Part shown: positions 1 to 63,057 of the stretch, piece after piece
How the letters are laid out: the number at the start of each line of letters is the position of its first letter
Numbering within the stretch: position 1 is the first letter of the stretch
DNA from: a virus
Lineage: Duplodnaviria > Heunggongvirae > Uroviricota > Caudoviricetes
Length of the DNA stretch: 63,057 bases
Direction: 5' to 3' (one strand)
Virus record (IMG/VR): IMGVR_UViG_3300014205_000184
Span: 67,162-130,218 of that record
Position numbers and translations under genes: made by a program
The notes under the pieces: generated by a model
What the model was told of the DNA's origin: nothing
Database searches by the model: none
What the model saw: the letters and a program-made list of their open reading frames with translations, nothing else

Positions 1-217
1 TAACGTGAGTCCAGTTTGTATATGTTTCAACGGAATTACCAGCTCCACTTAAGATTCTAAACTTTCTGCTTAATCCTAAGTCTGAATATATACTATCTAA
101 TTCATTTATACTAAATCCAGACTCGGATATCTTCCCATCTAATTCCAGTGTTTGATTGTTGAGGGACTCTATTTTAGTTGTTGTAGGAAGCCCATCATTT
201 ATCTTATCAACTGACAT
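1..217 (-). CDS. Hypothetical protein, partial (runs off the window start)
   Basis: ATG at 217 overlapping the end of the 207..497 ORF; open frame MSVDKINDGLPTTTKIESL... to base 1, read by hand. Confidence 0.5.
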   Translation of the reverse strand, partial: MSVDKINDGLPTTTKIESLNNQTLELDGKISESGFSINELDSIYSDLGLSRKFRILSGAGNSVETYTNWTHV

Positions 218-497
218 TTTCATCACCTTCCTTTTCCAGTTCATTAATTAAGGAAATTTTACCTATAATTTGCTGTAATATATATATAGTTTTCATTCTA
301 CATTCTATTAAAGTATTTTTCTTATCCTTTAGAAACTTTATATTTTCTTCAGATAGATTTTGTAATATTGCTAACAGCTCACTTATTAAGTCTATTTGAC
401 CATTGATTTGCTGTATAGTATCACATGCACAAAGTCTATCATCTATTAATTTTTGTTTCTTCTCACTTATTTTTTGCATAAACATTCCTCTGCGCAC
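207..497 (-). CDS. Hypothetical helical/coiled-coil protein
   Basis: 96-aa ORF tightly packed in the minus-strand operon; heptad-like Leu/Ile pattern. Confidence 0.55.
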   Translation of the reverse strand: MRRGMFMQKISEKKQKLIDDRLCACDTIQQINGQIDLISELLAILQNLSEENIKFLKDKKNTLIECRMKTIYILQQIIGKISLINELEKEGDENVS

Positions 498-1480
498 GTA
501 TTAACTAACTCAGCAGTAACTACCTTACCTTCATCGAATTTACCGTATAGCTCTTGAAATCCAGTTAATATATCATCTGCTGAATAGTTCATACACTCAT
601 CACTATACTTACAATCCCACATAAACCCATTTGGTTGTACGTCAAACAAATAGCTATTTGGTCTATGACATTCTGGGGTTGGGCAGTTTTTCTTTCTTAA
701 ATTCATATGCATCTCATACCCTAATTTCAAAGGTGATGTCCCACCCCAACAAACAAGAGCCTTCTTATTCATTACAGCCGCAGAGTGCATGATAAAACTA
801 TCTATTGAAATAACACCATGAACGTAAGGCATTAAAGCTATAATCGCTCTTGGTGGAAAATTAATTCTCTCAGCATTTTTAGGACAATATTGATTTGGAA
901 GCTGTACGCACCCAACATCAAAACCATTGCTTTTTAACTTGTTTACAACTTCGTCAACTACGTTCTCTGGTAAACTTCTTCTATACATACTATTTCTGCT
1001 CGCTAATTGAGAGTCTTTATCACATGTTTGCGGTTGCATACCACCAACATGCTGTATTAGAACAAGTTTATTTTTACGTTTTTGAACTTGTAAATATGCC
1101 ATTTCAAGTTCGCTCTTCGTAAAAAACATTTCCCCAACCGTATTATCACATGGTATTTCAAGTAAGTCGCACCACGCTTCAACGACGTGCATATTATTAT
1201 TAACATAATCGGGGTGACGGTATGGTTCCACGTCTAATACAATTGACTTGTTATCTTGTATAAAATCTTCAAATAAGTATATCGGTTTATCAAATTGGTA
1301 TACCCTCTTTATATGCGGACTATTATTAAACGTATCAGCAAACCCAGCGACAACTATAATATTCTTATCGTTATACGCTTTCTTTAAGTTTCTAACAACA
1401 GATGTAGCGAAAATATTTCTTCCTATACCACCATTTACTACCAATATTAAATTCTCAGCTTTTTCAATCAATTCTTTCAT
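467..1480 (-). CDS. GT9-like (heptosyltransferase-type) glycosyltransferase with a C-terminal Cys cluster
   Basis: N-terminal LVVNGGIGRNIFATSVVRNLKKAY resembles the GT9 start motif; ISIDSFIMHSAA and WGGTSP match the GT9 C-domain; C-x4-C...FD...FMWDC...EC cluster. Confidence 0.75.
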   Translation of the reverse strand: MKELIEKAENLILVVNGGIGRNIFATSVVRNLKKAYNDKNIIVVAGFADTFNNSPHIKRVYQFDKPIYLFEDFIQDNKSIVLDVEPYRHPDYVNNNMHVVEAWCDLLEIPCDNTVGEMFFTKSELEMAYLQVQKRKNKLVLIQHVGGMQPQTCDKDSQLASRNSMYRRSLPENVVDEVVNKLKSNGFDVGCVQLPNQYCPKNAERINFPPRAIIALMPYVHGVISIDSFIMHSAAVMNKKALVCWGGTSPLKLGYEMHMNLRKKNCPTPECHRPNSYLFDVQPNGFMWDCKYSDECMNYSADDILTGFQELYGKFDEGKVVTAELVNTCAEECLCKK

Positions 1481-1770
1481 TTTTTATTTCTCCTATTTTT
1501 TGTGTTAACTTCTACATTCGTATCGTTATCATTCCTATTTGAGTTATACTGATTACTATCATTATTAACGTATATATTATCACGCTGTAACTCTAGTTTT
1601 TGCGCTAATATATATGTCTCTAATTCTAATTTTCTCAACTCGTGCGCACGTGCTATTTCCTCATTACGTACTTTAGCTATTCTATCCATTCTTTTATGAT
1701 ACTCTTCATCTTCCCCATAACAATTTACTGCTAGTAACAAAAACAAAACAATCAAAATGCTCTTTTTCAT
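1477..1770 (-). CDS. Small exported protein, unknown function
   Basis: MKKSILIVLFLLLAVNCYG is a signal-peptide-like N-terminus, followed by a charged helix and an Asn-rich tail. Confidence 0.55.
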   Translation of the reverse strand: MKKSILIVLFLLLAVNCYGEDEEYHKRMDRIAKVRNEEIARAHELRKLELETYILAQKLELQRDNIYVNNDSNQYNSNRNDNDTNVEVNTKNRRNKK

Positions 1771-1782
1771 ATCATTCTCTCC

Positions 1783-4569
1783 TTAGGTATAGGCTATCGC
1801 TAACCAATTTAATGTACCACTTGGGTCAAGCGCACAATAGCACCCATAACAATTTACTACACTACACAAATTACTACTTGCGCATGAATCGGCAGCACCC
1901 GATGCGGCGCAATAACAAACTATCTGACATATCCCATAAATACAGTTCATATTATTGTCATAATAATCATAATTCATCATATTATAACCACGACAAATCA
2001 TCTCTGCAAAAGCAAAACTGCAACAATATGACGTATTACCTACTATCATATTACAATCAACTCGTGTTGTTGATTGTGTTTGCCCGTTAACCATATTACA
2101 AATTATACTCATTCCCGGAGCTGTTATCCTTGAAATAGTGCATACCCCATTAGGATACGCCCAACCTGACTGAGATTTGCAAACAGATACAGAATAATAT
2201 AAACATGTACAGTAAATAGTACCAGATGGTGACGCTCCAAAAGTTATAGTTCCTGACTGGGTGCAACACCCCTCATCATAACCACCTAAACACATCATAC
2301 CTAAATTACATGAAGATGCATTACATGTCACACAGCAACATGTAAACGTAGATGAGCATACTCCACTATTGGTATATGTTAAACTTACTTGATGCGCCAT
2401 AACCACCCACGTCGCCATGCATGGGAACGTCATTGCGGCGTATGTATTAGACGTTGACTTTATCTCACCAACACTAGAATGAGGTTGTACGTATTCATAG
2501 CAACACGCTCCCTCCCAAACATCAGGGTCAGCAGTTGATGTTTTATAACATATCGCATAGCACAATGTTCCATAACAGTAACAATCGGGAGCCGCACCAT
2601 TACACCAATACTGAAAATTAAATCTAAAACACGATGCGCACGTACATGCTTCCGTAGTTGCACACGCATCCATAGCTATATTTTTAGCTATTTCATTACT
2701 TGCGCCACTAGCTAATTCCAATAAAGCATGTATGACAAAACAATACCCATAGCATGTTGCACTCGTAACATAGCACTCTGGTGTATCATTATAAACATTC
2801 CACCTTTGATTTTGTGCTGATTGAGCGGCCGCATAACTACATAAAGATTTTACACTAACTATAACATTAGGCGCAACCTTCCAACCATTAAGTTCAACAA
2901 CACATCCAGTATCAGCAGTGCCACTAGCTATTCTTTTAACATACGGAACAGAACCAAGTTCATCATTAAATCTTAACATACCAGCATCTATGTACGAATA
3001 ACAGCAAGAGCAAAGTGGGTTATCAAATTTTGCTTCATTTGCCTGTATGCATCCATTCTGTATATTAACTCTACGATAAGCTCCACTCCCACTCCCAACA
3101 CCGCTTCCTACGCTGTATAACCCACCTTTAAGATAAGCATTGTTTGTATATATTCCAGAACCTGTGAGATATCCTCCAAATGCAGAATCATAGATACCCT
3201 CTAACGTCCCAATTCTTGCTCTTATATTGTAATCATTATACATAGCTGAATCTCTTTTATAAACATCAATAAAAGGTGAGTATGCAGATGATGCATCTAA
3301 CGATATAAACCCGGTTGTGCTACCAGTAGTTGTTAAACTTGATACTTTACCGTATGATACAACAGCAGTACCTTTATTCCATGATGGGTATGATAATCCA
3401 GAACCAGAATATGTGTTAGCTAAATCACGGTTAATATTATATGTTGGAGCAGATGAGATATTAGTAATCATGAAATATTCATCATTATTACCGTCTTTCA
3501 TACGCAACACTTCGTTTTCTGCAAATACTGGGTCATCAACTGTTATTGTGGTAGACGCATCGTTTATATCCGTTGCTAATACTGATGAATTACTAACAAC
3601 AAGTTTACCGCCAACTGCTGATACTTTATCATATTCAAATACTGAACTGCTTAATCTACCTCTAACACGTACATTCTCAAACTCAGCATACCCTGTATCT
3701 TTTATTTGGAACCCACTATGTTCACTAATAAAATTTGTACTCTGTATAGAGTTTCCTGTTATGGATATATTCCCAACTCGTGCTTCTGAAGTACCGAATT
3801 TAGCAACTAACGCCCCACCGTCATCGTAAAAGAAACTACCGTATCTATTCAACTTCGCTACGATATTTTTACTAGTAGACAATAATCTTAACTCTTTACT
3901 ATCTAACTCAAGCGTACCTTGTGTGTTTGTAATTTTTAAATCTTCACTAAGTCTTACATTGCCTATAAGATTATCAGCTAATATTTTACCGATACTATCT
4001 CTTAGAACAGCTATTGAATCATCATCTAAAACTGTATCTTCATCAAAGAACGCATCTCTACCAGATACAATCCAACCATCATGCCCAGTATCGGGTTTAT
4101 CATCTTGTATATTTACGGTTACTCCTGGAACAGGGACTATAATTCTACCAAGTCTTAACTTATCATCATATTTACTTGGGTCAACTGATACTTTTAAACC
4201 ATCAAAATTAACATAAAACACTGGTGTTTGCCCATCAAACGGGACGCTTAATCTCATAGACTCGACATTTTCAAGATGATGCCCCGCTACAACACCAGCC
4301 CCTGAAGAAACATTGATATAATTATCTGGTGGGTTAGACGCTGTTATTTCAAATCCCCAATCGATATATGGTACAACGAGTTGGTTAAGACTTGTAACCA
4401 ACTCAGTAACTATCTGTGTAGTTTCATCTGGGGTAACACTTTTACTAGACGAAAAAGGCTGTGATGCGTTATAATACGTAGATGAAGTCGTTGCTCCAGG
4501 TAAAGTAGTATTAGCATACTTTTCTATAAGCCCAATAACTAACTGGTCTAATGATTTATATGTCTTCAT
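1783..4569 (-). CDS. Tail fibre / receptor-binding protein with Cys-rich C-terminal half
   Basis: 928 aa at the distal end of the tail module; beta-rich fibre-like sequence (GYAEFENVRVRG); terminal GTLNWLAIAY resembles fibre tip domains; ~48 Cys all after residue 506. Confidence 0.72.
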   Translation of the reverse strand: MKTYKSLDQLVIGLIEKYANTTLPGATTSSTYYNASQPFSSSKSVTPDETTQIVTELVTSLNQLVVPYIDWGFEITASNPPDNYINVSSGAGVVAGHHLENVESMRLSVPFDGQTPVFYVNFDGLKVSVDPSKYDDKLRLGRIIVPVPGVTVNIQDDKPDTGHDGWIVSGRDAFFDEDTVLDDDSIAVLRDSIGKILADNLIGNVRLSEDLKITNTQGTLELDSKELRLLSTSKNIVAKLNRYGSFFYDDGGALVAKFGTSEARVGNISITGNSIQSTNFISEHSGFQIKDTGYAEFENVRVRGRLSSSVFEYDKVSAVGGKLVVSNSSVLATDINDASTTITVDDPVFAENEVLRMKDGNNDEYFMITNISSAPTYNINRDLANTYSGSGLSYPSWNKGTAVVSYGKVSSLTTTGSTTGFISLDASSAYSPFIDVYKRDSAMYNDYNIRARIGTLEGIYDSAFGGYLTGSGIYTNNAYLKGGLYSVGSGVGSGSGAYRRVNIQNGCIQANEAKFDNPLCSCCYSYIDAGMLRFNDELGSVPYVKRIASGTADTGCVVELNGWKVAPNVIVSVKSLCSYAAAQSAQNQRWNVYNDTPECYVTSATCYGYCFVIHALLELASGASNEIAKNIAMDACATTEACTCASCFRFNFQYWCNGAAPDCYCYGTLCYAICYKTSTADPDVWEGACCYEYVQPHSSVGEIKSTSNTYAAMTFPCMATWVVMAHQVSLTYTNSGVCSSTFTCCCVTCNASSCNLGMMCLGGYDEGCCTQSGTITFGASPSGTIYCTCLYYSVSVCKSQSGWAYPNGVCTISRITAPGMSIICNMVNGQTQSTTRVDCNMIVGNTSYCCSFAFAEMICRGYNMMNYDYYDNNMNCIYGICQIVCYCAASGAADSCASSNLCSVVNCYGCYCALDPSGTLNWLAIAYT

Positions 4570-5041
4570 TTTTTATTTCTTTTAATCCCTCTACGGATAA
4601 AAATCTCGCCATAAGTTCTAATATCATCCCATCAAATTTAGCTCTGAAAAATCTTTTAGAAAATAGCGTAAACGTAGAATTACAAAACGACGTACCACGT
4701 AAATCTGCACAAACAAAATCTATATTACTAGCATTACAAGAAGAGAAGTTACTTCCTCTACAATCAGCATGTGAAAAATTAGAGCCTAATATAAACTGTG
4801 TATATGAAAAATTGCAATTTCGAGCTACACCTTTATTAAGAATAAGTTTTACATTACTTCTGGATAAATTACAGTTACTTATGTCATACCCAGCTAAATT
4901 AAGTTCACTGATATATGCTCCGCTTAAATTTTCGTTAGATATACTATACCCCGTTATAAGTTCTTTTATATCTATATGCTTTTTATTGTAGAATTTAATC
5001 TTATCTCGTATCTCGTCTGTCATAATCTTAAGTGGTTCCAT
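4556..5041 (-). CDS. Pentapeptide-repeat protein
   Basis: Tandem A[DN]LxxA-like pentapeptides: NLSGA, CNLSRS, CNFSYT, SNFSHA, DCRGS, NFSSC, DLRGT, SFCNS. Confidence 0.8.
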   Translation of the reverse strand: MEPLKIMTDEIRDKIKFYNKKHIDIKELITGYSISNENLSGAYISELNLAGYDISNCNLSRSNVKLILNKGVARNCNFSYTQFILGSNFSHADCRGSNFSSCNASNIDFVCADLRGTSFCNSTFTLFSKRFFRAKFDGMILELMARFLSVEGLKEIKNEDI

Positions 5042-8000
5042 TATGGGTACCTCGCAACGGTTATTGAAGTTCCAGCATTGGTCGTTGACTTTCTTTCGAC
5101 GAAATAATTGGATGTTACTCTATTATACGGGTCATTTAAAGCTACGGTATGTCCAATTAATAGATGAGGTGCGTAGAGAAGTTCAACATCCAATTTAGTA
5201 TGATTCTTTAACGCTTCAGTAAGCCAATCTTTAGCTCGTAAATTAACTAATGTCTGGTCATCTAAATATTCATTAACAGTTGTATTTTTGTACACTACAT
5301 CATAAAGTTTGTCTAAAAGATTATCTGCATCATAGAGACTTGTGCTAGTTTCTTCGTAATCGTATACCTTAGTTCCAGCTGTATAATATCCCATACTAGC
5401 GGCTCCCGTAACCCCAGTAAATGATGTCGCTGTTTTACCTGAATACCAAAAACGTGATGTTGATACTCCAGCTCCTGAATTAATATATGCGAACCCGCTA
5501 CCCGATATAAACATCGCAGTACTAGTTACGTTAAGTGTAGACATTGAACCGGTATAGACACTCGTTAACGCTGTTGTTGGAATAAGTTTACACTCACCAC
5601 GTAAAACGATATCGTTATAGGCCTTAATTTCAACTAGAGATAACGCCCAAAGCCCTTTCTCAGTATATTCTAGTTTTTCTAAATCTTCTATTATAATCTT
5701 AAAATATCTAGCTTGAAACCCTTCTCCTAATACTTGCTCATCAAATGTCTTTGTTTTGCCACTTGTTAATGCAAAATTAGTTGTATCAGAAGCTATATCA
5801 TTATAAGTACGGTTATCCAGTGAATATTTTAACGTGATATAGTTAGTCATTTCATACTTACGTCTTCCGTCAGTATCTGGCTTAAAGAAACCTGCTATAA
5901 TATCAATAAGTTGTATATCTTTTATCTCCCCCAAATCAACAATCCCATATACAAACCCCTGAGGTGGCTTAGCATAAAATATAGTTTGTGTTTGCGTATC
6001 CCAACGCCCATCAAAGCAAGCTACAGCGTTCTCTATTGGGGTAGCTACTGTACTATATTCAAACGTAGCGTGTACAATTGCTTCTGTAACTACTGGTATT
6101 AATCTTCTATTAATTTTAAACTGTACATTTGAAAAGTCTATCTGTAAATCATCCGTAGAATACATTATCCAATATGATGCGTTTGAACATGCGGCAACAT
6201 TTGAATTTTCAGCAGTTCCAGGTATAATCCATATACCATTTTCATAATCAATATTTGAATCGTTTGGGCCAAGTGTAAAAAGTAAATTCCCAGTAGCCCC
6301 GTAAATTTTAACTAATTGGTTAGCAACTAACCCCCGGTGCCCAAAATATATCTTATATTCGTAATATGTATGTTCTTCAGATTTTGGTCCGCTACTCCAA
6401 CCACCATCGGTTACTTTTGTTGTGGATGTAGTTTTTGTAGATATTAATACATCTGTTTGTATAACTTCATGCAAGTTATTGTCTATTGGAATATTATTGA
6501 TATATACTACCGGATGAGGTATAGGTGAGTAACCCGAACCAGTTACGGTTGACATCATATCACCCAATATCTTACCACTCTGTAATCCTGTTACATATAC
6601 TCTATACGCTCCATCGTCTGTAGAATAAGATAACTCGCTATTTGTAGCAACAGCGGTATACGTTTCTCCTGTATTAAGAAACGAGACTCCAGTATCAAAA
6701 AACACGTTATGTGGGTTTTCGTTCTTCCCATAAAATAACGTTCTAGTATAAATATCTTCATCTTCACCATATGAGATAGACTTTATACCCTTTAAATCAA
6801 AATCGGCGGTATCTTTTTGACTCAGATAAGATGCCCATATTTTATCATCCCCAATAGTACGTATAATATAATTTGGAGGTAAAAATGTACGCAATTTACT
6901 TATTGCATCAAAACGATTATTTATATCTCTTTCCTTAAATTTAATACCGTTTGTCTCAACCCCTGTAGCTTGAAGAGTTTTAAACTCATAATTGTAATTA
7001 CATCTTATATCAGAAGCTGGGTCTACCGGGGTATCAAGCATGATGCTTCCATAACGTTTATTAAAATAACGCATAGTAATTCCAGGTGGTAGGGTAAATT
7101 GAGAACCACTCATAACTGAAATTAGATTATCGTAACTAAGATACCATATCATATTTGCAGGAAAATTAGCTGTATACGTGACATATGACCCAATAGGATG
7201 AGACTGTAACGCATATACTCCAGAAGAAGGTATCCCATAAATCTGAGAGCCTGTTATATATCTATATGCGGCTAAATCGCCATTTACTGAGAATAACGTA
7301 TTAAATCCAGTGTTAGGGAACCCAGATGCATCGGCTACTGTTATCGTAGTATCACCTTCAGCAACAGCTACGCTAAGAGTTGTTTCTATATCCATAACTT
7401 CAGGGGTTTTATTTCTAGTCAATGTATCATATGCTCTACCCTCAACATTATAAAATGTTTCAGTAAGATGATTATCTATAACCGCTTGTTGTGATGTTTC
7501 TTTAAACAAATAGTTATTATACCCATCTTTTCTAGTTATTAAATCTTCAATAATATCTTCAACGTAAATACCTTTTGGGTAGAAATAATATGTCCCAACT
7601 ATTTCATAATTATCACGAGCGTTAAGAACAGCCCCTAACGTAATCTGCCCCACCTCATTAGCTAACTCATAACCATTCCATTGCGGGTCTTCCAACTCAG
7701 TTGTTTTGTCTCGTATACGTATAGACACGGGCGGTTGTACTGCTAAATTAGAATTTGCGAAATCAAATATTGATGAAAACATCTCATTAGGTTCTGGGAG
7801 ATAATTCGGTGTTAACACCTCATTTTCAACTAGATATTTCGTAGCTTCATAATCGTGGTCAACATCTGTATCTTGAAGTTTAACTATATAATCAAGACAT
7901 GTGAGATTGATAATATTGCCAGAACTATCTTTTACTATATTACGCTGTGTAACATACCCAGTAAATGATTTAAACGTATCTGTTGCCCCAGCGAATTTCT

Positions 8001-8235
8001 CAATTAACACAATGTCATCACGTAAATTTACTTCACTTGTACCATCCGGTGAATACTTGCCACTATCATTATTAAGTGTTAATTGTAGTGTCTGACACCC
8101 AAAATCTCTACTCGCATCAATTGAATACGTAATAACATCTTTACAGACAATAGAGTTTATAGTTATCGTATAATCTACTAGTACATTATTATTATTTAAT
8201 TGATTCGTAGCTTGTGTTGAAAGTGCTTTTGCCAT
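5041..8235 (-). CDS. Large tail-tip / baseplate hub protein with probable carbohydrate-binding insert
   Basis: 1064 aa downstream of the tape measure and Dit-like genes; N-terminal QTLQLTLNNDSGKYSP hub-like motif; discoidin-like segment IVDLGEIKDIQLIDI...YSLD...ARYFKIII. Confidence 0.68.
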   Translation of the reverse strand: MAKALSTQATNQLNNNNVLVDYTITINSIVCKDVITYSIDASRDFGCQTLQLTLNNDSGKYSPDGTSEVNLRDDIVLIEKFAGATDTFKSFTGYVTQRNIVKDSSGNIINLTCLDYIVKLQDTDVDHDYEATKYLVENEVLTPNYLPEPNEMFSSIFDFANSNLAVQPPVSIRIRDKTTELEDPQWNGYELANEVGQITLGAVLNARDNYEIVGTYYFYPKGIYVEDIIEDLITRKDGYNNYLFKETSQQAVIDNHLTETFYNVEGRAYDTLTRNKTPEVMDIETTLSVAVAEGDTTITVADASGFPNTGFNTLFSVNGDLAAYRYITGSQIYGIPSSGVYALQSHPIGSYVTYTANFPANMIWYLSYDNLISVMSGSQFTLPPGITMRYFNKRYGSIMLDTPVDPASDIRCNYNYEFKTLQATGVETNGIKFKERDINNRFDAISKLRTFLPPNYIIRTIGDDKIWASYLSQKDTADFDLKGIKSISYGEDEDIYTRTLFYGKNENPHNVFFDTGVSFLNTGETYTAVATNSELSYSTDDGAYRVYVTGLQSGKILGDMMSTVTGSGYSPIPHPVVYINNIPIDNNLHEVIQTDVLISTKTTSTTKVTDGGWSSGPKSEEHTYYEYKIYFGHRGLVANQLVKIYGATGNLLFTLGPNDSNIDYENGIWIIPGTAENSNVAACSNASYWIMYSTDDLQIDFSNVQFKINRRLIPVVTEAIVHATFEYSTVATPIENAVACFDGRWDTQTQTIFYAKPPQGFVYGIVDLGEIKDIQLIDIIAGFFKPDTDGRRKYEMTNYITLKYSLDNRTYNDIASDTTNFALTSGKTKTFDEQVLGEGFQARYFKIIIEDLEKLEYTEKGLWALSLVEIKAYNDIVLRGECKLIPTTALTSVYTGSMSTLNVTSTAMFISGSGFAYINSGAGVSTSRFWYSGKTATSFTGVTGAASMGYYTAGTKVYDYEETSTSLYDADNLLDKLYDVVYKNTTVNEYLDDQTLVNLRAKDWLTEALKNHTKLDVELLYAPHLLIGHTVALNDPYNRVTSNYFVERKSTTNAGTSITVARYP

Positions 8236-8240
8236 ATTAT

Positions 8241-9623
8241 TTACTCATATGCTATTGTTATTGTACTATTTGCAGATGCTATTTTAAATGATAACCCATT
8301 ATTAAACGGTACTCCCCACAATGGAATATGAAACGGTTGAGTTTGCGCACCCATTACTCCACTATTCCACAATGTTGCCCCCGTAGCAGTTGTACTGTCA
8401 TATACAGTTATATTACTTGTATTGCTTACTCCAGATATAGCTAACCCATGTACATTCCCAGGACCGTATTTACACACTATAGCATCTGTTGTCCCAGACT
8501 GATACTTTGATATAGGTTGTGTGAGAAGTGCTCCTAAGCGATATATGCTTACAGTTCTACATATTATTGTTTGGTTTGTATTAACCCCATTAGAATTAAC
8601 ATTGTCAATATAAAAATATGGTGTTATAGAATTTGACCATGTTGAGCTAGCCGCAGATACTATATGTAAAATATTACCATTAACTGAATACCATACCTTT
8701 GAATTAGTCCAATATATTTCATATGTTTTAACATCCGTATCTAGAACATATGATGCCCCTAAATCTCCATTAAAATTACCACTACTAACAGTTGTTTCTA
8801 CACCACCCTTCATAGTTACTACACTAAACGTTCCCCCATTTAATTGAAAATATGCCTCATCTGTAATTGTTGGCATTGTACTTGTTGTATCGACTATCCC
8901 CCAACGTCTTTTATTATCAGTTACTCCAATATCCCCAAGTTGTATTATAGCTCTATATCTCATTGAAGAACCAGCTGAATATCTTGCTCTACGCACAGAA
9001 TAAAATTTAGATGAGCCATTAGCTGTTGTGTTTGTAGATAAAGTCACAACCCCATTACTCTGTATAACTGTTCCATTATTTGCAACTGATGTTGAAAAGA
9101 AATTTGTATCAAGTCCAACCGAATCTGGGTTAAACGTTGAACCAACAAGTTTTGTAAGTTGCGATACTCGCATCTCGCCCATAGGAGTGTTTTCTACTCC
9201 AAAACCATAACTATCTTCAATATATGATGAAGTTTTTAGTCTATTACTTGAATCTAAACTTCTAGGGATAGCTTCAACTATAGGGCACAATGCTGTCTGT
9301 AATCTTAAATATGTTGTTGGTGATGATTCATAATTCTTAACTCTTACTCTAGTAAAAGAATTTACAGCTTGTACAGTCCAACTATCGCCACCTAAAGAAT
9401 TTAAATAAATATATGTATCTGTTATATCCCAATTATCCCCATCTGGGCTTTGGTCAACGTATACATAACAATTTTTATCGGTCTTTAAAGAAACCTGTAT
9501 CCCCGCAACACCTAAAGTAGTATGCTTTACCCCGGTAAACATAGCTCCAGAAGTAATATTAGTAACTGAACTATTGCCAGAATCAGCTTTTACATCTTGT
9601 AATATTGAACCAAAAAAACTCAT
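8241..9623 (-). CDS. Tail-associated structural protein (beta-sandwich/lectin-like)
   Basis: 460 aa, Thr/Ser/Gly/Asn-rich; TYEIYWTNSKVWYSVNG resembles concanavalin-like folds; located in the tail module. Confidence 0.58.
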   Translation of the reverse strand: MSFFGSILQDVKADSGNSSVTNITSGAMFTGVKHTTLGVAGIQVSLKTDKNCYVYVDQSPDGDNWDITDTYIYLNSLGGDSWTVQAVNSFTRVRVKNYESSPTTYLRLQTALCPIVEAIPRSLDSSNRLKTSSYIEDSYGFGVENTPMGEMRVSQLTKLVGSTFNPDSVGLDTNFFSTSVANNGTVIQSNGVVTLSTNTTANGSSKFYSVRRARYSAGSSMRYRAIIQLGDIGVTDNKRRWGIVDTTSTMPTITDEAYFQLNGGTFSVVTMKGGVETTVSSGNFNGDLGASYVLDTDVKTYEIYWTNSKVWYSVNGNILHIVSAASSTWSNSITPYFYIDNVNSNGVNTNQTIICRTVSIYRLGALLTQPISKYQSGTTDAIVCKYGPGNVHGLAISGVSNTSNITVYDSTTATGATLWNSGVMGAQTQPFHIPLWGVPFNNGLSFKIASANSTITIAYE

Positions 9624-9633
9624 TTTTTACCTC

Positions 9634-11697
9634 TTAATTTATATACCATATATTAGAACCAATATCTTGCACCGTCATGCTATTGTACTGTGTTCCTATA
9701 TCAACCATTTGAGAACCATCTATTAATACCCCAGAGCCAGTTATATATACAGAGTTAGAAGATGAATCTATTTTTTTAATACTTAATACTCTCCCTTCAC
9801 CTAAAGATGATGGAAGAACAATATATATAGGATTGCTAACTGCATTGGCGTAAATTTTATTATCAAATTCTGTTACTGTATATAAAGAATCAGTTACTGT
9901 AGTATGTTTTTCATATTGTGCATTATTCTTAATGCTCCCATTTGAATTTATATTCACATACCCTGAACCAGTGATAATAAAACCACTATTATCAAGTGTA
10001 GCTACTGTTACTGGGGTATTATTAGCAATACCACTTAAAAATCTATAATGTGATGGTCTATCTATCCCAGAAATAACAAAATCACAATATCTATGCCAAT
10101 CACCGTTGTAAATATGATACCAATTCATTATCAGTTTATCTGAATTAGTGTATGTTTGTAAATCAGCTAAATCTTTTTTATAGATATACACCGGGTAAAC
10201 ATTATTTGCTGTGATGTTTAAAAAATCAACGGTGGTTCCCCCAGCCCCAAGAGTACCGGTAGTTACGATAGGGTTTGTGAGTAAGTCTAAAGACATCGCT
10301 ATCTTCATTCCAAGTATAGCAGAATTTGAACAAACAATTTTGTAATAACCATCAGATGCTACTGTGGATTGAACATAATGTTTAGCCCCACTTATGGTGC
10401 CCCACTCCCGCACAACACCATTAGTAGCAAACCCATATTGATTAAAATCTATAGTTTCAGAATATATCTCCAATGCACTACCACTATTACCAGTATTCGA
10501 TGTAAGGACTAAAGCATTATTACTATAAAGATACCCTTCGCCATACTGGTCTACGTTTATTCTTATCCTATCGCTATTTCTATAGATATTAAACTCTTTT
10601 CCATCTATTCCGCTAGAGACAATATTATCACTAAATAAACTTACCGTTGTCGCAAGACCTGTGAGGTCTAATTCCCCAATAATACCATTTCCTATAGTAA
10701 TTTTCTCTGTAGCGGAGATATCACCTGTCACATTTAAATTACCAGTCATATTAGACCCAGTAGTGTAGACAAAATCTTCTAAATTTAAAGTTGGCTGAAA
10801 CCCTGTATGACCAGAATTTGCGTAATCTAAATTAGTTAATGATGAGTGTACGCCTTGTGGGTCAGTAGCCTCTATTGTAAGTGTTTTACTAGTATTGTTC
10901 CCTATGAGTTTTATTCCCGCACCACTTCTAATATTTAATACTGTATTTATTGAATTAGCTGTTATATCAGTACCCTCAACGTTAATTGTATTAAATATAT
11001 TTTGGTCTTCAGTTCCATTTATAGTATTTCCAATTATAGCTATTCCGGACCCAGTATTTAAAGTAGCTTGAAAACCAGTATGCCCAGATAACGCATATGT
11101 TAAATTGTTTAATGCAGAGTGGTCTAAATTACTCCCAGGAACACTAGCCCAAGTCTTATCTCCTCTCCAAAATTGTGTTGTTAGCCCAGTACTTATTTTA
11201 GGCTCATACATAGTATTAGTATAATAAGTACTTGAACCAGTTAGAGTTCCTAATGGATTACCTATTTCCCCAGAATTATCTACATCAAATGGTTGTAATT
11301 CAGCTTGTAAATACCAATATTGGTCTTTACCCGTTAAATCCCAACGTTTATCTACATAGTTAAGATACCCCTCAATTACTGTGGCTGAATCATCATGTAG
11401 AACTATTTTAACCCCAACATGATTACCGACATATGCTGTTAATTGATTAAGGAACGCATCCGTAACTGTTTTTCTATGCCATGCTAATGTAATAGGTTCT
11501 CTATTATATACATTTGAAGGTGTTAACATACCTCTAGAACCATCAGCTAATTCAACAACTTGGCTTGTCGAAGAAAAATGCTCTGAGAAAGTTTCAATTG
11601 AACCACGAGGGAAACTCGTATCTGATTCCCATAAAGAAGAACCGGTATTATACGTCGCCACAGTCCATTTTTCAACATAAGGAAATATTTTTGACAT
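9634..11697 (-). CDS. Dit-like N-terminal domain fused to a long fibre extension
   Basis: First ~147 aa align with ORF 11701..12144; internal repeated HxxLxNLxYAxSGHTGFQ motif; C-terminal LSIKKIDSSSNSVYI...IDG fibre-type domain. Confidence 0.68.
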   Translation of the reverse strand: MSKIFPYVEKWTVATYNTGSSLWESDTSFPRGSIETFSEHFSSTSQVVELADGSRGMLTPSNVYNREPITLAWHRKTVTDAFLNQLTAYVGNHVGVKIVLHDDSATVIEGYLNYVDKRWDLTGKDQYWYLQAELQPFDVDNSGEIGNPLGTLTGSSTYYTNTMYEPKISTGLTTQFWRGDKTWASVPGSNLDHSALNNLTYALSGHTGFQATLNTGSGIAIIGNTINGTEDQNIFNTINVEGTDITANSINTVLNIRSGAGIKLIGNNTSKTLTIEATDPQGVHSSLTNLDYANSGHTGFQPTLNLEDFVYTTGSNMTGNLNVTGDISATEKITIGNGIIGELDLTGLATTVSLFSDNIVSSGIDGKEFNIYRNSDRIRINVDQYGEGYLYSNNALVLTSNTGNSGSALEIYSETIDFNQYGFATNGVVREWGTISGAKHYVQSTVASDGYYKIVCSNSAILGMKIAMSLDLLTNPIVTTGTLGAGGTTVDFLNITANNVYPVYIYKKDLADLQTYTNSDKLIMNWYHIYNGDWHRYCDFVISGIDRPSHYRFLSGIANNTPVTVATLDNSGFIITGSGYVNINSNGSIKNNAQYEKHTTVTDSLYTVTEFDNKIYANAVSNPIYIVLPSSLGEGRVLSIKKIDSSSNSVYITGSGVLIDGSQMVDIGTQYNSMTVQDIGSNIWYIN

Positions 11698-11700
11698 TAT

Positions 11701-12144
11701 TTAATCACCTATTGCACCGCTATTATCTACATCAAATGGTAAAAATTCTAATATTAATTCATATTTCTGCGTAGTCCCAGTAAAATTCCATTCTTTATTA
11801 AACGACATAAAATATCCTTCAAGTTTAGTTAAAGACGTATCGTGAAGCGTTATCTTAACGCCTACTTTATTAGTAATATATCCTTGTAATTGAGCCATAA
11901 ATGCATTAGTTACAGTATGCTTACTCCAACTTAATGTAAGTTGCTCGTAATTATACTTCGTAGAAGGAGAGTTTATGCCACGTGAACCATCAGCTAACGT
12001 TACAACCTGAGTTGTTGATGTATAATGTTGTGCAAACGTATTAACTGAACCTCTTGGTATAGATGTATCAGACACCCAAGTAGATGACCCAGTATCATAC
12101 TTCTGTACTAACCATTTCTGTACGTTATAATAATAATTTGACAT
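11701..12144 (-). CDS. Distal tail (Dit)-like protein
   Basis: 147 aa immediately downstream of the tape measure gene, the usual Dit position in siphoviruses. Confidence 0.58.
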   Translation of the reverse strand: MSNYYYNVQKWLVQKYDTGSSTWVSDTSIPRGSVNTFAQHYTSTTQVVTLADGSRGINSPSTKYNYEQLTLSWSKHTVTNAFMAQLQGYITNKVGVKITLHDTSLTKLEGYFMSFNKEWNFTGTTQKYELILEFLPFDVDNSGAIGD

Positions 12145-15100
12145 TAGCTATTATACCCACGTCTTGTCCCTAACGCAAATTCAGATGTTACTTGTGCATT
12201 AACCCCACCTCTACTTCTAGACCTTAGATAATAACTTTCCTGGAGTACGAACCCTTCAAACGAATGTCTTAACGCAACAAGATTTCTATTCACAATTTCA
12301 AGTTCTTTATTAGTAACATTGATTCTTGTTGTTATTTGGTTTGTTTGCTCTCTTACTTCTGTTGTAGTTTTACTTTTCTTCCCCATACTACTTACTAACG
12401 TACCAACTATATATAATACAGCTCCACCTATCATCGCATATGGGTTACCTGACATCATAGCCATAGCCCCAACGCCTTGCATTACTCCTCCGACTATGGC
12501 ACCAGCTTGGCTACCACCAGATTGTTTAGCATTAGCATATGCCGAATACCCTGTCATAACACCAGCCATAACCTGCCCACCAGATAAACTATTGCCTTTT
12601 TTCTGGCTTACATAAGCATTTAATTTTTCTCCTGATAATCCCTGCTTTACACCTTCTGCTCTTATTTCTGAATCTGTTTGTCCTGAGAATAAATTATTTA
12701 AAAAAGCACCGCCACCAGATTGTACAGCCCCAGACGCATCACCTGCACTAGCTGATTTAGCAACGCTTAATGTTGACGTAAGTGCTGACGCTAAATCTGG
12801 CAACTGAACAGTATTATCATCTATACTTTTTAGCGTAGCGTTAGTTTCTCTAAGTTCTTTTATCTCATCTTCAACAGATTTATAATAATCTTGAGTTGAT
12901 GTTGGAGTATATTTTGTACCTATAATTGACGCATTTGTTTCTCTTACAGCATTAAGTTCATCTTCTATGGATTTATAATAATCTTGAGTTGATGTTGGGG
13001 TGTATTTCTCCCCAGAAATAGCTTTATTTTCTTCTTTAATTTTAGTAAGTTCAGCTTCAAGCTTTGAATAATAATCTTGAACAGTATTCCCAGTAACTGA
13101 AGACTCAGCTCCTTCTAAAACTGAAACTGTTACACCCGTTTTAGGGTCTTTTTTAGCTTCTAAAAATCCTTGCACTATACCATCAATATGTGCTTGTCTT
13201 ATAATATCTTTACCTGCATCAATACCAGCTAGATGCGCTTTTGCAAATGGGCTACGCACTGCTTCTGACAAATCTAAGAACATACCTCGCATCATCGTAT
13301 CAACAGCTTGCTTTAAAATATCTTTTCTTATTATATTTGCAAAGTTCGTCAACATATCATTCAGAGTTCCAGTACCAGTGATTAAATCATCTAACCCATC
13401 AGTAAAAGCATCCTGAAATGCATCTTTTAAACCATAAACATAGCTTGTATACTCTTGTATAATTTCTTGCTGACGTTTTAATTTATCTTCATTACTAAGA
13501 TACTCATCGCCAAGCTGTTGTAGTTTTTGTAATTCTTCGACTTTAATAGCTATTATATTACGGCCCATTATCTCTTGCATTTTTGAAGAATGTTCTATTT
13601 GAGATAACGTCTCTTTTCTAACTAATAATTCATCCTTTTCTAATTTATTCCCTTCGGACCTTCTCTTAATTTCATCATCCATTAATTTTATTCTACGAGC
13701 TGTTTCTGCGGCACCTTTTGTGTTTCCTTCAGACATAAGTTTGTTAAAATATTCATATGCTTTAGCTCTTTTTTCTATTAATTTATCATCTGATATTTTA
13801 TCAGAATTCTGTATCATCTCCTTAAAGAGCATTAATGAAGATTTACGAGCTTTATCCATCTCAGCTCTAAACTTATACGTATCTTCAGCGGCTTTTAATA
13901 AATATTCACTCCATTTAACAAGTGCCCCACCAGCTAATATTAAAGCAAGTGCTATTGGATTTTTCCCAATCCAAAGCAATACCGCTTTTAATCCATTTAA
14001 CGCATTGGTAACATTTTTAGATGTTACACCTAATATTTTAATTACTGTATTAGCTTTTTCAGCTTCTAAACTTGCTGTAATTAAAGCTATTCCTAAAGCC
14101 CCAACTGCGGCAGTTAAAGATATCAGCATAATTTTTGACGCAAAAGAATCCTTAGTAACAGCAGTTACACCATCTGCAAAGTTAGTTAAAAGTTTTATAA
14201 TTTTACTTAACCCACTTATAAGTCCTGCTTGAGCTATCGCATTACCTAATTCCTGAAATGCTGTTTTTAGTGTAATTATCTGCTTATCAAACGACCCCAT
14301 TATCTCAGAGTTTTTCTTAACCGTATACCCTAAAGCTCCAAGTTGCTCATCTAGCGTCCTTATGTAAATATCTATTCCTTGAAACATAGCTCTTCCCATC
14401 TCTGTACGCCTCTGTCCAGCAAGAGCTTCCATTAAATCGCCTTGACCAGTCTCTGATAAACTATTATAAACTTTAGATATATCCATCATCACATCACTAA
14501 AGTCTCTCATTTTACCAGTATTTTGCATCGTAGCATTACCTATGGCATCTATATAAACCGGAACTTTAGCTATATTCTGTATATCTTCTCTAGTTATAGC
14601 TCTTTGATATCTTGTAAAAATTGTCTTAAACGCATCACCAATTTCACCACCTGTTCTTCTTGTAATAGTTCCAACAGAAGTAACCATAGCCGCTAATTCT
14701 TCAAATGTTATACCTACACTTTTTGCGGTTAAACCAACACGTAAAAATGCGTCTTCTAAGTCTTTGACCTCAACCGCCTCAGCATCAGCTACTTTAGCAA
14801 GTTTATCCTGTGCATACGCTACCTCTTCAGCAGACATACCCCAAGCATTCATCATACCAGTTAAATTACTAATAACGATACTCATTTCTTGACCGGTAAG
14901 ATTAACACCCATTGCGGCTGTTTCTGTAAGCTTCAATGATTCGCTAACACTCTTACCTTGTTGCGCCCAAGTCTTAGACGCTTGTGCGACTTCTACGACA
15001 CTTGTACCAGTAGCTCTAGCAACATTAAACGCTCCATCTGCAAACTGCCGCATTGAATATGTACTTTCACCAGAAGCTTGACGTATTCTAATTAATGCCA

Positions 15101-15560
15101 TTTCTAAATCAGAAAAATCTTTTATAGTTCCAACTATGGACTGTTTAACAAGATTAATGGTACCGTAAGCTATTTGCCATCCGGCGGCCCACAATGCAAC
15201 TTCACCTAAACTATTTTTTCTTTTATTACTAGCTTTAGATTCGGCATCGCTCGCTAAACGTATTGCTTGTTGATATTTATCAATAATACTAGTTGACTTT
15301 TTAGTAGCGGTTGATACTATCCCCATTTCAGATGAAACTTCACGGGATATTCTTTTATAATCACTAATCGCATAATCAAGCGATGCTTTTGGTCCTGAAC
15401 TGTATAATCCCCACTTTCTATCATCACTACCTTTAAGAAAATTAATCTTATACCCAAGCTCTTTCATTCTAGCTACAGTTTTTTCTCTAAAAGATTTAAA
15501 ACTAGCTTCGTCATTCTGCCAAACAACAGAATTAATTAATTCAAATTTTTCTCTTGCCAT
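12144..15560 (-). CDS. Tape measure protein (TP901-family-like core)
   Basis: 1138 aa, helical and Ala/Gly-rich; EVAQASKTWAQQG...LAKVADAEAVEVKDLEDAF...GGEIGDAFKTIFTR core; hydrophobic segments; follows the tail chaperone. Confidence 0.92.
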   Translation of the reverse strand: MAREKFELINSVVWQNDEASFKSFREKTVARMKELGYKINFLKGSDDRKWGLYSSGPKASLDYAISDYKRISREVSSEMGIVSTATKKSTSIIDKYQQAIRLASDAESKASNKRKNSLGEVALWAAGWQIAYGTINLVKQSIVGTIKDFSDLEMALIRIRQASGESTYSMRQFADGAFNVARATGTSVVEVAQASKTWAQQGKSVSESLKLTETAAMGVNLTGQEMSIVISNLTGMMNAWGMSAEEVAYAQDKLAKVADAEAVEVKDLEDAFLRVGLTAKSVGITFEELAAMVTSVGTITRRTGGEIGDAFKTIFTRYQRAITREDIQNIAKVPVYIDAIGNATMQNTGKMRDFSDVMMDISKVYNSLSETGQGDLMEALAGQRRTEMGRAMFQGIDIYIRTLDEQLGALGYTVKKNSEIMGSFDKQIITLKTAFQELGNAIAQAGLISGLSKIIKLLTNFADGVTAVTKDSFASKIMLISLTAAVGALGIALITASLEAEKANTVIKILGVTSKNVTNALNGLKAVLLWIGKNPIALALILAGGALVKWSEYLLKAAEDTYKFRAEMDKARKSSLMLFKEMIQNSDKISDDKLIEKRAKAYEYFNKLMSEGNTKGAAETARRIKLMDDEIKRRSEGNKLEKDELLVRKETLSQIEHSSKMQEIMGRNIIAIKVEELQKLQQLGDEYLSNEDKLKRQQEIIQEYTSYVYGLKDAFQDAFTDGLDDLITGTGTLNDMLTNFANIIRKDILKQAVDTMMRGMFLDLSEAVRSPFAKAHLAGIDAGKDIIRQAHIDGIVQGFLEAKKDPKTGVTVSVLEGAESSVTGNTVQDYYSKLEAELTKIKEENKAISGEKYTPTSTQDYYKSIEDELNAVRETNASIIGTKYTPTSTQDYYKSVEDEIKELRETNATLKSIDDNTVQLPDLASALTSTLSVAKSASAGDASGAVQSGGGAFLNNLFSGQTDSEIRAEGVKQGLSGEKLNAYVSQKKGNSLSGGQVMAGVMTGYSAYANAKQSGGSQAGAIVGGVMQGVGAMAMMSGNPYAMIGGAVLYIVGTLVSSMGKKSKTTTEVREQTNQITTRINVTNKELEIVNRNLVALRHSFEGFVLQESYYLRSRSRGGVNAQVTSEFALGTRRGYNS
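12840..13085 (-). repeat. ~93-nt (31-aa) tandem repeat, about 3 copies, inside the tape measure gene
   Basis: QDYYSKLEAEL...KYTPTST / QDYYKSIEDEL...KYTPTST / QDYYKSVEDEI. Confidence 0.85.
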
Positions 15561-15562
15561 TT

Positions 15563-15940
15563 TTATTCACCTAGTCCGAGTAATTCACAGTAATGTTTAT
15601 AAAATTCTTCATAAGAATTAAATTCATATTTCATCCAATCTGGACCTACCTTATCCCCCATAGCTCTTATCTCCCCACGCATATTCTCTAAATTGCTCAT
15701 CTCCTCTTCAACTATCTTCCCCCAATTATACCATTCATTAAATAGTATAGGTGTCATTTTAACATATTCAGGTGGATATGAAACTTTACGTAAGCTAGAA
15801 ATTATATCTTCTATATTATCTAGATATATTCTGAACTCAACTAAACTATAGAAATCAGCTGGGAATTCTACAACCTCTAAATCACTATACGCAGGAAATT
15901 TATTTAACTTCCTTGAGATTGCCCAGCTGGAGTAAAATTT
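15563..15940 (-). CDS. -1 frame extension of the tail assembly chaperone (gpGT-like); the listed 64-aa ORF is its C-terminal part
   Basis: Frame is stop-free from 15940 to 15563 (KFYSSWAISRKLNKF...VKMTPILFNEW), checked codon by codon. Confidence 0.8.
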   Translation of the reverse strand, partial: KFYSSWAISRKLNKFPAYSDLEVVEFPADFYSLVEFRIYLDNIEDIISSLRKVSYPPEYVKMTPILFNEWYNWGKIVEEEMSNLENMRGEIRAMGDKVGPDWMKYEFNSYEEFYKHYCELLGLGE

Positions 15941-16602
15941 GGGGACTGTGCCTCAACTCTTACAATTTGCTCATTAATATTATAACGAAAATCATTAACT
16001 ATCTCTAAACATTTTTCTATAATACTTTTATCTTTAACGAGTTGTACTTCATCTGCTGATTTGAATATCTTTTCTCTTGTTTCTGGGTCAACTGCCATAC
16101 TTGCGATACAATAATTATTCAACATAATGGACGCCCTAATTGATGCAAGACTTTCAACTTGTAAGTCAATTAAACGTTTCTTCAAATCTTCAACTGGAAT
16201 CTTTTTAAGCTCTTCTAAACGTTCATTTTTCCATTTTGCAAAAATATCATCACGCTCTTTAGTTTTTTGTTCTTGAGTTTTTTCAGTTTCATCTTCAACA
16301 GGGTATAAATCATAATATTGTTTTCTATATACACTCTCTATTTCAACAACGTTAGAGGCAATCTCAATATCGGATAATACTTCAAGCATTTTCTTTATAT
16401 CTGAAATCTCATAATTATTATCTTGTATTAATTTTCTCTGCTCTCGCAATGTTTTATTATATATCTCAAGAGAATTTGTTATTTCACCCTGCGTCATTTT
16501 TACAAACAACACATCTACCGTATTACCAGATTTATCGGTAAAAGATACTTTTTTCTCTCTTTCATATAGCGAGAATATACTAACTTTCTTTTTTTCTTCC
16601 AT
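15904..16602 (-). CDS. Tail assembly chaperone (gpG-like)
   Basis: Lies between the tail tube and tape measure genes; charged helical protein; slippery site at its 3' end. Confidence 0.8.
   Translation of the reverse strand: MEEKKKVSIFSLYEREKKVSFTDKSGNTVDVLFVKMTQGEITNSLEIYNKTLREQRKLIQDNNYEISDIKKMLEVLSDIEIASNVVEIESVYRKQYYDLYPVEDETEKTQEQKTKERDDIFAKWKNERLEELKKIPVEDLKKRLIDLQVESLASIRASIMLNNYCIASMAVDPETREKIFKSADEVQLVKDKSIIEKCLEIVNDFRYNINEQIVRVEAQSPNFTPAGQSQGS
15934..15940 (-). promoter_or_regulatory. Programmed -1 frameshift slippery heptamer A-AAU-UUU
   Basis: In-frame XXXYYYZ heptamer (CCA AAT TTT) near the end of the chaperone ORF, opening into the stop-free -1 frame. Confidence 0.8.
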
Positions 16603-16622
16603 TTTTTTATCTCCTTAATACA

Positions 16623-16650
16623 CCGACGAGAGGATTATTCCTCTCGTCGG
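16623..16650 (-). terminator. Perfect 12-bp hairpin after the tail tube gene (terminator or stability element)
   Basis: CCGACGAGAGGA-ttat-TCCTCTCGTCGG; no strong U-tract follows. Confidence 0.55.
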
Positions 16651-16662
16651 TTGCAATCATTC

Positions 16663-17472
16663 TTATGATACTAGTTTATACATCCCAACGTTAGCAACTG
16701 TTGGAGACACACCCAATGTTTTATTGTAAATATAATTTACATAAACATGAGTAGCCCAAGATAACGTTGATAAATCACCCAACTCTACAGTAACTGTCTT
16801 ACCAGAAGTAACCATAGCTGCATCTATAACTAAGTCATCCTGACCAATCTCAGTAATAGTTGTTCCACTTCTAGTTTCTTGAATCGCAACAACACGTATC
16901 GCATACAACGCTGGAGTCTCACCAGGGTTAACCTGTAAAGGAGTATACGAAAGTGATGTCGTCCAAGTTGTTCCAGACGCACCAGTCGTAAGTTTTTTCT
17001 TCTCCCCTAATATAGGTTGATTGTACTCTTTTGGAACGTCGCAGTTTCCAGCAAAAGTACGTGTACCCTTAGCATTCGTATCACCAGTTGTCATCCCAGG
17101 AACTGGAATCCATTTACCATAAAACACACCTCTTGTATACTGAGTATTATCAGCATTGAATCTATTCGCCCATACAGAAGTGTTATATATGTTATTCCAA
17201 TTATACACTTTAGTCCCCGTATCGTCAGGGTCTATCTGCTGTAACGAGTCCAGAAGGACGTTATTAGATTTCTTATCATAGACAGTCAACGAAAGAGTCC
17301 CAGTATTAACTGTTACATCTTTTATAGCGTCATCTTGACCGTATACATGCGCAACTTCAGACGAAGCATCTACTGCTCCGGTAAGTTCTGTAGCGCAATC
17401 AACAGCGTACCCTTCAACAAACACATTTTCCTTTTTACGCTTCACTAAATCAGAAGCTAATACATTAGCCAT
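16663..17472 (-). CDS. Major tail (tube) protein
   Basis: 269 aa, Thr/Val-rich beta protein upstream of chaperone and tape measure; possible C-terminal accessory domain. Confidence 0.78.
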   Translation of the reverse strand: MANVLASDLVKRKKENVFVEGYAVDCATELTGAVDASSEVAHVYGQDDAIKDVTVNTGTLSLTVYDKKSNNVLLDSLQQIDPDDTGTKVYNWNNIYNTSVWANRFNADNTQYTRGVFYGKWIPVPGMTTGDTNAKGTRTFAGNCDVPKEYNQPILGEKKKLTTGASGTTWTTSLSYTPLQVNPGETPALYAIRVVAIQETRSGTTITEIGQDDLVIDAAMVTSGKTVTVELGDLSTLSWATHVYVNYIYNKTLGVSPTVANVGMYKLVS

Positions 17473-17525
17473 TTGTGCTCACCTCACTATTTGTTTTTAT
17501 TATATTTTAAATTTTAACAACCTAT

Positions 17526-18038
17526 CTATCCAATGCTTTTCGCATATTCGCACTCTATATCTACGACAAATCTATATTTGTCAGCACTCAATGTTCCTGT
17601 TGGTTCTATAAATCTTGATTCAACAGACTCAATACTCATATCTCCATCAACAGTATTGAAATCTGGGTAATTATATAAATTTATATAATCAGTATCTTCT
17701 AATATTTCACGCACATCATTACACAATTCATCACGTAATGCTTGATTATCCCCATCTGTTTGTTTCCCACCACAAAAACCATAAACTGAAAATGACAACG
17801 GAATTAATTTTGTACCCGAATTAACAGTTACTCCTTGAGCCCCAACCGGGTTCATCATCACTGCAACTGTTGGTAATGGTAGTTTTTCTAACGAATCTGG
17901 GTAATTCTGGAGAACGTCAAGACCATCAAAAGCTGTTAATAGCGTATGGTTAACTCCACTTTTATTATACGTTGTATTGCGTAAAAAATAATATAAAGAT
18001 TGTAACGTTTTAGATATATACCCGCTTCCTGTAATCAT
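17526..18038 (-). CDS. Tail terminator-like protein
   Basis: Directly upstream of the tail tube gene; YPDSLEKLPLPTVAV...FSVYGF...RDELCNDVREIL...YRFVVDI pattern. Confidence 0.62.
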   Translation of the reverse strand: MITGSGYISKTLQSLYYFLRNTTYNKSGVNHTLLTAFDGLDVLQNYPDSLEKLPLPTVAVMMNPVGAQGVTVNSGTKLIPLSFSVYGFCGGKQTDGDNQALRDELCNDVREILEDTDYINLYNYPDFNTVDGDMSIESVESRFIEPTGTLSADKYRFVVDIECEYAKSIG

Positions 18039-18739
18039 TATTTTAACCTATTTTTTAAACTTTCAATAACAGCATTATTAATCGCTTTCCGACCTTTTAA
18101 CATACCTTTTAAAAACATTCTAAATGGTTTTATACTCTTAGTCATTTCTTTTGATACAGTTGTTTTGTTTGGTCCTGGGTGTAACACAGCTCCTCGATTC
18201 TTGTCTCTTGGAGTAACATTTAACATTCCTCCATACTCCCATATATACAATAAATCTCCCCAACCGCTCCACGCCCCGCTGTCTCTCGTATCTCTTCTTA
18301 CGAGAGAATTTTTACCAGTTTTCTTTAACCACCCAAAACCAATACTATTATTAATCCCTGAAATAATATCTTCAGGAGCTTCAAATTTTATATCGAACTT
18401 ATAATCATCCCCATAATCCTCCATTGAGAATCTAAGATTATTTCTAATCGCATCTCTTACGTATAAATGGTCTGGATTTTTTATAAATCTCCCCCCATCA
18501 GAAGAACCCATAGTTTTACCAGTTTTTTTATCAATTCCAATAGTTAACAATTCAGTTTCTTCTTGATAAGTTGGAGAGTAATTTGCTATTAGCTCTGGTA
18601 AAATAGTATTCACCTGATATCTCATTGAATCTTTAATTATTTCACGAGAGCGTTTAGCGTAATTCTTAAGCCTCTTATCAGCTATTTGCCTTGATAATCT
18701 TTTAAATTTATTTGAATCAAATTTTAAAGATAACTTCAT
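18038..18739 (-). CDS. Neck/tail-completion protein (HK97 gp10-like position)
   Basis: Gene order; basic C-terminus PFRMFLKGMLKG. Confidence 0.48.
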   Translation of the reverse strand: MKLSLKFDSNKFKRLSRQIADKRLKNYAKRSREIIKDSMRYQVNTILPELIANYSPTYQEETELLTIGIDKKTGKTMGSSDGGRFIKNPDHLYVRDAIRNNLRFSMEDYGDDYKFDIKFEAPEDIISGINNSIGFGWLKKTGKNSLVRRDTRDSGAWSGWGDLLYIWEYGGMLNVTPRDKNRGAVLHPGPNKTTVSKEMTKSIKPFRMFLKGMLKGRKAINNAVIESLKNRLK

Positions 18740-19059
18740 TATTTTTTAAAAAATTCTTCCGCTGTTTTTCTGACATTATTATTTTCTTTTCTAATTATCG
18801 TATCCTCAAAAGACGCTATATCACCGCCAGCTCGGAACGCCGCTATTAACATACCAACAGATAGACAGGCTGAAGATAAATCGTTATGAATTCTTCCTTT
18901 AATGTTACCCACAATTTCTTTCTCTCTAGATGTACTCGTAGGTATCATATCAATAAAATCTAGCAACGACCTTTTTGTTGACCCAATAATAGCCTTTACA
19001 CCCTCAGCCCAAATATCCTTTTGCTTATCCATGTTATATATCCTCCTATTTTCACTCAT
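18739..19059 (-). CDS. Hypothetical protein in the neck module
   Basis: 106-aa ORF with overlapping start/stop coupling. Confidence 0.5.
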   Translation of the reverse strand: MSENRRIYNMDKQKDIWAEGVKAIIGSTKRSLLDFIDMIPTSTSREKEIVGNIKGRIHNDLSSACLSVGMLIAAFRAGGDIASFEDTIIRKENNNVRKTAEEFFKK

Positions 19060-19429
19060 TTAGTCTTTCGCAATAGATAACAATTTCATTTGTATCTGTT
19101 GCTTGCGCCAAACTTTTCATGCGGAGTGGCACGCCCTCACACACTAGATAACTGTTATTTGTATCTAATGTATTTTTTTCATCATAACTACATACGATAG
19201 TTACGTCACTTGTTTTATAAAAACCACCCTGGCTATCTTTACGATAAATAGTATTAGCCCAAGCTACTGCCCCAGAAAAAAGTCTTGAACCACTTGTAAT
19301 AGTAACAGCCCTTCTATAAAAATCAGTTGAGCTATTACCAGATTTACTTATTGTCCATAAAGTACACGGTAAAGTCTTGAAGTCTGACCTAATATTTTTT
19401 AATTTTATTTTTTGAGATTCTGTTAACAT
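19052..19429 (-). CDS. Head closure (stopper)-like protein
   Basis: 125-aa beta-rich protein after the adaptor; ends in IVIYCER. Confidence 0.58.
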   Translation of the reverse strand: MLTESQKIKLKNIRSDFKTLPCTLWTISKSGNSSTDFYRRAVTITSGSRLFSGAVAWANTIYRKDSQGGFYKTSDVTIVCSYDEKNTLDTNNSYLVCEGVPLRMKSLAQATDTNEIVIYCERLNE

Positions 19430-19430
19430 A

Positions 19431-19958
19431 TTATATCCCAGTACTTATCTCTGTTCTAACAAGCCCTTCGCTATAGTTATCAGCTTGCGTTGAAGATGTA
19501 TTCCTTAATTCAGCGCCTTCTATTAACGTATCGCCATCGTTACTCGTTGAATTTGTAGCATTATTACTTGCATCTATACTATTATCTATTGCCTCTGATA
19601 ATATATCACGCATTTTAATTAAATATTCAGTAACTTTTGTTAAATCAGTTTTACCTGCTATGTTTTGGTGCATAATAGCGTTTCTTGCTGTTTTTTGTAT
19701 TTCACCTTCTGTCAAGACCATTGCGGCGCAAAGAACTATTAAACGTTGCTCATCCTTATCAGGGTCTGGTGAAAAATACGCTACATCTCCAGCACCCGTA
19801 ACTGAAAATTGAGTTTTATAACCACGTCTATTTAATTCAGCATATCCATCATTTATAGCCGAGAATAATTGGTTAGCGGTATATGTATATGCCGATGCGT
19901 CTGTATCACCCATTTGTCTTGCTAATGCTGGCATTAAATCTTTTTCATAAATAGCCAT
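19431..19958 (-). CDS. Head-tail adaptor protein
   Basis: Helical; LARQMGDTD...YTYTANQL...EQRLIVLCAAM pattern typical of adaptors; first gene of the neck block. Confidence 0.62.
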   Translation of the reverse strand: MAIYEKDLMPALARQMGDTDASAYTYTANQLFSAINDGYAELNRRGYKTQFSVTGAGDVAYFSPDPDKDEQRLIVLCAAMVLTEGEIQKTARNAIMHQNIAGKTDLTKVTEYLIKMRDILSEAIDNSIDASNNATNSTSNDGDTLIEGAELRNTSSTQADNYSEGLVRTEISTGI

Positions 19959-19972
19959 TTTAAATCACCTCG

Positions 19973-20179
19973 CTATAAAATATTTGGTACTCGTGTTGAT
20001 TCTGACGCAGTTTTATTACGGGACTGTTCACTTGCACTTTTTAATCTAACTTGTTCAGAAGCATCTTGTAATCTAGTCTGCTCTAAAGACGAATTTAAAC
20101 GTGTTTGTTCCGAAGCAGTCTTCGTTCTTCTATTTGCGTATATACCCCACTTATTCCCCCACTTCTTACCCCATTTCAT
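19973..20179 (-). CDS. Small repeat peptide: (K)WG x3 followed by five 9-aa ASEQxR repeats
   Basis: MKWGKKWGNKWG then KTASEQTRL/NSSLEQTRL/QDASEQVRL/KSASEQSRN/KTASESTRV. Confidence 0.6.
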   Translation of the reverse strand: MKWGKKWGNKWGIYANRRTKTASEQTRLNSSLEQTRLQDASEQVRLKSASEQSRNKTASESTRVPNIL

Positions 20180-20180
20180 A

Positions 20181-20366
20181 TTATGGTTTTAACCCTAACT
20201 CTATTGCGTCAGCTAATATTTTTTCCCAAACAGTTAAATCCTCTCTTATTCCAGAAATTCTACCTTGTATTGATGATAACCCCATGATTTGAACATCATC
20301 TCGTTTTACTGAAATCTTTACCGACCTATCCCCAGCTAATTCTATCACCTTGGTTTCGTTTGACAT
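20181..20366 (-). CDS. Small hypothetical protein
   Basis: 61-aa ORF with SD-like GGAGAG upstream; C-terminal amphipathic helix. Confidence 0.6.
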   Translation of the reverse strand: MSNETKVIELAGDRSVKISVKRDDVQIMGLSSIQGRISGIREDLTVWEKILADAIELGLKP

Positions 20367-20376
20367 ATTTCTCTCC

Positions 20377-21645
20377 TTATACTAATTCTTGGCACATATT
20401 TACACCACACCCTGTTTTACAAGAACCACTTTTACATTTATTATCTTTAATATTCTGATTACATATAGGGTTGCTTCTTACTAAACTATTTCCTTGTTTC
20501 CACCACTCTCTATCAACTGCTCGCAACACTTCATCTATCCGAGATACAACTTGCGCTGTTTTCTTTCTTATTCTACAATATACTTCGGGCATCTTATTAA
20601 TCGTACCAGTTGTAAGCCAATTAGTATGCATACACCCCTTTTCACAGCCTAAATTTGCTATACATGTTTTACACTCTTCATTCCATTCGTTACGTGTATT
20701 TTTCTGATACTGAGCAACTCTATCATAAACTAATTCATCATACCCTTTAGCTGTACCAGCTAATACATCTTTTATATACCCATAATAAAATGGATGGTCA
20801 TAAGGTTCTTTACTGAAACGATGACACATGTACATATGCCCATCCCAAGAAACGCAGTGAAGCCCTCTCGCCCCACCACACCCGAAAGAAGTTTGACCTA
20901 AAAATCTTGCAACCATTTCTTTTGATAAATAATAATTATAAAAAGCCTTGCCAGTTTTCCACTTTTCTATATAATAATCGCCTAACTCTTCCAATGACTT
21001 TTCAAAATCACAAATATGTTCTTCTGACCATTCAGTATAATAATTTGGCATTGGGGATATCCCTTTTTCGAACCCCATCTCTTCAAAAAACTTTTGGCTC
21101 TTTAGTAAATCTTTAGCGAATTCTGGTTGCACCGTCATTCTGCGTGAGTGGTCGAAATCCTTCCACAGCTTATTTTTTTCTTTATACGCTTCAATTGAGT
21201 TGGGGCGATATTTTTCTTGTGCTTCAGGATGCCCATCAATTGAGCGTTGCGTCCATATATTAAAATATTTTAAAAAATTTATTTGTTCTTGCGTACCGGT
21301 TGTCCCGTTCGATAACGCTGAAAAATGCAATCTCATATTACGCTTAATGGAGCGAAGTATGAAATACTCCATTCTTTCAAAAGATAATAACGGCTCACCA
21401 CCATAAAATGTAATCGTAGTTGGTTTTATATTAACATTATTACCATTAGCATCCTTATTAATTGGATGTGATACCCCATGTTTAAATACTAAATCAAGCA
21501 CCAACTCTATCGTTTCGTCTGACATGTCCCCCATGGGGTGTTTCCCTGTTCCGACATAACAGTATGGGCATCTGAGATTACATTTTGATGTTATTTCTAC
21601 ATCAATACTTTCAATATGAAGCGGGTGCTTATTTAAATCCATCAT
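20377..21645 (-). CDS. Radical SAM enzyme with SPASM domain (peptide/protein maturase type)
   Basis: CNLRCPYC (CxxxCxxC); FYGGEPLL; SPASM CGGARG...DGHMYMCHRF...CKTCIANLGCEKGC...YC; no N-terminal RRE-sized extension. Confidence 0.92.
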   Translation of the reverse strand: MMDLNKHPLHIESIDVEITSKCNLRCPYCYVGTGKHPMGDMSDETIELVLDLVFKHGVSHPINKDANGNNVNIKPTTITFYGGEPLLSFERMEYFILRSIKRNMRLHFSALSNGTTGTQEQINFLKYFNIWTQRSIDGHPEAQEKYRPNSIEAYKEKNKLWKDFDHSRRMTVQPEFAKDLLKSQKFFEEMGFEKGISPMPNYYTEWSEEHICDFEKSLEELGDYYIEKWKTGKAFYNYYLSKEMVARFLGQTSFGCGGARGLHCVSWDGHMYMCHRFSKEPYDHPFYYGYIKDVLAGTAKGYDELVYDRVAQYQKNTRNEWNEECKTCIANLGCEKGCMHTNWLTTGTINKMPEVYCRIRKKTAQVVSRIDEVLRAVDREWWKQGNSLVRSNPICNQNIKDNKCKSGSCKTGCGVNMCQELV

Positions 21646-21656
21646 TCTCTCTCCTT

Positions 21657-23126
21657 TTATGCATAGTCTGTGTTACAAAGACAATTTGAATCACAAGCAC
21701 AGTCGGGTCCACAACCCAAATCTGTGTTACAAAAACAATTTATATTACAATAACAATCTGCATTACAATAACAATCTGTACCACACCCAGCATCACTATT
21801 ACAGGTACAGTTTACATTACAATTACAGTTCGGGCCACAAGGGTCAGCACCGCCACACCCATAATCTATGTTACAATAACAATTTATATTACAACTACAA
21901 TTTACATTACAATTGCAGTTAGGGGCACAGGGGTCAACACCGCCACACCCTGCATTAGTATTGCAATTGCAGTTTGCATTACAAGCACAATCTGCACATC
22001 CATAATTTGTATTACAGTTGCAGTCAGTATTGCAAGTACAATCTGCATTACATGGGCAATTAGCGCACCCATAATTCGTGTTACAATTACAAACATCACT
22101 GGGGCATTCTGTATTACAAGCACAATTAGGGGCACATGGGTCCGCCCCTCCGCAGCCAGAATCACTATTACACGTACAATTTACGTTACAACTACAGTTG
22201 GGAGAACAAGGGTCAGCGCCGCCACACCCATAATCAGAATTACAAGAACAGCTATCGTACCCGCACCCCATATCGCTATTACACGCCCCACATCCATAAT
22301 TAGTATTACAATTACAATCCCCATTACAAGCACAATCTGCATTACATGGGCAATTAGTCCCACATCCATAATTCGTGTTACAATTACAATCTGTATTACA
22401 TGGGCAATTAGCGTTACAAGCGCAATTAGGATAGCATGGGTCCGCCCCTCCGCAGCCAGAATCACTATTACACGTACAATTTACGTTACAAGCACAATTA
22501 GGAGCACAGGGGTCAGCACCGCCACACCCTGCATTAGTATTGCAATTGCAGTTTGCATTACAAGCACAATCTGCACATCCATAATTTGTATTACAGTTGC
22601 AGTCAGTATTGCAAGTACAATCTGTCCCATTACAAAAACAATCCGCATTACATGTGCAATTGGTCCCACATCCATAATTTGTATTACAGTTGCAATCAAT
22701 GTTACAAGTACAATCTGCATTACATGGGCAATTAGGTTCACAAGATGGGTCAGTATTGCAACTACAATTTACATTACAAGCACAGTTAGGGGCACACCCA
22801 TCAACGCCCTCACAGCCACAATCAGTATTACAAGCACAATCAATATTGCAGGCGCATTCTATTCCACAATGGTCAGATGAACAATAGCTATAATCCGGTA
22901 TCCATCTGTCTACAATATTATTATTTATATCTTTAATTTGAATCTTAATCATCCCATAATACTGCCAACCAGTAGAGCCCTTTACACCCGTCTTGGGGAA
23001 TTGCTTATTACCAGAACCTTGTTTAGTAGAAATATTACTATTTTGGTCAGAAGTTTCAGTTCCTTTAAACTGTAACAAAGAGTCTGAAGATTGCTCTATT
23101 TTAATCTTATCTGCATTAATAGCCAT
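21657..23126 (-). CDS. Cys-rich repeat protein (~81-aa N-terminal domain + ~408-aa tail with 111 Cys); candidate radical SAM substrate
   Basis: Hand count of 111 Cys; repeat units CxCNx[DN], CNTNYGC and GGADPC; ends 11 nt before the radical SAM gene starts. Confidence 0.85.
   Translation of the reverse strand: MAINADKIKIEQSSDSLLQFKGTETSDQNSNISTKQGSGNKQFPKTGVKGSTGWQYYGMIKIQIKDINNNIVDRWIPDYSYCSSDHCGIECACNIDCACNTDCGCEGVDGCAPNCACNVNCSCNTDPSCEPNCPCNADCTCNIDCNCNTNYGCGTNCTCNADCFCNGTDCTCNTDCNCNTNYGCADCACNANCNCNTNAGCGGADPCAPNCACNVNCTCNSDSGCGGADPCYPNCACNANCPCNTDCNCNTNYGCGTNCPCNADCACNGDCNCNTNYGCGACNSDMGCGYDSCSCNSDYGCGGADPCSPNCSCNVNCTCNSDSGCGGADPCAPNCACNTECPSDVCNCNTNYGCANCPCNADCTCNTDCNCNTNYGCADCACNANCNCNTNAGCGGVDPCAPNCNCNVNCSCNINCYCNIDYGCGGADPCGPNCNCNVNCTCNSDAGCGTDCYCNADCYCNINCFCNTDLGCGPDCACDSNCLCNTDYA
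21925..22624. repeat. 121-nt direct repeat (21925-22045 and 22504-22624, one mismatch)
   Basis: Direct comparison; offset 579 nt (193 codons). Confidence 0.9.
22135..22490. repeat. 56-nt exact direct repeat (22135-22190 and 22435-22490)
   Basis: Direct comparison; offset 300 nt. Confidence 0.9.
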
Positions 23127-23129
23127 GCA

Positions 23130-23366
23130 TTATCCGGGTATATAAGAAGGAACCCATTTTTCAACTTCTGTACCAACATTGTTTTTTATAGTTACTTTAA
23201 TCATTCCACTAAACACCCACCCACCTGTATCCTTTGGCCCAGACAACGCTCCGGCACCATTTAATGTTGAAAGATTAGATGTAGCGTTTGTCGTTTCTGT
23301 ACCTTTGAAATATATGAATGAGCCACTTGTATTTTCTATTATTTGCTTATCAGTATGTATGGCCAT
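23130..23366 (-). CDS. Stand-alone paralog of the Cys-rich protein's N-terminal domain
   Basis: MAIHTDK...FKGTET...GW..SGMIKVTIK...KWVPSY aligns with MAINADK...FKGTET...GW..YGMIKIQIK...RWIPDY. Confidence 0.8.
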   Translation of the reverse strand: MAIHTDKQIIENTSGSFIYFKGTETTNATSNLSTLNGAGALSGPKDTGGWVFSGMIKVTIKNNVGTEVEKWVPSYIPG

Positions 23367-23926
23367 TATGCTTCCTCAAATCTTGCTTGTTCTATATAAC
23401 TACCAGAAATTCTTTTTAAAATTGACAAATTCTCCCCATCTCTGACTATTTTCCATGTTCCATTTGTTGCGGAGTCTCCAAAATATTCTGCTGTAGTAGA
23501 CGCTCCTAAAAAATCTTCAGATGTTTTAAATGAATTGTTTCCAATATCAATATCAACATTAGCATTTGAACCATTAATGTTAAGCGGTGTGAAATTGAGA
23601 GCTGAGATGGTCATTGTTTTTGTAATATTATCAGAACTAAACGCAATTCCAGAACCAGTACGTAGATTTAATGTAGTAGTTAATGAATTAGCTGTAATAT
23701 CAGTTCCAACAACATTAACTTTATCAAAAAGATTTTGTAAACTAGCTCCAGATATAATATTTAAATTTTGTAATAATAATTGATGTTTTAAAATCTCATC
23801 ATCATGTTTATTGTAATCCGTAGCTCCAGCAACAGTATCATCGCCTTCAGAATAATCTGGGTCTAATCTTTGTGGATTTCCAGGATAGCTAGGATATAGA
23901 GATTCGTTGATTGACATTATCGGCAC
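23366..23926 (-). CDS. Short fibre-like structural protein
   Basis: Shares a ~46-aa module with ORF 9634..11697; C-terminal FGDSATNGTWKIVRDG motif. Confidence 0.65.
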   Translation of the reverse strand: MPIMSINESLYPSYPGNPQRLDPDYSEGDDTVAGATDYNKHDDEILKHQLLLQNLNIISGASLQNLFDKVNVVGTDITANSLTTTLNLRTGSGIAFSSDNITKTMTISALNFTPLNINGSNANVDIDIGNNSFKTSEDFLGASTTAEYFGDSATNGTWKIVRDGENLSILKRISGSYIEQARFEEA

Positions 23927-24896
23927 CTTCTAATATTAAATCATTTTTTATCATTATATGTATTAATTCTTTAAATTTTACTCTTGGCTCCCACCCTAAT
24001 GCGTTTTTAGCTTTATCGTAATTACCAATCAATAAATTCACATCAGACGGTCTAAAAAATTTAACATCACTTACAACATAATCTTTCCAATCTAAACCAA
24101 CTGCTGAAAATGCTACCTCTGCAAACTCTTGAACAGTATGCACTTCATTCGTAGCTATTACATAATCATCCGGATATTCTTGCTGAAGCATAAGCCACAT
24201 AGCTTCTACATAATCTCCTGAAAAACCCCAATCACGTTTAGCTGTTAAATCACCGAGATATAGTTTATCTAACTTACCCGCTTTAATTTTAGCTACAGCA
24301 TTGGTTATTTTACGAGTTACGAACTCAAACCCTCTACGTGGGCCTTCATGATTAAAAAGTATCCCACTACATGCGAATATATTATATGCTTCTCTATAGT
24401 TTCTAGTCAAATCAAACCCTGCGACTTTTGATATACCATAAGCTGAACGTGGGTGAAATATAGTATTCTCTGTTTGTGGTACTTCATGCACTTTACCAAA
24501 CATCTCGGAACTTGCGGCAAAATAAAACTTGCATTTCGGAGCATATTTTTTTATAGCTGAAAGTATATAATGCGTTCCATTAATATTCGTATTCATCGTG
24601 GAGAACTCATCTTCAAAAGAATATGATACAAACGATTGAGCGGCAAGATGATAGCATTCATCGGGTTGTACTTTTTCTACTACATCACATATACTAGGAT
24701 AAGATTCTAAACTAGCAGAATGTAACGTTATCTTATCAAGTAAATGCTTAATTCTCCATAATCTGTGGTCGGGGTCTTCAATTGCAACACGACGAACGAT
24801 TCCGTGAATTTCATATCCTTTACTCAAAAGTAACTCTGCTAGATAGCTTCCATCCTGGCCACTTATCCCCGTTATTAATGCTCTCATTCTATTCAC
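23889..24896 (-). CDS. gmd: GDP-mannose 4,6-dehydratase
   Basis: ALITGISGQDGSYLAELLLSKGYEIHG; YHLAAQSFV; ASSEMFG; PRSAYGISK; FVTRKIT; RDWG. Confidence 0.95.
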   Translation of the reverse strand: MNRMRALITGISGQDGSYLAELLLSKGYEIHGIVRRVAIEDPDHRLWRIKHLLDKITLHSASLESYPSICDVVEKVQPDECYHLAAQSFVSYSFEDEFSTMNTNINGTHYILSAIKKYAPKCKFYFAASSEMFGKVHEVPQTENTIFHPRSAYGISKVAGFDLTRNYREAYNIFACSGILFNHEGPRRGFEFVTRKITNAVAKIKAGKLDKLYLGDLTAKRDWGFSGDYVEAMWLMLQQEYPDDYVIATNEVHTVQEFAEVAFSAVGLDWKDYVVSDVKFFRPSDVNLLIGNYDKAKNALGWEPRVKFKELIHIMIKNDLILEGADNVNQRISIS

Positions 24897-25761
24897 TCCT
24901 CTTGAAGTTTTTATTCATTTCAACAGCACCAGGTATATCTAACCAATCTTTCTTTATACGTATCTTGTCATTAAACTGCATCATAGTTTTTAATATAACG
25001 GGGTCATAACCATTGTCTTCTGCTAACTTAATAAACGCCATGGGGTCTTTAACTAGACATCTTCCGCCAACACCAAAATCCCCATCATGCCCAGGAACTT
25101 TTCTATGCGTTCCAATTCTACCATCAAATTTTAAATAATCTTGAATTTTATCATAATTAACGCCTATTTTTTTACATATAAAATATAATTCGTTAGCTAA
25201 CATAACTTGACCTGTTAAGAAAATATTACTTATATATTTAAGTGTTTCGGCTTCGGTGCAGGTTAATTTTATATAATTTATCTTATCACCATATGCGTAA
25301 TAAAATATAGATTTTACCGCTTCGTAAATCGTATCAGAGTTTGCTCCTATCACTATTCTAGATGTGTTTAACATATCATCATTTGCACTTCTCTCAGTAA
25401 GGAATTCGGGGCAGAAAACATAGTCAAATTTTGGATATTTTTCAGATAATCTGTCTGTGCTACCAGATACTGCGGTGCTTCGGATAATTATAATTTTCCT
25501 CTTATCTGTTAAGGAGTTTATATCCTTAATTGAATTATCTATATAGTCTAAGCATATACTGCCATCTATGCGCATAGGAGTAGGTAAACATAAAAATAGA
25601 AAATCTGCATCTTCAACAATAGCAGACCTACTCCCAATATTTTTATACTTATCATAGCGTATTACATTTATATTTTCATGTGCTTTTTCTTCAAACAAAT
25701 TAGCGGTTGCTTCACCAACGTTCCCAACTCCCCAAATACCAATATTTATTTTTTTATTCAT
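24889..25761 (-). CDS. UDP-glucose/GDP-mannose dehydrogenase family protein (short form)
   Basis: GIWGVGNVG Rossmann motif; FLCLPTP; RSTAVSG; FCPEFL; catalytic GGRCLVKD; no C-terminal UDP-binding domain. Confidence 0.85.
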   Translation of the reverse strand: MNKKINIGIWGVGNVGEATANLFEEKAHENINVIRYDKYKNIGSRSAIVEDADFLFLCLPTPMRIDGSICLDYIDNSIKDINSLTDKRKIIIIRSTAVSGSTDRLSEKYPKFDYVFCPEFLTERSANDDMLNTSRIVIGANSDTIYEAVKSIFYYAYGDKINYIKLTCTEAETLKYISNIFLTGQVMLANELYFICKKIGVNYDKIQDYLKFDGRIGTHRKVPGHDGDFGVGGRCLVKDPMAFIKLAEDNGYDPVILKTMMQFNDKIRIKKDWLDIPGAVEMNKNFKRSE

Positions 25762-26525
25762 TCTATCGATTCCTCCATTTCTAGTTTCATGTCCAGTAAA
25801 TGTACTTTTCGCTCTATCTGTATTTGTTCGTATCTATTTTGCCAATATTTTCTACTTCCATTTGTTTTCATATGACAATTATGACACAATGATATTAAAT
25901 TTACGCCATCATTATTAAATTTATTATAATCTATATGATGAATATCTAATTTCGTAAATAGTTCTCTTTGAGGTGCGCTACACTCCATACAATTATAGCT
26001 ATCTCGTTTTCTGATAAATTCTTTTAGCTTGTCATTAAACTCTCTAGGATAATTTAAAATTGAATTACCATTAATATAGTTGCTCGCATTTTCACCTATT
26101 CTATTCTTAGAGTTCCATTCACCCACGCACTTTCTATCGCAAAAATGGTTTTTTTGATTTTTATATTGATAATTTGGGTCTTCACACTGCTTCCCGCAAT
26201 TATCACAATTAAATTTTATCCTTTTTGTATAGGCTGGATTTTTTTCACCCACTTGATTTTTAGACAACCATGCTCCGTAACATTTATAATTATTTTTACA
26301 AAAATGGTGTTTATTGTGTTTAAATTTATATGGAGTAAGCAATAAATCACTACCACAAGTGTCGCATTTTACTTTAATCTTATCTTTATACATTGGGTTT
26401 TTTATGCCAACATTGCTTACGGATACCCACTTTCCACGACACTTATTACTACAAAATCTTTGTTTATCATGTTTATGTTTTTCAAACAATTTATTACAAA
26501 TTTCGCATTTAAACATTATCTTCAT
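25758..26525 (-). CDS. HNH homing endonuclease with N-terminal CxxC...FCxxKC repeats
   Basis: IRKRDSYNCMEC...LDIHHIDYNKFNN...NLISLCHNCH. Confidence 0.88.
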   Translation of the reverse strand: MKIMFKCEICNKLFEKHKHDKQRFCSNKCRGKWVSVSNVGIKNPMYKDKIKVKCDTCGSDLLLTPYKFKHNKHHFCKNNYKCYGAWLSKNQVGEKNPAYTKRIKFNCDNCGKQCEDPNYQYKNQKNHFCDRKCVGEWNSKNRIGENASNYINGNSILNYPREFNDKLKEFIRKRDSYNCMECSAPQRELFTKLDIHHIDYNKFNNDGVNLISLCHNCHMKTNGSRKYWQNRYEQIQIERKVHLLDMKLEMEESIE

Positions 26526-27517
26526 TTTTTATTCCATATAGATGGTGCCTTGCTATTCCATAACTCCAAAGGTTCACATAACCATTCCTGTGCTCCTATA
26601 CTTTTACACCACACAGCCATTTCATTCAAACATTCTTGAAGAGACCTAGTTTCTTTATACCCCAACTCATTAACACTTTTATCGTAAGTAGAATAAGCAT
26701 ATTTCACTTCTTTTGGTCTTGCGGGTAAATGTTCAATATTAACTTTTCCAACAACATCCATAGCTTTTAACGTCATCTCAGCGGCTTCGTTTAATGTTAT
26801 TGGTTCAATTCCACCTATGTTATAAATTTTACCATCTGTAAACTCTTCTAGACACTTCACATAACAAGGCAACGAAAATGAGATATAGCTAAAAGCCCGC
26901 ATCTGATTCCCATCACCAAACACATATATTTGTTTCTCACCTAACATAATTCTGTTCATCCATATAGCAAAAACATTTCTGTATAAATCAAACGCTTGTC
27001 TCTCTCCGAACACATTATGCGGTTTAACTATTGTATACTTAAAATCGTGTATATCAGCTAAACATTGAGTTGACCACTCCATAGCTGTTTTGTTGATTCC
27101 ATATATATCTTCTGGTCTACACTCCATATCTTCATTAAACGGTGGTATCTGCTGACCATATGTTGCCATAGTACTAAACATTATCATCTTCTTAAACTTA
27201 ACTTTAATACACGCATTAAGAAGATTCATATATGAAAGATAGTTGTCCTCTGTGCTTTTTAAAGGTTCAAACAGCGAACCTATCTCACGTGCGCTTGCGG
27301 CGCAATGAAATACATGAGTTGGTTTTATATCTTGTATAAGCTTTTCAGTAGATACTTTATCTCGTAAATCACAAACGCTAAATGTATGGTTTGTAGTATT
27401 ACGTATATTGCCGCCAGAAAGATTATCAATTCCAACAACATCGTGCCCCATTTTTGTAAGTTCATCGGCTATCCATGAGCCTATTAAGCCCGCACTTCCC
27501 GTTACTAGAATTTTCAT
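26522..27517 (-). CDS. NAD-dependent nucleotide-sugar epimerase/dehydratase
   Basis: KILVTGSAGLIGS; FHCAA; YGINK (YxxxK); KPHNVFG. Confidence 0.92.
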   Translation of the reverse strand: MKILVTGSAGLIGSWIADELTKMGHDVVGIDNLSGGNIRNTTNHTFSVCDLRDKVSTEKLIQDIKPTHVFHCAASAREIGSLFEPLKSTEDNYLSYMNLLNACIKVKFKKMIMFSTMATYGQQIPPFNEDMECRPEDIYGINKTAMEWSTQCLADIHDFKYTIVKPHNVFGERQAFDLYRNVFAIWMNRIMLGEKQIYVFGDGNQMRAFSYISFSLPCYVKCLEEFTDGKIYNIGGIEPITLNEAAEMTLKAMDVVGKVNIEHLPARPKEVKYAYSTYDKSVNELGYKETRSLQECLNEMAVWCKSIGAQEWLCEPLELWNSKAPSIWNKK

Positions 27518-28173
27518 TTTCGCACCTCGACATCTTTCTTTCGTAATAAAGCATTTATATCAAACCCATTGTCATTCGTATTAAACAATAGTAATTCTAC
27601 AGCGTCTTTTCTTTTATCAAGACAAGCCTTCAATTCATCGGGATTCATCTCGCAATAAGCATAATCATATTTACCTATATGCGGACCATTATCATGTAAG
27701 AAAAATCTTCTATCTGGTATTGTTATTGCTATCAGACCACCAGGTTTTAAAACTCTTATCCATTCTGCAAGTGCTAAGTCAGTATTCGGGATATGCTCTA
27801 AAGTATGACTAGATATAATATACCCTACGCTGTTAGTCTCAAATGGCAAATTGTGGTCAGTAACAACTACATCGCAAGTATCAACACCAACGTTAACGTG
27901 AAGCACCCCTGATATTGGGGTTCCGCCTATACCTAATCCTACACCCAGATGTTTACATGTTGCCTGAGTAAATAAAAATAGCGAATCACGCTGTATTTGT
28001 GATGGGATGTTACGATTTACGAACTGATAACGTGGCGGACCGTCCCACCATCCGTCAGATTTAGATTGCTCACGAACATCTTTATATCTATGGTCGTTAA
28101 ATTTAGAGTACACATCTGATTTTACAGGGGTATTTTTCTTATCCTCAACTATCATCTCATCTAGTGTTTTCAT
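27514..28173 (-). CDS. Class I SAM-dependent methyltransferase
   Basis: GLGIGG; LPFETNSVGYIISSHTLEHI; EWIRVLKPGG. Confidence 0.85.
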   Translation of the reverse strand: MKTLDEMIVEDKKNTPVKSDVYSKFNDHRYKDVREQSKSDGWWDGPPRYQFVNRNIPSQIQRDSLFLFTQATCKHLGVGLGIGGTPISGVLHVNVGVDTCDVVVTDHNLPFETNSVGYIISSHTLEHIPNTDLALAEWIRVLKPGGLIAITIPDRRFFLHDNGPHIGKYDYAYCEMNPDELKACLDKRKDAVELLLFNTNDNGFDINALLRKKDVEVRK

Positions 28174-29192
28174 ATTGTTCCTTCTAGAATGCTTAACATA
28201 TACATAGTTCGCTGTTTACATGTATGATACTTCATTAAATGCTCATGCCCTGCCATCGCTATTGCGTTTCGCTCATCATCATGAGATAGATAGTACTCTA
28301 AAAGTTCGTTAAAATTAGATAGGTCGTCTTTAATTATAACGCACGTCTCTTTATCCTTAAAAGGAAAAGGTATGATTATTTTAGGGTCAATAGTCATCAT
28401 CATAGTATTATACGATGGTATCTCCCAATATCTTACACAGTCTTTTCCGTGACCAATACACGAGAGTCCAATTTTAGAGCTCGCTATCTTTGACATATAG
28501 TCCTTGTATGCCATTTTACCATGGCGAGGTTTATTTCTGTCCCAATCTGCGACTCCCGAATCAATATCTACTACGCTATTATCAATGTTAAACTCGTGAA
28601 ACTTTTGTACTAATTTAACTCGTAATTGATTTGTGTTACCTAATATTGAAAACACATTTAAATCTTTTTTTAAATCATTAATTTCTGGTAATTTATTCAA
28701 AAATGCAGAGAATGGTAATGGATATATTCTTATTCCATTATACGATGTCTCGTACATCATTTCTCGTTTAAATATGTACTGTGGATTAAACTCATTAATT
28801 AATTGAGTCTGTAAATTTGCTCCGTCTTCACCATCAATAAGCACCAATTTATTAGCTAATAACTTAACTTTATCTTTAATATATCTAAAAGATTTTACAA
28901 CGTACTCTCTAGGCGATGCTAAAATTATATAATCAAAATCGTTAATCTGCTCACATATCTGGTCTAAAGTAAGTTCTGGTAGATGTGGTCTTATTAACTC
29001 ATAATCAACTTTGCCAGTCCACCCAGTCTTACCATCTGGTAATATATAATCATCGTCCGGTGCTCCAGTCCTCCAACGCTTTAACATTGGATAGACATAA
29101 ACGCTACTCTCGCCAACCAAGTCGCATAGTCCTTCAAAAACCATACTGGTTAGATAATCTTGCTGGGGGTCAACTAAATAAAGTACTTTCAT
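28170..29192 (-). CDS. Glycosyltransferase (CgeB-like GT-B)
   Basis: LVLIDGED; YIFKRE; YMSKIASSKIGLSCIGHG..CVRYWEIP; AIAMAGHEHLMKYHT. Confidence 0.75.
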   Translation of the reverse strand: MKVLYLVDPQQDYLTSMVFEGLCDLVGESSVYVYPMLKRWRTGAPDDDYILPDGKTGWTGKVDYELIRPHLPELTLDQICEQINDFDYIILASPREYVVKSFRYIKDKVKLLANKLVLIDGEDGANLQTQLINEFNPQYIFKREMMYETSYNGIRIYPLPFSAFLNKLPEINDLKKDLNVFSILGNTNQLRVKLVQKFHEFNIDNSVVDIDSGVADWDRNKPRHGKMAYKDYMSKIASSKIGLSCIGHGKDCVRYWEIPSYNTMMMTIDPKIIIPFPFKDKETCVIIKDDLSNFNELLEYYLSHDDERNAIAMAGHEHLMKYHTCKQRTMYMLSILEGTI

Positions 29193-29932
29193 TCTATCGC
29201 TTCCTCCATTTCTAATTTAATATCTAATAAATGCACTTTTCGGTCGATTTGTACCTGTTCGTAATGGTTTTGCCAATATTTTCTATTTCCATTTGTTTTC
29301 ATATGACATGTTTTACATAATGAAATTAAATTAATGCCATCATTGTTTTCTTTATCGTAATCTATGTGATGTACGTCCAGTGCATTAATAAGTTCTTTTT
29401 GAGGGACCTCGCACTCTACACATTTATAACCATCCCGATGTCTAATATTATCTTTTAAAAATTTATTAAATTCTGTCGGGTATGATAAGGTTGAGTTACC
29501 GTGAATATAATTTGGTGAATTTTCACCAATATGATGTTTTGAGTAATATCTCCCCATACATTTCAGACTACAAAATTGATTATCGTTTCTATTTTTATGT
29601 GATTTTATTCTTATAACTGTATTTAAACAATAACCGCATTTTACGCTAACTCTACTATGATTAAACCTCCATTCATGAAAACACTTCCTTGAGCAAAATT
29701 TATTTAATTGTTTTTTGAAATGGTCAACACGCTTAATGATGTGTTTTTTACAATTATCGCATTTAACTTTTATTTTAGCAATTTTTCTATATGGTAACCT
29801 TTTTTTACCGATATTGTTTTCAGATAGACATTTTCTATTGCAAAAATGCAACTTTGATTTTTTAAAACGGTACTTATGCCTAAGCACTATTTTTCCACAA
29901 TTATCACATTTACATCTAATCTTAAGCTTCAC
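29189..29932 (-). CDS. HNH homing endonuclease, paralog of 25758..26525
   Basis: IRHRDGYKCVEC...LDVHHIDYDKENN..INLISLCKTCH; near-identical C-terminal 60 aa. Confidence 0.88.
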   Translation of the reverse strand: MKLKIRCKCDNCGKIVLRHKYRFKKSKLHFCNRKCLSENNIGKKRLPYRKIAKIKVKCDNCKKHIIKRVDHFKKQLNKFCSRKCFHEWRFNHSRVSVKCGYCLNTVIRIKSHKNRNDNQFCSLKCMGRYYSKHHIGENSPNYIHGNSTLSYPTEFNKFLKDNIRHRDGYKCVECEVPQKELINALDVHHIDYDKENNDGINLISLCKTCHMKTNGNRKYWQNHYEQVQIDRKVHLLDIKLEMEEAIE

Positions 29933-30890
29933 AAGTACACTCCATCATATTTCTGTCAAGATACTTAACTACTCTTTTTGGTAAATCATTTATTTTTAAA
30001 ATATTATCGTGTACTTGAACTTGAGGTACATCCCAAAAATCACTACATCCCCAATACTTAGCAAAAATAACCCTAGAATAATCCATTCTATATGCAAAAC
30101 CTTTATCTGCTATTCGTTTATGCTCTTCTATATCTAAAGCTAATTTTTTAGAACTTTTACTCATAATATCAATATATTCATTTTTATCTAAAAAACTATT
30201 AAACTCTGTTATTGATAATTCTCTATTATTTGAAAATGTTTGCGAACCCCAATGTTCCATAGCTGGATATGGCACATGAAACGACCATAACTCATTACTC
30301 CATTGCTGAAAATTAAACCATGTCTCTTCGTAAAATGAACGTATATAATTAGCTGGGAACCCAAATGAACCGTCTTTATACTTTACATTTTTCCAGTTTT
30401 CACGCTTAAACGTAAAGCAACATCCCACTGGACTTCCTACACGCCCCACGGGGACATCATAATTAGGTAGAGTATACTGCTTATTAGGGTTGCCTGTCTT
30501 GGGGTCTATTTGAATCAAATTCCAACCAAGACTACCTACATTTTCGTTATTGTCAAAGAAGTAAATAACTGATTCTAACCAGTTACCATCATTTATGCAT
30601 ATATCATCATTGAATAAAACCTGGATATCGCAATCATCATAAAACGCTGTTAAATCATTCCAACTAGCAGGTATCCCCATGTTTTTATCATGTTTTATTA
30701 ACGGAACACCGTAACTTGAACACACTTCTTCTAGTTTGTTGACCATTTCAACATCTTTAGTACCATCATCTAATACCACAATCTTAAAGTTGTGTTTATT
30801 AGGTGTGTATAAGAATATACTCGCAAGAAGATTATTTATGCGGGCATAATCATTATACGTAGGTATTCCTATCGAAACCTTATGTTCCAT
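29922..30890 (-). CDS. GT2-family glycosyltransferase
   Basis: VSIGIPTYN; IVVLDDG; NMGIPASWN; VLFNDD (DXD); FYEET. Confidence 0.85.
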   Translation of the reverse strand: MEHKVSIGIPTYNDYARINNLLASIFLYTPNKHNFKIVVLDDGTKDVEMVNKLEEVCSSYGVPLIKHDKNMGIPASWNDLTAFYDDCDIQVLFNDDICINDGNWLESVIYFFDNNENVGSLGWNLIQIDPKTGNPNKQYTLPNYDVPVGRVGSPVGCCFTFKRENWKNVKYKDGSFGFPANYIRSFYEETWFNFQQWSNELWSFHVPYPAMEHWGSQTFSNNRELSITEFNSFLDKNEYIDIMSKSSKKLALDIEEHKRIADKGFAYRMDYSRVIFAKYWGCSDFWDVPQVQVHDNILKINDLPKRVVKYLDRNMMECTCEA

Positions 30891-30915
30891 AGCACCCCCA
30901 TTCTTTATTTATCTA

Positions 30916-33183
30916 TCATTCTTTACAAATCTGTAAATGCGATTTTGCTACTTTTGTCCATTCGTTCTTATTTAAAAACGCCTCAGCGTTTTGTGAAATT
31001 TGTGTACAAAGCTCTTTATTATTTAATAGTAATTCTATACTCGACACTATCGTTTGTCTATTTAAGTTGCTTACTTTGTAAACCTCTCTATCAACATCTA
31101 AAAATGCTATTGAAGATGGAGTTACTATGGGTTTACATAATCTTAATAGCGTCTTACATGCCGCTGAATTTCCACCCATATTTGGTGAATCTTTATAATT
31201 AAGAACAAACAAATCGCAAGCATTTAACGTTTTTAATAGAGTATTATCGTCAAGATAATCTCTTATTATAAGCACGTTATTTTGCATCTGTTCATCTTCT
31301 ATAAATCTAAAGAATCTTTCATCGTAAGATTTACTTCCAAATTCATGCGGTGGTGCTACTATTAAACAAAGAACGTCATTAAACTTTTGCTTTAAATCTT
31401 TTATAGCTACTATAAGCTCTTCATACCCCTTTTGGTCTCTAAGAAATCCAAACGAGCCAACTATCGGATACTTATTACTTATATTTAATTTTTCTTTTAT
31501 ATCAGAATTATTCTCAATAAATTTCTTATCACACCCCATTGGAATAACAAATATATTGTTTGCATCTGGTCGCTGTTTCATCGCATATTTCTTAAATGTT
31601 TCATTATGGAATATAACAGCATCAGCTTTGTCTATTACCATATTAAGGTATGGATATAATGGAGAAAAAGTATGCATTAGAATAACAGTCTTTACTTTTT
31701 TATCACGTGTCTTGTCTAAAAACTGCTCTAATTCTACTCTGTTCTGAAAGAACGAATATTCATGTTGTATATATATACAATTAAATTTATCTAAATTTTT
31801 CTCAAGTTCTTGCAAGTTATTACTTGGATAAATAACAACTTTTGTTTTATTTTCTTCTATCGCTTCACCTAAACTCTTAGTATATTGTGCTATCCCACAG
31901 TTCTTACCCCATGATGGAATAACCATTAAAAGTTTTAAATCTTCAAGCTTAACTTTATTTTTTATAAAGTCTCTATTGGGTGAATATTCAAGAGTAGATT
32001 GAACTAATTTTTCTACCGTATTAGCTGTATTTTCCCATGTAAAATTCTTAGACTGTTCTATACAGTTATTACTATATTTAAAATATAAACTATCTTCTTT
32101 ATTATCTGAATCTTTGAATTTCTTCCAGTCAGTATATAGTTTATTTAACTTACCAACTAAATCTTTCTTAGAAACTATGCCTCTTATAACCCCATACGCC
32201 CCATAAATAGTCTCAGCTACATCAATAGTTTCACCACAACCATTTATCACTTCAGGGGTTGATGCATAATTTGTAACAACGGGAACACACCCAGTTGACA
32301 TGCCTTCAAGTATTGGCATCCCAATACCTTCACCTATTGATGAGTTAACATTAACCTTGCATATATTATATAGTAAATTTATTCTTTCGTCGCTTATCCC
32401 ATTTACTGGAACTATACTTTTTACGACGCTTACTTTTTGCTCAAGTTTATTTCTTTTTATAACTCCCCATAAATTATACCCCGTTGGGGCTTCGGGATTT
32501 GTCCCTAGAAACAAAAATGTATCATTTTTATCTTTAGAGAATTCAGCGAATGCTTCCAAAGTAGCTGGGAAATTTTTCCTATCACAGTTTTGACCGATAT
32601 TTAAAACTGTGAACGTATTACTTATATCTAATTTTGTTTCCTTAACGTTTAATTTTGCATTTAATTTTTTAAAGATATCGTGGTTTACGCCTGGGTATAT
32701 AACCGGCACATCATTAAATCTTGATGATATATTTTTAATCTCATTTACACCAAATTTTGACATTGTAGCCACAGAATCGAATTGTCTCAAAATCTCAACC
32801 CATCCTAAATCGGTCCACTCACCATCAACTGTTACCCATAATACTGACTTAAAATTTGGGTTTATATCTCTGCACTGCGAAAAAATTCTACTAGCAGGCA
32901 GGAAATCCCATATATCCCCTATACATAGCACTATATCTGGGTTTGCGTCAGAGATAACATATCTAAGCTGACTCTCAGCATCCTGCGATATTTCTTTTAT
33001 TAATGGATAAATAAAAAATGGTAGATTAATCTTACTGGTATGTTGTTGATGCCAACCAGCTATTGTTAACTCATATTTTTCAAAGAGCCTAGTTGCAATT
33101 TCTTTACATACTCTCCCCAGACCAGTTGTAAGTGTTGGGGAGTCGGATATAATTAATAAACGTTTTTTTTGTTCTTTTCCCAT
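30916..33183 (-). CDS. Tandem two-domain GT4 glycosyltransferase
   Basis: ISDSPTLTTGLGRV...QNCDRKN...SSIGEGIGMPILEGM; second unit PSWGKNCGIAQYT...GFLRDQKG...SAACK. Confidence 0.85.
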   Translation of the reverse strand: MGKEQKKRLLIISDSPTLTTGLGRVCKEIATRLFEKYELTIAGWHQQHTSKINLPFFIYPLIKEISQDAESQLRYVISDANPDIVLCIGDIWDFLPASRIFSQCRDINPNFKSVLWVTVDGEWTDLGWVEILRQFDSVATMSKFGVNEIKNISSRFNDVPVIYPGVNHDIFKKLNAKLNVKETKLDISNTFTVLNIGQNCDRKNFPATLEAFAEFSKDKNDTFLFLGTNPEAPTGYNLWGVIKRNKLEQKVSVVKSIVPVNGISDERINLLYNICKVNVNSSIGEGIGMPILEGMSTGCVPVVTNYASTPEVINGCGETIDVAETIYGAYGVIRGIVSKKDLVGKLNKLYTDWKKFKDSDNKEDSLYFKYSNNCIEQSKNFTWENTANTVEKLVQSTLEYSPNRDFIKNKVKLEDLKLLMVIPSWGKNCGIAQYTKSLGEAIEENKTKVVIYPSNNLQELEKNLDKFNCIYIQHEYSFFQNRVELEQFLDKTRDKKVKTVILMHTFSPLYPYLNMVIDKADAVIFHNETFKKYAMKQRPDANNIFVIPMGCDKKFIENNSDIKEKLNISNKYPIVGSFGFLRDQKGYEELIVAIKDLKQKFNDVLCLIVAPPHEFGSKSYDERFFRFIEDEQMQNNVLIIRDYLDDNTLLKTLNACDLFVLNYKDSPNMGGNSAACKTLLRLCKPIVTPSSIAFLDVDREVYKVSNLNRQTIVSSIELLLNNKELCTQISQNAEAFLNKNEWTKVAKSHLQICKE

Positions 33184-33217
33184 CTTTACTCCTTATTTCT
33201 ATCTTTCTATCGTTTTA

Positions 33218-33610
33218 TTAAGCTGATGTTTTTTGATTCAACTTTTCTTCTAATATGTTTCGTATCTTAATATCAAGTTTTTCTCGTTCAGCTATAACTA
33301 TTAACTTACCAAGAGTTTCTATTGAAAGCTCTTCACTCCCAATAGCGGCAATTATTGCGGCTGGGCTTTTTCTTATAAATCGCTCTATTTCAATATCATT
33401 AAGTGTTGTTACTTTTTTTGTCTGTATAACTTCCCCAGTTTCAGAACTAACTTCAGCTATTTTTTCTTGCCTAAGAAATCTGTTCAATTCATCGCTATTC
33501 AATTTAGGGACCTCTTCTCCTGGACCTATTCTAACCCAATCTTCCTGTTTAGATTTACCATCAACTCCTTTGTAAGTGAAGCTACTGATAATTTTGTAAT
33601 TCTTAGCCAT
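33218..33610 (-). CDS. Hypothetical protein following the capsid gene
   Basis: 130-aa ORF with a good SD (AGGGGG). Confidence 0.6.
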   Translation of the reverse strand: MAKNYKIISSFTYKGVDGKSKQEDWVRIGPGEEVPKLNSDELNRFLRQEKIAEVSSETGEVIQTKKVTTLNDIEIERFIRKSPAAIIAAIGSEELSIETLGKLIVIAEREKLDIKIRNILEEKLNQKTSA

Positions 33611-33635
33611 TTCTTTCCCCCTATCATTTGTATAC

Positions 33636-33669
33636 TATTAGGGGGTAAGTAAAAACTCACCCCCTAATA
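33636..33669 (-). terminator. Hairpin downstream of the major capsid gene
   Basis: TATTAGGGGG...CCCCCTAATA 10-bp stem with further pairs and an AAAA loop. Confidence 0.6.
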
Positions 33670-33697
33670 ATATTATTCTTTCAAACTAGACGACGTG

Positions 33698-34729
33698 TTA
33701 CTCCAATACATTAGTTGTTAACGATGGAGCAGTATACGCATCGGTCGATATATACCCAACATACCCTGCCGCACGATACAGCACTTGCGTTGTGAACCAT
33801 CTTAGATAAGACGCTTCAATCAACGGATATGCCGCATTATAACTTCCAGGTGTAAGCAGAAGCCCCTGAGCAGACGGATTCTTTTTCTGAATAAATCTTA
33901 CAGGTTTATCTTCACCAGGTCTTGTCCCAATTATCATAAAATACCCATCTGGCATCCACTGAGTTTCAACCCAATTTATACCAAGCAGAGAACCTTTGAA
34001 ACCTTCTCTCATCACCTGATTAGGTAAGTCTTGTCCAAGATTAGCATATGTTGCCGTAGTTGTCAAGAACAAACCAATCAAATCTTCAAGGTCTTTTATG
34101 AAATCAGCATTACAGAACCCCACAAACGGTGCACCCCAACCATGCTCTTTTATATGCTCTTTAGCCGCAGTCAAATCTGAAACTCTCAGAGTTGCCGAAC
34201 CTGTAGAAACATAATGAGTATGCGTTGTAAGGAACGACGCCTGACCATATATAGGTGGTCTGTCTTGCTTTTCAGCAGTATCATAATACGCCGCACCAGC
34301 ATAAAAACCATTAGAACTGACGTTATTCATAGAATTCTCTATAATAACAGCAGTAACTAGGTCTCTATCTGTAGCTAAAGCTTTAGCCGCAAGCTTCCCA
34401 ACTTCAGTTGAAGACGACTGTTCGCTCATCAACCAATCAAACGTATACGTTATACCGAGACCATACTTTTCAGTATCTCTCTGCCTCTTCCCATAAACAA
34501 TCTTATGTGAAGTAGGTTTCTCTATTTCCCCAAGTTTACGAAACTTCCATTTCGATGTATTGACAGGGAACTTGTAATACGATTCATCTCCATCAACGCA
34601 TACCATATTTCTGATATCAAGCGTTTCCTCGGCATTATATATGTCAAGTATAGGGAGAACTGTATTGTAATACACTTCATTCAAATCAATTCCATCAGTT
34701 GTAGTAAAACCTCTTAATTCAACACCCAT
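33698..34729 (-). CDS. Major capsid protein (HK97 fold)
   Basis: 343 aa after protease and decoration genes; KYGLGITYTF, LTAAKEHIKEHG, GSLLGINWVETQWMPDGY motifs; followed by a hairpin. Confidence 0.8.
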   Translation of the reverse strand: MGVELRGFTTTDGIDLNEVYYNTVLPILDIYNAEETLDIRNMVCVDGDESYYKFPVNTSKWKFRKLGEIEKPTSHKIVYGKRQRDTEKYGLGITYTFDWLMSEQSSSTEVGKLAAKALATDRDLVTAVIIENSMNNVSSNGFYAGAAYYDTAEKQDRPPIYGQASFLTTHTHYVSTGSATLRVSDLTAAKEHIKEHGWGAPFVGFCNADFIKDLEDLIGLFLTTTATYANLGQDLPNQVMREGFKGSLLGINWVETQWMPDGYFMIIGTRPGEDKPVRFIQKKNPSAQGLLLTPGSYNAAYPLIEASYLRWFTTQVLYRAAGYVGYISTDAYTAPSLTTNVLE

Positions 34730-34757
34730 TTCTATTCACCTCCGATAATATTTATAT

Positions 34758-35135
34758 TTATGTTATAGACACTAAATCTAGGTCTACGAATACTTCATCA
34801 CTATCTATTGCAAAACCAACCTTCTGCGTACCAGTCTGACTATACTCTCCCGCCGTAGTAGATAAGTACACTGGTGAACCCTTAGCAAAACTCCAATCAG
34901 CGTTAACTACCCTAGCACATCTAACAAGAGTTGCATACTGGTTAATACCAGCAGTTTTTGTTCCTGCACCAGAAGTCGTAGCTACGCCATGAGCAAACAA
35001 CCCACCTGTATGATTAGCTGGGGAAAGCGTAGCCGCTCCGCTCATAATGTGCATCAATGTCCCGGGAGCACAATATGCGCCAGAAGTAAGCGCCATACCA
35101 AAACTTCTTTCATTTACACTATTTAAATCTGACAT
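34758..35135 (-). CDS. Capsid decoration/cement protein
   Basis: 125 aa between scaffold and capsid genes; GSPVYLSTTAGEYS...VGFAI pattern. Confidence 0.68.
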   Translation of the reverse strand: MSDLNSVNERSFGMALTSGAYCAPGTLMHIMSGAATLSPANHTGGLFAHGVATTSGAGTKTAGINQYATLVRCARVVNADWSFAKGSPVYLSTTAGEYSQTGTQKVGFAIDSDEVFVDLDLVSIT

Positions 35136-35162
35136 TTCTTAACACCTCCATATACAAATAAT

Positions 35163-36473
35163 TTATGTTTTCTTTACTTTTATTCCCGCAAACCTCACGA
35201 GTTCATCTTTTCTTTCTTTTGTTATCTCACCACTTCCACTAACTTCTTCAAAACCAAGTTTCAAAACGCTTCCCTGCATCTTTTTAGATATAAGAGAATC
35301 CTGCTCTTCAGCAGTAACTGACTCTTTCGTAAAACCTTTTTTAAGAATAGACTTTATAACAGTTGCATCCTCTTTCTTATAAGATTTTCCTTCAAGTTCA
35401 GCCCATTTAGCATCAACTTTTTTGTTGATTTCTTCATCAGCCTGTTTTGCTTTGATATCTGTAAGTTCTTTCTGAACACCAGTCAGTTTTACATCAGACT
35501 CAGCAATCTTCTTTTCAGTCTCAGCTAATTTAGCATTAGCTTCTAAAACCTTTGACTCAGATTCTGTAATCTTCTTTTCCATATCTGATATTTTTGCCTG
35601 AGCTTCAGATTTTTCTTTTATAGAAGACGCTTTAAAATCTTCCATCTCTTTAGACGTTGCTTGCAACTTAACTTCTATTGCATCAATTTCTTCCTGTGTA
35701 TAAAGAGTTCCATCTTTTTTCTTAATATCTGCCATTGACTTTTCCACCTCCGTTATTTCACCTTCTTCAATTTCAATATAACATGAATCAGTATCATCAT
35801 ACGCTTCCATTGATTTTATAGAACCAACAACATTAACTTTTACTCTATCATTTAACTTTCTATCTTTCACACCCTTAATATATTTAGAATACACACGCAT
35901 ATACGATGCATTATTGGGGTCTATCCCAATAGCTTTTAACATGTCCTCGTGTGAAATATTTTCAACATGTCTATCTAAAGCTTTCGACATATACCAAGCT
36001 AATGTCTTAGCTTGAGAATTAGCAGGTATTGAAACCATACTTACTTCTATGAGCTTCATAGCTTTTATTATATTAGCCCATATATCTTTACCAGCCTGTT
36101 TAACTTTTTCTTTAGTGGATTCTAATATTGCCCCACGTATTGAAAATTTATTTATAATTCCTTCTTTTATTTTTTGTCTTATATCAGGTTCAGCTTTTGA
36201 GATTAATACTTTTATTTTTAATCCCTTACTATCACCTAGAGCAGTTTCAACCTTACCTATAGGACGTTCTTTGTCATGATTAAATAACACTGTGGAGCGT
36301 TCTAAAAGGTCGTTCTCTGACTGTTTTATAGCTTCTGGGGTAATTATATCACCCTGGTCATCATAATCTACAGTAGCCGCATAACCTTCAACATATAACT
36401 TATCATCTTCCTCATATGTCTTAGTTATATCAAGTTGAGCATCAAACTGTACTTTTTGTAATTCTTTACTCAT
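35163..36473 (-). CDS. HK97-type prohead protease fused to a coiled-coil scaffold
   Basis: VEGYAATVDYDDQGDII; VLFNHD..RPIG; NKFSIRG; LIEVSMVSIPAN; C-terminal coiled coil. Confidence 0.9.
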   Translation of the reverse strand: MSKELQKVQFDAQLDITKTYEEDDKLYVEGYAATVDYDDQGDIITPEAIKQSENDLLERSTVLFNHDKERPIGKVETALGDSKGLKIKVLISKAEPDIRQKIKEGIINKFSIRGAILESTKEKVKQAGKDIWANIIKAMKLIEVSMVSIPANSQAKTLAWYMSKALDRHVENISHEDMLKAIGIDPNNASYMRVYSKYIKGVKDRKLNDRVKVNVVGSIKSMEAYDDTDSCYIEIEEGEITEVEKSMADIKKKDGTLYTQEEIDAIEVKLQATSKEMEDFKASSIKEKSEAQAKISDMEKKITESESKVLEANAKLAETEKKIAESDVKLTGVQKELTDIKAKQADEEINKKVDAKWAELEGKSYKKEDATVIKSILKKGFTKESVTAEEQDSLISKKMQGSVLKLGFEEVSGSGEITKERKDELVRFAGIKVKKT

Positions 36474-36489
36474 GTTTCTCCTAATAATA

Positions 36490-36837
36490 TTATGTTTTAT
36501 TTTTTAATATTTTTCTATCTTCAAGCAAGAGTACTTTAATATCATCTATACTACCTTTAATATCATCTATACTACCTTTAATATGATTAATGTTATTCTC
36601 TTCTAATTTACACGCTAAATCAAACTCAGCTTTTGTCACAAACAATGTTCTTGGTGCGTGTATTTCATCATTCGTTAAATGTGTAAAAATTTTAGAATCT
36701 ACTTTCTTAACATCATCACCTATATCTTTTACATCGCTCTTAACCCCACTTATTAGGAATAATGCAATTGTTACAAATATTGGGGTAACAAATCGAAGAT
36801 ACTCCCACCAATCTAATTTCTTTTCACTCATAAACAT
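36490..36837 (-). CDS. Small membrane protein (one TM helix + coiled coil); possible holin-like protein
   Basis: FVTPIFVTIALFLIS hydrophobic segment; KGSIDDI duplicated. Confidence 0.5.
   Translation of the reverse strand: MFMSEKKLDWWEYLRFVTPIFVTIALFLISGVKSDVKDIGDDVKKVDSKIFTHLTNDEIHAPRTLFVTKAEFDLACKLEENNINHIKGSIDDIKGSIDDIKVLLLEDRKILKNKT
36534..36584. repeat. 21-nt tandem repeat (~2.4 copies)
   Basis: CTTTAATATCATCTATACTAC twice plus a partial copy. Confidence 0.9.
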
Positions 36838-36856
36838 ATTGACCTTATGCTATCTA

Positions 36857-37090
36857 TTACGCATTTTGTGGTGCTTCTTTTTCAGATATTATCCCGTCCT
36901 TGTCTACATTATAAATCTTTCTTTCGTCAAGATTATATTTTTTGACAAGCGACAACCAGTGTAAATCAGATTCGTTTTGAAGTAAATTTAATTCTATTTT
37001 CTTATTCATCAAAACATCTTGACGAGTTTTTAACGCTCTCAACTCATCAGTACTTAATTTAATAACGTCAACCTTATCTAATGTTTCCAT
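36857..37090 (-). CDS. Small coiled-coil hypothetical protein
   Basis: 77-aa ORF abutting the portal stop codon. Confidence 0.6.
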   Translation of the reverse strand: METLDKVDVIKLSTDELRALKTRQDVLMNKKIELNLLQNESDLHWLSLVKKYNLDERKIYNVDKDGIISEKEAPQNA

Positions 37091-38830
37091 TTATTCCTCC
37101 TTATTCTTTCCAGCTTTCGTTTGTTTTGCTCCAGATGGGCGACCACCTTGACTACCTGAAGATTGTATTGTATCAATAGATTCACCATCTTGACCAACAG
37201 CAACCTGCTTATAGCTTATTGGAACATTTCTATCAGTTAGCTCTTTTTCGCCAGAAGCTATTTCTTTACCTATTCTCATAACTTCAACTTTATCGTCTAA
37301 ATTATGAGCTTGTAATAACGTCTTTGTTGAAACTTTACCTATCTTCATTAAATTTAAAATTGATGTTCTAAAAGCCTCTAACTTCGTATTAAGAACATTA
37401 AAAATCATATTAGGGGTTACCGTCAACTTGTCTTCGTTACGACGTATGATTTCTCCACATAAACTTTCAAAGAACCTTTTAACATGATGTCTCATACTAT
37501 TAATGTCTTCTTCAAAATTCTGTACATTAATAGAATCAAAATTATTATTCGCACTAACTGGACCAATTAAAATACCAAAACCTGATAATAACTCTGAAGT
37601 TGAATGAGTATATTTATCAGTTGATATGAGTGACTCTACATCTGGGGTTTTTATTTCTAATTTATAATAATATGGATGGAATATTTGCATTACGGGACCA
37701 CGATTATCATTGGTAATAGCTTCTTTAGCCATTTGTATTGATGATTTTTCAATAACATTCCCGCTAGAATCTTTTCTCGCTATTCTAGGTTGGTTAACTA
37801 ATCTTCCTTGCTTATCCTGAGTGCTATCACCAATACTCCAGTCTAAAACATAATTTATAACTCCATCTAATATTGATAAATCTGCCGCAGATAATGCTCT
37901 CCGCAACATTAAAATATCATACATCCCAACATAAGGTGGTGTTGGGTAAAGCCCCTGTCCAATAGTTATACTTCTTCCTTGATTAAGCGCAGTATTGTCA
38001 GACGGAGACCATTGATACTTTAACACAAATCCTTGCTCTTTACTATCTTCCCCAGATTGTGTATTTAAAATTGGTATATTATGCCAATATGCGCCTTCAG
38101 TAGGGTGTTCGTATAAACTCGCTATAGCATTTGTATTTTTATTAGTTTCAGTTATCTCTTTTTGTGGTGATAACTTTACCCAAAACTGTTCATCTACAAA
38201 ACTTGATGTTTCTCTCACGAGCACAGTTGATAAACAATTTTGTAATGTCATTCTTATAGGAACATTATACTCAATCTTATCTATTACAATTGTTCCCCAT
38301 TCCCAATTTAATGGAGCCATTGCATTTAATTTCAAAGATTTAAATATCCATTTCGTAACCTCATCTAAACCAGAAACAACATTAGGAACATCTTTATTTA
38401 TCGTAGCTGACCATTTATTCCAAAATTTACTTTCTTTTTCAATTATTTCTACTGTTTTATTCTTTTTTCCTATAAGAGTTTGTATGAACTCCCACCAGCC
38501 TTGATTCTTTTCTTTTGTATATGGTAATTCCCACTCAAAACCATTAACTGCAAAATCAACTTGTCTATCTATTAAATATCTAAAAAGTCTATCAAGTTCA
38601 TACATTTCCCAACTTTTTTTTACTTGTGCATGATACCCCTGAGGAATTCTTATATCTATCGCCCTTCCGTAATCACTTCTATTTGATTTACATATAGAAC
38701 CTTTAACATATCTATTCTCATCAGCGGCGCTCATTAACCCAAATTTTACACGATTACCAAAATCAGCGTATAGTTCTCTAGACGAGTCATCATTATTTAA
38801 ATATGCTTTTTTTGTATTCTTTTTTGACAT
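37091..38830 (-). CDS. Portal protein
   Basis: 579 aa upstream of protease and capsid; LFRYLIDRQVDFAVNGF and C-terminal GGRPSG tail typical of portals. Confidence 0.72.
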   Translation of the reverse strand: MSKKNTKKAYLNNDDSSRELYADFGNRVKFGLMSAADENRYVKGSICKSNRSDYGRAIDIRIPQGYHAQVKKSWEMYELDRLFRYLIDRQVDFAVNGFEWELPYTKEKNQGWWEFIQTLIGKKNKTVEIIEKESKFWNKWSATINKDVPNVVSGLDEVTKWIFKSLKLNAMAPLNWEWGTIVIDKIEYNVPIRMTLQNCLSTVLVRETSSFVDEQFWVKLSPQKEITETNKNTNAIASLYEHPTEGAYWHNIPILNTQSGEDSKEQGFVLKYQWSPSDNTALNQGRSITIGQGLYPTPPYVGMYDILMLRRALSAADLSILDGVINYVLDWSIGDSTQDKQGRLVNQPRIARKDSSGNVIEKSSIQMAKEAITNDNRGPVMQIFHPYYYKLEIKTPDVESLISTDKYTHSTSELLSGFGILIGPVSANNNFDSINVQNFEEDINSMRHHVKRFFESLCGEIIRRNEDKLTVTPNMIFNVLNTKLEAFRTSILNLMKIGKVSTKTLLQAHNLDDKVEVMRIGKEIASGEKELTDRNVPISYKQVAVGQDGESIDTIQSSGSQGGRPSGAKQTKAGKNKEE

Positions 38831-38831
38831 A

Positions 38832-39104
38832 TTATCTTTCGTATATTACAGCTTGAGCTAAACCAGCTCCAGTTGTAATAACAGCATGAACTCCAGTTAC
38901 ACATTTTTCATTTATATTATCATCACTTGAAAAACTATTAGCTAGACACCCAACCACAGCTATAACTCTGCCATCAGTTCCGGTACCATCATAAATTGTT
39001 AAAGTAGCATTCCCAGTTCCTTGTAATGTTGCTTTTTCAATAAACTTTTTACCAGTATAAATTTGATAAGCTGTAGTATGCGTTATATGTTTCAATACTC
39101 CCAT
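38832..39104 (-). CDS. Small beta-sandwich structural protein (probable true start 39104)
   Basis: GGAGG SD at 39111-39115 before ATG 39104; resembles the C-terminal domain of 8241..9623. Confidence 0.6.
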   Translation of the reverse strand: MGVLKHITHTTAYQIYTGKKFIEKATLQGTGNATLTIYDGTGTDGRVIAVVGCLANSFSSDDNINEKCVTGVHAVITTGAGLAQAVIYER

Positions 39105-39128
39105 ATATAACCTCCAAAATATGACATT

Positions 39129-39163
39129 AAAAAAAACCGAGTCCACCTACCTGGTAGCTCGGT
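39129..39163 (-). terminator. Intrinsic terminator ~25-55 nt downstream of a sigma70 promoter
   Basis: Minus strand ACCGAG-ctacc...ggtgg-a-CTCGGT followed by a run of 7 U. Confidence 0.7.
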
Positions 39164-39189
39164 CTTCACCGCAACTATTATACACTATA

Positions 39190-39218
39190 AGTATATCACA
39201 TAAATCGTGTTTTGTCAA
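39190..39218 (-). promoter_or_regulatory. Sigma70-type promoter
   Basis: TTGACA-17 nt-TATACT with extended -10 TG. Confidence 0.85.
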
Positions 39219-39229
39219 GTTATTTTTTA

Positions 39230-39433
39230 TTATTTTTTAATATTTTCATCACTCACATCAACAATCTCGTCCGGCTTGAATGAAGGTTGTAATGAAATAT
39301 GTATAAATTTTTTATTCTGTACTTTTATAATTATCTGCCCATTATCCATCCCGAACATATCCACTAACTTCTGTATATATACTTTAGGATTAATTCCAAC
39401 TCTATACTGAACTAATTTAATCATATTCTCCAT
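39230..39433 (-). CDS. Small hypothetical protein
   Basis: 67-aa ORF coupled to the upstream gene. Confidence 0.5.
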   Translation of the reverse strand: MENMIKLVQYRVGINPKVYIQKLVDMFGMDNGQIIIKVQNKKFIHISLQPSFKPDEIVDVSDENIKK

Positions 39434-40262
39434 TCAATAGTTTGTATTTTTCCAACAGTTCATTATAATTTATTCTTTTTTTTAATATATTTTCACCTTT
39501 CAAGCGTTTTACGTAATATCCAGCATTACGCATCATTGAACTTTGCTGATTATCTTTTTCTTTCGCTCCAGGTTTATTATGCCAATACGCCCCATCGCAT
39601 TCTATAATTAAATTATATTTTGTAATATAAAAATCAGCTGGATGATTTTTAATACGGTAAGGATGTTTAAATTTTATTTTTCTCTTTAATAATTCTTTCT
39701 TTACTATTAATTCTATATCTGTATCAAATAATCTTTGTCTTCTATTTTTATTTAATAAATAGCAAAATGTACACCTCTTAGCTGTATATGATTTTAATTT
39801 CTTTCCGCAACAAACACAATAATATTTTCTGAGAGTTCTACCGTCTTTATACGCCGGGTTATTTTTTGGATTTTTTAAACGCTCCTTTTGGCTAATACTC
39901 ATTTTTTTTCTAGTTTTTAATGAACGTTTCTTACCATAACCTGGGTGATTCTTGCCTTTTTTTGCTAAACTTAATTTTTTTCTATATTCTAATGAATATC
40001 GTTTACCATAATTTGGATTTTTTTTACCCAACTTTGATAAACTTAATTTTTCTCTATGCTTAAGTGAAAGTTTTTTACCTTTATGAAATAAACCTATTTT
40101 TTTTCTAGTTTTTAATGTATGTTTTTTACCATACATTGGGTGTTTTTCAATATTTCTTAACCTATATTTTTGACTACACGACCTACATCTCTTATTTTTT
40201 TTAAAGTAAGCATTTTGATTTAATAATTTTTTACAATCTAAACAGTAAACTAATTTAACCAC
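39417..40262 (-). CDS. Homing endonuclease: NUMOD3 repeats + DUF559/Vsr-like nuclease domain
   Basis: Repeated GKKHTLKTRKKI-type motifs; ADFYITKYNLIIECDGAYWH. Confidence 0.82.
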   Translation of the reverse strand: MVKLVYCLDCKKLLNQNAYFKKNKRCRSCSQKYRLRNIEKHPMYGKKHTLKTRKKIGLFHKGKKLSLKHREKLSLSKLGKKNPNYGKRYSLEYRKKLSLAKKGKNHPGYGKKRSLKTRKKMSISQKERLKNPKNNPAYKDGRTLRKYYCVCCGKKLKSYTAKRCTFCYLLNKNRRQRLFDTDIELIVKKELLKRKIKFKHPYRIKNHPADFYITKYNLIIECDGAYWHNKPGAKEKDNQQSSMMRNAGYYVKRLKGENILKKRINYNELLEKYKLLNGEYD

Positions 40263-41198
40263 TGGCCCTCAATGATAATGATTTAGTTGCTATCTCTTTA
40301 CGCCACACACTGAACAAAAAGCATCGTTAACCCCATATGCCTTACCACATGATGGACAGTGTTTTTTACAATACTTAGATATTATGTTACTATCTGTAGT
40401 CCCAACCAACTGAAATCTGATAACAATTTCATTACTCTCTAACTCACCAATGTATGCAAAAGAAAACTTTTGAGATGAGTTACTACCTTTTATCGTAGCA
40501 CCTTTTTCTTCAACAAGATGATTGTCTTGTATAAAAGCATCATCATGCGTTTTAATCTCACCAGCACCTGCTATTGATGTAGCGAATGATGTAAAATTAC
40601 TGTTACCGCTTGTGTTTAAAGTACCTGACGATAGCCCCTTAGAAACACTATTACAGAAAACAGTACCCCCAAATAATGGATAATCATAATCCACATAGAA
40701 TGGACCATTATATCTTATCGGCCAATGTGGACGATGATGATATATGTGTTCTTCATGTACTATAACGTTATTCACTACTGGTTTAACTAACTGAAATCTA
40801 ACTTCTATACATCCTTTTTCTGAGTTACCTTTGTCGGAAACTTTGTTATTTGATAAAGGAACAAACTTAAATCTTCGACCTCTCTCAACGTCATCTATAT
40901 ATCTTTCTAGATTAACACTTGAGTTTGCGTCGATTATAAGTCTCCCCTTCTCAGTAACTTCATCCCCATCAATGTACACACGTGCAACTGCTTTCCTATC
41001 ATTCCGATTCTTCAATAATAAACTATATTCTGAATTAAATGGGATAACAACCTTCCCATCTTTTTCTTCTACGGTTCTATCATTGATTTTTACGTTCACT
41101 ACCATCCCTTGACTATACATATCTTCCCCCTATAAGTACCGACGTTGCCAGATACTATTTTTATTTTTATCAACGTCTCTCGCTAGATTGAGGGCCAG
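40262..41198. repeat. Perfect 12-bp inverted repeat flanking ORF 40290..41120
   Basis: CTGGCCCTCAAT at 40262-40273 and ATTGAGGGCCAG at 41187-41198. Confidence 0.8.
40290..41120 (-). CDS. Hypothetical protein with C-terminal zinc ribbon
   Basis: 276 aa; HEEHIYHHRPH low-complexity linker; CPSCGK...FCSVCG. Confidence 0.7.
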   Translation of the reverse strand: MYSQGMVVNVKINDRTVEEKDGKVVIPFNSEYSLLLKNRNDRKAVARVYIDGDEVTEKGRLIIDANSSVNLERYIDDVERGRRFKFVPLSNNKVSDKGNSEKGCIEVRFQLVKPVVNNVIVHEEHIYHHRPHWPIRYNGPFYVDYDYPLFGGTVFCNSVSKGLSSGTLNTSGNSNFTSFATSIAGAGEIKTHDDAFIQDNHLVEEKGATIKGSNSSQKFSFAYIGELESNEIVIRFQLVGTTDSNIISKYCKKHCPSCGKAYGVNDAFCSVCGVKR

Positions 41199-41201
41199 CG
41201 A

Positions 41202-42191
41202 TTAAAAATCTTGCTGATGATATAATATTACTTGGCTACCTAATTCATCAAATTTAACCGGAACAAACAATACTTTTTTCATAGCTCTTTTAACTTCATC
41301 TTGATATTCTTCTGGGACATATAGTATGAAAAAACCTCCATTTCCAGCTCCGCAGAGTTTGCCTCCCAAGGCTCCATTTCGCATAGCACAATCATACATA
41401 TCATCTATTTTTTTATTAGATATTACATTTGAAAAACTTTTTTTAATTTTCCATGATTCATTTATTAGTTTACCAAAATTATCTATATTATTAGACTTTA
41501 ATATTTCAATTGAGTCATCCACTAATGAATACATCTCACGTAATTCTTTTCTTTTACTCGTTGGTAATTTGGGGACATATTCCCCAGCTACTTTTGATGA
41601 TGTTCTTGAAAAACCCGTAAAAAACATCATGATATTGTTTTGAAGTTTTAATACTTTTTCTTTTGGTAAAATAATTTTATCAACCACATAACTATCACCA
41701 TTAAAACTAATCTTATTAAGTCCTCCAAAAGATGCGGCTATTTGGTCTTGTGAACCGACATTTTCTTTAACTAGTTTTTGCTCAACATAAATAGCATCGT
41801 TAGAAAGTATTCTTTTGGTTACCATCTTACCTTGTAAGGCGTATAACGCATTTATAAAACCAACTGTAAAAGATGAGCTTGAACCTACACCCGAGCAAGC
41901 TGGTATGTCTGCTGTATGTACTAACTCTACTCCCTTACTAATATTCATATAATTCAAACATTCTCGTACGGTAGGATGATTTATTTCTGAAATATATTTC
42001 TTTCTCTCCGTACGTCTATATCTTACGTTATATTTATATTTAAAAAATGGGGGTAGATACCTACACATAATATAACAATATTTGTTGATAGTGGTGCTGA
42101 GAACAGCCCCAGGATTATCTTTATACCATAAAGGATAATCTGTACCTCCCCCAAAAAAACTCACTCTAAATGGTGTACGTGTAATAATCAT
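41202..42191 (-). CDS. hddA: GHMP kinase, D-glycero-alpha-D-manno-heptose-7-phosphate kinase type
   Basis: MIITRTPFRVSFFGGGTDYP; ADIPACSGVGSSSSF; VGSQDQ; GGKLCGAGNGGF. Confidence 0.88.
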   Translation of the reverse strand: MIITRTPFRVSFFGGGTDYPLWYKDNPGAVLSTTINKYCYIMCRYLPPFFKYKYNVRYRRTERKKYISEINHPTVRECLNYMNISKGVELVHTADIPACSGVGSSSSFTVGFINALYALQGKMVTKRILSNDAIYVEQKLVKENVGSQDQIAASFGGLNKISFNGDSYVVDKIILPKEKVLKLQNNIMMFFTGFSRTSSKVAGEYVPKLPTSKRKELREMYSLVDDSIEILKSNNIDNFGKLINESWKIKKSFSNVISNKKIDDMYDCAMRNGALGGKLCGAGNGGFFILYVPEEYQDEVKRAMKKVLFVPVKFDELGSQVILYHQQDF

Positions 42192-42749
42192 CTATTTTCC
42201 TATATGTTTTATATCACCCAACTCATCTCTTAATGATATTATTGGATTGTTTATAGGCCATCTAATATTAAAATTACTATCATTCCATTTTATCGTAAAT
42301 TGATTTTTTGGATTATAATAATTTGTTTGTTTGTAATGAAATATTGATTTATCTGATAAGCAAATATGTCCATTCCCAAAACCTGGAGGTATTAATACTT
42401 GATATTTATTTACATCTGACAACGTAAACCCCTGCCATTTACCAAATTGATTATTCTCTATCGTATTATTTGAATCACCTATGCGATAATCAATAACTAC
42501 AAGATAAAACTTACCATATAAACAAGATATTAACTTCCATGTCATACTGTCGCCGTGTATACCTTTAAGCACATGCTTTGTAGATACGGATATATCATCT
42601 TCTATGAAATTTTCATTAGTTAGCTCCGATAACTGCTCTTTATACTCTTTATCGTTATATATCTGTAGATACTCGCCTCTATAATCCTCAAAGCAAGTGG
42701 GTTTTATTAATTTAACTCCTGATAATGTAGTGTTTTCTATAGTAATCAT
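42192..42749 (-). CDS. dTDP-4-dehydrorhamnose 3,5-epimerase family (RmlC-like cupin)
   Basis: FEDYRG; STKHVLKGIH; VLIPPGFGNGH; IKWND...WPINNPIISLRD. Confidence 0.9.
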   Translation of the reverse strand: MITIENTTLSGVKLIKPTCFEDYRGEYLQIYNDKEYKEQLSELTNENFIEDDISVSTKHVLKGIHGDSMTWKLISCLYGKFYLVVIDYRIGDSNNTIENNQFGKWQGFTLSDVNKYQVLIPPGFGNGHICLSDKSIFHYKQTNYYNPKNQFTIKWNDSNFNIRWPINNPIISLRDELGDIKHIGK

Positions 42750-42769
42750 GTAGACCTCTATATTTATTT

Positions 42770-43777
42770 TTAAAATCGTTTCCCATTTTTAACTTCAATT
42801 CTACACCAATCTAGTAATTCTTTTAATGATTGTTTTAATGTTATTTTAGGTCTCCACTCAGGGCATACTTTCTTAAATTTATCAATATCAACAATCTGTA
42901 AATTTATATCTAATTTTCTCATTAGCGAATCATCAAGTTCTTTTTTTATCTTATCTTTCATTGGGCTTAACTCTATAAGATAATCTAGCATTTCTTCTAT
43001 CGTATAGACTTCCTCTCCACCGATATTATAGATTTCACCTATATTGCCATTTTTAATTAACATGTAATAAGCTTCAACGGCATCTCTAGCATCTGCAAAT
43101 GTTCTAACGGAGTTTAAATTCCCGTGTTTAACAGTTGGTTCTTGTAACGAAAGTTCTATCTTAGCTATTTGTTGAGCAAAATTAACTTCTGCTGACTTCA
43201 TTGTTCTACCAATAGAGAAATGTGTAAACATCCTAGTTATTATAACATTAAAATTATAATATTTACAGTAAAACTGCGCTGTCATATCAGCTCCAATTTT
43301 ACCTATTGCATATTGGTTTCCTGGTCTTATTTGATTATCTTCATTTATTGGTGTTTCATTTATATCAACTTTACCATAAACTTCACTCGATGAAACAACG
43401 TGTATTATAGGGTTATAGCTTTTATCAATATAATCTTTTACAATACGTATAGCTTCAAACAGGTTTACAGTACCTATTGTGTTTGTTTCTATGGTTATAA
43501 TTGGGGACACAAACCCAGAATTAACAAAACTTTCAGCGGCTAAATGACTAATAATATCTGGTTTATTATCAGCAATTACTCTTATTAAACTGCTTAAGTC
43601 TAATAAATCAGCTTGTACTATTTTTATCTTATCTTTTACGTGTTCAATTCTAGATGTATCTTCATTCCATCTTGTGGTAACTATTACATCTTCATTTTGC
43701 TTTAATAGGAAATTTATAAAATGAGACGCAACGAATCCACCGCCACCTGTTAATAACCACTTACTTTTCATGCTCAA
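42770..43777 (-). CDS. Second GDP-sugar 4,6-dehydratase/reductase (Gmd/Rmd-like)
   Basis: LLTGGGGFVAS; HLAAESFV; SSSEVYG; YAIGK; GNLNSVRTFADARDAV. Confidence 0.85.
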   Translation of the reverse strand: MSMKSKWLLTGGGGFVASHFINFLLKQNEDVIVTTRWNEDTSRIEHVKDKIKIVQADLLDLSSLIRVIADNKPDIISHLAAESFVNSGFVSPIITIETNTIGTVNLFEAIRIVKDYIDKSYNPIIHVVSSSEVYGKVDINETPINEDNQIRPGNQYAIGKIGADMTAQFYCKYYNFNVIITRMFTHFSIGRTMKSAEVNFAQQIAKIELSLQEPTVKHGNLNSVRTFADARDAVEAYYMLIKNGNIGEIYNIGGEEVYTIEEMLDYLIELSPMKDKIKKELDDSLMRKLDINLQIVDIDKFKKVCPEWRPKITLKQSLKELLDWCRIEVKNGKRF

Positions 43778-44672
43778 CCTCTATATTATCAAGTTCACAT
43801 TTAAAATGTAAATGAAATAAATGAGAATTTGTCACAACAACTTTATCTCTTTTTAAATTATTATCAAACTCTAAATCTGGGGCACCTATTGTAGTTAGTA
43901 AAGAATCAGAAGCTTGTTTAAATATAGTACTATTTGCTATCATGGCATTGTAATATCCATAATCTCTAACGCCACATGGTTCTATAATTGTTTTTTTGTC
44001 GAACTGATTACAAATATTACTCCAATCATCCAATTCTTTTTCTGTAATATAATCTTTATCTATTGGGAATTTCATTGTTAGGGAATGACAGTTTAACTTT
44101 CTCCATACATTCCATATAGAATCTAACGTTGTTTCTTCATTGTAACTTAAATCTTTATATTTTTCACCACAATTAGGCATATGAGCATTTGTCATTTTCT
44201 GTCTAGGTTCTACCCATATAGGAGTATATACCTTATCATCACCATGAATAGAACGAGCATCGCTAACATATTTATCCCAATTCTTGCCACAAACTAAGTC
44301 TATGTTATAATTATAGCACATAATAGTATCATCTGGGATTAAAAGTAACGCTTCTCTCATAGAATGAAACAATGATTGTTTCTTACTTGATTTAAAGAAC
44401 TCTATATTAAATTTATTTCTTATTTTATCTTTATAGACTTCACTAAATATAACATCTGGTTCATAAACTAATATGATTTTATGTTTAAAATAAGAGTTTT
44501 TATTTAAAGATGATAAACATCTAATAATAAGGTCTTGCCCCATTATATTTTCATTTGTTTCACCTGAGATATCCCCATTATGCCATAAACCATTATCATC
44601 TTGCGTCATTTGATACTGATTACCATAACCTGCTCTATTAGGTCTAAATGGTGTTAAAAGTGTTAAATTCAT
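43761..44672 (-). CDS. Putative GT-A glycosyltransferase
   Basis: LLTPFR...RCLSSLNKNS...YNIDLV...WDK...HLFH, a divergent GT2-like layout inside the sugar cluster. Confidence 0.5.
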   Translation of the reverse strand: MNLTLLTPFRPNRAGYGNQYQMTQDDNGLWHNGDISGETNENIMGQDLIIRCLSSLNKNSYFKHKIILVYEPDVIFSEVYKDKIRNKFNIEFFKSSKKQSLFHSMREALLLIPDDTIMCYNYNIDLVCGKNWDKYVSDARSIHGDDKVYTPIWVEPRQKMTNAHMPNCGEKYKDLSYNEETTLDSIWNVWRKLNCHSLTMKFPIDKDYITEKELDDWSNICNQFDKKTIIEPCGVRDYGYYNAMIANSTIFKQASDSLLTTIGAPDLEFDNNLKRDKVVVTNSHLFHLHFKCELDNIEVEHEK

Positions 44673-44673
44673 A

Positions 44674-45600
44674 TTATTCTTCCTTTAAAAACTCTTTTAT
44701 TCTAATAAAAGAACTTTTGTTGTCTATTCCGTAATACCCCCATATCACATCTTCTCTTCCCCCGAACTTATGACAGTACCCATGATTATTTTTAATTCCT
44801 ATTCTTAATAATTTTTGAGATATATCATTATCGTGTAAAAATTCACTAATGTGCCCACCTAAACCACCATTTAATACATGTTCTTCCATTGTTATAATTC
44901 TACCACTATCACTTAATACATCTAGCATTTTTTTATTATTAAATGGTAGTGTGTGCACGTCGATTACACCTAAATCGTCTATTCTAGACGCTATATCTAA
45001 AGCTGTATGCGTCATAATACCTGTTGATAATATATTACGACTACCTTTTTTAAAGATATGAAAACCATCATCAAGATTAATATGTTTTTCATATATATCA
45101 TCTGTTTTGCTTCTATCCAATCTTATATAATTAGCTTGTTTATAACTATACGACATTAACGCAATTTTTTCAGCCATAATTGAATCCGTACAATTATTAA
45201 TAATTATATTGGGTATAGCTCGTATCAAAGATACATCTTCAAATATATTATGAGTTGGACCGGCATCATCATAACTAAAACCACATCCAACTCCTACAAT
45301 TGTCAATGGAATACCCATTATTCCACAATTAATTCTTATCTGCTCTAAACATCTAGTTGATACAAAAGATGAAATCCCATAAACATATACTTTCTTACCC
45401 TGTAATGCCATACCGGAAGCTATACTGATACCATTTTGCTCTGCTATCCCAACATTAATATATTGCGACGATAGGTCTTTTCTGAACTTATCTAATGATG
45501 GAGCTGACATGTCAATACTGACAAGATAAACATTTTTGTCATTCTTAGCTAAATCATAGAGTACATCAAAAAATGCGTCTCTTTGTTGTAGATTACTCAT
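44674..45600 (-). CDS. Transketolase, C-terminal (pyrimidine-binding) subunit
   Basis: NVGIAEQNGISIASGMAL; RCLEQIR; AGPTH; TMEEHVLNGGLG. Confidence 0.92.
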   Translation of the reverse strand: MSNLQQRDAFFDVLYDLAKNDKNVYLVSIDMSAPSLDKFRKDLSSQYINVGIAEQNGISIASGMALQGKKVYVYGISSFVSTRCLEQIRINCGIMGIPLTIVGVGCGFSYDDAGPTHNIFEDVSLIRAIPNIIINNCTDSIMAEKIALMSYSYKQANYIRLDRSKTDDIYEKHINLDDGFHIFKKGSRNILSTGIMTHTALDIASRIDDLGVIDVHTLPFNNKKMLDVLSDSGRIITMEEHVLNGGLGGHISEFLHDNDISQKLLRIGIKNNHGYCHKFGGREDVIWGYYGIDNKSSFIRIKEFLKEE

Positions 45601-46417
45601 ACGCTATCTCCTCTCTAAATTTAACAATCTCATCATTATTTGTTGGGGTTCTTGAATGCCACAACGGTTGATAGTAAATACTTGGTATACCATATCCTTT
45701 TATTGTATCTGCTATAATAATCTTTGGTTTAGATGAACTTCTAGCATGAGATGATTGTAGTTCTCTTATAAGTTCGCTCATATTATGCCCATCAATTCTA
45801 CACGTTTCCCACCCAAAAGATTTCCATTTGTCTATAAGTGGTTCAATGGCGAGACATTCTTCAGTAAAATCTGTAGCACAAAGTTTATTTCTATCCATAA
45901 TAACTACAAGATTGTTAAGATTATTATGGCTTGCAAACATAGCCGCTTCCCATATCGACCCCTCATAGCACTCACCATCACCAATTAATGTAAATATAGT
46001 ATTGCATAGTTTATCTTTTTTATTAGCTAATGCCATACCTACTGCGACATTTAACCCGTGCCCTAATGAACCTGATGTTATTTCTATACCCGGAACACCT
46101 CTCTGAGGATGTGTACCCATAATTCCACCAAGTTGTGCAACATGCAGTAATTGAAGTTTATCAAAAAACCCACAATCAGCAAGCACTGAATATAAAGCAA
46201 TACTAGCTTGTCCTTTGCTCAATATAAACTTATCTCTTTTATCCCAATCTGGATTAGATGAGTCATATTTTAATATCCCGCTATAATATAATGCTACAAG
46301 TATATCGACACATGATAATGATGACGTTAAGTGCCCAGTTTTAGCATTAACACACACATCAAACACCCATCTTCGTATTTGTTTTGATTTTAAATACAAA
46401 TCATTTATATTAATCAC
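45593..46417 (-). CDS. Transketolase, N-terminal (ThDP-binding) subunit
   Basis: GHLTSSLS; RDKFILSKG; SGSLGHGL; GDGECYEGSIWEA (ThDP motif). Confidence 0.93.
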   Translation of the reverse strand: MININDLYLKSKQIRRWVFDVCVNAKTGHLTSSLSCVDILVALYYSGILKYDSSNPDWDKRDKFILSKGQASIALYSVLADCGFFDKLQLLHVAQLGGIMGTHPQRGVPGIEITSGSLGHGLNVAVGMALANKKDKLCNTIFTLIGDGECYEGSIWEAAMFASHNNLNNLVVIMDRNKLCATDFTEECLAIEPLIDKWKSFGWETCRIDGHNMSELIRELQSSHARSSSKPKIIIADTIKGYGIPSIYYQPLWHSRTPTNNDEIVKFREEIAYE

Positions 46418-47864
46418 TAAATAATCTCCTTTTAATACTTACTTTAAGCATATCTTTTATATCATTCTTTACTTTTTCACCAAATTTATAACTCATTAAA
46501 TCTAAATATTTCTTATTTGAACAATATGTTTTAAAAGCATTATCCCTAAATTTTAGTACTTGCCATGATTCAAGATATTTAGTCGGTAGTGGTTTTGTAT
46601 CGTAAGAATATTGAGAGTATCCATTCCATGATTCTGGTAATAATTCTTGTTTGTCACTATAATTGTTATATAATTTAGAACCAGGATAAGCCATAGTACA
46701 GAAAAAGTTTGGAGATTCACAATTGAGTTCAACGGCTAACTCAAATGTATCTGTCATTGTCTCAATATTATCATCTGGAAGACCAAACATAAAATTACCA
46801 CTTATGTTTATACCATTATCTTTTATCATTTTTACAATAGATACAATATTTTTATTTATTACTTTATTAACTCCTCTAAGTGATGTTTTACTTGCGGATT
46901 CTATGCCTAACCCTAACCAATTAAACCCAGCTCTTTTCATTTTACTTAATAATTTTTCATTAATAGTATCTACTCTAGCATATGCAAAAATATTTAAATC
47001 GTAACGTCTATTTATTATAAAATCACATATTTTTTCAACTCTTGAAATATCAAAAATAAATAATTCATCATCAAATCTTATATGTTGTACATGATATTTA
47101 TTTACTAACTCATCTATCCAATCAAACACTATGTCTAGTGACCAATACCTTATGCCCGGCTTACCAAAGATAGAATTAATACAACAAAAATCACAGCTAT
47201 ATGGGCATCCTAGAGATGTATTTAATGTTACATATGGAGAGCGTGTTGTATAGCCATATGTGTGAAAATCATGAGCCCTATAATTACTAAAATCTGGGAG
47301 TAAATCAAACGCATAATTATCAAGCGTTATGTCTAAATGTTTAATAATTGGAGATGGTTTATTTAATAGTATTGTTTCATCTTTTATATACCATATACCA
47401 GATATATTCTTAATTTCTTTATCACTATTTAAATAATGTAAGATATCAACTACTTGATATGCACCTTCTCCTACTATGACATAATCTATAGCTTCATCTC
47501 TAAGTGTTCTCTCTGGTAACGCTGATGGGTGAGTTCCACCCATAGCTATTGGTATATTTTTATTGTAGTTCTTTATATCTCTAGCTATAGACGATGCGCT
47601 ATCCATAGTTTGAGTAGACGCAGATGGGTGATGACCATACACCATTATTACTACCAAGTTAGGTGAGTATTTATTTATTTCACGTGTTGCATCGAACCCA
47701 TCTACGTTTACATCATGTATCGCTACAGAAAAGTCATTCTTTCTTACATAATTTGCTAATAATGACGTCCATGTTGGCGGAGCTATAGCTGTATATTTAT
47801 TTGATAATTCCTGATATGTTTTTTTATGATTACCAGGATGAATAAATAAAACGTCAACGCTCAT
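46410..47864 (-). CDS. Cobalamin-binding radical SAM enzyme (class B methylase type)
   Basis: N-terminal B12-binding domain (AMGGTHPSALP, DYVIVGEG); SLGCPYSCDFC; FDDELF; GIESAS; FMFGLP. Confidence 0.9.
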   Translation of the reverse strand: MSVDVLFIHPGNHKKTYQELSNKYTAIAPPTWTSLLANYVRKNDFSVAIHDVNVDGFDATREINKYSPNLVVIMVYGHHPSASTQTMDSASSIARDIKNYNKNIPIAMGGTHPSALPERTLRDEAIDYVIVGEGAYQVVDILHYLNSDKEIKNISGIWYIKDETILLNKPSPIIKHLDITLDNYAFDLLPDFSNYRAHDFHTYGYTTRSPYVTLNTSLGCPYSCDFCCINSIFGKPGIRYWSLDIVFDWIDELVNKYHVQHIRFDDELFIFDISRVEKICDFIINRRYDLNIFAYARVDTINEKLLSKMKRAGFNWLGLGIESASKTSLRGVNKVINKNIVSIVKMIKDNGINISGNFMFGLPDDNIETMTDTFELAVELNCESPNFFCTMAYPGSKLYNNYSDKQELLPESWNGYSQYSYDTKPLPTKYLESWQVLKFRDNAFKTYCSNKKYLDLMSYKFGEKVKNDIKDMLKVSIKRRLFSD

Positions 47865-47866
47865 AA

Positions 47867-48466
47867 TTATATCCTTTTGAACATTATTAATTTATCAATC
47901 TGTTCTGTAACTTCAATTTTTTGCCAGTTACTATTATTTAACAATAGCTTATCTACTGCGCTCTTAACTTGCAACATATCATAATCATCAACAAGTAAAT
48001 AACCACCGACTTTAACCCATTTAGACATATTTGTTATATCGCTCGTCACGTATGGTTCGTCGTGATTCCCGTCAACGATACACAAGTCTAGTTCTATATC
48101 CCAATTAGGTGCTGTTTTTAATGAATCACCATCGTGTATCGTTACTCTATTCTCGGTATTTGTTGATTTTATAGCATGTACAAAACCCTCTCGAATATTA
48201 GCAAACCCGGGAGACGCCGGTCCGCCTAACCAATTATCCAGAGCATGAAAATGACAATTTGGTAATGCATGAAGAATTATGAGAGCATCTCCACCTTGAA
48301 AAATACCAATTTCAGCTACGCTATATTTTTCTTCGGGGTTAAAATGAGTACATAAAAGCTGAATGAGACGGTCTTTATCCGTATCCGATATCCAACCGCC
48401 AAATTTATATAAATCAATACGGTTATCTCCACTCTTCTTTAATTCTTCATTAAATCTTTGTGACAT
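47867..48466 (-). CDS. Class I methyltransferase (Methyltransf_24-like)
   Basis: AEIGIFQG; DLCIVDGNH; GGYLLVDDY. Confidence 0.85.
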   Translation of the reverse strand: MSQRFNEELKKSGDNRIDLYKFGGWISDTDKDRLIQLLCTHFNPEEKYSVAEIGIFQGGDALIILHALPNCHFHALDNWLGGPASPGFANIREGFVHAIKSTNTENRVTIHDGDSLKTAPNWDIELDLCIVDGNHDEPYVTSDITNMSKWVKVGGYLLVDDYDMLQVKSAVDKLLLNNSNWQKIEVTEQIDKLIMFKRI

Positions 48467-49079
48467 CTTTACCCCACTTTAATTGTTCTGTTTTTTGTAA
48501 TACGAAATAATATGAATTCTGCTCAACGTCACTACCTTCTTTTAATATTTTTCTAAACCCAGATTTATGAAAATAAAACTTCCATTGTGTTGGTGAGAAA
48601 GGGTGATGATGATAATCATTCGGGTAGTCAGTCCCGTCAATACTATATGGTATATGAACAACCATATATCCCATTGACTTAAGTACTCGATTGCACTCAT
48701 AAAGTACTATCAATGGTGACAATGAGTGTTCAAATGTTTGTCTTGAAACTATAGCATCAAATATATTATCGTCAAATGGTAAATCATGCATATCTGCTAC
48801 AATAGCCTTCAACCCGTGTTTTAGACATTCCTGTTGCTCACCGGTGCTATATGTTAAACCTATAGTTTCATGCCCAGATTCTTCTAAAAGATGCAACAAA
48901 TACCCATCTGCACAACCTATCTCAAGAACTTTATTAGCTTCTTGAGGAACTAATGATGCTACAAATGGGAAATTACCATGACCCCAAACTCTAAACCCTT
49001 CACCACCAAAACTATCCCATTTATCAATTTCTAAATATTTTTTCCATTTATTTAAAAACTCTTTTCTTATAATAAACAT
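48450..49079 (-). CDS. Class I methyltransferase (Methyltransf_11-like)
   Basis: VLEIGCADG; ADMHDLPFDDNIFDAI; FEHS; RVLKSMG. Confidence 0.9.
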   Translation of the reverse strand: MFIIRKEFLNKWKKYLEIDKWDSFGGEGFRVWGHGNFPFVASLVPQEANKVLEIGCADGYLLHLLEESGHETIGLTYSTGEQQECLKHGLKAIVADMHDLPFDDNIFDAIVSRQTFEHSLSPLIVLYECNRVLKSMGYMVVHIPYSIDGTDYPNDYHHHPFSPTQWKFYFHKSGFRKILKEGSDVEQNSYYFVLQKTEQLKWGKDVTKI

Positions 49080-49690
49080 TAATATCCTCTAGTATAATAC
49101 ATCGGCCAGAACGTGTGGTCTGTTCTCTGCGTAAAACCTGGAAATTTTACTATTTGTTCAACACACGCTTTCTCAACACCCGTTATCCAGTCATCTAAAA
49201 GTAGAATACACTTATCTTTGGCGTGTTGTAACCACAGCATATCTATTTTAACATCTTCATATGTGTGCGAACCATCTATATAAAGCATATCAAATTTTTC
49301 ACCATTCCATTTAGATAGTATTTCTTCACTTGAACCCGGAAGACATGTTATGTTATTTTCTAACCCTAATCTTTTAATGTTTGATAAAGTAGCATCTAAT
49401 GTACATGGCAATACGCATTCATACTTATTATATCTTTCTGGGCGTTGCTCATCTTTAACAAAACATGGGTCTACACAATATATTTTTACGTTTTTATCTT
49501 TTAATTTTAACCCAAACACACACGCTGACCCACCATAATGCGACCCTATCTCTACTATAACTGCATTATCAGGTAATTTTTCACAAATCTTAATTAACGG
49601 AGAAACATAATCATCTTTTCTACCAGCAGTACCTGGGATTTTACCTACTATCTCAAAAATTTCATCTAAATTCATTATTACTTCCCCCAA
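49079..49690 (-). CDS. Class I methyltransferase (Methyltransf_24-like)
   Basis: IVEIGSHYGGS; FDMLYIDGSHTYEDV; LLDDW. Confidence 0.88.
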   Translation of the reverse strand: MGEVIMNLDEIFEIVGKIPGTAGRKDDYVSPLIKICEKLPDNAVIVEIGSHYGGSACVFGLKLKDKNVKIYCVDPCFVKDEQRPERYNKYECVLPCTLDATLSNIKRLGLENNITCLPGSSEEILSKWNGEKFDMLYIDGSHTYEDVKIDMLWLQHAKDKCILLLDDWITGVEKACVEQIVKFPGFTQRTDHTFWPMYYTRGY

Positions 49691-50310
49691 TCTTCATATT
49701 TCCCATTATAATCATAGCAACATAACTGATGAATGCTTATTAATTTAGGAATTAAATTGTTATCTATATCTTGAAAACTATCTTCAATATTCTCTACTAC
49801 GCTATGATTTACACAATATAACCCACAATTAACCCATCGTTCTCTTGTAAATCCTAATACTTTATTATATTTTTTTACTATAACACCACGTTCTTTTTCT
49901 GTTTCTGCTATATTTTTTACAACCATAGTCATCATACTATCGTTTTGTAAATGTGATATGTAGAAATTCTGAAGATTAATATCTAGCAAATTAACGTCGT
50001 TATGCACAACAATAAATGGATTTGAAAGACTTGAACAAAATTTCTTAATAGCATACGCATTCCCATTTCTAATATCTTCAACTAATAGATTGTACCCTAA
50101 GTCTTTAAAATATTCAATTTCACTACTATGAATATTTATATTTATCTTAAAAACTCCCACATTATCCCCATGCATAAAAGGATACAGCACAGTGTTAACT
50201 GCAATATCATTGTTATATTGCATAAGTGCTTTTGGAGTATTTCCTATTTTACTCTTGACTCTGCTCCCGCACCCACCAGATAATAAGAGTACATCTATTT
50301 TTTTATCCAT
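49678..50310 (-). CDS. Sugar-phosphate nucleotidyltransferase (HddC/GMP-like)
   Basis: LLSGGCGSRV...PKAL; VHNDV; VNCGLY. Confidence 0.82.
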   Translation of the reverse strand: MDKKIDVLLLSGGCGSRVKSKIGNTPKALMQYNNDIAVNTVLYPFMHGDNVGVFKININIHSSEIEYFKDLGYNLLVEDIRNGNAYAIKKFCSSLSNPFIVVHNDVNLLDINLQNFYISHLQNDSMMTMVVKNIAETEKERGVIVKKYNKVLGFTRERWVNCGLYCVNHSVVENIEDSFQDIDNNLIPKLISIHQLCCYDYNGKYEDWGK

Positions 50311-50488
50311 TTTTTCTCGTGAAAAAGTTTTTAATCTTTGTAATAAATGATACTTTTTCTAAAAAATCCCCATCACACGGTTTAGTATCTGATAAAATAT
50401 TGCATAATTTTCTATCCGTACCAACAGTAACCCCTTTGTATAAAAATTCACATTTTTTATTGTTTGGTTTTTTACAATAATACGCCAT
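50303..50488 (-). CDS. Small Cys-containing hypothetical protein
   Basis: 61-aa ORF coupled to its neighbours. Confidence 0.5.
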   Translation of the reverse strand: MAYYCKKPNNKKCEFLYKGVTVGTDRKLCNILSDTKPCDGDFLEKVSFITKIKNFFTRKNG

Positions 50489-50489
50489 A

Positions 50490-51059
50490 CTAATTCCCCC
50501 CTATTACGTTAGCACTCATTAAATCTGCCATATGAAGCAAAACAGCTAAGGCATGCATTTTACCACCATCTTTAGTCCAACCACCATGATGATAACTTAC
50601 GGAATTTAATTGCTTATCAGATAATGATATTCCATGCTTGGCGCATACATTTACGACTCTTGCACTATCATGTGAATCAACTTTATTATAATTATACTCA
50701 AACTCATAGACATTTGCTTGCCAATTTTCAGAATCATATTTTTTATTATCTACATACTTAGTTAACTTTTCAAGGTCATGTATAAAACACACAAAAACAA
50801 CATCAGACTCTGTTATTAATTTCTTTCTAAATTCTTGTTCAAAAATCTTAAATATTTTTAAACCACACTCAATAACTTCTAACGTATGCTTCTCAAGACC
50901 ACCTTGATAATTATGATGAAACTTAATACTAGCAGGCCAGTGCTGAAAATCTTCCGCTATTTCTGAATATAACCCTAAAACTTTATCTTTAAGATTTTCA
51001 TTCAGATATTTTGTTAAATAATCTTTAACATTATTTGCCACAACCACCGCCTTTCCCAC
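50490..51059 (-). CDS. HD-domain phosphohydrolase (YhaM-like)
   Basis: PASIKFHHNYQGGLEKHTLEV; FIHDLEK; HHGG; HMAD. Confidence 0.85.
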   Translation of the reverse strand: MGKAVVVANNVKDYLTKYLNENLKDKVLGLYSEIAEDFQHWPASIKFHHNYQGGLEKHTLEVIECGLKIFKIFEQEFRKKLITESDVVFVCFIHDLEKLTKYVDNKKYDSENWQANVYEFEYNYNKVDSHDSARVVNVCAKHGISLSDKQLNSVSYHHGGWTKDGGKMHALAVLLHMADLMSANVIGGN

Positions 51060-51084
51060 CTTTTTTACCGCCTTTTTTAGCCAT
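51031..51084 (-). CDS. 17-aa Lys/Gly micro-peptide MAKKGGKKGGKGGGCGK
   Basis: GGGGG SD 8 nt before ATG; GC-rich codons in an AT-rich genome; overlaps its neighbours. Confidence 0.55.
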   Translation of the reverse strand: MAKKGGKKGGKGGGCGK

Positions 51085-51304
51085 TAGAATCACCCCCTGT
51101 ATATTTTATAACTGTTTTATCTAAAAATTCTGTTAAATTTTTAACAGCAGTGTCAACTGTAATATTTTGTTGCTGTAGTGCTTCTAAATATGATAATATT
51201 CCACAAAGTCTAACAACTTTGACTTTTTCAGCATCTGTTTGATGAATAAAAGCGGCGTATTTATCTAAAAGCTCTTTTATTCTTTCTTCTTGAGTTTTTT
51301 GCAT
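51077..51304 (-). CDS. Hypothetical protein
   Basis: 75-aa ORF with SD. Confidence 0.55.
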   Translation of the reverse strand: MQKTQEERIKELLDKYAAFIHQTDAEKVKVVRLCGILSYLEALQQQNITVDTAVKNLTEFLDKTVIKYTGGDSNG

Positions 51305-51567
51305 TTTCTCTCCTTTTTTTTAACTAAGATTTTTCTAAAACCTGGTAATATAAAAAAATTATCATTATACTCTACTGGATAATTCATACTATCATCAACA
51401 AATCCTATATCTCCTATATCAAAATCATCAACAGATACTGCTACGGGGGTATTTGACTTATCATTAAATATCTTATCGCTTTTAAATATATATCTTTTTG
51501 CCATTAATGTCAATGATTGTTTTTTATTAGTTTTCATTATTATCACTGCTCCCTTGAAATACTTCAA
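51277..51567 (-). CDS. Hypothetical protein (true start probably the internal MKTNKK)
   Basis: ORF overlapping the TerL stop codon. Confidence 0.45.
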   Translation of the reverse strand: MKYFKGAVIIMKTNKKQSLTLMAKRYIFKSDKIFNDKSNTPVAVSVDDFDIGDIGFVDDSMNYPVEYNDNFFILPGFRKILVKKKERKCKKLKKKE

Positions 51568-53230
51568 AACCTAATTCAACGGTTTCAGCATGAGCCATCT
51601 CATCAGGTTCGTCATCAACTTCTTCATTTTTCATAATAACATACTTCTCATAATACGCTGCCGCAAAACATCTAAAAGCCTCTGGAATATGTACCCAATC
51701 AGGTGTTATAATCTCAGTTCTACCGCTTTGTGAGCGTTTTTGTTTTTCAGCATTAAATTGTAGTAATAAATCCTCAGAAAAGTACATATAAAATTCTTGA
51801 TTTGAGAACATCTGTCTTAAAAGAGTCGTTGTTTTATCTTTAATTTTTTCTTTTATAGCAACTTCTTCACCTTTTTTTTCATCCATCTTCTTTCCAACTT
51901 CAAAGTATTTCTGAAATTCCACCCACACAACTCGCTTGTCATAGTGTTTATCTTTATACTCTTCACGTTTAGGGTTTTGTAAGCTACTCGCTACAGCTCT
52001 ACCATCAGCAGAAGAACAGTCTATTGGTATAATCATAGCATTAAAAAAATCAGCTATATAATCTATAATCTCAGTTTGATTGTCGGGTATCATTCTGTCA
52101 ATCAACTCTACGATATTATATAGATGCCACTTATGATTTATATGCATAAATGGTAATATAACTGTAGGTTCTGAATACCCAGCATCAATAGCTAATATAA
52201 CTTCCGTTACTCCTTTTGGTAATTTCATATTCTGCAAAAAAGCACTGGGTGAATTTACTAAATTATAATCTTTAGCTGATATCGTAAAGTACTCAATATG
52301 ATTCTTTAATATACCGCTTCCGGCTTTTATTTCTTCTTTATCAATACACGCCCGCATAGCTTGTTCTGGCCACACCGACCACGCTGGTTCCCCCCAAAGT
52401 GCCAAAACTTGTTGTAAATAGTCATTCGCTGATTCACTGCCGAATGTCTGAATTAAATTAATTTTATCTTCTTGATTAAAATATGGCTCCATTAATCTAG
52501 CTACATGAAATCTTTTATTGTGGAATTTTTTAGATTTATTATCTAATTCATAATATGGAGTATCTAATCTTCCATCTGCACATCCGAAATATTTATCAAA
52601 ACTACCTTTGGGGTCTCGTGTTGACTGAAACTTTATCCATGCTTCTTTTGGGTATGTCTGCATTTCATCAATATATCTACGCACAGGGTGAGTCGATTGT
52701 ATCGAAACTGCGAGAGGGTCATCTCCAACACTTATACCCTTTAAATCATGCCCATTACGCAAATGTATAGAATAAAAAGGCGTACGAGTTATTGAATCTT
52801 TAGTGGTCTTATCGCCTCTGCCCTTTAAGAATTTTCTAAAATATGGAACTCTAATAAGATAAGAAATAACTTTTTCAAATCTATCTTTAACATGCATTCT
52901 TCTGAATGTTGTTAATAGACTCTCTTCGTTATATATGAGTAATGCCTGTTGGAGCATTGTAAATTCTAAAACTATAGATTTACCGAATGAACGACCACCA
53001 ATAACAACACATTCTGGAACAATAGCATATTGATACTGATAATAACGTAGAAAAAATGGCTTTCTCCAGCATGTAGGCCCAAAAAAATTACAAAACTCCT
53101 TGGGGTGGTTCATCACCACGTAATAACATAATGCTTCACGAATTTCATCCGTTAATTTTTGCATATATTTTTTTAATTTTTTGTTTAAAATATTTTTTCC
53201 AATATTTTCTATTAAAGTTAGCTTTTGCAT
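51527..53230 (-). CDS. terL: Terminase large subunit (true start possibly 53164)
   Basis: Walker A IGGRSFGKS; Walker B-like RYIDEMQ; RNase H-like ILAIDAGYSEPTVI; position in the morphogenesis module. Confidence 0.85.
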   Translation of the reverse strand: MQKLTLIENIGKNILNKKLKKYMQKLTDEIREALCYYVVMNHPKEFCNFFGPTCWRKPFFLRYYQYQYAIVPECVVIGGRSFGKSIVLEFTMLQQALLIYNEESLLTTFRRMHVKDRFEKVISYLIRVPYFRKFLKGRGDKTTKDSITRTPFYSIHLRNGHDLKGISVGDDPLAVSIQSTHPVRRYIDEMQTYPKEAWIKFQSTRDPKGSFDKYFGCADGRLDTPYYELDNKSKKFHNKRFHVARLMEPYFNQEDKINLIQTFGSESANDYLQQVLALWGEPAWSVWPEQAMRACIDKEEIKAGSGILKNHIEYFTISAKDYNLVNSPSAFLQNMKLPKGVTEVILAIDAGYSEPTVILPFMHINHKWHLYNIVELIDRMIPDNQTEIIDYIADFFNAMIIPIDCSSADGRAVASSLQNPKREEYKDKHYDKRVVWVEFQKYFEVGKKMDEKKGEEVAIKEKIKDKTTTLLRQMFSNQEFYMYFSEDLLLQFNAEKQKRSQSGRTEIITPDWVHIPEAFRCFAAAYYEKYVIMKNEEVDDEPDEMAHAETVELGFEVFQGSSDNNEN

Positions 53231-53948
53231 TACAGAATTTACAAAGTGATATATGATTTTTTGGATTGTTATTTTTTTTATTATAGTCTATATGATGAAT
53301 ATCTAGTTTACGCCCATTCTGAATCGTTCCAAGACCACAACTGCGGCATCTATATTCATCTCGCTTCCTAATTAATTCTTTATTTCTATTATTAAAATCT
53401 TTGCCATATTTTAAATATGTTTTACTTAAATTACCCGTACCGCCAAGTATTCTACTCATTCTTTTTCTTTCTTTAATACTACTAAATCTTTTAACCCCTG
53501 CGTCACTTATTTTTTTTCTAATATACGGATTGCTTAAAACTTTTTTAACACTGATACTTATTTTTCTTTTTGATTCTAATGAGTGTTTTTTACCTTTCTG
53601 TACTAAACTCATTTTTTTTCTTGTTTTTGGGTTACTTAATGCTTTTTTTATCAGTAATCCATTTCTATCTCTCTCTAATTTATTGCTAAACCTTATTTTT
53701 TGAGCTAAACTAATTCTTTTTCTTATCTCGGGGTTATTTAGTGCTTTTTTTGTAGCTATGCTTATTTTTAATATTTCTTCAGGGTCTTTAAATCTTCTTA
53801 TCTGGGATAGACTAATCTTCTCTCTTTCGCTATGGTTTTTAAACCTTCTTATCTGAGTACAAGAAGTGCATCTTTTTTTATTATTTTTTTTAGCCCACTT
53901 AGATAACTCTTTATGACAACCAACGCAGTAATATTTATTAAAATTCAT
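53145..53948 (-). CDS. HNH homing endonuclease with NUMOD3-like repeats
   Basis: RKKISLSQ-type repeats; IRKRDEYRCRSC...LDIHHIDYNKKNN..KNHISLCKFC. Confidence 0.88.
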   Translation of the reverse strand: MNFNKYYCVGCHKELSKWAKKNNKKRCTSCTQIRRFKNHSEREKISLSQIRRFKDPEEILKISIATKKALNNPEIRKRISLAQKIRFSNKLERDRNGLLIKKALSNPKTRKKMSLVQKGKKHSLESKRKISISVKKVLSNPYIRKKISDAGVKRFSSIKERKRMSRILGGTGNLSKTYLKYGKDFNNRNKELIRKRDEYRCRSCGLGTIQNGRKLDIHHIDYNKKNNNPKNHISLCKFCNAKANFNRKYWKKYFKQKIKKIYAKING

Positions 53949-53964
53949 CTATTTTACCAAATTC

Positions 53965-54891
53965 TTATACTATCTTAGTATCATCAATTTTTACTAATTG
54001 AACACTAGATTCTAGTATCCCCATATCTTTGTCATGTTTTTCTTGTTCAAATGGAAGCATTAATTCTTTAAGTTTTTTTTCAGCATCTTCTCTATTAATC
54101 TCACTTAAACTATCATTTCTAAGCTTAGCTGTATTGTACAATCCTTCAATGCTTGTACGTAGCACAAAAGCCATATATTCTAATGGTATTAATTTATTAT
54201 CAAATAAATACTTTAACTCTTCAGACCACACATAAGCTATATTCTCTTTTCCAGTATCTTTAGATATAAAATCTTGAGTAAAGCACCAATATGCCTTATC
54301 AATAATATTTTTTATACCACTAGCATTTGGGTCAGCTTTTACATACTCACCGAAATGTGCTTTTAGAAATTTCTCGGCTTTTTCGCATGTTTCTTTATGT
54401 AAATCAACAACGTCTTTAAGCTCCATTGTTGTTTGTAACGTGGAATCAAGTGTTTTCTGTAAGGTTGTTATATGGTCAGCTATTTTTTGTATATCACCTA
54501 AAAACTTAGTATCCTCAGCTTTGGTTAATGTTGAATAATCGTTGATAGTCTCCATCTGTCTTTTATGCTGAAGTTGGTATATAATCTGCATCCTTCTTGA
54601 TAATGTCGTCCAAAAAAGATACTCATTAAGGGTAGGGGATTGTGGATATCCTTGCGCAATTAAAACATCGTGATTCTTTTTAAGATACTCTAATGATTTA
54701 AACTGGTCATATTCTTTTGAAAAAATATCTTCAAGATATTTTAAATCTGATATTTTACTACTATCAAACTTATAAGCCGCTGGAGTAGACTTCTTACTAA
54801 TATCTTTTAAATCTACTTTAAAATCTACAGACTCTCCGCTTAACGCATCGTGCATATCATCACTTATATCGTCGTTCAATTCATCGCTCAT
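53965..54891 (-). CDS. Helical protein, candidate terminase small subunit
   Basis: Upstream of TerL (separated only by an HNH gene); coiled-coil middle; positional inference only. Confidence 0.4.
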   Translation of the reverse strand: MSDELNDDISDDMHDALSGESVDFKVDLKDISKKSTPAAYKFDSSKISDLKYLEDIFSKEYDQFKSLEYLKKNHDVLIAQGYPQSPTLNEYLFWTTLSRRMQIIYQLQHKRQMETINDYSTLTKAEDTKFLGDIQKIADHITTLQKTLDSTLQTTMELKDVVDLHKETCEKAEKFLKAHFGEYVKADPNASGIKNIIDKAYWCFTQDFISKDTGKENIAYVWSEELKYLFDNKLIPLEYMAFVLRTSIEGLYNTAKLRNDSLSEINREDAEKKLKELMLPFEQEKHDKDMGILESSVQLVKIDDTKIV

Positions 54892-54894
54892 ATA

Positions 54895-55152
54895 CTAATC
54901 TTCCAAATCTTTCTTTTTATCATACGGTCCTTTTTTAGTACCTTTAATATAATGCCCTATCAATTCTTTTATCTCTCTATATGTCATTATTTTGAATTCT
55001 TTTAGCTTAGAATTTGCAGCCGCAAACGCTCGTGACTCGCTACCAGTTTTTCGATAGACGCTATTCCACACCGCAAGCCACATTCTTTGTCTCTTTTTAC
55101 TCTTTACTTTTTTTACATGCTCAGGTAAGTCATTAATTGTCGCATAAGGCAT
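54895..55152 (-). CDS. chaB: ChaB-like protein
   Basis: MPYATINDLPEHVK...WLAVWNSVY...SRAFAAANSKLK matches the ChaB pattern; SD before the ATG at 55152. Confidence 0.72.
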   Translation of the reverse strand: MPYATINDLPEHVKKVKSKKRQRMWLAVWNSVYRKTGSESRAFAAANSKLKEFKIMTYREIKELIGHYIKGTKKGPYDKKKDLED

Positions 55153-55316
55153 TATTCCCCTCCACAACAATTATAGTGTTTTTTACACACCTTTACCGTT
55201 TTCCCAAAAAATTTATCAAATATTTCTACTGGCATATCTTCTTTTTCGAGAACTTTTTTACATATAAAACACAACCCGCTCTCATCTAATCTTTTCATTA
55301 GTTCTTCTTTATACAT
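55152..55316 (-). CDS. 54-aa putative zinc-binding protein (below the ORF-track cutoff)
   Basis: MYKEELMKRLDESGLCFICKK...VKVCKKHYNCCGGE; its TAA overlaps the chaB ATG. Confidence 0.6.
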   Translation of the reverse strand: MYKEELMKRLDESGLCFICKKVLEKEDMPVEIFDKFFGKTVKVCKKHYNCCGGE

Positions 55317-55331
55317 TATTCACCTTTATTT

Positions 55332-55550
55332 TTAACCAAATACTTTTTTAAACATTAACTCTAAGGGGCTACCATCATTATTTTTTTCATATTTTTTACG
55401 GTATTTTTCCACACGCTTAGTAAATAAATCTTTATCTACAGCCTCTTCCCCACGAAAAACAAAATCATGCATCGCACCAAATGACATAGCACTTGAAGTT
55501 ACATATTGCCTATAATCAATAGTGTCTTGTTTCTTGGGTGGTTTCCACAC
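55332..55550 (-). CDS. Hypothetical protein
   Basis: 72-aa ORF in the operon. Confidence 0.5.
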   Translation of the reverse strand: MWKPPKKQDTIDYRQYVTSSAMSFGAMHDFVFRGEEAVDKDLFTKRVEKYRKKYEKNNDGSPLELMFKKVFG

Positions 55551-55555
55551 TATTA

Positions 55556-56026
55556 TTATCCCTCATTTTCATTAATAATATCTTCTATTTTAACATCATC
55601 GTCCCATTGAGCTATAAAAAACTTATCAGCGCAACCTGTTATACATCCAAAAAGTATGGGGTCTTTTCTTTCAACAATACTTTGTATGTGTGCTATTTCA
55701 TACGTATCAAAAACACATACATTAGAACCATCTTCCAACTTAACGTTTTGCGCTTCTTCAAGTTTAAGTAAAACATCAGCTGGCGGTACTTTAGTATACT
55801 GGTCTATTCTAGTGAATATTAACTTATCGTAAGATTCGGAATATTTGTTAGGTTTTTTAACTGTTTTATTATATAGTTTTGTATTAAAATCTACAAACTT
55901 ATCTGGCGTAACAAATCTAAACCGTTCATAAGCTATCATCGTTTTTCTTTTAAATTCTAACGCTTTCTCAATATCACTTGCTACCCTAGTCATTCCCAAT
56001 TCTTTCAACTTAGCGATATCAACCAT
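55556..56026 (-). CDS. Hypothetical protein
   Basis: 156 aa; KDPILFG...FFIAQWDDD. Confidence 0.65.
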   Translation of the reverse strand: MVDIAKLKELGMTRVASDIEKALEFKRKTMIAYERFRFVTPDKFVDFNTKLYNKTVKKPNKYSESYDKLIFTRIDQYTKVPPADVLLKLEEAQNVKLEDGSNVCVFDTYEIAHIQSIVERKDPILFGCITGCADKFFIAQWDDDVKIEDIINENEG

Positions 56027-56047
56027 ATTTCACCTCTTTCTTTCTGT

Positions 56048-56461
56048 CTATACTACTTCAAGATTCTCTAAGCGATTATCTAACGTAATCCCATTTTTAT
56101 GCTTAACACTCTCGTTTTCGAGTAGTTTACGCCCCAAATGGGATTCTAATATCATCTTATGCAATAAAGCATATCCATTAGCATCAGCTAAGTTATTATC
56201 TTTACCAACGTGTATTTTAATATACCCATTGTTAATAATAACACCCTTCGGTAAAATAGTTTCTTCGACTTTACTATTTTTTATATCCTCTAGATTAAAG
56301 TAATATTTTTTACCTATTCTTACATGCTTTATAGTGTCTGATTTCGCAAAACTACGTAATGTGGCCGGGTGAAGATTTAACATCTTCGCTGTTTCATTGA
56401 TTGGGAGTAATTTATTCTTTTCTAAAAATTCTATATATTCTTTCGTAAACATCTCTTTCAT
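56048..56461 (-). CDS. Excisionase-like HTH fused to an HNH-type domain (possibly degenerate)
   Basis: LLPINETAKMLNLHPATLR...RIGKKYYF; LHKMILESHLGRKL...VKHKNGITLDNRLENL. Confidence 0.72.
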   Translation of the reverse strand: MKEMFTKEYIEFLEKNKLLPINETAKMLNLHPATLRSFAKSDTIKHVRIGKKYYFNLEDIKNSKVEETILPKGVIINNGYIKIHVGKDNNLADANGYALLHKMILESHLGRKLLENESVKHKNGITLDNRLENLEVV

Positions 56462-56479
56462 TTAAATCTACCTCTCATA

Positions 56480-57025
56480 TTATGTCTTTCACAATCTCCA
56501 AATAAAGGAAGCGTAAGAAGTAACTCGGACGTTAACAAAGAACCTAACTTACTTACGACATTTGACAATTAACGTGTAACTTCACCATCAGGTTCTCTCA
56601 TCGAGTGTTGCCCAAAGTGAATTATCACTTGTCTTTAGTCTTGATACGTTACCCTTTACTCTTGCTTAACTTCAGCCTTAAAGCTTGCTATCTTAAGTCT
56701 TAGGTCGGGGATACTTTTCCCCATGCGCAGAGTAGATACTGACGTATCTATTCATAACAATAACATTCGTCTGATTAGGACGATATCCGTTTTGTAATAA
56801 TTACTATTCGTAATTAACAATTAAATCCGCTTATCGTCGCAGAATACGCTTTATTATTTCCGATTTTTATCTCTTTATCTGAGACTTTTGTGAAAGAACT
56901 ATTTTTTAAATTGGAATTGATTTATCGCTAGAGAGCTACTCTAGATTAGTTCACACATCAATTCCGTATAAGCTACTCAGCTATACCAGATATGCATATC
57001 TGTGAACAAGGTATCACTTTTCGCA
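56480..57025 (-). ncRNA. Probable large structured ncRNA (~550 nt), ROOL-like in size and context
   Basis: ORF-free gap with many hairpins (56987-57002, 56733-56750, 56707-56722), nested pairing 56913-56921/56957-56965 and long-range pairing 56485-56494/56888-56897; near tRNAs. Family assignment not verified. Confidence 0.68.
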
Positions 57026-57028
57026 GTA

Positions 57029-57559
57029 TTACTTTTCAATTACGTCTGTCGTAGCGTTTGCTATCTCTAAAACTTTATCTATTGACTCTTTTTCTGTCTT
57101 AAGTAACTCTAACTGTTTATCACGTTCTGACGCATCGAAATAGAACCTGACTCTAGCTTGCTTTACTTTATCTGTGTCCAATCCTCTAACTAACATCGAC
57201 TTATCTGACAACCCTCTATCTGAAAGAATACTATACGACTGTATCTCGAAATCTATAATCTCACGTCTACGTATAACCCATTCAGAAATAGTTCTAGTTA
57301 CAGGTTCGTCACCGATTTTTATAGTAACGTTTGTTTCTAGATTCGTCCTCTGAATATCTTTCTTAAGTTTAGTCAGATTCAACGCCAAATCATGGTGCAT
57401 CTGTAACCATTCTGAAACTTTCTTCTTCTGTGAGTCTGCGTCTCCATAAGTAGCCTGCATACAGTCTAAATCAGCGCAGTACATACTTATTTTCTTACGT
57501 AAATCTTCCATTTTACGTAACGTATGTTTCGTACCATGCATAGCTTCAATTAACTTCAT
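57029..57559 (-). CDS. Coiled-coil protein (resembles DIP1984/DUF6847-type proteins, from memory)
   Basis: MKLIEAM...IQRTNLETNV...TISEWVIRRRE...LEIANATT. Confidence 0.6.
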   Translation of the reverse strand: MKLIEAMHGTKHTLRKMEDLRKKISMYCADLDCMQATYGDADSQKKKVSEWLQMHHDLALNLTKLKKDIQRTNLETNVTIKIGDEPVTRTISEWVIRRREIIDFEIQSYSILSDRGLSDKSMLVRGLDTDKVKQARVRFYFDASERDKQLELLKTEKESIDKVLEIANATTDVIEK

Positions 57560-57813
57560 TTAGTCTCCTCCTTTTTTACATAGTCATTTATTTTTATAGT
57601 AGATAAAACTTCCTCTGGTTTCTGTCCTCTTTCAATAGCAACTGTTATATGCGGATACGTTATTAAAGTCTGCTTCCCGCACCCTTCTGCATAACATGTC
57701 ATTCTATAAAAATGATTCGCTCTCATTGATAATAGAAAGTCTATATAATCAATTTGACATATATTCCCACAGTGTTTACATGTTGCGTCTATTAAAATGA
57801 CTTTTTCTTCCAT
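57556..57813 (-). CDS. Small zinc-ribbon protein
   Basis: CKHCG...CYAEGCG; good SD. Confidence 0.6.
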   Translation of the reverse strand: MEEKVILIDATCKHCGNICQIDYIDFLLSMRANHFYRMTCYAEGCGKQTLITYPHITVAIERGQKPEEVLSTIKINDYVKKEETK

Positions 57814-57862
57814 ATTTTCTCCTTTTTATAATCAGATTCAATTCTTATCTACTTATGAAATG

Positions 57863-57891
57863 AGTATATCATAAAAAATGCAGTTTGTCAA
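57863..57891 (-). promoter_or_regulatory. Sigma70-type promoter
   Basis: TTGACA-17 nt-TATACT with extended -10 TG. Confidence 0.85.
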
Positions 57892-57911
57892 GTTATTTTT
57901 TATTTTTCTTT

Positions 57912-57989
57912 TGGTCTGAGCGAAAGGATTTGAACCTTTGAACTCTTGTCTCCAAAACAAGCGACTTGACCAGACTAGCCTACGCTCAG
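57912..57989 (-). tRNA. trnP: tRNA-Pro(UGG) with encoded CCA
   Basis: Acceptor CTGAGCG/CGCTCAG, A73, CCA; anticodon arm CTTGT-TTTGGAG-ACAAG; T-arm AAAGG-TTCAAAT-CCTTT. Confidence 0.92.
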
Positions 57990-57993
57990 TTTT

Positions 57994-58070
57994 TGGTAGC
58001 GGGAGTGGGATTTGAACCCACGACATTCAGGGTATGAACCTGACGTGCTACCTGGCTGCACTATCCCGCA
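57994..58070 (-). tRNA. trnM: tRNA with CAU anticodon (Met; initiator/elongator/Ile2 identity unresolved)
   Basis: D-stem GTGC/GCAC; TCAGG-TTCATAC-CCTGA; GTGGG-TTCAAAT-CCCAC; U1.U72 mismatch; CCA. Confidence 0.92.
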
Positions 58071-58388
58071 ATAATTATTTATCGTTAGATGTAAACCCAA
58101 TTTTAATCTTTTCTTCATTAGCAAGCTCTGATACGAAACTTTTTAAACTACGTGAATCTTTTATTTTAAAATGTCTTAACTCTTCAGGGCTTAAATCTAC
58201 TTCAAGACCCTTTTCTGTTTTGATGTGCATTTTTGATTTCCTTGAATTTATTTTTTATATTTTCTGTCACAAATAATGGTATCTTTTTCTGACAGAATAT
58301 TGCTTTGTTTTCTGACGGTGTTAATGACTTAAAAAATTCGTGTACAGTATCGCACCCCTCGGATATAATAATCTCTGAAACAAAAGTT

Positions 58389-58577
58389 CTACACATACTT
58401 ACCTTTTAACCTTTCTGGTAAACATTTTTTACTGCTACAAATATCATTATACTTAGTACATAGGGTTATATCTTTACCACAATGATAGCAATATATCTGT
58501 TTCTGTCTACTCTTCATCATCAAGCACTTCTCGTACTGTTTCCTAAAAGAAATATACTTTTTTAAACTACTGTCCAC
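58389..58577 (-). CDS. Small Cys-containing hypothetical protein
   Basis: CYHCGK...CSSKKC. Confidence 0.5.
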   Translation of the reverse strand: MDSSLKKYISFRKQYEKCLMMKSRQKQIYCYHCGKDITLCTKYNDICSSKKCLPERLKGKYV

Positions 58578-58765
58578 GTATTCTCCTTTCTTTGTTCTAT
58601 TATCTTACCGCAAAATAAGCAGTACTTAACTGGTGACCCGTAATGCCCTACTGCCCACATGTACTCCGTCCAATCACTAATATTTTCATGATGACACAGT
58701 TCCTGTAAATGCTCAATTTCTTTTTTGTGTCGTTCACGCATCTTATCTATATTTTTAATTTTCAT
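58562..58765 (-). CDS. Small hypothetical protein
   Basis: LCHHE...YCLFCGK. Confidence 0.55.
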   Translation of the reverse strand: MKIKNIDKMRERHKKEIEHLQELCHHENISDWTEYMWAVGHYGSPVKYCLFCGKIIEQRKENTWTVV

Positions 58766-58967
58766 GTTTATTTCTACATTGATATAGTTTATAAAAGAAC
58801 ATTGGTATATCGCACTCTAACTTACTCTTATACTTATTACAAAACTCTTTCTTTTTATCTAAAAATTCACAATCGTCACCGCATACTATTTCACTATACT
58901 GCCCGTGCTTGTGCATGATTAAAGTACCTCTGGAATACGGCGTTAAAGAACAAATCTGCCGCATCAC
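58755..58967 (-). CDS. Small Cys-rich hypothetical protein (true start probably internal)
   Basis: CGDDCEFL...FCNKY...C. Confidence 0.45.
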   Translation of the reverse strand: MMRQICSLTPYSRGTLIMHKHGQYSEIVCGDDCEFLDKKKEFCNKYKSKLECDIPMFFYKLYQCRNKHEN

Positions 58968-59334
58968 TCATTATCATATCACCTTCATACTTAACTTCAT
59001 TTCCACTAAAGTCTATTTTAATTCTTTTACCTTCTTTATTCGTAAACTGAACACTATGCGGTGCAACGTCAGTTAAACCTACTATAATCTGTTCGTTAAT
59101 CTGATTGTTAATATCACTACTAATCATACCTAAGTCAGGAACAACGCTACCCCACTCTCGGAAGTTATTTCTAGCTTCTTCTAAAGTATTAAGTGTTAGC
59201 GTATTACTTCCATGTAATGTATGCCCACTCATAAAAACAGCATCACCTCTCTCAAGTACGTCACTTGCCGTTATATTGATACTACCAAAATTTTCTGGTG
59301 GTGGTACTCTACTCCCATCGCTACGTCTTATCAT
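58894..59334 (-). CDS. Hypothetical protein
   Basis: 146-aa ORF coupled to the upstream methyltransferase gene. Confidence 0.55.
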   Translation of the reverse strand: MIRRSDGSRVPPPENFGSINITASDVLERGDAVFMSGHTLHGSNTLTLNTLEEARNNFREWGSVVPDLGMISSDINNQINEQIIVGLTDVAPHSVQFTNKEGKRIKIDFSGNEVKYEGDMIMSDAADLFFNAVFQRYFNHAQARAV

Positions 59335-59843
59335 GCTTTCACCCCTTCAATTAAAAACCCGGTCAACTCACCAACTTCATCTTTATACTCTTCTGTTACT
59401 TTTATGTCTTTACATCCAGCATCTTTTAATAACTCACTTAACCATTCTGGGTCAAACGCACACTTATGATAATTCGTATAATCGTCTTGGTCAGCATACG
59501 TCGCATTTGAGAACTCTTTTGCTTTTATTCTACCCTCATAATACGCTCTACTGACACTCTTCTGACATGGAACTTTTAACTCTATCTTAGCTTTAACTTT
59601 TAACTTTCTAACCCACATCTTCAAAATACTGTCTACATCTCTCCACGAAAAATGCTCTAACGTATTTGAACTATACACAGCACTTAAACTATTATCTTTA
59701 AATGGTAACTCTTTACTCGCATCGCAAACATATTCAATATGCTCAAGCGGTTGTATATCTAAATGCTCATACCCTTCCCGAGGATGTTTACCGCACCCGA
59801 TATCAAGTTTTATTCCATCTATTATATAATCAATTATTTCCAT
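59331..59843 (-). CDS. Class I methyltransferase (Methyltransf_11-like)
   Basis: KLDIGCG; LPFKDNSLSAVYSSNTLEHF. Confidence 0.85.
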   Translation of the reverse strand: MEIIDYIIDGIKLDIGCGKHPREGYEHLDIQPLEHIEYVCDASKELPFKDNSLSAVYSSNTLEHFSWRDVDSILKMWVRKLKVKAKIELKVPCQKSVSRAYYEGRIKAKEFSNATYADQDDYTNYHKCAFDPEWLSELLKDAGCKDIKVTEEYKDEVGELTGFLIEGVKA

Positions 59844-60033
59844 ATTGATTTCTTTTCACTAAAAACAACTTTCCCGTTTTTATCATAGTTTATCTTAAAA
59901 CTTTGTCTCAAACTTCTTGGTATATATGTCTCTCTTATAATTTGTTTCTTAAAAAATTCTATCGTCTCTACACTAGAAGTTACCTGCGATACACCCATTC
60001 GCATCTGCGCACCTCCAACGCTAGGTTTATTTA

Positions 60034-60426
60034 CTACTTCACTTCTTTAAATATATTTTCTAAACTTATTATTCTTGTTTTGAGTTTTTCAATTTCAATA
60101 TATATATTACACAACCAATTTTGTATCTCGATTATTGTGTCTCTAAGCCTTTGCGGAACAACTATTTTATACATACTCCCATCTTCATGAAAACATCCTA
60201 TTATCTCAGTAGATTTATCTCCCCTCACCCAAGCAGACCACAATATCGAACCCCAATTATATAATTTATCAGTATGCGATACTTCGCTACTACACCCACA
60301 CTCGTAACTACAACACGATTCATTAACTGTAAATGTCCCTGAACATTCTCTACACATATAAACTTGTAACGTTTCGTAGTCTGTTTTAATAACTTCTTTA
60401 TCGCTATTACAATATGGGCACCGCAT
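60034..60426 (-). CDS. Zinc-ribbon protein with coiled-coil C-terminus
   Basis: CPYCNS...CRECSG. Confidence 0.6.
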   Translation of the reverse strand: MRCPYCNSDKEVIKTDYETLQVYMCRECSGTFTVNESCCSYECGCSSEVSHTDKLYNWGSILWSAWVRGDKSTEIIGCFHEDGSMYKIVVPQRLRDTIIEIQNWLCNIYIEIEKLKTRIISLENIFKEVK

Positions 60427-60579
60427 TCCGTCCTCCTTTTTATACTTTCACTCCATTATCGCTCTTCAACGCACCACTCTCAATCTGCTTAATTCTTCTC
60501 TTACGCTCACGTGTACCAAGATGTAACTTACCCTTAAACTTATCTTTTATCTTCCATTCATGCCGTTCTATTTTCATCT

Positions 60580-60831
60580 TTACTCCTTAACTACTTCATA
60601 AATATGCTTAAAATATCTTGATTTACATACTCTTACACCACAATCTTCATCTTTAAAAATATAATCATTTTTAGAAGCATATACTCTACCATAGTCTGTA
60701 TCTAACCCTATCTTTTTACCGCACACCCACGCCTGACCATCACCCTTAATAAATTCTACAATATCATCATAATTAAGTCCTGTATACTGAATAGCATCAA
60801 ATTCATAATTGATTTTCTTTCTAATTTTCAT
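60580..60831 (-). CDS. Hypothetical protein
   Basis: FDAIQYTGLN...ASKNDYIFK...CKSRYF. Confidence 0.65.
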   Translation of the reverse strand: MKIRKKINYEFDAIQYTGLNYDDIVEFIKGDGQAWVCGKKIGLDTDYGRVYASKNDYIFKDEDCGVRVCKSRYFKHIYEVVKE

Positions 60832-61475
60832 AGTATCTTCTTCTCCTCTTCTTCAAGCCTCTTTACTGATAATTTATGCGTCGCCTCATCTATCTCACTC
60901 CCAAAATAATCTCTGCCCGTCCGTAAACACGCTACCGCCGTTGTCCCGCTTCCCATAAAACAGTCATACACCGTATCGCCTTTATTCGTGAAATTCTTCA
61001 CACACCTCTCTACTATATCCGTAGGGAATCCATAGCTATACCCATCATACTTATCATTATCTACTCTCCACACATCGTACTCATAATCGTCATTATGATT
61101 CTGCTTAATCTTACCTTTCCCAAACGACATCACAAATGAATAATTTAACCTATATAAATTCCTCTTATCAGACTTATTCCATATCTTCTGACTTATATAC
61201 TTATACCCTAACTCATGCATTATCCTTATTATCTCAGCATGTTTCTCAATTACCCCACCATCATACTTCCTATCCGTAATAGCAACCGTAACCGCACCCG
61301 TCTCAATCTTAAACCCTTTAAACACTCTCTCAAGAAAGTCTAAATACTTACCCCAATCTTTACCCGGGTTCCACCCTAACTCATCAAAATCAGGCGGTCC
61401 GCAAAACACATAATTATACCAAATCTCATTCTTATGCATCGTAGTTAAACAGTCTTCTAACAATAATTTACCCAT
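60828..61475 (-). CDS. DNA N6-adenine/N4-cytosine methyltransferase (beta class) with atypical GPPD motif
   Basis: EDCL...VFCGPPD (motif IV position); FPTDIVERCV...VYDCFMGSGTTAVAC...YFGSEI (motif I). Confidence 0.85.
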   Translation of the reverse strand: MGKLLLEDCLTTMHKNEIWYNYVFCGPPDFDELGWNPGKDWGKYLDFLERVFKGFKIETGAVTVAITDRKYDGGVIEKHAEIIRIMHELGYKYISQKIWNKSDKRNLYRLNYSFVMSFGKGKIKQNHNDDYEYDVWRVDNDKYDGYSYGFPTDIVERCVKNFTNKGDTVYDCFMGSGTTAVACLRTGRDYFGSEIDEATHKLSVKRLEEEEKKIL

Positions 61476-61687
61476 TATCTCCCCTTCTCATACTTCCCAC
61501 ACTCTTTACACACCATCATATCTTCCTTAAACTCGCAATCACTAACCTTACTCTCCCTGCCCTCGACAAAGTGACCGCACGTTAAACACGATTTATAGTA
61601 CCTCTTCGTGAACTTACGCAACGAACCACTCACCGGTTGCTCCGTAAAACTATATGTCGGCGTATAGCCACCTACTGTTTTCTTCAT
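61475..61687 (-). CDS. Small zinc-binding hypothetical protein (start reassigned to 61687)
   Basis: CLTCGH...CKECGK; the annotated TTG start lies in a promoter -35 box. Confidence 0.45.
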   Translation of the reverse strand: MKKTVGGYTPTYSFTEQPVSGSLRKFTKRYYKSCLTCGHFVEGRESKVSDCEFKEDMMVCKECGKYEKGR

Positions 61688-61697
61688 GATTAAACAC

Positions 61698-61726
61698 AGT
61701 ATATCATAAAACAACATCTTTGTCAA
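61698..61726 (-). promoter_or_regulatory. Sigma70-type promoter heading the leftward transcript
   Basis: TTGACA-17 nt-TATACT with extended -10 TG. Confidence 0.85.
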
Positions 61727-61812
61727 GTAAAATTTAAAATAATTTGTTAACCACTACTCCAACTTGAGCAGGGAGAAGCGAGTATTTACACCTTATAATA
61801 GATACCCAGACA

Positions 61813-61973
61813 TTCAACTATAACGCTTCAACACCCAGGTCTTAAATATTACACCTTGACACTCATGCCTTGAGTCTTGAGTCTTGAGTTTTGTATCTCG
61901 ATTCTTGTGCGTTAGGTCTTGTGTCTCGGGACTTGCGCATTACGCATTAATTCTTAGGTCTCGGGGCTCTGGT
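61813..61973. repeat. Degenerate 7-nt periodic array (~23 units; CTTGAGT x3 core)
   Basis: Units in register: cccaggt cttaaat attacac cttgaca ctcatgc cttgagt cttgagt cttgagt tttgtat ctcgatt cttgtgc gttaggt cttgtgt ctcggga cttgcgc attacgc attaatt cttaggt ctcgggg ctctggt. Confidence 0.8.
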
Positions 61974-62280
61974 GAAGCGGATTATGATGCATATAATGAA
62001 GTATATATATGATATACTAGTGTAGAAAAAAACTGGACCACTCCGTGTAAGATACAGTAGACGTGTGAAATCGCAGAAAAAGAAAAATTCTCGTCGAGAA
62101 AAAACGTGGGGGGATATTTAATACTTTCGTGAGTCAAAAATTTTTTGATTTAAAATTAAATATAATTTATATCAATATATATTAAGTAAAAAAAATTATA
62201 ATAAAATGTCTTTTGTCAAGTATTATTTTAAAATAAATTTAATTTTGATTTTTCAAAGTGATTATGTTTTTCAAAGTATC

Positions 62281-62308
62281 TTGACTAAAAGTATATATAT
62301 GATATACT
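62281..62308 (+). promoter_or_regulatory. Sigma70-type rightward promoter
   Basis: TTGACT-16 nt-TATACT with extended -10 TG; GTATATATATGATATACT also occurs at 62001-62018. Confidence 0.72.
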
Positions 62309-62501
62309 CTATACAGAAGTATAAAAGAAGTTCATTCAAAGATAAGCAAGTAAAAAATAAGTAGCTTAAAGCATAATACGTTGAGCGACAACGAAAAACA
62401 ATAAGCAAAAAAAATAAATGCTTGCAGTTTAGAAAAATAAAAACAGAATAAAAAAATATACTTTTGTTTTTTATATAGTCACAGAGAGAGAGTAAAAAAT
62501 C

Positions 62502-63057
62502 GTGAAAACTTCAATAATGAAGATTGATAAGATGATGTCAAAGATATACAATGACGAGCAACGATTAAAAGATAAAATCGCTATATATAAAAACGATAAA
62601 AGAATTATAGCGATAAGACTTGACGTTGAGCGTGATTTCACTATAAAAAATAATGAAGTCACTTTTAACGTGTATAAACAATTTGTCAATCGTATTGAGA
62701 TTGTCAACTATAAAGTTGACAAAGAATTGACAAGCAAGTTGAAAAGTTCTGATACGAAAAAAGAATTTTCTAACTTGTTAAATGAGCACGTTGCAAACGT
62801 CATAGAAGTGCTAGACAAAAGCACAACAACAACACGTGAAACTTGCACGTTAAGAAAACGTTTTGCGAAATTCTTTTTTAATGTAACGAAAGACAAAAAA
62901 TTCGTTACGTTTGAAGAAGATAGCGAAAAACAAGTTGCAGAAGTTGTCAAAGTGACAAAAGTAAAAGCTAAGTCGAAAGACAAGACAAGCGCAAAAGCTA
63001 AGTCACAGCACGATAACATCGCAAAAGCTAAAAGCGCAAAAGCTAAAAGCGCAAAAG
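62502..63057 (+). CDS. Rightward gene, partial; 185 codons with no Gly, Pro or Trp; Lys/Ala-rich tail
   Basis: GAGAGAGAG SD-like stretch, GTG at 62502, open to the window end (MKTSIMKIDKMMSK...AKAKSAKAKSAK); absent from the ORF track because it has no stop. Confidence 0.8.
   Translation, partial: MKTSIMKIDKMMSKIYNDEQRLKDKIAIYKNDKRIIAIRLDVERDFTIKNNEVTFNVYKQFVNRIEIVNYKVDKELTSKLKSSDTKKEFSNLLNEHVANVIEVLDKSTTTTRETCTLRKRFAKFFFNVTKDKKFVTFEEDSEKQVAEVVKVTKVKAKSKDKTSAKAKSQHDNIAKAKSAKAKSAK

What the first reader, a model, noticed from the sequence alone, without database searches (positions are those of the whole stretch)
56480..57559. Large ornate ncRNA candidate downstream of a coiled-coil gene and near tRNAs
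Seen: a ~560-nt ORF-free gap in an otherwise wall-to-wall operon. It has a 16-nt palindrome (56987-57002), further hairpins, nested helices, a 10-bp long-range helix 400 nt apart, and AAG-rich linkers. Established: ROOL (~580 nt) and GOLLD RNAs occur in phages near tRNA genes. Inference: a ROOL-like or new large RNA, possibly working with the upstream 176-aa protein.
Basis: partly seen in the sequence, partly recalled or inferred. Interest (0 to 1): 0.75.

Follow-up and report, generated by a model that had tools for sequence, protein, structure and literature searches.

The report
New phage RNA with protein partner
The gene-free gap encodes a roughly 390-base folded RNA that matches no known RNA family and sits beside the same small protein gene in every related uncultured phage where the flanks could be checked, so the two probably act as one RNA-protein particle of unknown function.

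Summary

- **The RNA.** Window 56494-56885 (minus strand) encodes a structured RNA.
  - The two ends pair (P1).
  - A near-invariant GAGAUAAAAA strand and a 4-bp helix (P2) reach into the loop of a conserved 3' hairpin, which makes a pseudoknot.
  - A variable arm and a run of 11 AAG triplets spaced about 7 nt apart project from this core.
- **Covariation.** It is strong in two sets of sequences:
  - 90% paired against 70% when shuffled;
  - 95% against 79% in a second set that shares only the window row.
- **Known families.** No Rfam family matches.
- **Linkage to the protein.** I found 112 distinct full-length copies in viral and environmental contigs.
  - Starting from the RNA alone, 66 of 66 metagenome loci with enough flank carry the 176-aa protein's homolog on the same strand, usually just upstream.
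  - The protein has a DIP1984/DUF6847-type fold, a conserved RRR helix and a predicted homodimer.
- **The variable arm.** In relatives it holds a real tRNA or a YrlA-type tRNA mimic. This phage has hairpins only.
- **Limits.** Function, transcription and protein binding are all inferred. No expression data could be obtained, and no cultured phage carries the module.
- **Earlier notes.** The scan had not noted this element on other DNA.

The parts
57029..57559 (-). Gene for the 176-aa partner protein (DIP1984/DUF6847-type fold, conserved W-x-x-RRR helix)
   Evidence: NCBIfam DIP1984_fam E 1.3e-6, below its cut-off. DUF6847 matches 17 of 36 relatives. AF2 model has pLDDT 90. Best solved match is 3kdq, of unknown function. 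Predicted homodimer: ipSAE 0.73 against a best control of 0.00.
56902..57028 (-). Spacer specific to this phage, with three hairpins including the 16-nt palindrome (56987-57002); not part of the conserved RNA
Evidence: It does not align to relatives.
56886..56901 (-). Upstream box TAGTTCTTTCACAAAA (family consensus TGTTCTTTGAMA), present where the RNA does not abut the protein gene; role unknown (promoter element or processing site)
   Evidence: No sigma-70 consensus promoter was found on this strand.
56494..56885 (-). The structured RNA, from the P1 5' strand to the P1 3' strand (~392 nt)
   Evidence: nhmmer places a single copy in the 130-kb genome at 56495-56901, E 2e-52. Covariation is shown.
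56873..56885 (-). P1 5' strand (GUCUCAGAUAAAG)
   Evidence: All 12 P1 pairs show compensatory changes, with up to 6 pair types per position.
56864..56873 (-). Near-invariant GAGAUAAAAA strand
   Evidence: Nearly invariant across 57 and 50 sequences.
56860..56863 (-). P2 5' strand (UCGG), which pairs with 56525-56528 inside the loop of the 3' hairpin to form a pseudoknot
   Evidence: 4 of 4 pairs covary in both alignments. P2 was not part of the search pattern.
56826..56844 (-). Hairpin with a conserved (R)ACG(A/U)UA loop
   Evidence: The stem sequence differs between relatives while the loop is kept; judged by eye.
56730..56823 (-). Variable arm: three hairpins here; a tRNA or a YrlA-like tRNA mimic in relatives
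   Evidence: ARAGORN finds no tRNA here. Among 112 relatives, 30 carry a standard-order tRNA, 11 have the YrlA-like order, 30 have a T-loop motif only and 41 have none.
56707..56722 (-). Hairpin directly 5' of the array (GGGGA...UCCCC)
   Evidence: A hairpin is kept at this place with a wholly different stem sequence in each relative; judged by eye.
56628..56706 (-). Array of N4-AAG heptads (11 AAG)
   Evidence: 0 of 10,000 shuffles reach the count or the 7/8 spacing. Across the family the spacing is 7 nt (157 times) or 8 nt (104 times).
56581..56630 (-). Hairpin region 3' of the array
   Evidence: A UUCAC/GUGAA-type helix is kept through changed sequence in near relatives; judged by eye.
56508..56563 (-). 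Conserved 3' hairpin P4-P6 (GAA.G/C.UUC, a 5-6 bp variable helix, AAGUU/AACUU); its loop holds the P2 3' strand (56525-56528)
   Evidence: 92.6% and 98.7% of cells are paired; the P5 positions covary.
56494..56507 (-). P1 3' strand (CUUUAUUUGGAGAU)
56048..56461 (-). HTH + HNH homing-type endonuclease just 3' of the RNA; a neighbour, not a constant part of the module
   Evidence: Pfam HTH_17 and HNH_3, plus PHROG HNH families. It follows the module only here and in the L009 group.

Best explanation
The gap holds the gene of a ~390-nt structured non-coding RNA of an undescribed class. Together with the adjacent gene for a DIP1984-type protein it forms a two-gene cassette that is widespread in uncultured phages.

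Shown:
- The RNA's ends pair (P1).
- An invariant GAGAUAAAAA strand and helix P2 dock into the loop of a conserved 3' hairpin, giving a pseudoknotted core.
- A swappable arm projects from this core. It is hairpins here and a tRNA or a YrlA-type tRNA mimic in relatives.
- An array of about 8-11 AAG triplets at 7-8 nt spacing also projects from the core.
- RNA and protein genes are always neighbours on one strand.

Inferred:
- The RNA is transcribed together with the protein gene. Many relatives leave only 5-20 nt between them, and no promoter or terminator is seen here.
- It assembles with the dimeric, arginine-rich protein into an RNA-protein particle.
- The AAG array serves as a multivalent single-stranded landing strip, for the partner protein or for a host RNA-binding factor.
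- The tRNA-like arm, where present, engages machinery that recognises tRNA.
- The particle acts in trans on host RNA, tRNA or translation factors during infection, as a Y-RNA-like adaptor or as a decoy.

My odds: structured functional RNA about 0.95; particle with the neighbouring protein about 0.7; a role tied to tRNA or translation about 0.3.
For: - **Family size and protein-first linkage.** 49 close protein homologs were found, and 860 clusters at 50% identity match the profile at E <= 1e-3. In all eight first loci the homolog is followed by a gene-free gap of 290-1400 nt, although the flanking genes differ. An nhmmer model built from these gaps finds the element in 80 of 83 loci, always on the gene's strand.
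- **RNA-first test.** A pattern taken from the 3' hairpin alone found 22 viral contigs. In 19 the protein is adjacent, and the other three loci are cut short. It also found 80 metagenome loci. Of these, 79 have the full RNA and 66 have the protein on the same strand. None with enough flank lacks the protein, and 13 are too short to judge.
- **Covariation, first set (A3, 57 sequences).** 90.2% of cells are paired against 70.1% when shuffled, and 455 cells have changes on both sides against 131. No shuffle in 500 reached any measure, and slid controls give 35-55% paired.
- **Covariation, second set (A4, 49 new sequences plus the window).** 94.7% paired against 78.7%, with slid controls at 30-59%. 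P1 (11 of 12 pairs) and P2 (4 of 4) covary, and neither was in the search pattern.
- **Strand.** G-U pairs outnumber A-C pairs 117 to 50, which points to RNA on this strand.
- **AAG array.** Statistics.
- **tRNA-like arm.** Embedded tRNAs are.
- **Protein.** The model has pLDDT 90. The homodimer scores 0.73 against a best control of 0.00; that mark was reached by 20 of 30 proteins solved as pairs and by 1 of 23 solved as single chains. The runs share at least 97% of contacts and the partner's pLDDT is at least 88. A relative (3kdq) has been solved, so the pass may come from memory.
- **More distant protein relatives.** They keep a diverged copy of the RNA.
Against:
- No test of RNA-protein binding was possible. 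The protein family has no known function and no known RNA-binding member.
- The folding energy of the element alone is only modestly unusual (z -2.8; lowest coding control -2.3).
- The array is only slightly more unpaired than the rest in thermodynamic predictions (0.45 against 0.40), so its single-strandedness is not established.
- This window's copy lacks the tRNA-like arm, so a tRNA-linked role may not apply to it.
- Helix P3 rests on A-U pairs with little covariation.
- Stop-free stretches of about 54 codons occur on the sense strand. A small ORF is therefore unlikely because of the 7/8-nt period and the gene callers' gaps, but it is not formally excluded.
Confidence: 0.7

Rival explanations
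1. An RNA-only machine like ROOL or GOLLD, for example a self-assembling multimer. On this reading the neighbouring protein is only co-regulated or acts on the RNA briefly, as a chaperone or processing factor, and is not a stable partner.
For: - The context matches GOLLD and ROOL: a phage, near tRNA genes, with tRNAs embedded in a variable region.
- The core is pseudoknotted and highly conserved.
- ROOL and GOLLD have no known protein partner.
Against: - The gene linkage has no exception: 66 of 66 evaluable loci starting from the RNA, and 80 of 83 starting from the protein.
- The RNA is half the size of ROOL or less.
- No Rfam match was found.
Confidence: 0.12
2. A cis-acting untranslated region of the protein's own mRNA. 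The protein would bind the repeat array next to a pseudoknot and so control its own translation or mRNA stability, as T4 gene 32 protein does on its leader (from my own knowledge).
For: - The RNA abuts the gene, and no separate promoter or terminator is seen.
- In a few loci the RNA lies 5' of the gene: L042, L072, L065, L110, L115.
- The motif is repeated at about the site size of a cooperative single-strand binder.
Against: - In about 95% of loci the element lies 3' of the gene.
- At 260-450 nt it is far larger than known operators.
- It carries whole tRNAs or tRNA mimics.
- Its closing stem P1 isolates it as a self-contained fold.
- In some loci tRNAs or up to 2 kb separate it from the gene.
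Confidence: 0.12
3. A DNA element: the heptads are iterons bound by the dimeric protein, for replication, partition or packaging. Known parallels are the 7-bp arrays bound by the omega repressor of pSM19035 and the CCTAAAG arrays beside the T7 terminal repeats (both from my own knowledge).
For: - Direct 7-8 bp repeats.
- A second AAG-heptad array lies near the genome end of the same phage, at about 61840-61975.
- The protein is predicted to be a dimer.
Against: - Long-range helices covary with many G-U pairs on one strand only.
- The core is pseudoknotted.
- The orientation is fixed relative to the gene and to the embedded tRNAs.
- Only three of the seven positions in each heptad are conserved.
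- The cumulative GC skew shows no turning point here.
Confidence: 0.05
4. A divergent member of ROOL, GOLLD, tmRNA or a group I intron that carries the HNH gene.
For: - Size and context recall ROOL.
- An HNH endonuclease gene follows.
- A subset of relatives has permuted tRNA-like modules.
Against: - None of these families matches at E <= 10 in the window.
- In 20 relatives only tRNA and RNase P RNA reach gathering score.
- ARAGORN calls no tmRNA here.
- The HNH gene is absent from most relatives, and the flanking ORFs are separate, complete genes.
Confidence: 0.01

Closest known systems
Bacterial and phage Y RNAs of the YrlA type (Rfam RF02553), partners of Ro60/Rsr (PMC4201824)
   Same: - Modular RNA closed by a stem made from its two ends.
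- Encoded next to its protein partner, and found in phages.
- In 11 of 112 relatives the arm is a tRNA mimic in the YrlA order: T arm, closed acceptor stem, D arm. These score 30-44 bits on the YrlA model.
   Different: - The hits are far below the gathering score of 69 and cover only the arm.
- The window has no such arm and no hit.
- The genome has no TROVE/Ro60 gene; the partner is a DIP1984-type protein.
- This RNA is 3-4 times longer, with a pseudoknotted core and an AAG array that YrlA lacks.
GOLLD RNA
   Same: - A large structured phage RNA of unknown function near tRNA islands.
- It has a conserved part and a variable part, and the variable part sometimes contains tRNAs.
   Different: - No covariance-model match.
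- About 350 nt against more than 800 nt.
- GOLLD forms RNA-only cages with no known protein, whereas this RNA has an obligate neighbour gene.
ROOL RNA
   Same: A phage or prophage RNA near tRNA genes, with multiple pseudoknots and unknown function.
   Different: - No covariance-model match.
- Smaller.
- Has a protein partner.
- Has the heptad array.
Two-piece (permuted) tmRNA with SmpB
   Same: - A permuted tRNA-like domain joined to a pseudoknotted body.
- A dedicated small protein partner.
   Different: - ARAGORN and Rfam give no tmRNA call, only 15-19-bit hits on the T arm.
- The tRNA-like arm is optional.
- No tag reading frame is evident.
- The protein is not SmpB-like.
RNAs with arrays of short protein-binding motifs: CsrB/RsmZ (GGA), the TRAP and HutP targets (NAG triplets; HutP with 4-nt spacers), and the T4 gene 32 leader (all from my own knowledge)
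   Same: A short purine motif repeated many times at a fixed spacing in a probably unpaired stretch. The HutP target has the same 7-nt period.
   Different: - The motif is AAG, not GGA or UAG.
- The array sits inside a large folded RNA.
- The binder is unknown.
- The only match to these families was one 12.6-bit hit to RsmY in L039 (E 0.9, gathering score 57), on the 5' part of that element, not its AAG array.
DIP1984 / DUF6847 ('septicolysin-like') proteins; PDB 3kdq
   Same: Sequence profile hits and fold similarity (3kdq E 2e-3; ESM Atlas clusters TM 0.57-0.79).
   Different: - The scores are below the curated cut-offs (28.6 against 70 bits).
- The family has no established function.
- No paper found links it to an RNA.

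Membership tests
ROOL (Rfam) | Match to the Rfam covariance model | tested here: not met
   No hit at gathering score or at E <= 10 in the window. No hit in 20 relatives at gathering score or in two relatives at E <= 10.
GOLLD (Rfam) | Match to the Rfam covariance model (conserved 3' domain) | tested here: not met
   no hit.
GOLLD (Rfam) | Phage context near tRNA genes, with tRNAs sometimes inside a variable region | tested here: met
   tRNAs lie at 57912-58070. 30 of 112 relatives carry a tRNA inside the element. This is a shared trait, not proof of membership.
YrlA / bacterial Y RNA (RF02553) | Covariance-model score at or above gathering (69 bits) | tested here: not met
   The window has no hit. 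Relatives' arms score 30-44 bits.
YrlA / bacterial Y RNA (RF02553) | tRNA-like module in the order T arm, closed acceptor stem, D arm | tested here: not met
   Absent in the window. Present in 11 of 112 relatives, for example L033, L044, L062 and L067.
YrlA / bacterial Y RNA (RF02553) | Encoded beside a Ro60/TROVE protein that binds it | tested here: not met
   No TROVE match in the 130-kb genome, while the control genomes gave hits. The constant neighbour is the DIP1984-type protein.
tmRNA (standard or permuted) | tRNA-like domain plus a tag reading frame, detected by ARAGORN or Rfam | tested here: not met
   ARAGORN finds no tmRNA in the window. Rfam gives only 15-19-bit hits on the T arm of relatives.
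Group I intron carrying a homing endonuclease | Intron core model match, and interruption of a host gene | tested here: not met
   No Rfam intron hit. The flanking ORFs are complete and differ between relatives, and the HNH gene is absent in most.
DIP1984 family (NF038048) / DUF6847 (PF20935), for the partner protein | Profile score above the curated cut-off | tested here: inconclusive
   28.6 bits against a cut-off of 70, and 16.6 against 27. E-values are 1e-6 to 6e-10 over the full length in four members, and 17 of 36 relatives hit DUF6847. The fold match to 3kdq agrees.

The most novel reading that the evidence does not exclude
A previously unrecognised class of phage RNA-protein particle. 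A pseudoknotted scaffold RNA displays two things. One is an interchangeable tRNA or tRNA mimic. The other is a periodic AAG array that is coated, one unit per 7-8 nt, by dimers of a DIP1984-fold protein or by a captured host factor. The particle would hijack, or act as a decoy for, host machinery that handles tRNA or single-stranded RNA, such as anticodon nucleases, RNase P, PNPase or ribosomes. This would also give the first function to the DIP1984/DUF6847 family.
Probability: 0.3. Interest if true: 0.9.

Novelty: new variant of a known kind. Interest (0 to 1): 0.8.

Why it matters
Large, elaborately folded bacterial and phage RNAs are rare, and each class found so far has opened a line of work: RNase P, tmRNA, Y RNAs, OLE, ROOL and GOLLD.

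- **A handle on function.** This class comes with an obligate protein partner. That gives an immediate experimental handle (co-expression, pull-down, cryo-EM) which ROOL and GOLLD lack.
- **Links between known themes.** It joins three themes: tRNAs embedded in large phage RNAs, Y-RNA-type tRNA mimicry, and arrays of short motifs that bind proteins multivalently.
- **A first clue for the protein family.** It offers the first functional lead for the DIP1984/DUF6847 ('septicolysin-like') proteins.
- **Practical use.** The alignments here are enough to build an Rfam-style family and so annotate hundreds of otherwise empty gaps in viral contigs.

Tried and rejected
- **Direct similarity searches gave nothing.**
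  - blastn of the gap and tblastn of the protein against cultured phages found nothing.
  - tblastn of three relatives' proteins and blastn of two relatives' elements also found nothing.
  - A single-protein scan of viral contigs found nothing; the profile scan then worked.
- **Palindrome as a probe.** Its seven exact matches are unrelated loci, so it was dropped from the element.
- **Sigma-70 promoter reading of TTGACA-17-TAAAAA.** I rejected it for the full RNA, because the covarying P1 and P2 strands lie upstream of the start it would give. A scan finds no promoter or convincing terminator on this strand.
- **Local hairpin CUUCC/GGGAG at the 3' end.** It was superseded by P4 and P1, although it remains possible as a transient alternative fold.
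- **Helix P3 (AAA/UUU).** Too little covariation to keep.
- **Pairing partner for the AAG array.** I found none; the apparent AAG/CUU pairs come only from invariant letters.
- **Second copy in the genome.** nhmmer finds one copy only. The array near 61.9 kb matches the array part weakly.
- **Defence-system profiles.** No PADLOC hit for the protein.
- **Ro60.** Absent from the genome.
- **Literature.** Nothing was found on DUF6847, DIP1984 or this RNA. A 2023 catalogue of viral structured RNAs holds only models of 29-151 nt, and I could not check whether it contains fragments of this RNA.
- **Fold search.** One job (pdb_via_wide) got no answer.
- **Reaching true bacterial DIP1984 genes.** A search with a distant member did not get that far.

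Full report
**What is there.** Genes in this part of the window run on the minus strand. A 567-nt stretch (56462-57028) lies between the stop of a 176-aa ORF (57029-57559) and the start of an HTH+HNH endonuclease ORF (56048-56461). It has no credible ORF. tRNA-Pro and tRNA-Met lie about 350 nt upstream of the 176-aa gene. The window belongs to a 130,218-bp virus record with direct terminal repeats.

**Known RNA families.** Rfam 15 finds only the two tRNAs in the window at gathering score. Nothing meaningful appears in the gap at E <= 10.

**Folding energy.** The gap folds better than dinucleotide shuffles (z -5.3 on the minus strand, -4.6 on the plus strand). Part of this signal comes from non-conserved hairpins. 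The conserved element alone reaches z -2.8, against -0.5 +/- 1.1 (minimum -2.3) for 12 coding controls.

**Relatives, starting from the protein.**
- The protein has 49 close homologs (37-76% identity). A profile of them finds 860 clusters at 50% identity at E <= 1e-3.
- In all eight first loci fetched, the homolog is followed by a gene-free gap of 290-1400 nt, although the genes on either side differ.
- The gaps share blocks at 67-85% DNA identity.
- An iterated nhmmer model finds the element in 80 of 83 loci. These include 62 viral contigs and 5 contigs binned in MAGs.
- It is always on the gene's strand. It is nearly always just 3' of the gene, and 5' of it in L042, L065 and L072.
- More distant protein relatives keep a diverged copy.

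**Relatives, starting from the RNA.** I used a pattern taken only from the 3' hairpin.
- It found 22 viral contigs, nine of them new. In 19 the protein is adjacent, and the other three loci are cut short.
Of these, 79 have the full RNA and 66 have the protein on the same strand (64 upstream, 2 downstream). None with at least 700 nt on both sides lacks the protein, and 13 are too short to judge.
- In all there are 112 distinct full-length elements, 261-452 nt long with a median of 347.
- No cultured phage in the held collection has the protein or the RNA.

**Anatomy, in RNA sense with window coordinates.**
- **Upstream box**, 56886-56901. Its family consensus is TGTTCTTTGAMA, and it occurs only where the RNA does not abut the protein gene.
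- **P1.** 56873-56885 pairs with 56494-56507.
- **Invariant strand** GAGAUAAAAA, 56864-56873.
- **P2.** 56860-56863 pairs with 56525-56528.
- **Hairpin with a conserved (R)ACG(A/U)UA loop**, 56826-56844.
- **Variable arm**, 56730-56823.
- **Hairpin before the array**, 56707-56722.
- **AAG array**, 56628-56706.
- **Hairpin region after the array**, 56581-56630.
- **3' hairpin P4-P6**, 56508-56563.

P2's 3' strand lies inside the loop of P4-P6, so the core is a pseudoknot.

**Covariation.**
- On a MAFFT alignment that was not fitted to any structure (A3, 57 sequences), 90.2% of cells pair against 70.1% in shuffles.
- 455 cells have changes on both sides, against 131 in shuffles.
- None of 500 shuffles reached any measure.
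- Sliding the partner by 1-3 columns drops pairing to 35-55%.
- All 12 P1 pairs and all 4 P2 pairs show compensatory changes.
- I repeated the count on 49 further sequences found through the RNA pattern, plus the window (A4). The result was 94.7% against 78.7%, with slid controls at 30-59%.
- In that set P1 (11 of 12 pairs) and P2 (4 of 4) covary again, and neither was part of the pattern.
- G-U pairs outnumber A-C pairs 117 to 50, which favours RNA from this strand.

**The AAG array.**
- The window has 11 AAG in 83 nt, at spacings of 7, 8, 7, 7, 5, 4, 7, 14, 7 and 5.
- None of 10,000 shuffles reached either the count or the number of 7/8 spacings.
- Across 57 elements AAG makes up 10.4% of all triplets in the array.
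- The spacing is 7 nt (157 times) or 8 nt (104 times), with doubled values where one unit has decayed.
- Only the AAG is fixed; the four spacer positions show mild preferences.
- I found no covarying partner for the array.
- Predicted unpairedness is only slightly above the rest of the RNA (0.45 against 0.40).

**The variable arm.**
- In 30 of 112 elements ARAGORN calls a standard-order tRNA inside the element. Many have odd anticodons or odd loop sizes.
- In 11 the order is T arm, closed acceptor stem, D arm. These fold into a permuted cloverleaf.
- They match the Rfam YrlA model below its threshold. L044 scores 43.7 bits over the whole model; L088, L038, L033 and L042 score 30-37 bits; the gathering score is 69.
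- This is the module described for bacterial Y RNAs (PMC4201824).
- 30 elements keep only a T-loop motif, and 41, including this window, have none.
- The genome has no Ro60/TROVE gene.

**The protein.**
- AlphaFold gives four long helices and a small sheet, with pLDDT 90.
- The best solved match is 3kdq, a Corynebacterium protein of unknown function (E 2e-3).
- ESM Atlas neighbours are DIP1984/DUF6847 clusters labelled 'septicolysin'.
- Profile hits agree but stay below the cut-offs.
- Conserved residues include a W-x-x-R-R-R helix.
- A homodimer is predicted: score 0.73 against a best control of 0.00. That mark was reached by 20 of 30 proteins solved as pairs and by 1 of 23 solved as single chains. 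The runs share at least 97% of contacts and the partner's pLDDT is at least 88. A relative has been solved, so the pass may reflect that likeness.
- There is no PADLOC hit, and I found no literature on the family's function.

**Interpretation.**
- A structured RNA that is under selection is, in my view, established.
- That it works with the neighbouring protein rests on gene linkage alone, but the linkage has no exception in either direction.
- Co-transcription is inferred from the tight spacing and the absence of promoter or terminator matches.
- The roles of the array and of the tRNA-like arm are inference.
- The closest analogies are Y-RNA particles, GOLLD, two-piece tmRNA and RNAs with arrays of protein-binding motifs. 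The element is a member of none of them.
- A DNA-level role for the heptads cannot be fully excluded, but it does not explain the strand-specific, long-range, G-U-rich covariation.

**Earlier notes.** The scan's earlier notes hold no look-alike of this element on other DNA. I confirmed that it is also an AAG-heptad array on the same strand.

Noticed in passing
window 61760-61990 (minus strand): A second array of N4-AAG heptads (ACUCAAG three times, GACCUAAG and others). It is followed by a GAAUGUC...hairpin...GCUUC motif that recalls P4/P5 of the RNA. It lies in the gene-free region near the genome end and has no adjacent DIP1984-type gene. nhmmer matches only the array part weakly (12 bits). 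It may be a diverged second copy, or a second site for the same binder.
   Followed up: partly
window 56048-56461 (minus strand): An HTH_17 + HNH_3 free-standing homing-type endonuclease directly 3' of the RNA. The same arrangement occurs in the L009 group, but other relatives have different genes there. This suggests a mobile insertion beside the conserved RNA gene.
   Followed up: partly
L014:5882-6144 and L012:6024-6274: Close relatives of this phage carry a short (~250-260 nt) RNase P RNA, class A, above the Rfam gathering score (111-112 bits), inside their tRNA arrays. The window itself has none.
   Followed up: no
L049:1806-2161: ARAGORN calls a tmRNA (tag ANPDLALQAA) on a viral contig about 850 nt upstream of the DIP1984-type gene.
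   Followed up: no
L081, L054, L122, L134, L137 (alignments A3 and A4, between GAGAUA and AAAAC): Some members carry a ~30-nt GC-rich hairpin inserted in the middle of the otherwise invariant GAGAUAAAAAC strand. That strand therefore tolerates an insertion at one exact point.
   Followed up: no
Embedded tRNAs in relatives (e.g. L035, L045, L086, L050, L068): Many tRNAs inside the element have anticodons that are rare in bacteria (act, att, atg, aca, aat), a tta 'stop' anticodon, or anticodon loops of the wrong size. This fits shape mimics better than decoders.
   Followed up: partly
window 56902-57028 (minus strand): Three consecutive hairpins, among them the 16-nt palindrome at 56987-57002 and a 53-nt nested hairpin at 56913-56965. 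They fill a spacer between the protein gene and the RNA that relatives lack. They explain much of the gap's low folding energy. None has a U tract.
   Followed up: partly
window 56886-56901 and the same place in about 20 relatives: A conserved box, TGTTCTTTGA(A/C)A, lies 0-12 nt before P1 wherever the RNA is separated from the protein gene. It often comes right after a hairpin or a tRNA. It could be a promoter element of a non-sigma-70 type or a processing signal.
   Followed up: partly

What the first reader, a model, noticed from the sequence alone, without database searches (positions are those of the whole stretch)
62114..63057. 944 nt with zero GG or CC dinucleotides, even at the cost of Gly, Pro and Trp
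Seen: immediately after the G6 run neither GG nor CC occurs to the window end. My rough estimate from local base composition is about 30 expected. The promoter region and the 185-codon gene both comply, so the protein has no Gly, Pro or Trp. Palindromes such as ACGT, AGCT and CACGTG remain, so this is not general restriction-site avoidance. Inference A: this is the first-injected DNA, purged of GG/CC-containing targets (NGG, CC or CCN PAMs; CC/GG-containing restriction or phosphorothioate sites). Inference B: the phage puts a bulky modification on GG/CC contexts, and the leading region must stay unmodified for host RNA polymerase. I know of no description of such a strict rule but could not search.
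Basis: partly seen in the sequence, partly recalled or inferred. Interest (0 to 1): 0.9.

Follow-up and report, generated by a model that had tools for sequence, protein, structure and literature searches.

The report
GG/CC-free immediate-early phage cassette
One small, first-expressed gene cassette of an uncultured 130-kb phage, and the matching cassette in its relatives, contains no GG or CC on either DNA strand, so its proteins lack glycine, proline and tryptophan; this implies that some unidentified factor reads that two-letter DNA word.

Summary
The window end is an assembly cut: the contig ends overlap by 38 bp. The tract runs on into the start of the genome and is 1,508 nt long, with 0 GG/CC against about 56 expected. 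The next longest GG/CC-free run in the 130-kb genome is 191 nt.

The tract is a complete unit: host-type promoters, a 187-codon gene with a Lys-rich tail, a 78-codon gene, a terminator and 11-nt repeats. Conserved GG/CC-rich elements bound it: a G6-9 run upstream and ATCGGAAG..TAGTCCCGG repeats downstream.

Three other lineages carry the same cassette at the same position: 0 of 28, 4 of 54 and 3 of 39 expected GG/CC. In one of them the cargo protein is not detectably related, yet also lacks Gly, Pro and Trp. A GC-richer relative has lost the trait. Selection is therefore continuing, tied to the locus, and acts on DNA.

Six of the seven tolerated exceptions lie in CGTCC.

Inference B (own GG/CC modification) has no support.

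The reading factor is unknown; a CC/NGG-type CRISPR PAM is my leading guess. This scan has already noted the same trait on unrelated phage DNA (Rhizobium phage-plasmids and others).

The parts
61706..61726 (-). Host-type promoter (TTGACA, 17 nt, TGATATACT family) that drives the minus-strand gene block leftwards, away from the tract
   Evidence: Motif scan, (genome 128867-128887); sequence
61869..61965 (.). GG/CC-containing repeat region upstream of the tract: 3 copies of CTTGAGT and 2 copies of GTCTCGGG. The GTCTCGGG motif recurs in L005 and L008
62010..62018 (+). Extended -10 element (TGATATACT) of promoter P1, upstream of the G run. Present in L008 and L093, degraded in L005
62035..62060 (.). 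Conserved block (GGACCA.TCCGTG...AGTAG) shared by the window, L005, L008 and L093. No conserved RNA fold, so probably a protein-binding DNA site
   Evidence: Alignment; fold_alignment (0 compensatory pairs)
62091..62113 (.). Conserved TCGTCGAGAAA box followed by the G6 run (62108-62113). The run is G7 in L005, L007 and L008 and G9 in L093. It is the upstream boundary of the tract and a candidate cos-like or barrier element
62114..63057 (.). Window part of the GG/CC-free tract. It continues across the contig junction to L001:600 and totals 1,508 nt
62281..62308 (+). Promoter P2 inside the tract: TTGACT, 16 nt, extended -10 TGATATACT. Conserved in L005, L008 and L093 and followed by a leader of about 190 nt
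62484..62492 (+). GG-less purine-rich ribosome-binding site (GAGAGAGAG) of gene A; L005 has the same. About 70% of other long frames in the genome have a GG-containing Shine-Dalgarno sequence
62502..63057 (+). Gene A: 187 codons, of which the last two and the stop lie across the junction. No Gly, Pro or Trp. Folded alpha/beta core of about 135 residues plus a disordered Lys/Ala/Ser tail encoded by 15-nt tandem repeats. No known family or fold

Best explanation
The tract is a conserved, self-contained immediate-early cassette at a fixed genome position. Its order is: G-run boundary, tandem host-type promoters, long leader, one or two small cargo genes, an intrinsic terminator, then a repeat-rich non-coding boundary. 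Purifying selection on the DNA itself removes every GG/CC step from it. This overrides codon choice, codon junctions, the Shine-Dalgarno sequence and even amino-acid composition. Those points are shown.

The rest is inferred. The cassette is probably the DNA that must function while a factor that recognises a very short GG/CC-containing word on duplex DNA is still active. The most plausible candidate is a host defence, with a CC/CCN or NGG CRISPR PAM leading and a short-motif nuclease as the alternative. The cassette's product(s) would then be the counter-measure or take-over function.

Sites of 4-6 bp (GATC, CGCG, GCAGC, CTGCAG) can be purged from the whole genome, and they are. A 2-bp word occurs about 7,900 times and cannot be purged genome-wide without giving up Gly, Pro and Trp. 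So only the cassette that has to work first is purged. This is the logic of T5 first-step-transfer DNA in miniature.
For: 1. Strength and sharpness: 0 against 56 expected over 1,508 nt, while every other window of that size holds at least 52. All five segments (5' non-coding, gene A, spacer, gene B, 3' non-coding) are clean.
2. DNA level and strand-symmetric: both GG and CC are absent, including DNA beyond the terminator. Of 57 codons in gene A that precede a G-starting codon, none ends in G, and AAG is never used there. The ribosome-binding sites avoid GG.
3. Conservation under divergence: L005 has 0 against 28 expected, L008 has 4 against 54, and L093 has 3 against 39. The window and L005 differ at 180 of 522 aligned gene positions. 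Some 14-17% of random substitutions would create GG/CC, yet none is present.
4. Tied to the locus, not the protein: in L093 the cargo is a 203-aa protein with no detectable homology to gene A (hhalign probability 1%). It also has no Gly, Pro or Trp, and it sits between the same boundaries and next to the same neighbours. The neighbouring methyltransferase is 63-65% identical across lineages, and a DPBB/membrane gene lies downstream.
5. Natural control: the GC-richer relative L011 (protein 56% identical) has 26 GG/CC in 513 nt.
6. The phage demonstrably evolves by target avoidance: GATC 0 against 384 expected, CGCG 7 against 136, CTGCAG 0.
7. Precedent: T5-like phages are hit by restriction-modification and CRISPR systems only when the site or protospacer lies in the first-step-transfer DNA. 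That DNA is followed by a repeat-rich non-coding region (PMC10644984; bioRxiv 10.1101/866236). PAM depletion, including the CC PAM of type I-F, is documented genome-wide in phages (PMC4246573, PMC12174588).
8. Gene A evolves much faster than its neighbour (31% against 63% identity between the window and L008), as arms-race proteins do.
Against: The host, its CRISPR type and its PAM are unknown. The best match of the phage Gmd gene is uninformative.

No evidence places the tract at a physical DNA end or shows stepwise entry. A Logan contig of run X2 reads straight across the G run.

Genome-wide loss of GATC and CGCG shows that the rest of the genome is exposed to restriction. Any protection the cassette provides is therefore not general, unlike in T5.

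Genes A and B match no known anti-defence, Pfam or PHROG family and no solved fold.

Six of seven tolerated exceptions sit in CGTCC. A simple two-letter PAM does not predict this.

A CRISPR cut elsewhere in the genome would still kill the phage, unless entry is stepwise or the factor acts reversibly.
Confidence: 0.45

Rival explanations
1. The factor that reads GG/CC belongs to the phage. It could be a DNA modification or a host-DNA-degrading nuclease or nickase with a very short CC/GG-containing site, as in chlorella-virus Nt.CviPII (CCD) with its methyltransferase. The cassette is kept free of sites so that it stays unmodified or uncut and can be expressed throughout infection.
For: An N6/N4 DNA methyltransferase is the most conserved neighbour of the cassette (63-65% identity). 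It has an unusual, conserved GPPD motif in place of D/S/NPPY. The tolerated exceptions are almost all one word, CGTCC, as expected if one specific context is protected or not recognised. Another reader of this scan proposed the phage's own guanine modification for a similar case (e1-5370424).
Against: No TGT/DpdA, QueC or thymidylate-synthase-family gene is present. Genome-wide loss of GATC, CGCG and GCAGC shows the DNA is not generally shielded. Other units with the same host-type promoter carry normal GG/CC. No nuclease was identified in or next to the cassette. The relative L011 lost the trait together with a GC shift, which looks like a host change.
Confidence: 0.2
2. The constraint is physical or architectural. 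The cassette lies beside the packaging site (cos/pac) or the replication origin. GG/CC steps favour the A form and stabilise the duplex, so they are excluded so that this DNA melts, bends or threads easily during ejection, packaging termination or initiation.
For: The tract is 27% GC and rich in A-tracts. It is flanked by iteron-like repeats (7 copies of an 11-nt unit; 3 copies of ATCGGAG..TAGTCCCGGG) and by a conserved G run typical of GC-rich cohesive ends in AT-rich phages. It sits at the head of the block that contains the virion genes.
Against: G and C are not avoided as such: CG and GC are 1.8-fold enriched and gene A is 32% GC. No known physical requirement forbids one dinucleotide step absolutely across 1.0-1.5 kb of coding DNA. 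The relative L011 keeps the downstream repeat motif but not the ban.
Confidence: 0.12
3. Selection acts on the RNA. The early transcript avoids GG and CC to escape a ribonuclease, an RNA-modifying toxin or Rho (which binds YC-rich RNA), or to be translated without Shine-Dalgarno pairing.
For: Most of the tract could be transcribed from P1 or P2. Ribosome-binding sites lack GG. Long leaders with terminator-like hairpins suggest RNA-level regulation.
Against: The ban is strand-symmetric. It covers about 190 nt beyond the bidirectional terminator, and the boundary at L001:600 matches no RNA feature. The opposite-strand transcript of the downstream gene crosses both GG/CC-rich and GG/CC-free DNA. 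TC, the other Rho-bound dinucleotide, is not avoided (observed/expected 0.85).
Confidence: 0.08
4. It is chance, low-complexity composition or an assembly artefact.
For: The tract is AT-rich, and the contig was cut inside it.
Against: The Poisson probability is about 1e-24. None of 2,000 shuffles fell below 37. The same DNA is held by runs from two studies (landfill 2018, groundwater 2022) and by a second assembly. Four diverged lineages from other samples show the trait. In about 310 kb of control phage and bacterial loci the longest GG/CC-free run is 187 nt.
Confidence: 0.01

Closest known systems
First-step-transfer (pre-early) DNA of phage T5 and other Tequintavirus phages
   Same: Both are a short leading unit with host promoters and small take-over genes, followed by a long, conserved, repeat-rich non-coding region. 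In T5, restriction-modification, CRISPR-Cas and Ssp systems act only if their site or protospacer lies in this DNA, so avoidance is selected locally (PMC10644984; bioRxiv 10.1101/866236).
   Different: The T5 region is about 8-10 kb, lies in a terminal repeat, and has demonstrated two-step entry; here 1.0-1.5 kb is involved and nothing about entry is known. T5 lacks particular 4-8-bp sites, not a dinucleotide. T5 does not purge sites from the rest of its genome, whereas this phage does (GATC, CGCG). The proteins share no homology.
PAM depletion in phage genomes (Kupczok and Bollback 2014, PMC4246573; CC PAM of type I-F in Pseudomonas phages, PMC12174588)
   Same: Both involve selection against a 2-3-nt word on either strand, including exactly CC/GG, beyond what codon bias and composition explain.
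   Different: Published depletion is mild, statistical and genome-wide. Here it is absolute, confined to one cassette, and strong enough to remove three amino acids. The host and its PAM are unknown.
Leading end of phage T7 (A1-A3 promoters and gene 0.3/ocr)
   Same: In both, strong host promoters and an anti-defence first gene sit on the first DNA to enter, which is expressed before the rest of the genome is exposed. (The T7 side rests on my own knowledge.)
   Different: T7 has no dinucleotide ban. Ocr is an acidic DNA mimic, whereas gene A is basic with a Lys-rich tail. Terminal position is unproven here.
GG/CC-free early operons noted earlier in this scan (Rhizobium phage-plasmids and related phages: e1-3543736, e1-5352931, e1-5397033, e1-5373347, e1-1700253)
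   Same: Both show a transcription unit of about 1-1.4 kb without GG/CC and with Gly/Pro/Trp-free proteins, conserved among relatives. Some lineages also have context-specific exceptions.
   Different: The phage group is unrelated: no look-alike was found by sequence or by place. The habitat differs (landfill and groundwater), the genome is AT-rich, and the exception word differs (CGTCC here, CGGW there). Those notes are unchecked by me.

Membership tests
T5-type first-step-transfer DNA | Lies at the leading physical end (terminal repeat) of the virion DNA | not testable with these tools
   Only Logan contigs, not raw reads, were available. The 38-bp 'terminal repeat' of the record is an assembly overlap.
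T5-type first-step-transfer DNA | Host-promoter-driven pre-early genes followed by a conserved, repeat-rich non-coding region (injection stop signal) | tested here: met
   Conserved TTGACA/TGATATACT promoters, a terminator, 7 copies of an 11-nt repeat and 3 copies of ATCGGAG..TAGTCCCGGG; the repeat motif is conserved in L005, L008, L011 and L093. Its function as a stop signal is untested.
T5-type first-step-transfer DNA | Homologues of the T5 pre-early proteins (A1, A2, Dmp) | tested here: not met
   Genes A and B match no PHROG or Pfam family at E <= 0.01.
CRISPR PAM depletion | The depleted word equals the PAM of a CRISPR-Cas type carried by the host | not testable with these tools
   The host is unknown. 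The best genome match of the phage Gmd gene is spread over many phyla.
CRISPR PAM depletion | Depletion exceeds what composition and codon usage explain | tested here: met
   Synonymous resampling expects 11.3 and 5.3 GG/CC, observed 0 and 0; non-coding DNA expects 17.9, observed 0.
Restriction-site avoidance | The avoided words are specific 4-8-bp (often palindromic) sites, depleted genome-wide | tested here: not met
   For the tract the avoided word is a dinucleotide and the effect is local. The genome separately shows classic avoidance of GATC, CGCG, GCAGC and CTGCAG.
Exemption from phage 7-deazaguanine (DpdA) or hydroxymethyl-pyrimidine modification | The genome encodes DpdA/TGT, QueC or a thymidylate-synthase-family hydroxymethylase | tested here: not met
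   Six-frame family searches of the whole genome found nothing, while the control genomes matched. The record is estimated 74% complete.
Anti-CRISPR (acr-aca) operon | Small early proteins under a strong promoter together with an HTH Aca repressor, or homology to known Acr proteins | tested here: inconclusive
   A strong promoter and small proteins are present. No HTH or other domain was found in genes A or B. No Acr library was available.

The most novel reading that the evidence does not exclude
A widespread, still undescribed activity, either a host defence or a phage enzyme, reads the bare GG/CC step of duplex DNA, with CGTCC exempt in this group. Unrelated phages have convergently evolved first-expressed cassettes that are written entirely without that step: this AT-rich landfill/groundwater siphophage group and, according to earlier notes of this scan, Rhizobium phage-plasmids.
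Probability: 0.3. Interest if true: 0.9.

Novelty: new variant of a known kind. Interest (0 to 1): 0.78.

Why it matters
Local avoidance of defence targets in first-entering DNA is known from T5, and mild genome-wide PAM depletion is also known. An absolute ban on one dinucleotide is different. It is kept for more than 1 kb across lineages that share only 31% protein identity, and even across a swap of the cargo protein. It is strong enough to delete three amino acids and the canonical ribosome-binding site. I found no description of this in the papers I could search.

It marks, from sequence alone, which phage genes must act first, so it flags candidate anti-defence or take-over proteins of unknown family. 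It also implies a reader of a two-letter DNA word that could be identified experimentally.

The trait is easy to scan for, and this scan has now seen it in unrelated phages. It may therefore be a general signature of a first-exposed cassette.

Tried and rejected
- Close relatives in INPHARED phages: none.
- Gene A, the methyltransferase and the conserved upstream DNA block in IMG/VR contigs: no relatives. The DNA block in genome contigs: none.
- Rfam on the window end, L005 and L008: only sub-threshold chance matches.
- Conserved RNA structure for the block upstream of the G run: none, with 0 compensatory pairs.
- Fold searches with the gene A model (pLDDT 68): no match (PDB Foldseek; AFDB clusters; VIA wide, best Z 4.5; ESM Atlas by shape; by features).
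- Gene B: an orphan with no homologue outside this phage.
- Flanking direct or inverted repeats that would make the tract a mobile or invertible cassette: none of 9 nt or more beyond promoter copies.
- Host assignment from the phage Gmd gene: uninformative.
- RNA evidence: no RNA holder listed.
- Laying contigs could not show termini. One X2 contig, laid at 80% or greater likeness, carries a 4-nt insertion (GCGG) behind 62445 in an A-rich stretch. I could not tell whether it comes from this phage or from an unrelated AT-rich sequence.
- The X2 contig over 61388-63049 has depth 10.2 against 2.3-4.6 for its neighbours. It is not coterminous with the tract and I did not interpret it.
- More distant methyltransferase homologues (50% identity or less; L094-L098) lie in other contexts or at contig edges and served only as controls.
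- A parS-like reading of the single CACGTG: rejected, because it is not palindromic beyond the core and is absent from L005.

Full report
**Observation**

The last GG in the window is the end of a G6 run at 62108-62113. No GG or CC follows up to the window end. The window is the second half of a single 130,218-bp virus contig. The two contig ends overlap by an exact 38 bp, inside a 15-nt tandem repeat that encodes the tail of the gene. A second assembly of 130,247 bp carries the gene whole. The window end is therefore an assembly cut, not a DNA terminus.

Read across the junction, the GG/CC-free stretch continues to genome position 600 and is 1,508 nt long:
- Its base composition (27% GC) predicts 56 GG+CC. 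None of 2,000 mononucleotide shuffles gave fewer than 37.
- Every other 1,508-nt window of the genome has at least 52.
- The next longest GG/CC-free run is 191 nt.
- No other dinucleotide step shows such a gap.
- CG and GC are 1.8-fold enriched, so G and C are kept but never doubled.

**Anatomy**

Upstream lie:
- a promoter for the minus-strand block;
- GG/CC-rich repeats (CTTGAGT x3, GTCTCGGG x2);
- promoter P1;
- a conserved block (GGACCA.TCCGTG..AGTAG);
- a TCGTCGAGAAA box;
- the G run.

The tract then holds, in order:
- two host-type promoters, of which P2 is TTGACT, 16 nt, TGATATACT;
- a leader of about 190 nt;
- gene A (187 codons);
- gene B (78 codons; L001:135-371);
- a bidirectional intrinsic terminator with a GG/CC-free stem (L001:378-410);
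- seven copies of an 11-nt repeat (from about L001:445).

The tract ends at L001:600. It is followed by three copies of ATCGGAG..TAGTCCCGGG (L001:697-827) and by minus-strand genes that point towards the tract.

**How deep the constraint goes**

- Neither protein has Gly, Pro or Trp. From the phage's own amino-acid usage this has probability 1.6e-9 for gene A and 2e-4 for gene B.
- Given the protein sequences, synonymous resampling with the phage's codon usage still expects 11.3 and 5.3 GG/CC, against 0 and 0 observed.
- Of 57 codons in gene A that precede a G-starting codon, none ends in G. Lys AAG is used seven times, but never there.
- The 707 non-coding nt expect 17.9 GG/CC and have 0.
- The ribosome-binding sites are GG-less (GAGAGAGAG; GTGAG). 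About 70% of other long frames have a GG-containing Shine-Dalgarno sequence.
- Of 199 ORFs in the genome, only these two have no GG/CC.

**Relatives**

An exhaustive HMMER search and a profile search found only four homologues of gene A. A search through the neighbouring methyltransferase added a further lineage.

| Lineage | Relation to the window | Tract | GG/CC expected | GG/CC observed |
|---|---|---|---|---|
| L005/L006/L007 | gene A protein 65% identical | 1,042 nt after a G7 run | 28 | 0 |
| L008/L009/L010 | gene A protein 31% identical | 1,160 nt after a G7 run | 54 | 4 |
| L093 | methyltransferase 65% identical | 1,208 nt after a G9 run | 39 | 3 |

L093 has the same promoters, the same boundary motifs and the same terminator hairpin. 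Its cargo, however, is a 203-aa protein with no detectable homology to gene A (hhalign probability 1%). That protein again has no Gly, Pro or Trp and has a Lys-rich tail.

Synteny holds on both sides:
- The methyltransferase is 63-65% identical.
- The downstream membrane protein is 41% identical between the window and L008 over its N-terminal 83 residues.
- The gene in that position carries a DPBB/RlpA-like domain in the window and L093.

The window and L005 differ at 180 of 522 aligned positions of gene A. Some 14-17% of random substitutions would create a GG or CC, yet none is present.

L011, a GC-richer relative with a protein 56% identical, carries 26 GG/CC in 513 nt. The protein family can therefore be encoded normally when the constraint is lifted.

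It comprised 84 kb of other phage contigs and 80 bacterial loci.

The trait is thus real, ancient, actively maintained, and attached to the locus rather than to a protein family.

**Exceptions**

Six of the seven GG/CC that are tolerated inside the L008 and L093 tracts lie in the word CGTCC/GGACG. That word accounts for about 0.5% of all GG/CC outside the tracts. The first two CC after the L005 tract are in AGTCCG. A 13-nt string, CGTCCAGCGAAGT, is shared by L008 and L093 in different reading frames (R-P-A-K-S against A-S-S-E-V), so it is kept at the nucleic-acid level. Either this context is invisible to whatever reads GG/CC, or it is itself a needed site. I cannot decide which.

**What it is not**

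- It is not a general property of early or host-transcribed DNA. The same strong promoter occurs about ten times in the genome, in front of genes with normal GG/CC.
- It is not a footprint of a known phage hypermodification pathway. No TGT/DpdA, QueC or thymidylate-synthase-family gene is present.
- The DNA is probably ordinary at least at restriction sites. The genome has lost GATC completely (0 against 384 expected) and nearly all CGCG (7 against 136), GCAGC/GCTGC (10 in total) and CTGCAG (0).
- It is not a mobile cassette: there are no flanking repeats.
- The conserved upstream block shows no RNA fold and matches no Rfam family.
- The gene A model (pLDDT 68; the core is confident, the tail disordered) matches no solved or predicted fold. 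Gene B is an orphan.

**Interpretation**

The ban is strand-symmetric. It includes DNA outside the mapped transcription unit, and its boundaries coincide with conserved DNA motifs. It therefore acts on duplex DNA.

The phage clearly uses target avoidance as its main escape route. It can purge 4-6-bp sites everywhere, but a 2-bp word occurs about 7,900 times and is needed to encode Gly, Pro and Trp. So it can be purged only from a short cassette.

The most economical reading is that this cassette has to work while a GG/CC-dependent activity is still unopposed. That would make it the first-exposed, first-expressed DNA, which encodes the counter-measure.

The documented precedent is T5. There, restriction-modification, CRISPR-Cas and Ssp systems act only on targets in the first-step-transfer DNA, which ends in a conserved repeat-rich non-coding region (PMC10644984; bioRxiv 10.1101/866236).

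The only known defence determinant as short and strand-indifferent as GG/CC is a CRISPR PAM: CC for type I-F, CCN for some type I-B and I-A systems, and NGG for some Cas9 proteins (the latter two from my own knowledge). PAM depletion in phages is published, but it is weak and genome-wide (PMC4246573, PMC12174588). Spacers from first-injected DNA are reported to give the best immunity (cited in PMC10076291).

The G-rich run at the boundary, and the orientation of the virion-gene block away from it, would fit a cos-like end with the cassette packaged last and ejected first. This is inference only.

Against the model:
- The host and its PAM are unknown.
- Entry order is unknown.
- Genome-wide loss of restriction sites shows that any protection the cassette gives is not general.
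- The CGTCC exceptions are unexplained.

I put 0.45 on this reading. The rivals are 0.2 for a phage-encoded reader (modification or nuclease, with the conserved neighbouring methyltransferase as a lead), about 0.1 each for a physical/architectural and for an RNA-level explanation, and about 0.01 for artefact.

**Relation to earlier notes of this scan**

The same trait was noted before on other DNA: Rhizobium phage-plasmids and relatives (e1-3543736, e1-5352931, e1-5397033, e1-5373347, e1-1700253), with related bans on other dinucleotides in jumbo phages (e1-5370424). I did not check those. Look-ups by sequence and by place found no link to this phage. If those notes hold, this is an independent lineage with the same solution. 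The DpdA idea from e1-5370424 was tested here and is not supported for this genome.

Noticed in passing
whole genome (window 1-63057 and L001-L004): GATC is completely absent from 130 kb (384 expected). CGCG occurs 7 times (136 expected), GCAGC/GCTGC 10 times and CTGCAG never. Many other palindromes are depleted. This is an extreme case of restriction-site avoidance.
   Followed up: partly
window 60828-61475 (-); L008:247-891 (-); L093:5947-6597 (+): A small N6/N4 DNA methyltransferase is the most conserved neighbour of the cassette (63-65% identity). It has a conserved GPPD(F) in place of the usual D/S/NPPY catalytic motif. Its specificity is unknown.
   Followed up: partly
L008:2359, 2502, 2704, 3021; L093:4414, 4771: Nearly all tolerated GG/CC inside the relatives' tracts are in the word CGTCC. 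A 13-nt string, CGTCCAGCGAAGT, is shared by L008 and L093 in different reading frames.
   Followed up: partly
window 62960-63057 and L001:1-38: A 15-nt tandem repeat encodes the AKAKS repeats of the gene A tail. The contig was cut here, and the copy number may be collapsed in the assembly.
   Followed up: no
L001:445-521 and L001:697-827: Seven tandem copies of an 11-nt unit (CAGCACGATTA) lie inside the tract. Three copies of ATCGGAG..TAGTCCCGGG lie just outside it, and that motif is conserved in L005, L008, L011 and L093. It may be an origin, a packaging site or an injection-stop element.
   Followed up: partly
window 61388-63049 (run X2): The Logan contig covering the cassette and about 700 nt upstream has word depth 10.2, against 2.3-4.6 for neighbouring contigs. 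The cause could be shared sequence among strains, higher copy number or sequencing bias.
   Followed up: no
L002:6765-8600 (+): A second N6/N4 methyltransferase gene is interrupted by an intein that has HNH and HTH parts.
   Followed up: no
L005:640-720; L008:2320-2340, 2515-2540 and 3110-3135: The leaders upstream of the cargo gene carry terminator-like hairpins. In L008 a sequence of about 25 nt in the leader is the inverted complement of one just after the stop codon. This suggests attenuation or pairing between the 5' and 3' ends of the mRNA.
   Followed up: no
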